Below are positions 1-32,000 of a stretch of DNA of 32,000 nucleotides, one piece after another (within the stretch, counting starts at the first letter, position 1; each line of letters opens with the position of its first letter). The position numbers and the translations under genes are program-made. This stretch comes from Thermodesulfobacteriota bacterium (GTDB lineage: Bacteria > Desulfobacterota > WTBG01 > CAIYCZ01 > CAIRTM01): positions 6,917 to 38,916 of the forward strand of contig JANQGV010000250.1 in the NCBI GenBank assembly GCA_028282925.1. Reading direction: 5' to 3'. The notes below the pieces were generated by a model. It did no database searches, was not told the DNA's origin, and saw nothing but the letters and a program-made list of their open reading frames with translations.

Positions 1-89
1 TCTCTGGTAACTCTTAAAGCAGAGAAATAGTTAATAAGCGCTAATGGTTTAATCTCATTGATGGTTTGCACGCGTTTTGTTTGATTTCC

Positions 90-118
90 TTGACATCTAC
101 CTGTCGTTTCCTTAGCAT
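90..118 (+). promoter_or_regulatory. candidate sigma-70 promoter (TTGACA - 17 nt - TAGCAT)
   Basis: TTGACA at 90-95, a 17-nt spacer and TAGCAT at 113-118, about 120 nt upstream of the ATG at 241. This is a motif match only. Confidence 0.3.
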
Positions 119-240
119 GAAGAGAAAGGGCGGCAACAGGGCTGTTGTCGCAAAAAAACATCTGCATTGTCACCCGCCGGAGGGGAGAAAGCGTGTGGCT
201 GTTTGCATAGGCATGCAGAATTATCACGAAAGGAGCAGGT

Positions 241-1011
241 ATGAAAAAAGTAAGTCAGAAAGTCTTCATCATCACGGCACTCTGCCTGGCGGTTGTTATG
301 GCAGCCGGTACCGGCATCTGTGCCGCAGAAAAGAAAGCCGCCGAAGCGAAAAAAATCGAGATAGATGCAACGCTGGAAAAGGACCATCCGGCCATCGAGG
401 AGGGTTTGTCGTGTAACGATTGCCATGAAATTGCATATGATGCCGATACCTCCGCAACCCAGATCTGGATCAGCGGCGACTACCTTAAATGGAAAGCAGG
501 AGAAGGTGTCATGCCTCAGGAAAAGGTATGGCAGCGGGTTGTGGATATTTTTAAAGGCAAGGGCATGAAGCGGACCTTCGCCCTTGCTACCTCGTTCAAT
601 AACCGCCCCTACACCATAACCGGTGACTTTGCCCTGGACCCCGAGAAAAAAGTAATTTACGGCTTCCATGAAAAAGGCACGGAGAAGCTGCTGCACATCC
701 GGCATAACCCCTACGTAAGCATGAACTGGCACGAGGAGTTCGACGATAACTTTGCCAATGTCATCTGCCTGCAGGTGCTGGGCAAGGCCGAGCTGTACGA
801 CGGCACCGCAAAAGAGTTCGACGAAGGCCTGCGGGTGTACCCTTACGAGTATGCCGCTCAAGCACGCAAAATTACCATTGAGCAGTGGCGGGCAATCGTC
901 AAAAAAGACATGATTATGAGCAAGATCCCCATCGACCGGGTGCGCCTGACCGAAGGTGCCCTGGCCCGCAGCAATTACCGCACGAGCCAGGAGTGGAAGC
1001 GGAAGAAGTAA
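241..1011 (+). CDS. exported protein: CxxCH c-type heme motif fused to a PNPOx-like (FMN-binding split-barrel) domain
   Basis: RBS aaAGGAGcaggtATG. Signal peptide MKKVSQKVFIITALCLAVVMAAGTGICA. CNDCH (CxxCH) lies at nt 412-426. KRTFALATSFNNRPYTITGDF...VIYGFHEKGTEKLLHIRHNPYVSMNW...VICLQVLGKAELY follows the pyridoxamine-5'-phosphate-oxidase-family pattern. A strong terminator follows. Confidence 0.8.
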   Translation: MKKVSQKVFIITALCLAVVMAAGTGICAAEKKAAEAKKIEIDATLEKDHPAIEEGLSCNDCHEIAYDADTSATQIWISGDYLKWKAGEGVMPQEKVWQRVVDIFKGKGMKRTFALATSFNNRPYTITGDFALDPEKKVIYGFHEKGTEKLLHIRHNPYVSMNWHEEFDDNFANVICLQVLGKAELYDGTAKEFDEGLRVYPYEYAAQARKITIEQWRAIVKKDMIMSKIPIDRVRLTEGALARSNYRTSQEWKRKK

Positions 1012-1031
1012 CGTGTCTGTGTAAAAACAAA

Positions 1032-1056
1032 GGGGGCATTATGAATGCCCCCTTTT
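1032..1056 (+). terminator. rho-independent terminator
   Basis: GGGGGCATT (1032-1040), loop ATG, AATGCCCCC (1044-1052), then TTTT. It starts 21 nt after the stop of the 241..1011 gene. Confidence 0.8.
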
Positions 1057-1135
1057 GTATTCCTGCCTTCTATTGTACTTTAAAAGCCATGGCTTTGAGA
1101 CGTGTGACCCGTAGCGATTCGGGGTGGGTATGTAT

Positions 1136-1508
1136 ATAAGACGCTACGCGTCTTCTACCCCCTTTCTTTGTTCGCCTCAAAGAAAGGGGGGAAAGAAAGG
1201 GCAAACCCTGCAACTTGTCCCGCCCTAGGCCCAAATCAAGCGAAGAATTCTACTGCGGTTGCCGTAATGCCCAAATCTAAAGTCTGTACTCCCTGCAACC
1301 TGTATCTCCGAGCATTTCAGCCCCCTCGCTACGAATCCTCGCTTGTTTTGGGCCTAAACGGGATACCCTCGTGGCACGATTTCAGTCGGCGGGTCAACAA
1401 ACTCGCCCCTGAAGAACAGGGCTCAAACATGTCGACCCTTGTTTCCTCCTGAATGAGTTTATCCTTGGCGAAGCCGAAGGGCTGCACTCGGCTGCGCTGC
1501 AATGGGAT
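1136..1508. mobile_element. intergenic repeat element, family A, copy 1 (interrupted by a nested family-B MITE)
   Basis: Collinear by eye with 8485..8697. Both copies start ATAAGACGC, carry a hairpin (ccctttctttg...caaagaaaggg), and share CCCTGCAACTTG(T/C)CCCGCCC, GGGATACCCTCG(T/G)GGCACGATTTCAGTCGGCGGGTCAACAAACTCGCCCC, GGGCTCAAACATGTCGACCCTTGT(T/C)TCCTCCTGAA and CTGCACTCGGCTGCG(C/T)TGCAA(T/A)GGGAT. No credible ORF. Confidence 0.75.
1226..1356. mobile_element. MITE-like element, family B, copy 1 (nested in family A), flanked by TA
   Basis: Ends are TA|GGCCCAAATCAAGCGAAGAATTC... and ...GAATCCTCGCTTGTTTTGGGCC|TA, which are imperfect terminal inverted repeats. It is homologous to 24898..25078. 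Removing it plus one TA leaves 5 nt (TAAAC) where the uninterrupted family-A copy has 5 nt (AAGGC, 8568-8572). Confidence 0.75.
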
Positions 1509-1638
1509 TAAGAAAGCCCGTAACTCATCAACGGTAAATACTTTTAGCAATCAATGCTGCATTTAATAGTATGGTGATTGTCAGGCACCCCTTTGGGGTG
1601 CTTCCTAATGCCTCGTTCTACGGACGATGATCATTACT

Positions 1639-4600
1639 TTATTCCCTGTAATGCAGTATCATGCCGTGGCTTCCGGCAATCCAGATGTTTTGCGGTGTTA
1701 TAAAAAACAGATCAAAGAGGCTGCTGTCCCCGCCCTTATTCTGTTGTATCCAGGTGGCGCCGCCGTCGGTGGTCTTTAAGATTTTGCCGGGATCCTGTAT
1801 CGCCCATCCATTGCTGGTATCGAGAAAATACAGATCATTCAGGATGCCGCCATATATATCGGTTTCAATGTGAGTCCAGGTGGCGCCGCCATCGGTGGTG
1901 TGCAGCATCTTACCGCCTGAGCCCGATGCCCAGCCGGTGCTGCCGTCCAGGAAAAAAAGCCGGGTCAGCCGGTAGGAGTCCGACCAGTGGTTGGCAACGT
2001 TCTCGAATTGCACCTCCCAGGTGGTGCCGCCATCGGATGTATGCATGATTTTCGTTATGGAGCCGTCTCCGATTTTCTTAAAATCCGACCCCACAAGCCA
2101 GCCTGTTGCATTGTCGGTAAAGAAGAGGTGCCTGGGTTCAATGGTTTCATATTCCACGAACGGGTCATACGGTTCGGATGAATCAATACCGATGGGGTCT
2201 TCCAGTACTTTGGTCCAGGTGGTGCCGCCATCGATGGTTTTGAGTACGGCATTTTCCTTTGTTGCCATCCATCCGTTTTGAGCATCGACAAAAGTCATTG
2301 ACCTGATGTAATGTTCCTGGTTGTACTGCTCTTCCCATGTCACCCCGCCGTCTGTGGTATGCAGTACGGAATCGGGAGCTCCTACCATCCAGCCGGAATT
2401 ATCATCGATAAAAGTGAGGTGCCTGAAGTTGTCATAGTCTCCCTCAACCTCAAGGTTTTCCCAGGAACAGCCGCCGTCGGTGGTGTGGAGCAGCGTTTTT
2501 TCGCCGCCGATAAAGCCGGTGTTTTCATTGATAAACCATGTTGAATAAAAATGTTTTGATGATAGGGTGGTGTATAACGACTGCCAGTTTTTTCCGCCGT
2601 CGGTGGTACGCAGGTTGGCGGCACTGCTGCTGCCGGCGGTCCAGCCGTGCTGCGGGTCGATGAAGAACACATCATGCAGAAATTGTTTGTACAGGTCCGA
2701 TGTGCCGTCAAGCCAGGTATTACCCCCGTCGGTGGTGTACAGCAGGGTGCCCCAGTTCCCAACAGCGCAGCCGGTTTGTGTATCGGCAAAGAACACTTTT
2801 TCAAGAACCGACTGCTTGCCGTCGTCCTGTTTTTCCCAGGTGGTGCCGCCGTCCGAGGTGTGGAGGATAAATCCCCTGAAGCCGTATGACGGGTGGATGG
2901 TCTTGCCGACAGCCCAGCCGTTTGAACTGTCGACAAAATGTATGCTGTTGATGTTGTCGTCCAGATCGCCGATATACAGCAGGTTCCAGGTGTTTCCGCC
3001 GTCGGTGGTCTGGAATACACCCTGTCCGTCGCCGGCGGCCCAGCCGGTCTGGGTGTCGATAAAAGAGATACAGTTTATATCGGTATCAAAATCGGTGATG
3101 TTCTGCTCGGTCCAGGTGCTGCCGCCGTCGGTTGTATGAAAAAGCTGATTGTACGAAACCAGCAGCCAGCCGTTGTTCTGGTCGGGAAAAGCCATCTGGA
3201 GCACGGTGTTGTATACGCCGAAGGACTGTTCTTCCCAGGTGGTGCCGCCGTCGGTGGTATGATAAATGAATCCGCTGGGGCCGCCGATCCAGCCATGCAG
3301 CGCATCGGCAAAGTAAACGCTGTTCAGCGAAAGATGTGTATCCATTTGGATGAGCTCCCAGGTAGTGCCCCCATCGGTGGTGTGGGACACAACCCCGGAC
3401 GTGCCGACTTTCCAGCCGTTGAGGGTGTCGGTAAAGAATATGCTGTTATATGTATACCCATCGGGATACGGGTTATGCCAGTGTAAGCCGGTTTTGGTTT
3501 CATCCGGACAGGGTATACTGGTTGTGGTTGATGGGGATTCAGAAGTGGTTGTTGTTGTTTCGGGCGGCGCTGTGGTTGTGGTGGATGCCGGTTGGGTAGT
3601 AGTGGTAGTGGATTCGGCACTCGTTGTAGACGTGGTTGCCTCTGCAGTGGTTGTAGACGTAGTTTCGGCCGGAACCGTGGTTGGGGTGGTCTGGTTGTCT
3701 CCGGTTGTTGCCGTAAGGGTTACGGTAAAACCGATATCCTGATGGCCGGGCTCGGCGGCCAGCTTGAATGATGTTACCAGCTCGGCTATGGTATTGATTT
3801 TTGACGGATGCAAGGTGAATGCCACGCCGCTTGTCATGTCAAAATCAATAACAAACTGCCATGAATTACCCAGTATGGCACTTTCAGTCAGTTGCACAGG
3901 GTCATGGCCCTGTGCCAACTCGGCCGAAAACGATGGGATTACCTGGTTGCCGAGGCCGTCGGGGGTGCCTGTGTAATCGGCTATGTCGTCATTCTGGATC
4001 GGGTCTGCCGGGCGGCTGGTATGGATGCATCCTTCGGTCTCGGTACACCATTTGAAATCTTCGTCAAGAGAGCGCCGGTACAAAACATCACCCTTTTGCA
4101 GCTCGGTGTCGTCCACATCGCCGTATACGGTCCGTATAACATGGGTTCCGGCAATATCGGCATGGACCGCCGCCTCTTCAAGGGTAAAGGTGGTGTCTAC
4201 ATAGCCGAACAGTATCTCAACCGCCCGCACATAGGCATTATCGTCGGACGGATAGGGAGATCCTTCGCAGCACTGGATAGATCCTTCAATATCCAGCTGT
4301 GTATATAAATCAAAATCAAGCAGTTCACTCTGTTTAAAGGATGTGGTGGGAGAGGGGTCAATTACATCCCCGATAATGGGTCCCAGGCTGTAGCCTGTGT
4401 CCATGCCGACCATAATTCCTGCATAATATACTTTGCCGAACACTGTGTCCGGGGTCATGCAGGCATCGTATTCGGCACAGTCCGCCGACAGTTCAGATGC
4501 AGCCAGCCTGAACTCGTACCCTTCGGGCATTTCGGCCAGGGTTGAGCTGACGAGTTTGGTTGAAACCGGAATTTTTTTGCCCCCGAACAGGTCGCATGAT

Positions 4601-4665
4601 GCACATATACATGATACAACAAGCAGAATCGATAGAAGCACTGCACGATAGGTGTTATTGCCCAT
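1639..4665 (-). CDS. lipoprotein with an unassigned N-terminal domain, a Thr/Ser-rich linker and 13 Asp-box (BNR) repeats (double beta-propeller, Ycf48/sortilin-like)
   Basis: RBS GAGGAGGaactATG. Signal peptide with lipobox-like VVSC. The linker TTSTTTAEATTSTTSAESTTTTTQPASTTTTAPPETTTTTSESPSTTTS lies at about nt 3510-3720. There are 13 repeats of the (H/K/Q/R/Y)T(T/S/I)DGGxxW type. Confidence 0.9.
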   Translation of the reverse strand: MGNNTYRAVLLSILLVVSCICASCDLFGGKKIPVSTKLVSSTLAEMPEGYEFRLAASELSADCAEYDACMTPDTVFGKVYYAGIMVGMDTGYSLGPIIGDVIDPSPTTSFKQSELLDFDLYTQLDIEGSIQCCEGSPYPSDDNAYVRAVEILFGYVDTTFTLEEAAVHADIAGTHVIRTVYGDVDDTELQKGDVLYRRSLDEDFKWCTETEGCIHTSRPADPIQNDDIADYTGTPDGLGNQVIPSFSAELAQGHDPVQLTESAILGNSWQFVIDFDMTSGVAFTLHPSKINTIAELVTSFKLAAEPGHQDIGFTVTLTATTGDNQTTPTTVPAETTSTTTAEATTSTTSAESTTTTTQPASTTTTAPPETTTTTSESPSTTTSIPCPDETKTGLHWHNPYPDGYTYNSIFFTDTLNGWKVGTSGVVSHTTDGGTTWELIQMDTHLSLNSVYFADALHGWIGGPSGFIYHTTDGGTTWEEQSFGVYNTVLQMAFPDQNNGWLLVSYNQLFHTTDGGSTWTEQNITDFDTDINCISFIDTQTGWAAGDGQGVFQTTDGGNTWNLLYIGDLDDNINSIHFVDSSNGWAVGKTIHPSYGFRGFILHTSDGGTTWEKQDDGKQSVLEKVFFADTQTGCAVGNWGTLLYTTDGGNTWLDGTSDLYKQFLHDVFFIDPQHGWTAGSSSAANLRTTDGGKNWQSLYTTLSSKHFYSTWFINENTGFIGGEKTLLHTTDGGCSWENLEVEGDYDNFRHLTFIDDNSGWMVGAPDSVLHTTDGGVTWEEQYNQEHYIRSMTFVDAQNGWMATKENAVLKTIDGGTTWTKVLEDPIGIDSSEPYDPFVEYETIEPRHLFFTDNATGWLVGSDFKKIGDGSITKIMHTSDGGTTWEVQFENVANHWSDSYRLTRLFFLDGSTGWASGSGGKMLHTTDGGATWTHIETDIYGGILNDLYFLDTSNGWAIQDPGKILKTTDGGATWIQQNKGGDSSLFDLFFITPQNIWIAGSHGMILHYRE

Positions 4666-4797
4666 AGTTCCTCCTCTTTGATGGTATACAGGCCGGATTG
4701 AAGTATCTTCATTAATATTTTATATGTATAAATATAAAATTGTATATTTCAAGGTGTTTATGTAAAATAATCCGGTAACAGCATAAGGAACCTTTTT

Positions 4798-5910
4798 ATG
4801 AAAAGATGGATAATCGGTATTTGTGTCGCTGTTGCTCTGGTTATGCTGTCGGCGTGTGTTCCACGTGTAACCATAGAATCCCCGGAAGACGGTGCATCAT
4901 TTGAAGAGGCTGCTGAAATTACCTTCAGCGGCAGAGCCGCCGATTTCCAGGGCGGAGACATTGCCGGGCAGGCCCTGGTATGGACATCAAGCCTTGACGG
5001 GACCATCGGAGGCGGCAAAACGATTATAAGTGATTCTTTGAGTGTTGGTACGCATACCATCACGCTGACCGCAACGGATGCGGTTGGTGCATCGTCATCA
5101 GATACCATCACTATAAATATTATTGCCGGGTCTGGTGATGACGGCAGCAACGATAACGAAACAGGCGGTGATACCGACAATGAAACGGGCGATGATAACG
5201 ATACCGCCGTCTGGCAGCCCGCGCCCGGAACAAGCTGGCAGTGGCAACTGACCGGTACGATTGATACATCTTTTGATGTTGATATGTATGATATCGATCT
5301 TTTTGATACGCCCCAGAGCGTTATCGACCGGTTACATGCCGATGGTAGAATCGTGATCTGCTCTTTTTCGGCCGGAAGCTGGGAAGACTGGCGGGATGAT
5401 GCCGACCGGTTTCCCGATTCTGTCCTGGGAGATACTCTCGACGACTGGCCGGACGAAAAATGGCTGGATATCCGGCAGCTCGATATCCTGGGCCCGTTGA
5501 TGCAGGCACGGCTTGACGTGGCGGTTGCGAAGAAATGTGACGGGGTTGAACCCGATAATGTTGACGGCTACACCAATTCAAGCGGATTTCCCCTTTCTGC
5601 AGCAGATCAGCTCGTTTTCAACAGATGGCTGGCAGATCAGGCCCATGCCCGGGGGTTGTCGGTGGGGTTGAAGAACGACCTCGACCAGGTAGAGGAGCTT
5701 GTTTCCTCTTTTGACTGGGCCCTTAATGAGCAGTGCTTTCAATACAACGAGTGTGACCTGCTTTTGCCTTTTATCGAGGACGGAAAGGCCGTGTTCGGGG
5801 TGGAGTATGAGCTTGATACCGATGCGTTTTGTTCTGAGGCAAAGGCCATGGATTTTGACTGGCTTAAAAAAAAGTATGATCTGGATGCAACACGGGAATC
5901 GTGCCGGTGA
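4798..5910 (+). CDS. lipoprotein: Ig-like domain plus glycoside hydrolase family 114 (endo-alpha-1,4-polygalactosaminidase-like) domain
   Basis: Lipobox LSAC. An Ig-like segment (ITFSGRAADF...THTITLTATDAVG) is followed by a D/N/G-rich linker. The string WQWQLTG...MYDIDLFD...VICSFSAGSWEDWRDD...WLDIR...CDGVEPDNVDGY...GLSVGLKND...NEQCFQYNEC...GKAVFGVEYE matches the GH114 (PF03537) signature as I recall it. Confidence 0.85.
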   Translation: MKRWIIGICVAVALVMLSACVPRVTIESPEDGASFEEAAEITFSGRAADFQGGDIAGQALVWTSSLDGTIGGGKTIISDSLSVGTHTITLTATDAVGASSSDTITINIIAGSGDDGSNDNETGGDTDNETGDDNDTAVWQPAPGTSWQWQLTGTIDTSFDVDMYDIDLFDTPQSVIDRLHADGRIVICSFSAGSWEDWRDDADRFPDSVLGDTLDDWPDEKWLDIRQLDILGPLMQARLDVAVAKKCDGVEPDNVDGYTNSSGFPLSAADQLVFNRWLADQAHARGLSVGLKNDLDQVEELVSSFDWALNEQCFQYNECDLLLPFIEDGKAVFGVEYELDTDAFCSEAKAMDFDWLKKKYDLDATRESCR

Positions 5911-5973
5911 TTAGGTAGCGCACATGCCGGACAGCAATGCGGGCCCGGGGTAAGGCATCTGACGGGAATCAAA

Positions 5974-6006
5974 AAGGCGGTGCAGATAATTCCGCACTGC
6001 CTTTTT
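5974..6006. terminator. bidirectional rho-independent terminator between convergent genes
   Basis: AAGGCGGTGC (5974-5983) pairs with GCACTGCCTT (5994-6003), with one G-T wobble. An A-run lies upstream and TTTTT downstream. Confidence 0.6.
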
Positions 6007-6115
6007 GAGTTTCAGGGCCGGTTGTTTACCGAAAGGTGTCCCACTGCACTATCGGGGGACACAATGCTGAAATCAATAATAATTGCCGGGATGCCCGCCC
6101 TGCAGGCGGAGAGTA

Positions 6116-6967
6116 TCACTTCCCGGGGTTGAAGCCGTCATGGTACTTTTGGTGCTCTTCCATTTTTTCCTTAATAATGGTCCGCTGTTCCGGCGTGAGC
6201 AACAAGGCCGCTTCAATCTGGGCATTCAGTTTTATTTCCATAATTTGTTCCTTGGGTTCGATCATCCGGTCGATTATGCCGGCTGCCGCAACGGTGTCGA
6301 CTGTTTCAGCCAGAAGCGCTTCTTTAAGTTGATCTCCCAAGGGCTCCAATTCCGCTGAGATGGGCTCTATGCTTTCGCGGGTTGCTTTCATTAATGCCAG
6401 CAAGGCATCTTTTTGCTCTTCGGAAAGGTTTAAAAATTCCAGTTTCCTGTCCATCATAGCTCGGATAAGGCGATCACCGTATTTTGCTTTCAGCTCGTCC
6501 AGCCTGGGATAGGCCATGACATAGTCAATAAAATCGGAAACATCGTTGAGAACTTCCTGGATGTCGGCCCGCTGCTCAGAGGTGAGAACCTGGGCGGACT
6601 CAACCCTGGCATTGAGCTTTATTACCGTCATGGCGGATTTGGGCGGGATCATCAGCTCAATCAGATCTGCGGCTGCAGCCGTGTCGATGGATTCGGTCAG
6701 GAGCGTCTCGGCCATCTGATCCCCCAGCTCTTTCATATCTTCAATATAGGGTGTCATTTCATCGCGGGTTGCGTCCTTAATTTGCTGTAATTCCTGCTGC
6801 TGTTCTTCGGTAATATTAAAAAATGTGTAAAAGAACTGTTTAACGGGGCAGATGCGAACGTTGCCGCCCGGTTGTATGTCCGAGGCTGCAAGGCTGAAGA
6901 CCGGCAAGCAGAGGGCACCGACAAAAAATAAAGCAATTATAGTTGTTTTTATGTTTCTGGTGCTCAT
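6116..6967 (-). CDS. periplasmic Spy/CpxP-family-like protein with an internal tandem duplication
   Basis: RBS AAGGAGGaaacaccATG and a signal peptide. It has LTxxQ-like motifs (ITEEQQ, LTSEQR, LSEEQK, LTPEQR). Residues about 50-141 and about 179-270 are clearly homologous, with a 129-aa period. Confidence 0.7.
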   Translation of the reverse strand: MSTRNIKTTIIALFFVGALCLPVFSLAASDIQPGGNVRICPVKQFFYTFFNITEEQQQELQQIKDATRDEMTPYIEDMKELGDQMAETLLTESIDTAAAADLIELMIPPKSAMTVIKLNARVESAQVLTSEQRADIQEVLNDVSDFIDYVMAYPRLDELKAKYGDRLIRAMMDRKLEFLNLSEEQKDALLALMKATRESIEPISAELEPLGDQLKEALLAETVDTVAAAGIIDRMIEPKEQIMEIKLNAQIEAALLLTPEQRTIIKEKMEEHQKYHDGFNPGK

Positions 6968-7320
6968 GGTGTTTCCTCCTTCTGTAAGGGATGCCTGGGT
7001 TGTTTTGCTATAACAGCGAAACCCGGTTCCTGGGTGGGCGGTGTACAGCTACGAATATGCAGGTCGGGCTTTGCATTATATTCGACCGGCAATGGTACGA
7101 AATTATAGCGTGTCATTTTCGTTTTGCAAGGTGGCTTCGTTCGTATTTAAGAGGGTATCAATCTGCTCCGGGGGACCATGGAAAAACCATGGTGCCCCAG
7201 AGGCGGCTGCCGACCGGTACGGCTACGTGTTTTTCCATATTTTGTTGGAAATGTAACGGTAGTATGGTGTAATACTGCTTAAACAGTACATACAGATACG
7301 CAGACCTATGGGGGAATGCC

Positions 7321-8382
7321 ATGCTCTTTTTATCCGAACAAGAGAAACAGCTTTGGAGCAGCCTGGGGAACGAAATCCTTGATAAAAGACTGCCGCCCAG
7401 GGACATGCAGGACGAGGTGCGGGGCAACCTGGTATCCTTTTTTCATTACTATGCCGGTATCCTGCTGGCGGCACACGGCCAGGAACTGCTGGGCAAACAG
7501 TGGTTTGCCGAGGGAGCCCAGATTGAAGACGACGGGCTGTTTTCCAATGCCTTTACGGCGGCGTTCCTGGAACGACAGCAGAACCGGTTCATTATGCCGG
7601 ACACGGCCTTTGCCGACCCCCGCCCTTTTGTGCACTTTGCCGGTGTGCCGGAAGTGAAGGGGGCCCGCGAGCGGTTTATCAAACAGTGCGGCCATTCCAT
7701 GCCCCGGTTCAACCGGCCCCTGAGGATTATGGACATCGGCTGCGGCAACGGGGCCCTGGCGGCTACCCTGCTGAAGCATTTACAGGAAGCGGGTAAGGTT
7801 GGCGATATTGATGAAATACTGCTCATAGACGCCTCACCCGCCATGGTTGTTCTGGCTAAAGAGACGGTCCAAAAGGATTTTCCGAATGTCACGATACGAA
7901 CCATCAACAGCAGAATAGAGAATATATCCGACAGTATCGATGCCTCATATGATGTAGCCCTGAGCTCGCTTGCCTATCACCATATGCCCATGGAACTGAA
8001 GCGGGTGCATCTTGAAAAGCTGAAATCCCGGATCGATCACTTTGTGATTTTTGAGTTGGACGCCAATAACGACACCCCGGAACTGCACTCCCCGGACCTG
8101 GCGCTTTCCGTGTACCAGTCCTACGGAAGGATTATCGATTTTGTCTTCGCCCATGACGCCCCGGTGGATGTGGTGCAGGCCTGCGTGGACTGCTTTCTGA
8201 TGACCGAGGCCGTTTCAATTTTAACCCAGCCCAGGGGCGTGCGGACCGATTACCATATGCTGCGCAGTCAGTGGCGGGAGCTTTTTGATTCTGTTCTGGG
8301 GCCTGAGTTTACCTGCCGGTGTGACTCGACCAGTTATGGGGATGAGTATTTGGATCTCTTTACTATGCACTATGGCCGATAG
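7321..8382 (+). CDS. class I SAM-dependent methyltransferase with an unassigned ~130-aa N-terminal region
   Basis: Motif I is RIMDIGCGNGALAATLL, followed by LLIDASPAM, SSLAYHHM and FVIFELD (Rossmann-fold MTase pattern). Confidence 0.75.
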   Translation: MLFLSEQEKQLWSSLGNEILDKRLPPRDMQDEVRGNLVSFFHYYAGILLAAHGQELLGKQWFAEGAQIEDDGLFSNAFTAAFLERQQNRFIMPDTAFADPRPFVHFAGVPEVKGARERFIKQCGHSMPRFNRPLRIMDIGCGNGALAATLLKHLQEAGKVGDIDEILLIDASPAMVVLAKETVQKDFPNVTIRTINSRIENISDSIDASYDVALSSLAYHHMPMELKRVHLEKLKSRIDHFVIFELDANNDTPELHSPDLALSVYQSYGRIIDFVFAHDAPVDVVQACVDCFLMTEAVSILTQPRGVRTDYHMLRSQWRELFDSVLGPEFTCRCDSTSYGDEYLDLFTMHYGR

Positions 8383-8484
8383 ATGCGATAGCAGTGGAAA
8401 GGATTTGTGTTTTTCAGTGAGTGAATGTATTCCTGCTTGGGAGGCAGTTGAATCAGATAGTATTCTGGAATTCTAAAAAAATCA

Positions 8485-8697
8485 ATAAGACGCAAGCGCC
8501 TCCTCCTTTTCTTTGCGCGCCAAAGAAAAGGAGGCAAAAGAAAGGCGCCCTGCAACTTGCCCCGCCCAAGGCGGGATACCCTCGGGGCACGATTTCAGTC
8601 GGCGGGTCAACAAACTCGCCCCAGAAAAGCGGGGCTCAAACATGTCGACCCTTGTCTCCTCCTGAAATCGCTGCACTCGGCTGCGTTGCAAAGGGAT
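8485..8697. mobile_element. intergenic repeat element, family A, copy 2 (uninterrupted)
   Basis: See 1136..1508. The left-end hairpin is GCCTCCTCCTTTTCTTTG-cgcgc-CAAAGAAAAGGAGGC, with base changes relative to copy 1 that keep the pairing. The ORFs called here (8421..8735, 8482..8691) have counterparts in the copy-1 region (1168..1452, 1329..1550) and look spurious. Confidence 0.75.
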
Positions 8698-8750
8698 CGC
8701 AACACATAGGTAGTATGCAAGAACTAAAAACCTGAGCCAATCGTAGAGGA

Positions 8751-9728
8751 TTACCTTTTAGGAAATATTTCAAAATGTTGTGTGCATGCGTCGGTCAGTT
8801 GCCGGTCGAGGGTATAGTAGAGTTTGATTACGGTCCGGCCGGTCGGGGTTGCCGCAAGCACTGTGTCGCGGTAGTGCCTGAAAAAGGCGGCTTCCGGTGA
8901 CTGCGGGCCGTAGATTTCCTCAATAAAGCAGGACGATGGTTTCTCGGGGTCACCAGGATCAACGGGATCGGCTGGAAGAGGCTCCATTGCTATGTTGATT
9001 GTGCTGGTTTCTCCTGCTTCAACGGTGACCTGGGTTGAAAAAGAGAGATAGCCGTTGGCGGTGGCGGAAAGGATGAAATTTCCTGCCGAGTGTACCATCT
9101 GATAGACACCCCTGTCGGGCAGGGCCGCTGTGCCGATATCGGTCCTGATCAGGCCGTTGTTCAAGGGTGCCTCGCTTTGGGCATCGGTAAATGTGCCGGT
9201 GATGGTTCCAGTGCCGATAGGTTTGCCCGACGATGTGCCCGGTTGCACCATCAGGCGATAGTCGGTGTCGTCGCCGTAAACGGCCGGGTCGCTGTTTCGC
9301 AGCCGGATATAGTAAATACCTTCCCGGGTAATGGTAAACGTTACGGTTGTTTCTTCTCCGGCAACGGCATCATCAAAGGGGTCGGTAAGCAGGGTTTTGC
9401 CGTCGTCTGTATACACCTCGATAACAATGGAGCATCGGGAGCCGACATCCGAGATGTAGACAATGTACTCATGGTCATCCTTGTCGTCATCGATATAGCC
9501 GAAAAACTTTACCCAGTCTTCATCCCCTTCATCATGAAACGTGTGCAGGGCCGGGGCGGCACTGCTGCCGGTGTCGACCACATGGGCAGTTAAATAGGTA
9601 TCGTCGTCCTCAAAGGCATCGGGATCAGACGCCCACAGGCATGAGGCCGCAAGCAGCAGGATCAGAATAACCGGACTGCAAAGGGCGGTTGTCCGGTAAT
9701 GCCTGTATCTGGATGATCCTTTTTTCAT
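8751..9728 (-). CDS. secreted protein: PPC-like domain, CarboxypepD_reg-like domain and a Cys-Phe-Ile C-terminal module
   Basis: I moved the start to MKKGSS (ATG at 9728, GGAG 6 nt upstream). Signal peptide present. DDDTYLTAHVV...FHDEGDEDWVKF...YYIRLRN resembles a bacterial pre-peptidase C-terminal domain. GTITGTFTD...ANGYLSFSTQVTVEAGETSTINIAMEP resembles a carboxypeptidase-regulatory fold. The C-terminus is CFIEEIYGPQSPEAAFFRHYRDTVL..GR..IKLYY. Confidence 0.7.
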   Translation of the reverse strand: MKKGSSRYRHYRTTALCSPVILILLLAASCLWASDPDAFEDDDTYLTAHVVDTGSSAAPALHTFHDEGDEDWVKFFGYIDDDKDDHEYIVYISDVGSRCSIVIEVYTDDGKTLLTDPFDDAVAGEETTVTFTITREGIYYIRLRNSDPAVYGDDTDYRLMVQPGTSSGKPIGTGTITGTFTDAQSEAPLNNGLIRTDIGTAALPDRGVYQMVHSAGNFILSATANGYLSFSTQVTVEAGETSTINIAMEPLPADPVDPGDPEKPSSCFIEEIYGPQSPEAAFFRHYRDTVLAATPTGRTVIKLYYTLDRQLTDACTQHFEIFPKR

Positions 9729-10030
9729 AGTCATCTCCTGTTGTATGTAACGTGGGGTTCTTGTTCGTGCCGAAATGATAATATGTTGCGGCGGTGGCGT
9801 CAAACAATAAAAAGGGTGCCGGAATTTTTGTAAAAAACAGGTTGGAAAGGGCGTGCTTTTATGTTTAAATAGTTGGAGTTTGCGGGGATAGAGAGGCTAT
9901 GAGGCTGTCGTAGAACGACCATCTCCGGCGGTGTGCTCACCCTTTGGCACTGCGGCGTACAAGCAAATACGCCTCATGCCAAATGTCAGCGCGCGCTATG
10001 TGTTTGAACATTCTCCAACAGCCTTCCGTT

Positions 10031-11155
10031 ATGAATAAAAACCTGATCAGTATTTTTGCTACGGTATTTCTGCTGGCGTTCGGGATGAGCTTTGTAACCC
10101 CGCTGGTTCCACTTCTGCTGAAACATATCGGCGCCTCATCTGCTTCAATCGGACAGATTCAAACAACTTATTTTCTGTCATTTACCATTGCCACGGCCAT
10201 GCTGGGCCGTTTTATCGACAGGGCCGGTTCTAAAAGACTTATCATAATCGGTCTTGTGGTCTTCGGGTCGGCAATCCTGGCCATGCCTGCCGTGGGACGG
10301 CAGGAATATTTTTACCTCATCCGTGCCGTACAGGGCATCGGATCGGCACTGCTTTTCGCGCCCACCGAAGCTGCAATCAACATCCTTTCCCCGCCGGAAA
10401 AACGTGCATCCAATATGGGGTTGTACGGTGTCGTGTTTGCCGTGGGCTTTGCAATCGGGCCGGCAATCGGTGCATCCCTGTATGCCGTCAGTGTACCGGC
10501 TCCTTTTATTGTGGGCGGGGTCAGCAGTTTTATCGCTGCGGTTGTTCTAGTGGTGAGTTTTGATGAAACCCCGGTACCGGTAAAAAAGGTGCAATGGGGG
10601 TTTGGGCACCTGCTGGCGCTTATCAGCATTCCCATTGCGGCGGCTGCCTGTTATTCCGTAGTTGAGGTTTCCATTGCTTCGTTTCTGCCGCTTTATCTTG
10701 ATGAGCTTGCTATCAGCGGCCCCTCACTGGGTGTTGTTTTTACTGTTTTCGCAATCGGCGGGGCGGTTTCTCCCTATCCGGCCGGGGCCATTGCCGACAA
10801 GTGGGGCAAGCTCCAGGTACTTATTATCTGCGGCATCATGCTTTTTCTGCTCACGTGTGCTTTTATTCTCTTTAAAGGATATTATGTCATATGCTTTTTG
10901 ACCTTTGGTGTCGGACTGATTGCCGGTGCTCTATATCCGGTGGCGCTGGCCTTTATCGGCGAGCGCGTCCCGCCCGAGCGAATGGGGTCTGCAAATGCCT
11001 GTTTCAGCTTTTTTTACGGCCTGGGGTGTGTCGTTGGTCCCATAACAACCGGCTGGGTCGTGGAGCTGACCTCGATTCATTACATGTTTTATCCCATGAG
11101 CTGTATAACCTTCCTGTTTATTGTGATGAGCCTGACCGGAATTGCTAAAAAATAG
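10031..11155 (+). CDS. MFS transporter
   Basis: About 12 hydrophobic segments. The loop GRFIDRAGSKR resembles MFS motif A. The start is uncertain: ATG 10031 was chosen over the upstream alternatives 9944 and 9998. Confidence 0.75.
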   Translation: MNKNLISIFATVFLLAFGMSFVTPLVPLLLKHIGASSASIGQIQTTYFLSFTIATAMLGRFIDRAGSKRLIIIGLVVFGSAILAMPAVGRQEYFYLIRAVQGIGSALLFAPTEAAINILSPPEKRASNMGLYGVVFAVGFAIGPAIGASLYAVSVPAPFIVGGVSSFIAAVVLVVSFDETPVPVKKVQWGFGHLLALISIPIAAAACYSVVEVSIASFLPLYLDELAISGPSLGVVFTVFAIGGAVSPYPAGAIADKWGKLQVLIICGIMLFLLTCAFILFKGYYVICFLTFGVGLIAGALYPVALAFIGERVPPERMGSANACFSFFYGLGCVVGPITTGWVVELTSIHYMFYPMSCITFLFIVMSLTGIAKK

Positions 11156-11525
11156 AGCGCACCGTCTGGAACAACAAACCGGAATTCTTGTGGTATGGCT
11201 GCCTGTTTTTTTTAACACTCTTACAGTGTATTCCCGTATTCCCGCCTTCATATATTTCTGTAGCATATGAGTATTAGTACGGATTGTGCTCTGGTGGTTT
11301 TGCGGCTATGGTTAAATAATATCTCCCGATTCTGGATGCATAAGCGGCACCGGTTGCAAAGTGATTTAAAAAAAGCTTTTTCCTGTGCATATATTCATCT
11401 CGCACTTGAAAAAACCCGAAGGACCCGTTACGTGCTTTCAATGCCGTACTAATTTACAATAGTTTGAATTGTCGGTGCCGAATCAGCAACATGTATATGC
11501 CGACATATTTCAGGATGCAATACCT

Positions 11526-12998
11526 ATGGCAAATGTACTGATCATTGATGATGACCCCGTGATGTGTGCAATGCTGCGCCGACTCATCCAGGGGTTGGGA
11601 CACAAGCCGAAATGTGCATTCTCCATTGATGTGGGTCGAAAAAAGATCAAATCGGGTGCAAACGATGTTGTGCTTCTTGATGTCGGTTTGCCCGACGGTA
11701 ACGGCCTTAACCTGCTGGCTGATATCCGTCGGATTGCATGTCCTCCTGAAGTCATCGTGATCACCGCGGCGGGAGACAAGGCAGGTGCGGAACAGGCCAT
11801 CAGAAACGGGGCCTGGGACTATATTGAAAAGCCTTTTTCCAAGCGGTGTATGTCGCAGGCCATAACCTGTGCCGTCGAGTATCGTTCCTCCAAGCTCAAG
11901 TCGGGCGCTCCTTTCGTTTTGAAGCGTGATAATATTATCGGTAACAGCTACCAAATGAGTGAATGTCTGGGTATGCTTTCCCAGGCGGCCGCCACCGATG
12001 CGTCGGTTTTGATAACCGGTGAATCAGGAACCGGGAAGGAGCTTTTTGCAAAGGCGGTGCATGAAAACAGCCTGCGCAAAGACAAAAATTTTATTGTGAT
12101 TGATTGTGCCGCAATTCCCGAAACGCTTGTGGAGAGTTTGCTGTTCGGTTATCGCAAGGGGGCCTTCACGGGGGCCGATAAGGACTGCGACGGCCTCATA
12201 AAGCAGGCTGACGGAGGAACGCTTTTTCTCGACGAAGTAGGTGAGCTGCCTTTGAGCTTTCAGAAAGTGTTGCTCAGGGTTTTTCAGGAACGGAAGTTTC
12301 GTCCGATCGGGTCCGATCGCGAAGAGACCAGTGACTTCAGACTGGTAACTGCAACAAATCGAAACCTGCAGGATATGGCCGCCCGCGGCGAATTTCGCGC
12401 AGACCTGCTTTTTCGTTTGCAGGCAATTACCATTGGGATTCCACCCCTTCGGTTCAGGCATGATGACATTCAGGATATTTGCATACACTATGTGATAAAG
12501 TTTTGTGAGCGGAACAATCTCGGCATTAAGGGTTTCTCTTCGGAATTTTTTGACGCCCTGTATGCATACCCCTGGCCCGGAAATGTGCGGGAACTGATCA
12601 ACGCCATCGAGTGGGCGGTGTCGTCTGCTGAAAACGCCAAGGTCATTTTCCCAAAGCAATTGCCTCAACATATTCGTATCCAGATTGCGCGGTCGTCATT
12701 CAAGGACGAGCAGGATAATGGTGACGAGCACAGGAGAACCGGGCGATATGCGAAGCCGTTTCCCAAATGGCGCGAAGCACGAAAATCCCACGTGTTTGAA
12801 GCCGAGAAAAAGTATTTGAACGATCTCACCCAGCTTGCCGGCAGTATTAAAGAGGCCTGCAAACTTTCCGGTCTGGCACGCACCCAGCTCTACAATCTTT
12901 TGAAAAAGCATGATCTGTCACTGGGAAAAGCCAATTCTTCGCCTTCACGAGAGGTCCCTCTGAATGCCGCCGATGTGCAATGGGCCGCTCGGCAATAA
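11526..12998 (+). CDS. sigma-54-dependent response regulator (NtrC family: REC, AAA+ and Fis-type HTH domains)
   Basis: REC domain: VLIIDDD...VVLLDVGLPDGNG. Walker A: GESGTGKE. Sigma-54 contact loop: GAFTGA. Also GGTLFLDEV, and a C-terminal HTH ACKLSGLARTQLYNLLKKH. The start is set at MANVLIIDDD. Confidence 0.9.
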   Translation: MANVLIIDDDPVMCAMLRRLIQGLGHKPKCAFSIDVGRKKIKSGANDVVLLDVGLPDGNGLNLLADIRRIACPPEVIVITAAGDKAGAEQAIRNGAWDYIEKPFSKRCMSQAITCAVEYRSSKLKSGAPFVLKRDNIIGNSYQMSECLGMLSQAAATDASVLITGESGTGKELFAKAVHENSLRKDKNFIVIDCAAIPETLVESLLFGYRKGAFTGADKDCDGLIKQADGGTLFLDEVGELPLSFQKVLLRVFQERKFRPIGSDREETSDFRLVTATNRNLQDMAARGEFRADLLFRLQAITIGIPPLRFRHDDIQDICIHYVIKFCERNNLGIKGFSSEFFDALYAYPWPGNVRELINAIEWAVSSAENAKVIFPKQLPQHIRIQIARSSFKDEQDNGDEHRRTGRYAKPFPKWREARKSHVFEAEKKYLNDLTQLAGSIKEACKLSGLARTQLYNLLKKHDLSLGKANSSPSREVPLNAADVQWAARQ

Positions 12999-13073
12999 CG
13001 AAGGTATATCTACACCGCTTAGCCGTATCCCTTCATCTCACCTGGTGCGGGTTATTCAATACGGTACGTCGGT

Positions 13074-13094
13074 ATGTTCAGTTTTTTTGAACAT
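13074..13094. promoter_or_regulatory. palindrome ATGTTCA-N7-TGAACAT, a possible upstream activator site for the adjacent EBP
   Basis: A perfect 7-bp inverted repeat centred about 136 bp upstream of the -24 GG. That distance is typical for EBP enhancer sites. A weak terminator role cannot be excluded. Confidence 0.3.
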
Positions 13095-13218
13095 GTCTTG
13101 CAATACTGGACAAACTCAAAGCCTCCCCTTCTGTTCCGTCCCTTGTCAATAGGTGTTTAATGATTATAAGTCCTTGATTTTAGTTTCGATAAAATTATTG
13201 TTTTTTTACGACACCTTT

Positions 13219-13234
13219 TGGCACCGCCATTGCA
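13219..13234 (+). promoter_or_regulatory. sigma-54 (-24/-12) promoter TGGCAC-N5-TTGCA
   Basis: TGGCACcgccaTTGCA is an exact consensus match with GG-N10-GC spacing. It is intergenic, 221 nt after the EBP stop and 199 nt before the next ATG. Confidence 0.8.
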
Positions 13235-13432
13235 ATATACCCTGAGCTATTGAACGGCACATATGTAAGAGGGCGGTTTTGCACGCCAAATATGGCTGTC
13301 GAACGTCATTGTTTACCGTAAATCGTGTGATTTGCCCAATGAGGCAAAGGGAAACGGTCCACCGGCGTGAGCTGTGGTCTTTGAGCCCGGTTGTTTACTT
13401 GATTGGAGCGGGTAATCGCGGGGGATGACTTT

Positions 13433-13864
13433 ATGAATATTCTTTTTTATGTGTCGGTACCGTCGCAGCTTCATAAACTTAACAGTTCGGTTTTTCAGAC
13501 CCTACCGGCAGAAGACACCGTTGAAATATACCGGACGATAGAAGATTTTTCCAAAAGGCTGCGGCGGCCAAAAAAATGGGACAGCCTCGTTATTGCCTGG
13601 GCTGCAGATACAACCGAGCTTGATGCGTTATGTGAGATCAAGGATTTGCTCGTCAATACCAAGGTCATCCTGGTTTTGCCGGATAGGAAAAATGAAACCG
13701 TTCATTGCGGTTGCGGATTTTATCCCCGGGTGTTTGTTTTTGCAGACCAGGACTTAAGCGATCTTGCCGCCGTCCTGAAAAAAATAAGGAGCAGTTTTTA
13801 CCTCTATTGTGGAAACACGTGTAGGAAAGAAACGGCGATACGGCAAAAGCGTTGGGTACGCTGA
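13433..13864 (+). CDS. hypothetical protein with a receiver-like (pseudo-receiver) beta-alpha pattern
   Basis: GGGGGA RBS. ILFYVSV...SLVIAWAAD...KVILVLPD...VFVFADQD alternates like a CheY fold, but it lacks the N-terminal acidic pair and has W where the phospho-Asp is expected. The function assignment is weak. Confidence 0.55.
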   Translation: MNILFYVSVPSQLHKLNSSVFQTLPAEDTVEIYRTIEDFSKRLRRPKKWDSLVIAWAADTTELDALCEIKDLLVNTKVILVLPDRKNETVHCGCGFYPRVFVFADQDLSDLAAVLKKIRSSFYLYCGNTCRKETAIRQKRWVR

Positions 13865-13964
13865 CGGGCAAACAAAACAATAATCGGACGTATCGTGTAA
13901 AAGCGAATGACAATGATATCCGGGGTTTTAGTAAATAATTTTAATCTTAGTATGGGAGGGAAAC

Positions 13965-16841
13965 ATGGTGCATCTTAAAGATGTAAAAATGAAACCAAAG
14001 TTGCTGGGGCTTTTTCTTGGGGTGGGTATTGTTCCAATTATTATTGTGGGCTGGTGGAGTGCCAATACGGCCACCAATGCCCTGATGGAGAAGTCGTACG
14101 ACAAGTTGGAGGCGGTGCGGGGCATCAAGAAAGCCCAGATTGAAAAGTATTTTGCAGAGCGAGAGGGCGACATGGGGGTCCTGATAGAAACCGTGGGGAC
14201 CTTGCGGGCCGAGTCTTTCGCCAAGCTGGTGTCCCTGCGAGAGATCAAAAAAGAGTATATACGGGACTATTTTAAAATCCGTGAGCAGTTAATGTTCGAC
14301 GTCCAGAAGAACCTGCGCTTTACTTCGGCAGTCAAGCCTTTTACCGCAGCATTCAAGCTGGGTACCGAGAGCGCAACCTATAAAAAACTGTACACTCAGA
14401 GAATCGACGGGTTGAAAGTTTTTTGCGACACGTATGGTTTTTATGATGTTTTTTTGATAAGCCCCCAGGGTGATGTTGTTTTTTCGGTAACACAGGAGTC
14501 GGATTTCGGTGAAAATGTTGTGAGCGGAATTTTGAGGGATACGGGTCTGGCAACTGCGTTCAGTAAAGCAAAAAACGGACCAACGCTGGTGGATTTTAAA
14601 TGGTACGATCCATCAAATGAGCCCGCAGCATTTTTCGGTACACCCCTTTTTGATACGGCCGGTACATTTATCGGTGTCGCGGCGTTTCAGGTATCGCTTA
14701 AACAGATCAATGCCATCATGCAGAACCGTGAAGGGCTGGGCGAGACGGGTGAGACCTATCTGGTAGGGCCGGACAAGCTGATGCGGTCCGATTCGTATCT
14801 CGATCCGACGCACCACAGTGTTGTCGCTTCATTTAAGAATCCTGAAAAAGGTAAAGTAGATACTAAGGCGGTACATGAGGCCCTTGCGGGTAAGAGCGGT
14901 GCCGGTGTTATTATAGACTACAACGGTAACCCGGTTCTTTCCGCATACAGCCCTCTCACCATTATGGGGCTGAGCTGGGTTATTCTTGCTGAAATAGATG
15001 TGGCCGAGGCCTTCTGTCCCCGGGACGAAAACGGGAACTATTTCTACGAAAAGTACCAGAAAATGTACGGCTATTATGATCTTTTTCTGATCAATCCGGA
15101 CGGCTACTGTTTTTATACGGTGGCAAAGGAATCCGACTACCAGACCAATTTTATAAAGGGCAAGTACGCCGATTCCAACCTCGGCAAGCTGGTGCAAAGC
15201 GTGATCAGTTCAAAGCAGTTCGGCATAGCCGATTTTGCGCCCTATGCACCTTCCAATAACGAGCCCTGCGCTTTTGTGGCCCAGCCCGTGCTTTATGACG
15301 GTGAAGTCGAGCTGGTGGTGGCCCTGCAGTTACCGATTGAAGCCATAGATGCCATCATGCATAGCCGTGACGGGATGGGAAAGACAGGTGAAACCTACCT
15401 GGTAGGGTCGGACAAACGTATGCGTTCGGATTCATATCTGGATCCCGAGGGCCATTCGGTTAAGGCCTCATTTGCCGGCACCGTGAAAAACAACGGCGTT
15501 GATACCGAGGCGGTCAGTGAAGCCCTGGCCGGTGCTTCCGGGGCAAAAATCATCACCGACTACAACGGTAACCCGGTACTGTCGGCCTATGCCCCCATAA
15601 AGATCGGCGATTTTACCTGGGCACTGCTGGCTGAGATAGACAAGGCCGAAGTCAAGGCCCCCATTAACCGTCTGATCATATCAGTCGTGATCGCCGGGCT
15701 GTTGATCGCGGCCCTTATTGCGGTCATAGCTGTTTTCATTGCCCGCAGTATCGCCGATCCCCTGGTCAAAGGGGTCGAGTTTGCACAATCGGTTTCCGAA
15801 GGAGACCTCACGGTGTCTATAGACATTGATCAGAAAGATGAAGTCGGCATGCTGACCAACGCCTTAAAGGAAATGGTCCGCAAATTGAGCCAGGTTGTGG
15901 GCAATATTACCGCCGGCTCGGATAATGTTGCATCGGGCAGCCAGGAACTCAGCTCCACATCGGAGGAGTTGTCACAGGGGGCCACCGAGCAGTCTGCGGC
16001 CGCCGAAGAAGCCTCATCATCCATGGAACAGATGGGGTCCAATATCAGACAGAACGCCGACAATGCCCTCCAGACGGAAAAAATCGCCCTGCAGGCAGCA
16101 AAAGACGCGAAGGAAGGTGGAAAATCGGTTGAAGAAACGGTTGCTGCAATGAAAAATATCGCCGGCAAAATCTCAATTATCGAGGAAATCGCCCGCCAGA
16201 CCAACCTGCTGGCGCTCAATGCGGCCATTGAAGCCGCCCGTGCAGGTGAAGCGGGTAAGGGTTTTGCCGTAGTGGCATCCGAGGTCAGGAAACTTGCCGA
16301 ACGCAGTCAGCAGGCGGCCGGTGAAATCAACAAGCTTTCGGCTTCAAGTGTGCAGGTTTCTGAAAGCGCCGGTGAAATGCTCAGAAAAATTGTGCCCGAC
16401 ATTCAGAAAACAGCCGAACTTGTCCAGGAAATCAGTGCGGCCTGTAACGAGCAGAATACCGGCGCCGACCAGATCAACCGCGCTATTGGAGAACTCGACA
16501 AGGTAATCCAGCAGAACGCCAGTGCGTCTGAAGAGATGTCCTCAACCGCAGAAGAGCTTTCGTCCCAGGCTGAAGAACTTCAGTCGACAATCGGATTTTT
16601 TAGAATCGGAACCGATGGAACCGGAGGGCGCAGGAGCCTGGCCGGCGCGTGCGGAATCGAGCCCGATCCTAAACAGCAGAGGGCATCAAAAAGAGTGCAT
16701 GTGGCGCATATAGAACAAAAACCGATTATAGACCAGCCCAAGTCCCCGGAACCTCATAACGGTGGAGGCGGAGTTGATCTGGAAATGGGGCCTATTGAAG
16801 ATAAAGGAGATATTCATGACAAAGATTTTGAGCGCTATTAA
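13965..16841 (+). CDS. methyl-accepting chemotaxis protein with two tandem double-Cache-like periplasmic modules, HAMP, an MCP signalling domain and a long C-terminal tail
   Basis: RBS GGGAGGGaaacATG. TM1 is [19 protein letters not shown] and TM2 is [24 protein letters not shown]. Motifs are duplicated: [68 protein letters not shown] and [11 protein letters not shown] twice. MCP core: [41 protein letters not shown]. Confidence 0.9.
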
Positions 16842-16939
16842 AATGAGAGACTGAGTACACGCAGAACCTGCTCCCGGCGGGCACGCAGCAGCATGCTGTG
16901 TGCCAGGGTGCTGGTGAAAAACTGCATATATATCACTTC

Positions 16940-16976
16940 AGCGGCTGTGCCTGTGTGTGGGTACAGCCGCTTTTTT
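16940..16976 (+). terminator. rho-independent terminator
   Basis: AGCGGCTGT (16940-16948) pairs with ACAGCCGCT (16963-16971) and is followed by a T-run to 16976. Confidence 0.7.
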
Positions 16977-16994
16977 AGGTGTTTAAATAGCATT

Positions 16995-17010
16995 TGGCAA
17001 AACATGCGCA
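16995..17010 (+). promoter_or_regulatory. candidate sigma-54-type promoter TGGCAA-N5-GCGCA
   Basis: GG at 16996-97 and GC at 17008-09 give the canonical GG-N10-GC spacing. It lies 61 nt upstream of ATG 17071. The -12 box is degenerate. Confidence 0.3.
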
Positions 17011-17070
17011 ATATGTTTAAATAGAAGTCGATACGGATGTGCACGATGAGGAGTAAAGGAGCTGTTTGAT

Positions 17071-17568
17071 ATGATGAAACGCACGGCATATATGCTGTTG
17101 GTACTGAGTTGTTTGCTGATTGCAGGCCCGGCGGAACACGCCTCGGCCTCCAGCCTGGGGTGGGGAAAAAAGCTGCTTTTATACGCGCCCAATCGAATAC
17201 TTGATGTGCTCGACGTTGTGCGGGTCCGGGTCCGGCTGGGACCGGGCGGAGCCATAGGTGTACGGGCGACCCAGCCGGCCACGGTTTCCTACGGGATGTA
17301 CGAATCAATTTATGCGGGCTTGCCCGGACCGCGCAACGGCGAGAGCTTTAAACTGCCGGTTGGTATTGAATCCTACGACGGGTTACAGGTTTCGGTTGCC
17401 GACACCGCTGTCGACGGTTTTACCGGCCCCGATTACTCCTTTACCGAAATCGGGGTGAGCGTTTACGCGCTGTTTGTCGGGGCGGATGTGGGCGTTGATC
17501 CGATTCTCGAACTGGCCGATTTGGCTGCCGGGATACTTTTCTGGGATATGCGCGGCGACGATTTGTAG
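17071..17568 (+). CDS. exported hypothetical protein
   Basis: RBS AAGGAGctgtttgatATG. Signal peptide MMKRTAYMLLVLSCLLIAGPAEHASA. I recognise no family. Confidence 0.65.
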   Translation: MMKRTAYMLLVLSCLLIAGPAEHASASSLGWGKKLLLYAPNRILDVLDVVRVRVRLGPGGAIGVRATQPATVSYGMYESIYAGLPGPRNGESFKLPVGIESYDGLQVSVADTAVDGFTGPDYSFTEIGVSVYALFVGADVGVDPILELADLAAGILFWDMRGDDL

Positions 17569-17681
17569 GAGGCCGAAGGAGAATGCCCATCTGCTGTAGT
17601 TCGCCATTTGTGCCATACATTTCTGCTTGATCTGGATACGATGCTTGCTGCTTTACAAATAATAATAGGAATATTTGAGAT

Positions 17682-17717
17682 AAAAAAAGCGGAGTCGATT
17701 GCGACTCCGCTTTTTTT
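17682..17717. terminator. bidirectional rho-independent terminator
   Basis: AAAAAAA-GCGGAGTCG-attg-CGACTCCGC-TTTTTTT. Confidence 0.8.
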
Positions 17718-17822
17718 ATCTGTAAAAAGGAGATGAGGGGGCGTAGTCGGCATTATGGTGCTCTACATACAATAGAGGGTGTATGCTATGACCGAGCAGC
17801 TTTTGTATATAAGGAGAATGCC

Positions 17823-18455
17823 ATGAGGAAATTTACTTCAGGATTTCTTGGTGTTTTTATAGCGGCACTTATTGCCGTAGGAATCTCACATGGCAGTGTG
17901 GTAACCGAGAACGGACGGACCTTTCTGGTTGACCGGACCGGGGAACGCATGGAAATTACCCAGGCCGTATCTTTGGGATTTACACCCGAAAACTTTCAAT
18001 TCGGGATCGGCAAAAACACCATTACGCCCCTTGATGACAGCCATTTGACGGAAACCGCGGGTAATGAGCCGCCGGATATGCGGGTCCTGGCGATAACAGG
18101 GAAAAAGGATGCTAAGGCCTTTTCCGTATCGCGGCTCAGGCGGCATGAAATCGCCAACAGCAGCCTGGATTCACAGCCGGTTGCTGCGGCCTACTGACCT
18201 CTCGTTGATTTAGCGGCTGTGTACAGCCGCCGGATTGACGGAAAAACCCTGACTCTTGCCCCTTCCGGCTGGACCTATGACTATACATTTGTCCTGTACG
18301 ACAAGGAGACGGGGAGTTTGTGGTATCCGTATGAAAAAGGACTTATGGGAATCCAGGGGGTGTATTTCAAGCAGTGGCTCAAGGTGCTGCCGTCAGAGGA
18401 TACGGTATTGAAAAAGTGGCAAAAGAAACATCCTGATACGCAACTGCTTCGATGA
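17823..18455 (+). CDS. DUF3179-family protein read through an in-frame TGA (18195-18197): candidate selenoprotein, or a nonsense-disrupted gene
   Basis: RBS AAGGAGaatgccATG and an N-terminal signal/anchor. ORFs 17733..18197 and 18219..18455 share one frame. The joined sequence ...RVLAITGKKDAKAFSVSRLRRHEIANSSLDSQPVAAAY[TGA]PLVDLAAVYSRRIDGKTLTLAPSGWTYDYTFVLYDKETGSLWYP...WQKKHPDTQLL follows the DUF3179 pattern (..AYP...L..HE..N......V.vtYCPLC.....Y.R..dG....F..SG......vmYD.eT.SlW....G...W..W...HPdt.vL). Confidence 0.6.
18213..18230 (+). other. SECIS-compatible hairpin downstream of the in-frame UGA
   Basis: GCGGCUG-UGUA-CAGCCGC is a perfect 7-bp stem that starts 15 nt after the UGA. The loop starts 22 nt after the UGA and has G as its second nucleotide. 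Confidence 0.4.
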
Positions 18456-18547
18456 TGAACGATGTGTTTAAGGGTGCACGATGTGCAGTTTGTATGGTAC
18501 AATCCTGAATTGAGTTGAAAATGACCCTGTTGTAAAGAGCATTTGCC

Positions 18548-19327
18548 ATGTGCGTACTGTTTTTTGCCTATGACCGTCATCCCGAATATCGGCTTATCCT
18601 TGTCTCCAACCGGGATGAGTTTTATAACCGGCCCACCGCCCCGCTTGCATACCGGGGACCTGGAGGGGATCTGCTCTACGGGGAAGACCTGGAAGGGGGC
18701 GGGACCTGGCTTGGCGTGAGCAAAACCGGACGATTTGCAGCCATCACCAATTTCAGGGGCGCCTATGCCGCCGGGGGGTTTTCAACGCCATCGCGTGGTC
18801 TGCTGGCGAGCCGGGGCCTGTCAAGCGACATGCCGGTTTCTGAATATCTTGCAGCGGTGTGCCGGGATGCCCACCTGTACAACGGCTTCAGCCTGCTTGC
18901 CGGGGACTCTGCATCACTGTACTACTTTACCAACCAGCAACAGGAAGTCCAAAAACTGCAGGGCGGGGTGTACGGGCTCAGTAATCATGTTGTGGACACC
19001 CCCTGGCCCAAGGTTGTGTCGGGGAAGAAGCGTTTCAACGAGGTGATATGCTCCGGGGGAGCACTTGAAACCGAAGCCCTGTTCAGCCTGATGCGGGATA
19101 CTTCCCGTCCTCCCGACGGTGAGTTGCCGGATACCGGCGTAGGGCCTGAGTGGGAGAGGATTCTGGCCCCCATTTTTATCGAAAGCTCCATCTACGGTAC
19201 GAGAACAACATCACTTGTATTGATCCGGCACAGCGGCGAGGTGCGGTTTCTCGAGCGGACCCATGCCCGGGGGAGTGCTGAGCGGGAAGAGACGCGGGAG
19301 CTTGGTTTCCGGACAGCTTTGCCATGA
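18548..19327 (+). CDS. NRDE-family (TANGO2/DUF833-like) protein
   Basis: The N-terminus MCVLFFAY (Met-Cys start), LILVSNRDEFYNRPT (the NRDE motif), GGTWLGVSKTGRFAAITNFR. Confidence 0.8.
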   Translation: MCVLFFAYDRHPEYRLILVSNRDEFYNRPTAPLAYRGPGGDLLYGEDLEGGGTWLGVSKTGRFAAITNFRGAYAAGGFSTPSRGLLASRGLSSDMPVSEYLAAVCRDAHLYNGFSLLAGDSASLYYFTNQQQEVQKLQGGVYGLSNHVVDTPWPKVVSGKKRFNEVICSGGALETEALFSLMRDTSRPPDGELPDTGVGPEWERILAPIFIESSIYGTRTTSLVLIRHSGEVRFLERTHARGSAEREETRELGFRTALP

Positions 19328-20172
19328 ACGAAAAACAGCGCAGTCTGATGGGGCTGCACCTTTCAGTTATCCTTTTCGGGGGAACAGCCCTTTTTGCCAA
19401 ACTGATACCGCTGCCGGCGGTAGACATTACCGCCATCCGCAGCTTTATCGCAGCAGGTGCGCTGTTTGTGCTGTTGCAGGCAACCGGAAAGCCGGTTCTG
19501 CTGGCCGGTGCAGGGCACTACTGCCTGATGTTGCTGCAGGGGTTGATTATGGGCCTGCACTGGATAACGTTCTTTCATTCCATGCAGGTTTCAAGCGTTG
19601 CCGTAGGCATGATTTCCCTGTATACCTATCCGATCATGACGGTTTTCATGGAACCTCTCTGGAAAGGACAGCGGCCGCATTCAGCCGATATGCTGTGCGG
19701 CGGCCTGGTGCTTGCCGGGGTCTGCCTGATGGTGCCCGATTTTTCTCTCAGTAATAATATTACCCAGGGGATCTGCTGGGGAGTGCTTTCGGCGTTCCTG
19801 TTCGCCCTGCGTAATGTGCTGCAGCGCCATTACCTGTCCCGTTACCGTGGGGATACCTCCATGTTTTATCAAACCCTTGTGGCCGGTCTTACCACCGTCT
19901 GGTTCCTCACGCCTGCCGCCGCATCAATCACCACGCCCACCTGGGTAAAAATCATCGTGCTGGCCCTCTGTTTTACCGCAGTGCCCCATAGCCTGTTTGC
20001 CGGCAGCCTGCGCCGGCTTAAGGCTAAATCGGCCGGGCTGATCGCCTGCCTGCAACCGGTATACGGTACTGTTTTTGCGCTGGCGGTGCTGCAGGAAGTG
20101 CCGGAGGGGATGACCGTTCTGGGGGGCGTGATTATTGTGTGTGCGGCGGCGGTGGAATCTTACCGGGCCTGA
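19324..20172 (+). CDS. DMT-superfamily (EamA-like) transporter
   Basis: Ten hydrophobic segments in a two-halves arrangement. The start overlaps the upstream stop (ATGA), which suggests translational coupling with the NRDE gene. Confidence 0.75.
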   Translation: MNEKQRSLMGLHLSVILFGGTALFAKLIPLPAVDITAIRSFIAAGALFVLLQATGKPVLLAGAGHYCLMLLQGLIMGLHWITFFHSMQVSSVAVGMISLYTYPIMTVFMEPLWKGQRPHSADMLCGGLVLAGVCLMVPDFSLSNNITQGICWGVLSAFLFALRNVLQRHYLSRYRGDTSMFYQTLVAGLTTVWFLTPAAASITTPTWVKIIVLALCFTAVPHSLFAGSLRRLKAKSAGLIACLQPVYGTVFALAVLQEVPEGMTVLGGVIIVCAAAVESYRA

Positions 20173-20442
20173 CAGGAGACTGCCGGAAACGTCCAACAAG
20201 CTTGCGTTGCACTCCCTCTTCGTAACCAAAGTACGCCTCATTTCTCAGGGTATCGTGCGCCTTGTATCTGAACATTTCCCAGCATCCCTCATTTTAAGAG
20301 TGTTTTTTGATAGGTTCAGGCATCCTTTCATATTTTTTTAAGGAAGTATTATATGTTTGATTGAAACCCGGGTCTTAATGGGCTATACACATAAATCAGA
20401 TCATGGCGGTATGTTTTCATCATTGCATGGGGGAGATTACGT

Positions 20443-23400
20443 ATGGGAACACAAATGGTTTTTTTTAAGGCAATCCGCAGTATTGCAGTAATTGCGACCA
20501 TCTGTTTCATCTGTATCCCGGCCGGGGCCTATGACGCCGTAGAGGACAAGCCTGATCCGTGGCCTCACAAGGGAAGGGTGTTCCCTTTACAGACGGAGGC
20601 CGATGGTGAAACCGTCTGGCATGTTGATGTTGATTCGGGGTGTTCCTACAGCGACCACACGATCAACCTCACCATCGACGCCGACCCGGAAGATATTAAG
20701 GACCCTAAAATTAAGCTGACAAACTTTGACGTTGATTATAACGATTCACAGGATTGTGCCGGGGGGCCCGAGGTGGACAGTCTGTACGTGAACGGCAATT
20801 ATATCGGGCAGCTCAAAGGGGCCAACGATTCCTGGAGTATCAATACCTTTGATCTCCTGCCCAGCTATCTCGACAACGGCACCAATGAAATTTTTATCGA
20901 TACCGATGCCACGGGCACGGGATGCTGGTGCCTGGGGGTGGGGTATGTTGAAATATCAAGCAAGGTCGGTTTTACGGTTACGGCCTTTACGCCCTCGGAC
21001 GGACGCAAGAATGTGCATTACGACCTGCCCAATATTACCGTTACTTTCAGCGATGATATAGATACGTTGACCCTGGACGACAATATTCTGGTTGAGTACC
21101 GTGATAAAAACGGCAACTGGGTCGAACACGATACCGGCCCCCTGTCGCTTTCTTCCAAGCGGGTAAAAATTGTACCCATGAGCGACCTTAAAGACGGTGT
21201 CCGCTACCGGGTGACGGTCAAGACGGGGGTGCTCAACAAAGACGGCAAAGAACTCGACAAGGAGTATACCTGGTATTTCTGGACTATGGTCAACCTGAGC
21301 GGGCAGACCCAGACGCTGTACAAACCCAATACCACCAAAGACAAACTGCAGATTACGTGGTTCAACACCGTCCGGAACGAAAAACTGGTGCCCCGCAAGC
21401 GGGTGGTCAACCGTATTTATGTGCTCTGGGACCCCAAAGAGGATGTGTTTGATGCCGACGAGGTGACCGAATTCGATGCCAAGGTAACCCTCAAAGTTAT
21501 CTCCAGCGGCACAACCCAGACGAAAAACGTTACCATCAAGCGTCCGGATACATACAGCGATAATGAAAAACGTAATGCCGACAACACCATCAACTTCAAG
21601 CGGCGGGGCAGCAGGCGCAATGAGCAGTACACCCTGGAAGTGGAGCCTTCGCAGCAATATCCCCTGCCGGCCCTGAATTTTACAAAATCTGCAACGGCCG
21701 AGGTGAATGCCACCCACTCCAACCTGATATTCAATGCCTATGGCTGCGAAATGGCCGGATGGTACAATGGTGTTCCGGCGGCGGAGCTGCGGGCCGCCAA
21801 AAACGAGCTGATCAGGGGGTGCCAGTATACAAGGAAGGTTTTCCCGGTGCTGGGTTGTATTTTCAACGACCGGGGTACGATACTTAAGGGCAGCACCGGC
21901 TTTAATATGGAATACACCGAGACAAAGGCCGACAGCTACGGGGATATTGTTCGGTGGATCAGAAGCCCTCCCCGGGCAGGGGGTACCGAGCGTCCGGAAT
22001 GGGAGCATGTTATGCTGCACCTGGCGTCCCTGATTCCCGACGGTCACCGCTTTGTGGCCGGGCTTACCCCGGGTGACGTCATACCTAATACCAACGGTGT
22101 ACGCTGGATTCATGTCATTCTGCTCATGAACGGTAATTTTAATGCCAGCACCGTTGCCCACGAGATCGGACATGAGTTCGGGTTGGCGACCACCACCGGT
22201 GCCGGCTGTACCGCGAGTCATGTAAACGACCCTGATGCGATTGAAGGTTTCAGCGTATACGACAACCACAATAAATCCTACGTTGAGGGCAACACCGCAC
22301 GGGCCAAGGTTACACACGAAAAGTGTAACGATGCGGCTTATGCCGACAAAACGCCGGTTATCCCGCTGATGAACAAATGGGGGGTCGACACCAACCTGCG
22401 GTGGATACGTCCCGAGAACTACAAGCACCTGCTGACGGCCCTGCCGGCCGCCGCATCCATGCAGGCAGTGGCCTCTGAGAATGCCTATATGATGGTACTG
22501 GGTTCCACCGACACATCGGGCAATGTTGCCTCAGTGCTCCCCATCTATGCCGTTACCCGGGAACGCTTCGGCGCACCGTCGGGCAGCGGTTATACGTTAA
22601 CGGTGTATGACGACAATTATGGAAACGGTGATGTTCTGGCCACCTATGAGTTCGGGCTTGAGGAAATCGAGCGCCAGCCGACTTTCGGGCCGGATGTAAC
22701 AGGCACCAGCAATTTATTCGCCCTGAGTATTCCCTATGACGATGATGCCCGCAGCATCGAAATAACCGGCAACAATACCCTGACCATCAGCAGTATCGAT
22801 TTCGGGCCCGAGGCGCCTGAAGTGGAAATAGATTCACCCAGCGACGGTGATGTGCTCAGCGGCACCGTTACAGTGAGCTGGACCGGTTCCGATGACAACG
22901 GCACAACCTACTACCGGCTGGAGCACAGTGTCGACGGCACATCGTGGACGCCACTTACCGGCGAGATGATCGATGCCGCCTCGGTTACCCTGGATACCAC
23001 CCTGCTGCCTTCCGGTACGGATCAACGGCTGGGACTGATCGCCTACGACGGCTTTCATACCACCCGGGCGGAAGTGAGTGTTGATATCAGCAACGTTGCC
23101 ACGGTAAAGGCGACGGTTCCCTATGATGGTGAAGCGGACGTAAGTGAAGGACAGATTATCACCGTCTATTTCATGAGTGAGATGGACAACAACTCCATCA
23201 ATGCCGAAACATTCACGTTGCAGGGCTCAAGCGGTTACTCTTCAAGCCTGATCGCGGGAGAGGTGTATTACGACAATGCCAGCCGGAGTGCCACGTTCTC
23301 ACCCTCCGGCTCTCTTTCGTCCAACAGTACGTATTACGCCCGGCTGGACGGCGTCCGCGATATCGATAACAACACCCTTTCTTTTGCCTACAACTGGAGC

Positions 23401-24900
23401 TTTACGACCGGAGCGGCGGAGCGCAACCCCCAGATTGTCGACCTGTTCCCGGAGGAAGGCACCACCGATGCACCCCTGAACCCGGTTGCCGGAGCCGTGT
23501 TCAGCCGGCCCCTGGATCCGGCCACGGTGGACAACAGCACCATCCGGCTCAAGGACAGTGACAACAACACGGTTAACGGCTCGGCGTCCTACAATCAGAA
23601 TACCCAGAGCGTTACCTTCAGTCCGGCGTCACCACTTGAGCCCGGCAGCACCTACACAGCACATATTTCCACGGGTATTACCGGTGCCGACGGCCTGCCC
23701 CTTGAAAATGCCGTGAGCTGGTCGTTTACCACCGGCTCCGGCACGATTACCGGCGTCAGAATTACCGGTGTCAGCTACGACCAGGCCGAGGATACCGATA
23801 GTGACGGCCTGTATGATGTGCTGCACGTACAGGTCCGGGTGGAAGTAGTTACTCCCGGCAGCTATAACCTGAACGGTCAGTTGCGGGACAGCGGGGAGGA
23901 GGACATTGCTTGGACATCGGCCACGGGGAGCTTTTCAGAACCGGGGGGCTATACCCTGGAACTCGATTTCAAGGGCTCTGATATAGGGTCCCACGGTATT
24001 GACGGCCCGTATCAGGTAGCCAACCTCTATATCTACAATCAGTCGGATTTAACGGTTTTTCACGCCTACCAGAACTATGAGACCCAGGAGTATGATGCCG
24101 ATGATTTCTATACGGTCATCAGACTGGTGTCTGTGCCCGATATTGCCGTTGCGGCTGAATCCTCCAACGACGACCTGATCAGCCTGTACGATTATATTAC
24201 GCATATATCCTATGACGTTTCCGATTTAACCTACCGTATCCTGATCGACAGTAATCCCGATGCCGGAGTTACGCTCGATGAAAACAACGCCCTTGACGTT
24301 AATCCGGTTGAAGGATTTTCGGGTTTCAGCGATATTACCATTGAGGCGAAGGACAGTGACGGGTTCAGGGCCCTGGATACCATCCGGATCAGTGTGCTGG
24401 AAAGTTACCGGTTCAGCCGTATGGGAAATTTTCTTATTTCGCTGCCGATCCAGCCTGCAGACACTTCCATTGCAAAAGTACTGGCACCGCTCGATGGTTT
24501 TTACAGCAGTGTTCTGACCCTGGAACAGGGACGTTTTGTGCGGTATACTCCCAATGCTCCCGATGCCGGCACGCTGCAGACAATGGAACCGGGCAAAGGA
24601 TATATTATCCGCATAACCCAGCCGGCAGACCTGTATGTAATCGGCACCCCGGTCATGGAAGATACTGTTGAGCTTGTGACGGGGTGGAACCTGGTCGGGC
24701 TTACGTCAACCAACAGCCTGCCCGTAACCGATGCGCTTGAATCCGTTGACGGCGCATATACCGCAGTCCGCTCGGTAAGCGGTGAGGGCTGGCAGTTCTA
24801 TAATCCGGCGTTATCGTTTCTGAGCAATTTGACGACTTTCGTACCCGGCTACGGGTACTGGATCAGGGCCGTCATGGATACAACCTGGACTTTGCCCTAG
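20443..24900 (+). CDS. 1485-aa secreted multidomain protein with an HExxH metalloprotease-like core and multiple Ig-like (SbsA-type) domains
   Basis: RBS GGGGGAGattacgtATG. Signal peptide ending in AGA-YD. HEIGHEFGLAT begins at H573 (HEIGH at nt 22159-22173). There are repeated Ig-like units (VTAFTPSDGRKNV..., VKATVPYDGEADV..., IVDLFPEEGTTDAPL..., each ending in W.F.T). A C-terminal beta-rich module carries GWNLVGL and PGYGYWIR. Confidence 0.85.
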   Translation: MGTQMVFFKAIRSIAVIATICFICIPAGAYDAVEDKPDPWPHKGRVFPLQTEADGETVWHVDVDSGCSYSDHTINLTIDADPEDIKDPKIKLTNFDVDYNDSQDCAGGPEVDSLYVNGNYIGQLKGANDSWSINTFDLLPSYLDNGTNEIFIDTDATGTGCWCLGVGYVEISSKVGFTVTAFTPSDGRKNVHYDLPNITVTFSDDIDTLTLDDNILVEYRDKNGNWVEHDTGPLSLSSKRVKIVPMSDLKDGVRYRVTVKTGVLNKDGKELDKEYTWYFWTMVNLSGQTQTLYKPNTTKDKLQITWFNTVRNEKLVPRKRVVNRIYVLWDPKEDVFDADEVTEFDAKVTLKVISSGTTQTKNVTIKRPDTYSDNEKRNADNTINFKRRGSRRNEQYTLEVEPSQQYPLPALNFTKSATAEVNATHSNLIFNAYGCEMAGWYNGVPAAELRAAKNELIRGCQYTRKVFPVLGCIFNDRGTILKGSTGFNMEYTETKADSYGDIVRWIRSPPRAGGTERPEWEHVMLHLASLIPDGHRFVAGLTPGDVIPNTNGVRWIHVILLMNGNFNASTVAHEIGHEFGLATTTGAGCTASHVNDPDAIEGFSVYDNHNKSYVEGNTARAKVTHEKCNDAAYADKTPVIPLMNKWGVDTNLRWIRPENYKHLLTALPAAASMQAVASENAYMMVLGSTDTSGNVASVLPIYAVTRERFGAPSGSGYTLTVYDDNYGNGDVLATYEFGLEEIERQPTFGPDVTGTSNLFALSIPYDDDARSIEITGNNTLTISSIDFGPEAPEVEIDSPSDGDVLSGTVTVSWTGSDDNGTTYYRLEHSVDGTSWTPLTGEMIDAASVTLDTTLLPSGTDQRLGLIAYDGFHTTRAEVSVDISNVATVKATVPYDGEADVSEGQIITVYFMSEMDNNSINAETFTLQGSSGYSSSLIAGEVYYDNASRSATFSPSGSLSSNSTYYARLDGVRDIDNNTLSFAYNWSFTTGAAERNPQIVDLFPEEGTTDAPLNPVAGAVFSRPLDPATVDNSTIRLKDSDNNTVNGSASYNQNTQSVTFSPASPLEPGSTYTAHISTGITGADGLPLENAVSWSFTTGSGTITGVRITGVSYDQAEDTDSDGLYDVLHVQVRVEVVTPGSYNLNGQLRDSGEEDIAWTSATGSFSEPGGYTLELDFKGSDIGSHGIDGPYQVANLYIYNQSDLTVFHAYQNYETQEYDADDFYTVIRLVSVPDIAVAAESSNDDLISLYDYITHISYDVSDLTYRILIDSNPDAGVTLDENNALDVNPVEGFSGFSDITIEAKDSDGFRALDTIRISVLESYRFSRMGNFLISLPIQPADTSIAKVLAPLDGFYSSVLTLEQGRFVRYTPNAPDAGTLQTMEPGKGYIIRITQPADLYVIGTPVMEDTVELVTGWNLVGLTSTNSLPVTDALESVDGAYTAVRSVSGEGWQFYNPALSFLSNLTTFVPGYGYWIRAVMDTTWTLP

Positions 24901-25078
24901 GCCCAAAACAAGCGAAGAATTCTGCTGCGGGTGCCGAACTACCCGAATCTACAGGCTGTACTCCCTCCAGCCTCATCAACGTACAGATGAGTACGTCTCT
25001 TCGGCTTCCGGTCCGTGCAGCCTGTATCTCCGGGCATTGCAGCACCCTCGCTACGAATCCTTGCTTGATTTAGGCCTA
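24898..25078. mobile_element. MITE-like element, family B, copy 2, flanked by TA and inserted in the stop codon of the 1485-aa gene
   Basis: Ends are TA|GGCCCAAAACAAGCGAAGAATTCTGCTGCGGGTG... and ...CACCCTCGCTACGAATCCTTGCTTGATTTAGGCC|TA. It is the same family and orientation as 1226..1356, but carries about 50 extra internal nt (about 24970-25020). Confidence 0.75.
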
Positions 25079-25101
25079 GACAGGGATTTTTTGTGAGACG
25101 G

Positions 25102-25137
25102 AAGCGGCTGTGCACTATGATGCACAGCCGCTTTTTT
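25102..25137 (+). terminator. rho-independent terminator
   Basis: AAGCGGCTGTGCA-ctatga-TGCACAGCCGCTT followed by TTTTTT. Confidence 0.85.
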
Positions 25138-25222
25138 GCATTGGCATGTATTTGAAAAAACATCGATAGTATGCTTTAATACATGAAATTTATTGATCTG
25201 AACATACGTACAGGAGATACAT

Positions 25223-26185
25223 ATGAGCACTGCAATCAACACTGTAACCGGAACAATTACCCCGGATGAACTCGGCCGGACCCTGATGCACGAGCATGTA
25301 TATGTTGAATACGGCGGGGCATTCAATGATACCCGCGACCTTGGTCCCCGTCGGAATGATATTATGGCAATCTGTGCCGACTCTGTCGACCAGATCAAGG
25401 CATATGATGTCAGGACCGTGGTCGACCCAACCCCAACCGATCTGGGCCGCAGGGCTCCCCTGATGGCCGATCTGGCAGCGAAAACCGGCCTGAATATCAT
25501 CTGCTGCACCGGCCTGTACAGCGTGGGTACCTATCTGCAGGTACGGGAACAGGTGGGCGGCCCGGAGGCTGTTGCCGATATATTCATACAGGAGCTAACA
25601 GAAGGTATCGGCCAAACCGGCGTCAAGGCCGGTATCATCAAAGTTGTTACCGGCGCACCGGCCATCAGCGATGCCGAGCGGGAACTGCTGCAGGTTTCCG
25701 CAAAGGCCTCGGTGGCATCAGGGGCTCCGATCATTACCCACACCGAGGGCATCCTGGGGCAGGAACAGCAGGACATTCTGCATGCAGCCGGTGTGCCCCT
25801 GCACAATATTATTGTGGGCCACAGCTGCATTTCCACCAATTTCAACTACCATATGCACATGATACGTGCCGGGTCGTACCTGGGTTTCGACCGTTTCGGC
25901 ATGGAGGGCGGTATGCCCGACGAGGTCCGTGTGCACTCTTTGATCAAGCTGCTTGAAGCAGGCTGTGCTGAACGGATGATGGTTTCCCACGATTCGGTCT
26001 GGTACTGGGTGGGCGGGCCCAGCCTGGGTTCCGGCGGCTATCAGAACTGGAAGCCCACAAACTTCTTCGAGCGCATTATCCCCATGCTTCAATACGGCGG
26101 CGTAACCGACGAGCAGATCGAAACCATGCTGGTCGACAACCCCCGTAGATTTTTTACGGGTGAGGAACCGGAAGCGATTAGTTAG
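25223..26185 (+). CDS. phosphotriesterase-family (PTER/Php-like) metal-dependent hydrolase
   Basis: RBS AGGAGatacatATG. The N-terminus GTITPDELGRTLMHEHVYV (HxH metal ligands), then IKV..., ITHTE and VGHS..., in the order expected for PF02126-type amidohydrolases. Confidence 0.8.
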   Translation: MSTAINTVTGTITPDELGRTLMHEHVYVEYGGAFNDTRDLGPRRNDIMAICADSVDQIKAYDVRTVVDPTPTDLGRRAPLMADLAAKTGLNIICCTGLYSVGTYLQVREQVGGPEAVADIFIQELTEGIGQTGVKAGIIKVVTGAPAISDAERELLQVSAKASVASGAPIITHTEGILGQEQQDILHAAGVPLHNIIVGHSCISTNFNYHMHMIRAGSYLGFDRFGMEGGMPDEVRVHSLIKLLEAGCAERMMVSHDSVWYWVGGPSLGSGGYQNWKPTNFFERIIPMLQYGGVTDEQIETMLVDNPRRFFTGEEPEAIS

Positions 26186-26580
26186 GGAGGGTGCAAAAGA
26201 TACAAGTTCGCTCAGTTTCTACGGTCAAGGGCCGGGCAGACTCCGAGTCCTACGAGAACCAGGCTTTCGGTTGCCGCCGGGACAAGCTGAGAAAGACAGG
26301 CACAATAGAAGATCGCAATGCTAGGATTTGACTCCTTGGACAGGGTGCCTTGATAACATCTCCTTTTTGCAGATATATTATTGCGTTACGGCTCATTTGG
26401 GGTTAAAGTTTTATAAGAACGGTGCGATAACTATGTCTGATTAAGGAGATACTGTAAAGATGTATGTGTGGACGTAAAGAGTTGTGACCTTTGGTTTCCC
26501 AGGCTCGTGGGCTGATCTCAAAATCCCCTATATGAGTGATGGGGCAATGTACTACGCGTATATTCTGAAAGGAGGCTCTG

Positions 26581-28164
26581 ATGTTTAACCTCGCGCAGTG
26601 GTCGTTAAGAGGCAAAATTGTACTACTCGGTATTTTTTTTCCAACACTTCTATTGCTGCTGCTCTTTCGAGTTTATACGATTGAGTCCCTTAAAAAAACC
26701 CGGGACGCCTATGTCGACAAAGCACGTGCCCTTTGCCTGACGGCAGAGTCCGTGAGGCAGGAAATGGAGGCCAAATGGAGCCTGGGGCTCTTTTCGGCCA
26801 AAGAACTCAAGCAATACCAGGATGAAGGTCGCAGGGATAACATACTGGCGATCATTCCGGTGGTTTCGGCCTGGAATGCGGCCATGCGCAAGGCCGAGGA
26901 GGGCGGTTACGTCTTCAAAGTTCCCAAATTCAGTCCCCGTAATCCGGTCAACGAACCCGACGAATTCGAGGCCAGGGCTCTTGAACGCATGAAGAGCAGC
27001 AATCTTTCCGAATATTTTGAGATTGATCAAGATTTAAACGCCGTACGCTATTTCAGGGCGGTCGTCCTGTCGGAGACATGCATGTTGTGCCACGGTGATC
27101 CGGCCTCTTCTCAGGCACTCTGGGGAAACGATAAAGGCTTGGACCCAACCGGGGGCCGGATGGAAAACTGGAAGGTGGGTGAAATCCACGGCGCCTTCGA
27201 GGTCATACAATATCTTGACCAGGCGGACAAAGAACTATCGGCCAATCTACAAAAGGCGGCGCTGTACAGTGGCGGCGGGCTGCTGATAATCGGCCTTGTT
27301 TTTGCAACCCTGGCACTGCGCGTCATTTCAAATTCCGTTACCAGGCCGATTCGCCGAATTATCGATGTGCTGACGGGAGAGTCAAGCAGGCTGCTGGAAA
27401 ATTCCAAAAGGGTATCATCAGCCAGTCAACAACTTGCCGACGGCTCCACCAATCAGGCAGCCAGCCTTGAAGAAAGCTCATCGTCTCTGGAGGAGATGGC
27501 GTCTATTACCAAGACCAATGCAGACAACGTTCTCAAAACCAGTGAAGTAGCCGAAGAAGCCAAACAATCGGCACAAGAGGCCCAGAACAGTATTGCCCGA
27601 ATGAGTGATGCAATATCGGCCATCAAACAATCATCGGATAAAACGGCTGTGATTATGAAGACCATCGATGAAATCGCGTTCCAGACGAACCTGCTGGCCC
27701 TGAATGCCGCTGTTGAGGCGGCACGAGCAGGTGAGGCCGGTGCCGGTTTTGCCGTTGTGGCCGAAGAGGTTCGCTCTCTGGCCCTGCGCAGTGCAGAGGC
27801 CGCGCGGGAGACGGCACAGTTGATCGAAGAGTCAAAAAACAATGCCGACAACGGCGTTGCCGTTGCCGATGAAGTAAACATCAGTCTCGGACAAATCGCC
27901 GACGGGATCAATCGGGTCAGCGATCTGGCGCAGCAGATCTCCCAGGCCAGCTCCGATCAGGCCGAAGGTGTCAATCAAATTAATTTAGCCGTTCTTTCAA
28001 TGGACCAGGTAACCCAGTCCAATGCCGCCCTGTCCGAACAATCCGCCGCTGCCGCACAGGAACTCTCCGAACAGGCCCAGGGACTTGCCAGACAGGTTGC
28101 TAAGCTGGCCGGCATCGTGGGCAGCAGATCAGCCGACCTAAGTCCCATGGAGGTTGATTCCTAG
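26581..28164 (+). CDS. methyl-accepting chemotaxis protein with a periplasmic c-type-heme (Tll0287-like/DUF3365-like) sensor domain
   Basis: RBS AGGAGGctctgATG and two TM segments. The periplasmic string [19 protein letters not shown]...[20 protein letters not shown]...[12 protein letters not shown] carries CxxCH at nt 27079-27093. MCP core: [41 protein letters not shown]. Confidence 0.85.
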
Positions 28165-28419
28165 GTAGATAAGATAAGCGGCACCAACCAATTTCATGCA
28201 CATGAAGAGTGTTTGCGACGTATGCAATAAGGCGCCAAGGCCGAGTGCGGCCAAAACAGTGTGGCCCAGCAAACCGACACTTACTCCCGCGGCCGTTGCC
28301 ACCCCGGCTCCGGACCCCTGCGAGATCGACCGCGACATCACCAGCACCAGGTCCTGTCCGGGCGTGATAATGAGTACTATTGCAGAGAAAATGAAAATAA
28401 AAGGTACTGTTTCCGCCAT
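28138..28419 (-). pseudogene. truncated LysE/RhtB-family translocator (N-terminal ~90 of ~200 aa)
   Basis: An intact RBS (GGAGGAGcacATG). ...ITPGQDLVLVMSRSISQGSGAGVATAAGVSVGLLGHTVLAALGLGALL...[14 protein letters not shown] is the typical first half of the LysE family. It ends abruptly and overlaps the 3' end of the convergent MCP gene by 27 nt. Confidence 0.65.
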
Positions 28420-28511
28420 GTGCTCCTCCCCGAGGTTTTGTAATTCGCTGAGTTGTGTCCACTAAAATCACTTTTTTTGCAGCAGTGATTTTGTCCTTGC
28501 TATGCAGTATG

Positions 28512-29153
28512 TCACTGACGGGTTTTGCCTCGAAGATGTGAAAGGACATTTTCGGTTTCAAGCCTTTTTACGATCGCGGCAATTTCCGTATATTTGTCAG
28601 GTTTTTCCCCTGCGAGCCAGTCGGCAAACTCAAAAACATTTTTGCCGCTGGTCGGCCCGTCATTTGTTGCTTTGACCAAGGGGTCAGCACCGGCAGTTAT
28701 CAGCAACTCGACATACTTTTTCTGTTTGTACAGCACCGCCTCATGAAAAGCGGTAAAACCCAGGGGCGTTAGAGCATTGAGCGGCTCCCCCCTTTTTATT
28801 ATATGCGATAATAACTCATAGACCCTTTTCTCGGATTCGGCGTCGAGACTTCCAAGTGATCTTCCGGCCCATGAAATTTTAGGTTCGTTGCAACCAACAC
28901 CACTTGCGCTTTTTTTGGGGCACGACTCATAAGGGTAGTCGCAGTTTTTGAGTATCCACAGTGCATGCCCGGAGCGAATCCAGAAAAAGTCTTTTGCATA
29001 GGGGTTGTATGAGACGGAATTTTCTCCCATGGTTGCCAAAATCACCAGATCGTAATAGTTTGACGACCAGAGAATGGTGCGCTTAATGGAGGGGATCAAC
29101 GAGATTGCAAAGGCTGCCAAAACTGCAATGATGAACAGGGTTTGTTTTTTCAT
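28512..29153 (-). CDS. membrane-anchored or secreted ankyrin-repeat protein
   Basis: N-terminal hydrophobic segment MKKQTLFIIAVLAAFAISLI. LTPLGFTAFHEAVLYKQKKYVELLITAGADPLVKATNDG matches the ANK repeat consensus (G.T.LH.A......v.lLl..GAd). Confidence 0.6.
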   Translation of the reverse strand: MKKQTLFIIAVLAAFAISLIPSIKRTILWSSNYYDLVILATMGENSVSYNPYAKDFFWIRSGHALWILKNCDYPYESCPKKSASGVGCNEPKISWAGRSLGSLDAESEKRVYELLSHIIKRGEPLNALTPLGFTAFHEAVLYKQKKYVELLITAGADPLVKATNDGPTSGKNVFEFADWLAGEKPDKYTEIAAIVKRLETENVLSHLRGKTRQ

Positions 29154-29382
29154 GGATAACGACTTCCTTGCCGGTATTATCGATATGGTTCAGGGCTCAC
29201 AAGGGCAGCATGACGGCCGCCATGCCGCTCTCCATAACAACCACTAATATACAATGGAGGGAATTACAAGGCAATCATTTAAGGATTTTTTCAAGAAGAG
29301 GTTGTGCGGTCGCGGGGGATTATACGGTGCGGTATGAGCATTGTTGCTGTTTTTAAAATCCAAAGGGGGAAAGCGGTATGCT

Positions 29383-31884
29383 TTACTCCCGGCTCAAACG
29401 TTCAAATACCCATTTGTTCAGCATCTCAAAAACAATTTCGCGCTTGATGGGTTTGGATATGTAATCGTCCATCCCTGCATTCAGGCATTTTTCGCGGTCG
29501 CCTTTCATTGCATCGGCAGTCATGGCAATGATAGGAATGTTCGCAAACCCTCTTTCTCTCAGGGTTCCGGCAGCATCGAGGCCGTTCATCCTGGGCATCT
29601 GGATGTCCATCAGAATGATATCGTACTTTTCCGGATGGGCCGTAAACATGTCCAGACACACCTTTCCGTTTTCAGCAACGTCAACCATATATCCGGCTTT
29701 GGTCAGCAGTGTTACGGCCAGTTTCTGGTTGACGGCGTTGTCCTCGGCCAGAAGTATCGAGGCGGAATACTTGGCCTCTTCGCGCACCGTGTATTGCGTA
29801 ACTATTGCAGGTTCTTGAATGTCCATCTCTTTGCCCTGCACCAGAAGGCGCTCAAGTATTTTCAGCAGGCGAATACGGTGAACCGGTTTCGGCAGAAAGC
29901 CGTTAAATCCGGCTTCACGGCTCTTAGAGGCTCCCCTTGCAACCGAAGAAGAAAATGCCAGCAGGGGCAGGCTGTCGCCGTGCCGTTTTCTGATTTCACG
30001 GGCCACTTCATAGCCGTTCATTTCGGGCATCATGATATCGATGATGCCGATGTCAAAGGGCTGCTTTTCGTCGAAGGCCTGCTGAATTGCGCGCAGGGAC
30101 ATTTCACCACCGGTGCAACTGACTGTTTGCATGCCGATGCCGGAAAGAAAGTGGGTGAGTATGTCAAGGTTGTTCTGGTTGTCGTCGGTAATGAGCGCTT
30201 TTTTGCCTTTAAGGGATACCGGCGACAGGCGCCTGACGTCTTTTTTGGCCGCCTTTTTCACCAAGGCGGTAAAATGGAAGGTGCTCCCCTGTCCCTCGAT
30301 GCTTTCGGCCCACACGTCCCCGTGCAGCATGTCGGCCAGGCGGCGGCAGATAGACAGCCCGAGACCCGTCCCACCGTATTTTCTTGTTGTGGTTCCGTCT
30401 GCCTGTTGAAACACTTCAAAAATCGTTTCGATTTTATCTTTGGGTATGCCGACGCCGGTATCGCGAACTCTTACGTGCAATTGAACCAGGTCGCCTTTGT
30501 CCTCGTCGACATCAAGGCTGAGTTCTATTTCGCCTTTGTCGGTAAACTTGGCGGCATTGCCCATGAGGTTTACCACAACCTGACGGAACCGGTGCGGGTC
30601 GCATATAACGCGGGAAGGCAACTCATCGCTGATACGGCACAGCACTTCCACGTTATCGGTATCGACCCGGGGCCGGATGAGTTCACAAACATCATAGGCC
30701 TGCATTTCAATGTCGAATTCCATTTCCTCGAGTTCGATACGCCCGGCTTCGATTTTTGAGAAATCCAGGATGTCGTTGATGAGCGACAGCAGGGCCTGGG
30801 CGCTACGCTTGATGGTCAGGGCAAAGTCCTGCTGCTCTTCGTCCATGGTGCCCTGCAGCAGCAGGTCGGTAAAGCCGATAACGCCGTTCATGGGGGTGCG
30901 GATTTCATGGCTCATGTTGGCCAGAAATGCGCTTTTGGCCTCGTTGGCGGCCTCGGCCCGCTCCATGGTTTTTATAAGCTCCTGCTCGTTTTTGCGCTGA
31001 TCGGTAATGTCGCGGACAATAGCGAAGGAGCCGGTGCGCTCGCCCTGCCGGTTATACAGAAAAACAATATTCATGATGACCGGAACAATTTGGTTGTCTT
31101 TGCGCCGGTAGTAGGAGTGCCAGTTTAATACTTTGCCGTTTTGAAAAAGCGTTTCCACCATATGACGGGCGTCGTCCATGAACCCATCGCCGATTGTGAT
31201 GGTTTCGCCGGTGGTAGACCGGTACTCACCTGTTTCGGTGATGGACATCATATAGCTGGGCTTGCCCATGATTTCGGCCTCGGAATAGCCCAGCAGAGCC
31301 AAAAAGGCCTGATTGACCTTCGTTATATTTCCGACGGCATCGCCGACGATAATGGGATCCAGAGACGTATCTATCAGGTTTTCCAGGCGGTCTTTTGTGG
31401 CTTGTAATTCGTCAACCGTTTGTTTGCGGTCGTCGATCTCGGCCTGGAGGCGCGCGTTTGTTTCCTGAAGCGCCGCTGTTTTTTCACGCACCATATCATC
31501 CAGGTGGATACGGTGTTCATGCAACTGAAGGCTGAGATCCCTCATTTTACCGACAATTGCGCCGACAAGCACCAGGCTGAGAGTGCCGATTATGCCGGTT
31601 CCGCCGGCAAGCATATTTGACGTTATATCGCAGCCGGTCAGGAGGTGCATGAGCATGTTGACCGGAAAAGTAAGCAGTCCGGCTATGACGGCCGGAATCA
31701 TTCCCCAAAGCCGACCGACAACCACTACTGGAATGATGGCGGCTATGGCCATAGCTTTACCCAGGGTAAAGGCAATAGCGGTAAAGGCAATGATATAGAT
31801 ACAAAGCGACAGCAGGAGGATAGTGCCCTTGCGGGGTATTGCCTTTGAGCGGCTTATTTTTTCCTTTTGTGCGTTCTGATTCAT
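29383..31884 (-). CDS. hybrid sensor histidine kinase (multi-TM, coiled coil, PAS, HisKA, HATPase_c and two receiver domains)
   Basis: H-box [12 protein letters not shown] boxes: [26 protein letters not shown]1: ALITDDN...[16 protein letters not shown]2: ILLAEDN...[13 protein letters not shown]...KPI. There is no clear SD sequence, so the start is uncertain. Confidence 0.9.
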
Positions 31885-32000
31885 AATGGAACGTGAATTA
31901 TGACAAAAACTGTTGTTACTCTGTTATGATATTAAAATTACGCCTTTTTGCACCCTTTGATGCGCACATAGTTAAAAAGAATACTACTGCTTGCTGACGG

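Follow-up and report, generated by a model that had tools for sequence, protein, structure and literature searches.

The best-characterised bacterial SECIS element is that of E. coli fdhF, a hairpin in the coding sequence directly 3′ of the Sec UGA, with GU in its apical loop, that doubles as the codons of conserved residues. The published bSECIS model specifies a loop of 3–9 nt, an upper stem of 4–16 bp, a G within the first two loop positions that is usually followed by G or U, a distance of 16–37 nt from the UGA to the loop, and a minimum free energy of ≤ −7.5 kcal/mol (PMC13188914). DUF3179 (PF11376) is a prokaryotic selenoprotein family with the motif UxxC/T (PMC9312934, PMC13188914), for which MBW1804167.1 and MDJ0986319.1 are cited as example accessions. 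Both reviews credit the DUF3179 selenoproteins to Zhang and Gladyshev 2007 (PMC1976440). By table order only, DUF3179 would correspond to OS_HP1 of that paper.

The gene described here lies at 17823–18455 of the window, by which we mean the whole 32-kb stretch of DNA that was analysed. From its sequence and those of its relatives, it is very probably a real DUF3179 selenoprotein gene, in which Sec replaces the conserved Cys of the family. It belongs to the same Pfam family as the catalogued DUF3179 selenoproteins and, like them, has Sec at the first Cys of [YW]-C-P-L-C; deltaproteobacterial (Desulfobacteraceae-like) relatives and a stem-loop after the UGA are also shared. However, the motif of the window clade is U-P-L-V (in 75 of the 86 loci, with Q, A or M as the last residue elsewhere), with no second Cys, whereas that of the catalogued proteins, compared by motif, is UxxC/T. 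Furthermore, the clade consists of proteins of about 210 aa with one module and a predicted signal peptide, whereas canonical DUF3179 proteins have about 350 aa and are matched twice by the profile. The sequence-only reading had proposed a candidate new selenoprotein. The reading as a selenoprotein gene with a SECIS hairpin is strongly supported by the conserved TGA, the Cys homologues, and the selection described below, but the new family is not, since DUF3179 is already listed. On the sequence comparison, the short, exported, single-module U-P-L-V clade might constitute a branch of DUF3179 in its own right, one not yet described separately, although we are inclined to doubt it. The predominance of Sec in the clade, its lone selenol with no resolving Cys, and the lack of a Foldseek match in the PDB for the model of a Cys homologue would all be compatible with such a branch.

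Gene structure and reading frame

The features of the gene, all on the forward strand, are as follows.

17823..18455, + strand: complete putative selenoprotein gene, 210 codons, with Sec as codon 125 (translation, Pfam, and orthologue alignment)
17811..17816, + strand: ribosome-binding site AAGGAG, 6 nt 5′ of the ATG at 17823 (read from the sequence)
17823..17894, + strand: predicted N-terminal signal peptide MRKFTSGFLGVFIAALIAVGISHG (sequence and alignments)
18195..18197, + strand: in-frame TGA, probably read as Sec (the U of Y-U-P-L-V), aligned with the conserved Cys of the family
18200..18242, + strand: whole SECIS-like stem-loop, comprising lower stem, 1×1 internal loop, upper stem, and apical loop (folding and recoding test)
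18213..18230, + strand: upper stem GCGGCUG/CAGCCGC with loop UGUA, formed by the codons of A-A-V-Y-S-R and presumably the part bound by SelB
18453..18458, + strand: tandem TGA TGA, the true terminator of the gene (sequence)

The likely true start of the gene is the ATG at 17823, and the TGA at 18195–18197 is its only internal one. As first noticed, the called open reading frames 17733..18197 and 18219..18455 lie in one frame, with only this TGA and seven sense codons between them, and there is no ribosome-binding site upstream of the second piece, which begins at an in-frame GTG. The public databases hold only an N-terminal fragment of 124 aa (P0001), which is 100% identical to the window protein over the first 124 aa. 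Thus, the gene is wrongly annotated as a fragment.

Since ORF finders call a 78-aa piece from the GTG at 18219, it might be argued that translation stops at 18195 and restarts there, to give a DUF3179 protein split into two polypeptides. However, that GTG, which no ribosome-binding site precedes, is an invariant Val codon within the hairpin. The codons between the TGA and the GTG encode PLVDLAA, which is conserved as protein in all of the orthologues, unlike a non-translated spacer, and the Cys homologues are single chains. We consider a split gene extremely unlikely.

Upstream, between the gene for a 165-aa protein and the selenoprotein gene, there is a strong terminator-like hairpin at 17689–17717, GCGGAGTCG-ATTG-CGACTCCGC, that lies between an A-run and a T-run and so could act in both directions. 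It does not appear in the pattern-scan output. Its location in the intergenic gap suggests that the selenoprotein gene begins its own transcription unit.

Conservation of the TGA and of the frame downstream

A metagenome scan gave 253 relatives. Of 86 related loci, which represent at least five phyla, 85 have TGA at the Sec column, and the lone exception is a homologue with TGC. Seven of the loci come from metagenome-assembled genomes of Desulfobacteraceae, an unclassified deltaproteobacterium, Calditrichia, KSB1, Bacteroidota (two paralogues), and Krumholzibacteriia. In all seven, at 40–64% identity, this column holds TGA, and PLV(D/N/Q)LAAVYSR comes next. The orthologue check that had been suggested, whether this column holds TGA or Cys, gives TGA in nearly all of the related loci and Cys in homologues. 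The clade is Sec-dominant not only in the sampled loci but also in the protein databases, where more than 100 clusters break off at the UGA. Over 100 database "proteins", with a length of about 127 aa, stop exactly at ...AAY or ...GY, and so have been cut at the TGA.

The frame after the TGA stays open for 85–96 codons in all 75 complete loci. Its entropy at codon positions 1, 2, and 3 is 0.45, 0.33, and 1.48, respectively, and this concentration of variation in the third position indicates that the sequence 3′ of the TGA is translated in that frame. As judged from these alignments, the codon pattern shows both translation of the frame beyond the TGA and purifying selection on it.

These data bear on the simplest objection, that a Cys-type DUF3179 gene was truncated by a change of TGY to TGA, as a pseudogene or through a sequencing error, and that the hairpin is incidental. 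A one-base change gives the same local picture, as the first reading had cautioned, and public gene calls do treat the gene as the 124-aa fragment P0001. The caveat is refuted by conservation, since neither event would account for a TGA at the same column in several phyla, for a downstream frame that all of the loci keep intact and under purifying selection, or for the synonymous constraint on the hairpin codons. In addition, the identities of 40–64% exclude the orthologue set being one clonal contaminant. The probability of a pseudogene or an error is practically negligible.

Two of the loci contain second copies. In L001, a diverged paralogue at 2929–3786, directly 3′ of the orthologue, has its TGA at 3493 (VAVTY-U-PLAG) and a hairpin, GGCUGU-CGUGU-ACAGCC, whose loop of 5 nt has G as its second nucleotide. 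In L094, on one 304-kb contig, a Sec-form gene at 2132–2800, with its TGA after VAVAY, is in tandem with a Cys-form paralogue at 3001–3753 (CPLVNLTAVYSRQVY).

Cys homologues and the reading of TGA

When 1.84 billion representatives were searched with the profile, 7,383 relatives were obtained at E ≤ 1e-3. Among the representatives of the wider family, Cys occupies the Sec column in 122 of 148 first modules, and the commonest motif there is CPLC (64), followed by CPLA, CPLT, CPLS, and CPLV, which agrees with the conserved Cys of YCPL(C/T) given in the sequence-only reading. The short subfamily itself also has genuine Cys forms, with YCPLA, YCPLV, YCPLF, or HCYLA. Thus, the in-frame UGA and the Cys of the homologues form a Sec/Cys pair. 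A few short-form homologues have Gln at this column (P0066, P0067), and a few others have Ser, Asp, Glu, or Arg (P0163, P0168, P0171); on their sequences, these proteins may be inactive or function differently.

The UGA could also be read without selenium, either because TGA is reassigned (code 4 or 25, to Trp or Gly) or by near-cognate or Cys insertion, with the hairpin merely stimulatory. Several full-length database entries do have W at the Sec column (P0002–P0006, P0038, P0044, and P0051), and no Sec machinery is encoded within the 32-kb window. However, the DNA for P0003 (L012, 694–1284) has TGA, and translation with code 11 does not yield the database entry; its W is TGA translated under genetic code 4 by the gene caller. 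The other W entries are presumed to be the same artefact. Moreover, TGA terminates 5 of the 16 window genes checked, the DUF3179 gene included, while the other 15 have no internal TGA, and the tandem TGA TGA at the end of the DUF3179 gene indicates that TGA is an ordinary stop in the source genome. The homologues have Cys, not Trp, at the column, and the hairpin fits the geometry of a SelB-type SECIS. Decoding without selenium is thus very unlikely, and Sec insertion is the preferred reading.

The searches for decoding components were confined to the window. Its 18 annotated ORFs include no selA, selB, or selD, and no tRNA-Sec gene is present; a tRNA/tmRNA search and an Rfam search of the 32 kb returned no match. 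A scan of the window for other ORFs with TGA read-through found only frames that look non-coding. We infer that the source organism decodes Sec from its Desulfobacteraceae-like closest relatives, a group known to be rich in selenoproteins (PMC1976440), together with the conserved recoding signal.

The SECIS-like hairpin

The perfect 7-bp hairpin that had drawn attention to the locus is present as described, with arms GCGGCTG (18213–18219) and CAGCCGC (18224–18230) around the loop TGTA (18220–18223); the stem begins 15 nt, and the loop 22 nt, after the TGA. The 60-nt fold has a free energy of −23.2 kcal/mol, with z = −4.48 against 200 shuffles, none of which (0/200) folds as well. When the bSECIS constraints (PMC13188914, Fig. 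2 legend) were applied by hand to the window copy, the loop UGUA of 4 nt, with G at position 2 followed by U, the stem of 7 bp, the distance of 22 nt, and the folding energy were all within the limits, so that the copy agrees with the published model in all four constraints, as the sequence-only reading had proposed.

Like the fdhF element, the window hairpin is intragenic, lies directly 3′ of the UGA, has GU in its loop, and is built from codons of conserved residues, although there is no sequence similarity between the two. In orthologues outside the deltaproteobacterial clade (L003–L007 and L009), the 5′ arm has moved by 3 nt while the 3′ arm is unchanged. The resulting 7-nt loop, CCGUGUA, has its first G at position 3, which breaks the rule of a G in the first two loop positions. 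The GUGU core (GUGUAC) is invariant, also in these orthologues, and their effective SECIS may be a different or a larger one.

Selection on the hairpin

The codons of the hairpin core were counted across 76 unique sequences, with the rest of the same genes as background.

Val codon, hairpin core: GTG in 76/76; elsewhere in the genes about 25% GTG
Tyr codon, hairpin core: TAC in 75/76; elsewhere in the genes 42% TAC
Ser codon, hairpin core: AGY in 75/75, never TCN; elsewhere in the genes 28% AGY
Ala codon, hairpin core: GCT in 65/76; elsewhere in the genes 12% GCT

Changes in the arms are compensated. An Ala codon GCC is accompanied by an Arg codon NGG with a following C, without exception (14/14; 14/0/0/51, Fisher p = 1.6e-14, phylogeny uncorrected), and the stem is thereby rebuilt with one bulge. 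Thr ACG occurs with CGT in 4/4 cases, giving an A-U pair, and L094 has GACUG/CAGUC in place of GGCUG/CAGCC. Where GCC encodes Ala7, the 5′ arm is displaced by 3 nt, to (U/C)UG-GCU, and the loop has 7 nt. As for the suggested check of co-variation, the evidence for compensation comes from registers with a bulge or a shift; in a single fixed register, 83% of cells pair (21–44% in slid controls), but covariation does not exceed that of the shuffles.

Each peptide was also recoded with synonymous codons. Over all sequences, the observed mean folding energy is −14.2 kcal/mol, as compared with −8.6 kcal/mol after recoding (mean z = −1.68), and 46% of the sequences reach p ≤ 0.05, while a control coding stretch has z = +0.06. 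For the window copy, the values are −20.1 and −9.8 kcal/mol (z = −2.98, p = 0.01). For the 7-nt-loop clade (L003, L004, L009), the observed hairpin has no excess of stability over the recoded controls. In contrast to the Sec forms, the Cys-form loci have relaxed core codons, with Val as GTT in 2/5, Tyr as TAT, and Ser as TCC. The Ser itself follows the same pattern. The sequence-only reading had pointed to a Ser (AGC) at this position, which is otherwise more variable, and Ser is indeed found there in 75 of 76 Sec forms, as compared with 9 of 27 Cys forms, which have S, E, D, K, N, Q, or R.

These results must be weighed against the view that the conserved peptide L-A-A-V-Y-S-R alone gives rise to the hairpin, which would have no function as RNA, and that Sec, if it is inserted at all, depends on another signal. 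The peptide is conserved in the Cys forms too, and the Cys homologue in L009 retains the hairpin, so part of the structure may be a fossil or may simply reflect conservation of the peptide. The lack of fixed-register covariation above shuffles and the unremarkable stability in the 7-nt-loop clade also favour this view. However, a by-product of the peptide would not freeze the synonymous sites of the Sec forms against the codon preferences of the genes themselves while these sites are relaxed in the Cys forms, nor keep Ser nearly invariant in the Sec forms only, nor bring about compensating changes in the arms. We therefore regard a hairpin without RNA function as very unlikely. As measured by codon choice and recoding, the data show selection at the nucleotide level on the hairpin 15 nt 3′ of the UGA.

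Family and domain architecture

With Cys in place of the internal stop, the read-through gene was matched to DUF3179 (PF11376) with 96 bits, for a cut-off of 27 (E = 3.5e-27), so the family assignment made at first sight is correct. However, the match covers only positions 23–147 of the 292 in the profile. The window protein is therefore a single-module relative of DUF3179, with a conserved stretch of about 60 aa in front of the module, and does not have the full-length two-module architecture of the 292-position profile. No NCBIfam family matched the window protein. In the canonical proteins, of about 350 aa, the single-module profile finds two matching stretches, so that these proteins look like tandem duplications. 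Only their first module keeps CPLC, and the second usually has Asp at the column (P0158–P0304). In P0158 (1587 aa), there are six modules.

As the sequence-only reading had noted, the second Cys of CPLC is Val in the window protein, giving U-P-L-V. At +3, the loci have V (75), Q (6), A (3), or M (1), and Sec is the only invariant Cys-type residue in the alignment. This points to a lone selenol rather than a CxxC pair. The N-terminus of the window protein resembles a signal peptide; in the corresponding place, orthologues of other phyla carry a lipobox-like Cys.

AlphaFold gives a confident, mostly beta model for the Cys homologue P0008 (pLDDT 89.3, pTM 0.79), with an N-terminal helix at residues 3–19 followed by a linker of low confidence. 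Foldseek found no match to this model in the PDB (best E = 0.28), nor did a sequence search of the PDB find one, and our literature searches found no paper on the function of DUF3179. Our guess, from the Sec/Cys site and the export signal, is a periplasmic role in redox reactions or in chalcogen or metal handling.

Proposed mechanism and implications

We propose that SelB, carrying Sec-tRNA(Sec), would bind the apical stem-loop at 18213–18230 and deliver Sec to the UGA, where it would compete with release factor 2. The ribosome would then proceed for 85 codons past the UGA to the TGA TGA terminator. The product would be a single DUF3179 protein of 209 residues, exported by means of its N-terminal signal peptide. 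Its lone selenol, in U-P-L-V without a resolving Cys, might be used in a redox reaction or in a reaction that handles chalcogens or metals.

If this is correct, the SECIS has frozen part of the protein, since the Ser at +10 is (nearly) invariant only in the Sec forms, and the locus would be a clear case, provided by nature, of protein evolution under constraint from an RNA signal. Because the SECIS is itself encoded by a highly conserved peptide, it is a tidy case of mutual constraint between recoding signal and protein. There is also a practical side. Public gene calls split or mistranslate this gene, as the 124-aa fragment, the more than 100 similar ones, and the entries with W all illustrate, and the W at the column is an annotation artefact that hides selenoproteins. 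Reading the UGA as Sec would restore the complete exported protein and enlarge the selenoproteome of sulfate-reducer-like bacteria. The wider interest lies in a subfamily made up almost entirely of Sec forms, in several phyla; the window gene opens no new class of system.

Genomic neighbourhood

None of the neighbours of the gene in the window (a TANGO2-family protein, an EamA transporter, an MCP, the 165-aa protein, and a giant Ig-like protein) recurs beside the orthologues, and the most recurrent neighbour of the orthologues is found in only 9 of about 85 loci. An EamA transporter gene is located 3′ of the DUF3179 gene both in the window (18548–20172, after the TANGO2-family gene) and in L009 (3839–4753). 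These two EamA proteins have no detectable similarity at E ≤ 1e-5, so that their shared position is probably a coincidence.

The only recurrent neighbour of redox flavour is an ORF of 736 aa, next to the orthologue in 9 loci (L082, 3958–6165, and eight others). By eye, its sequence looks like a TVP38/DedA-like membrane domain fused to an FAD pyridine-nucleotide-disulfide oxidoreductase. The tandem pair of Sec-form and Cys-form genes in L094 adjoins a ferredoxin/pyridine-nucleotide-disulfide oxidoreductase gene.
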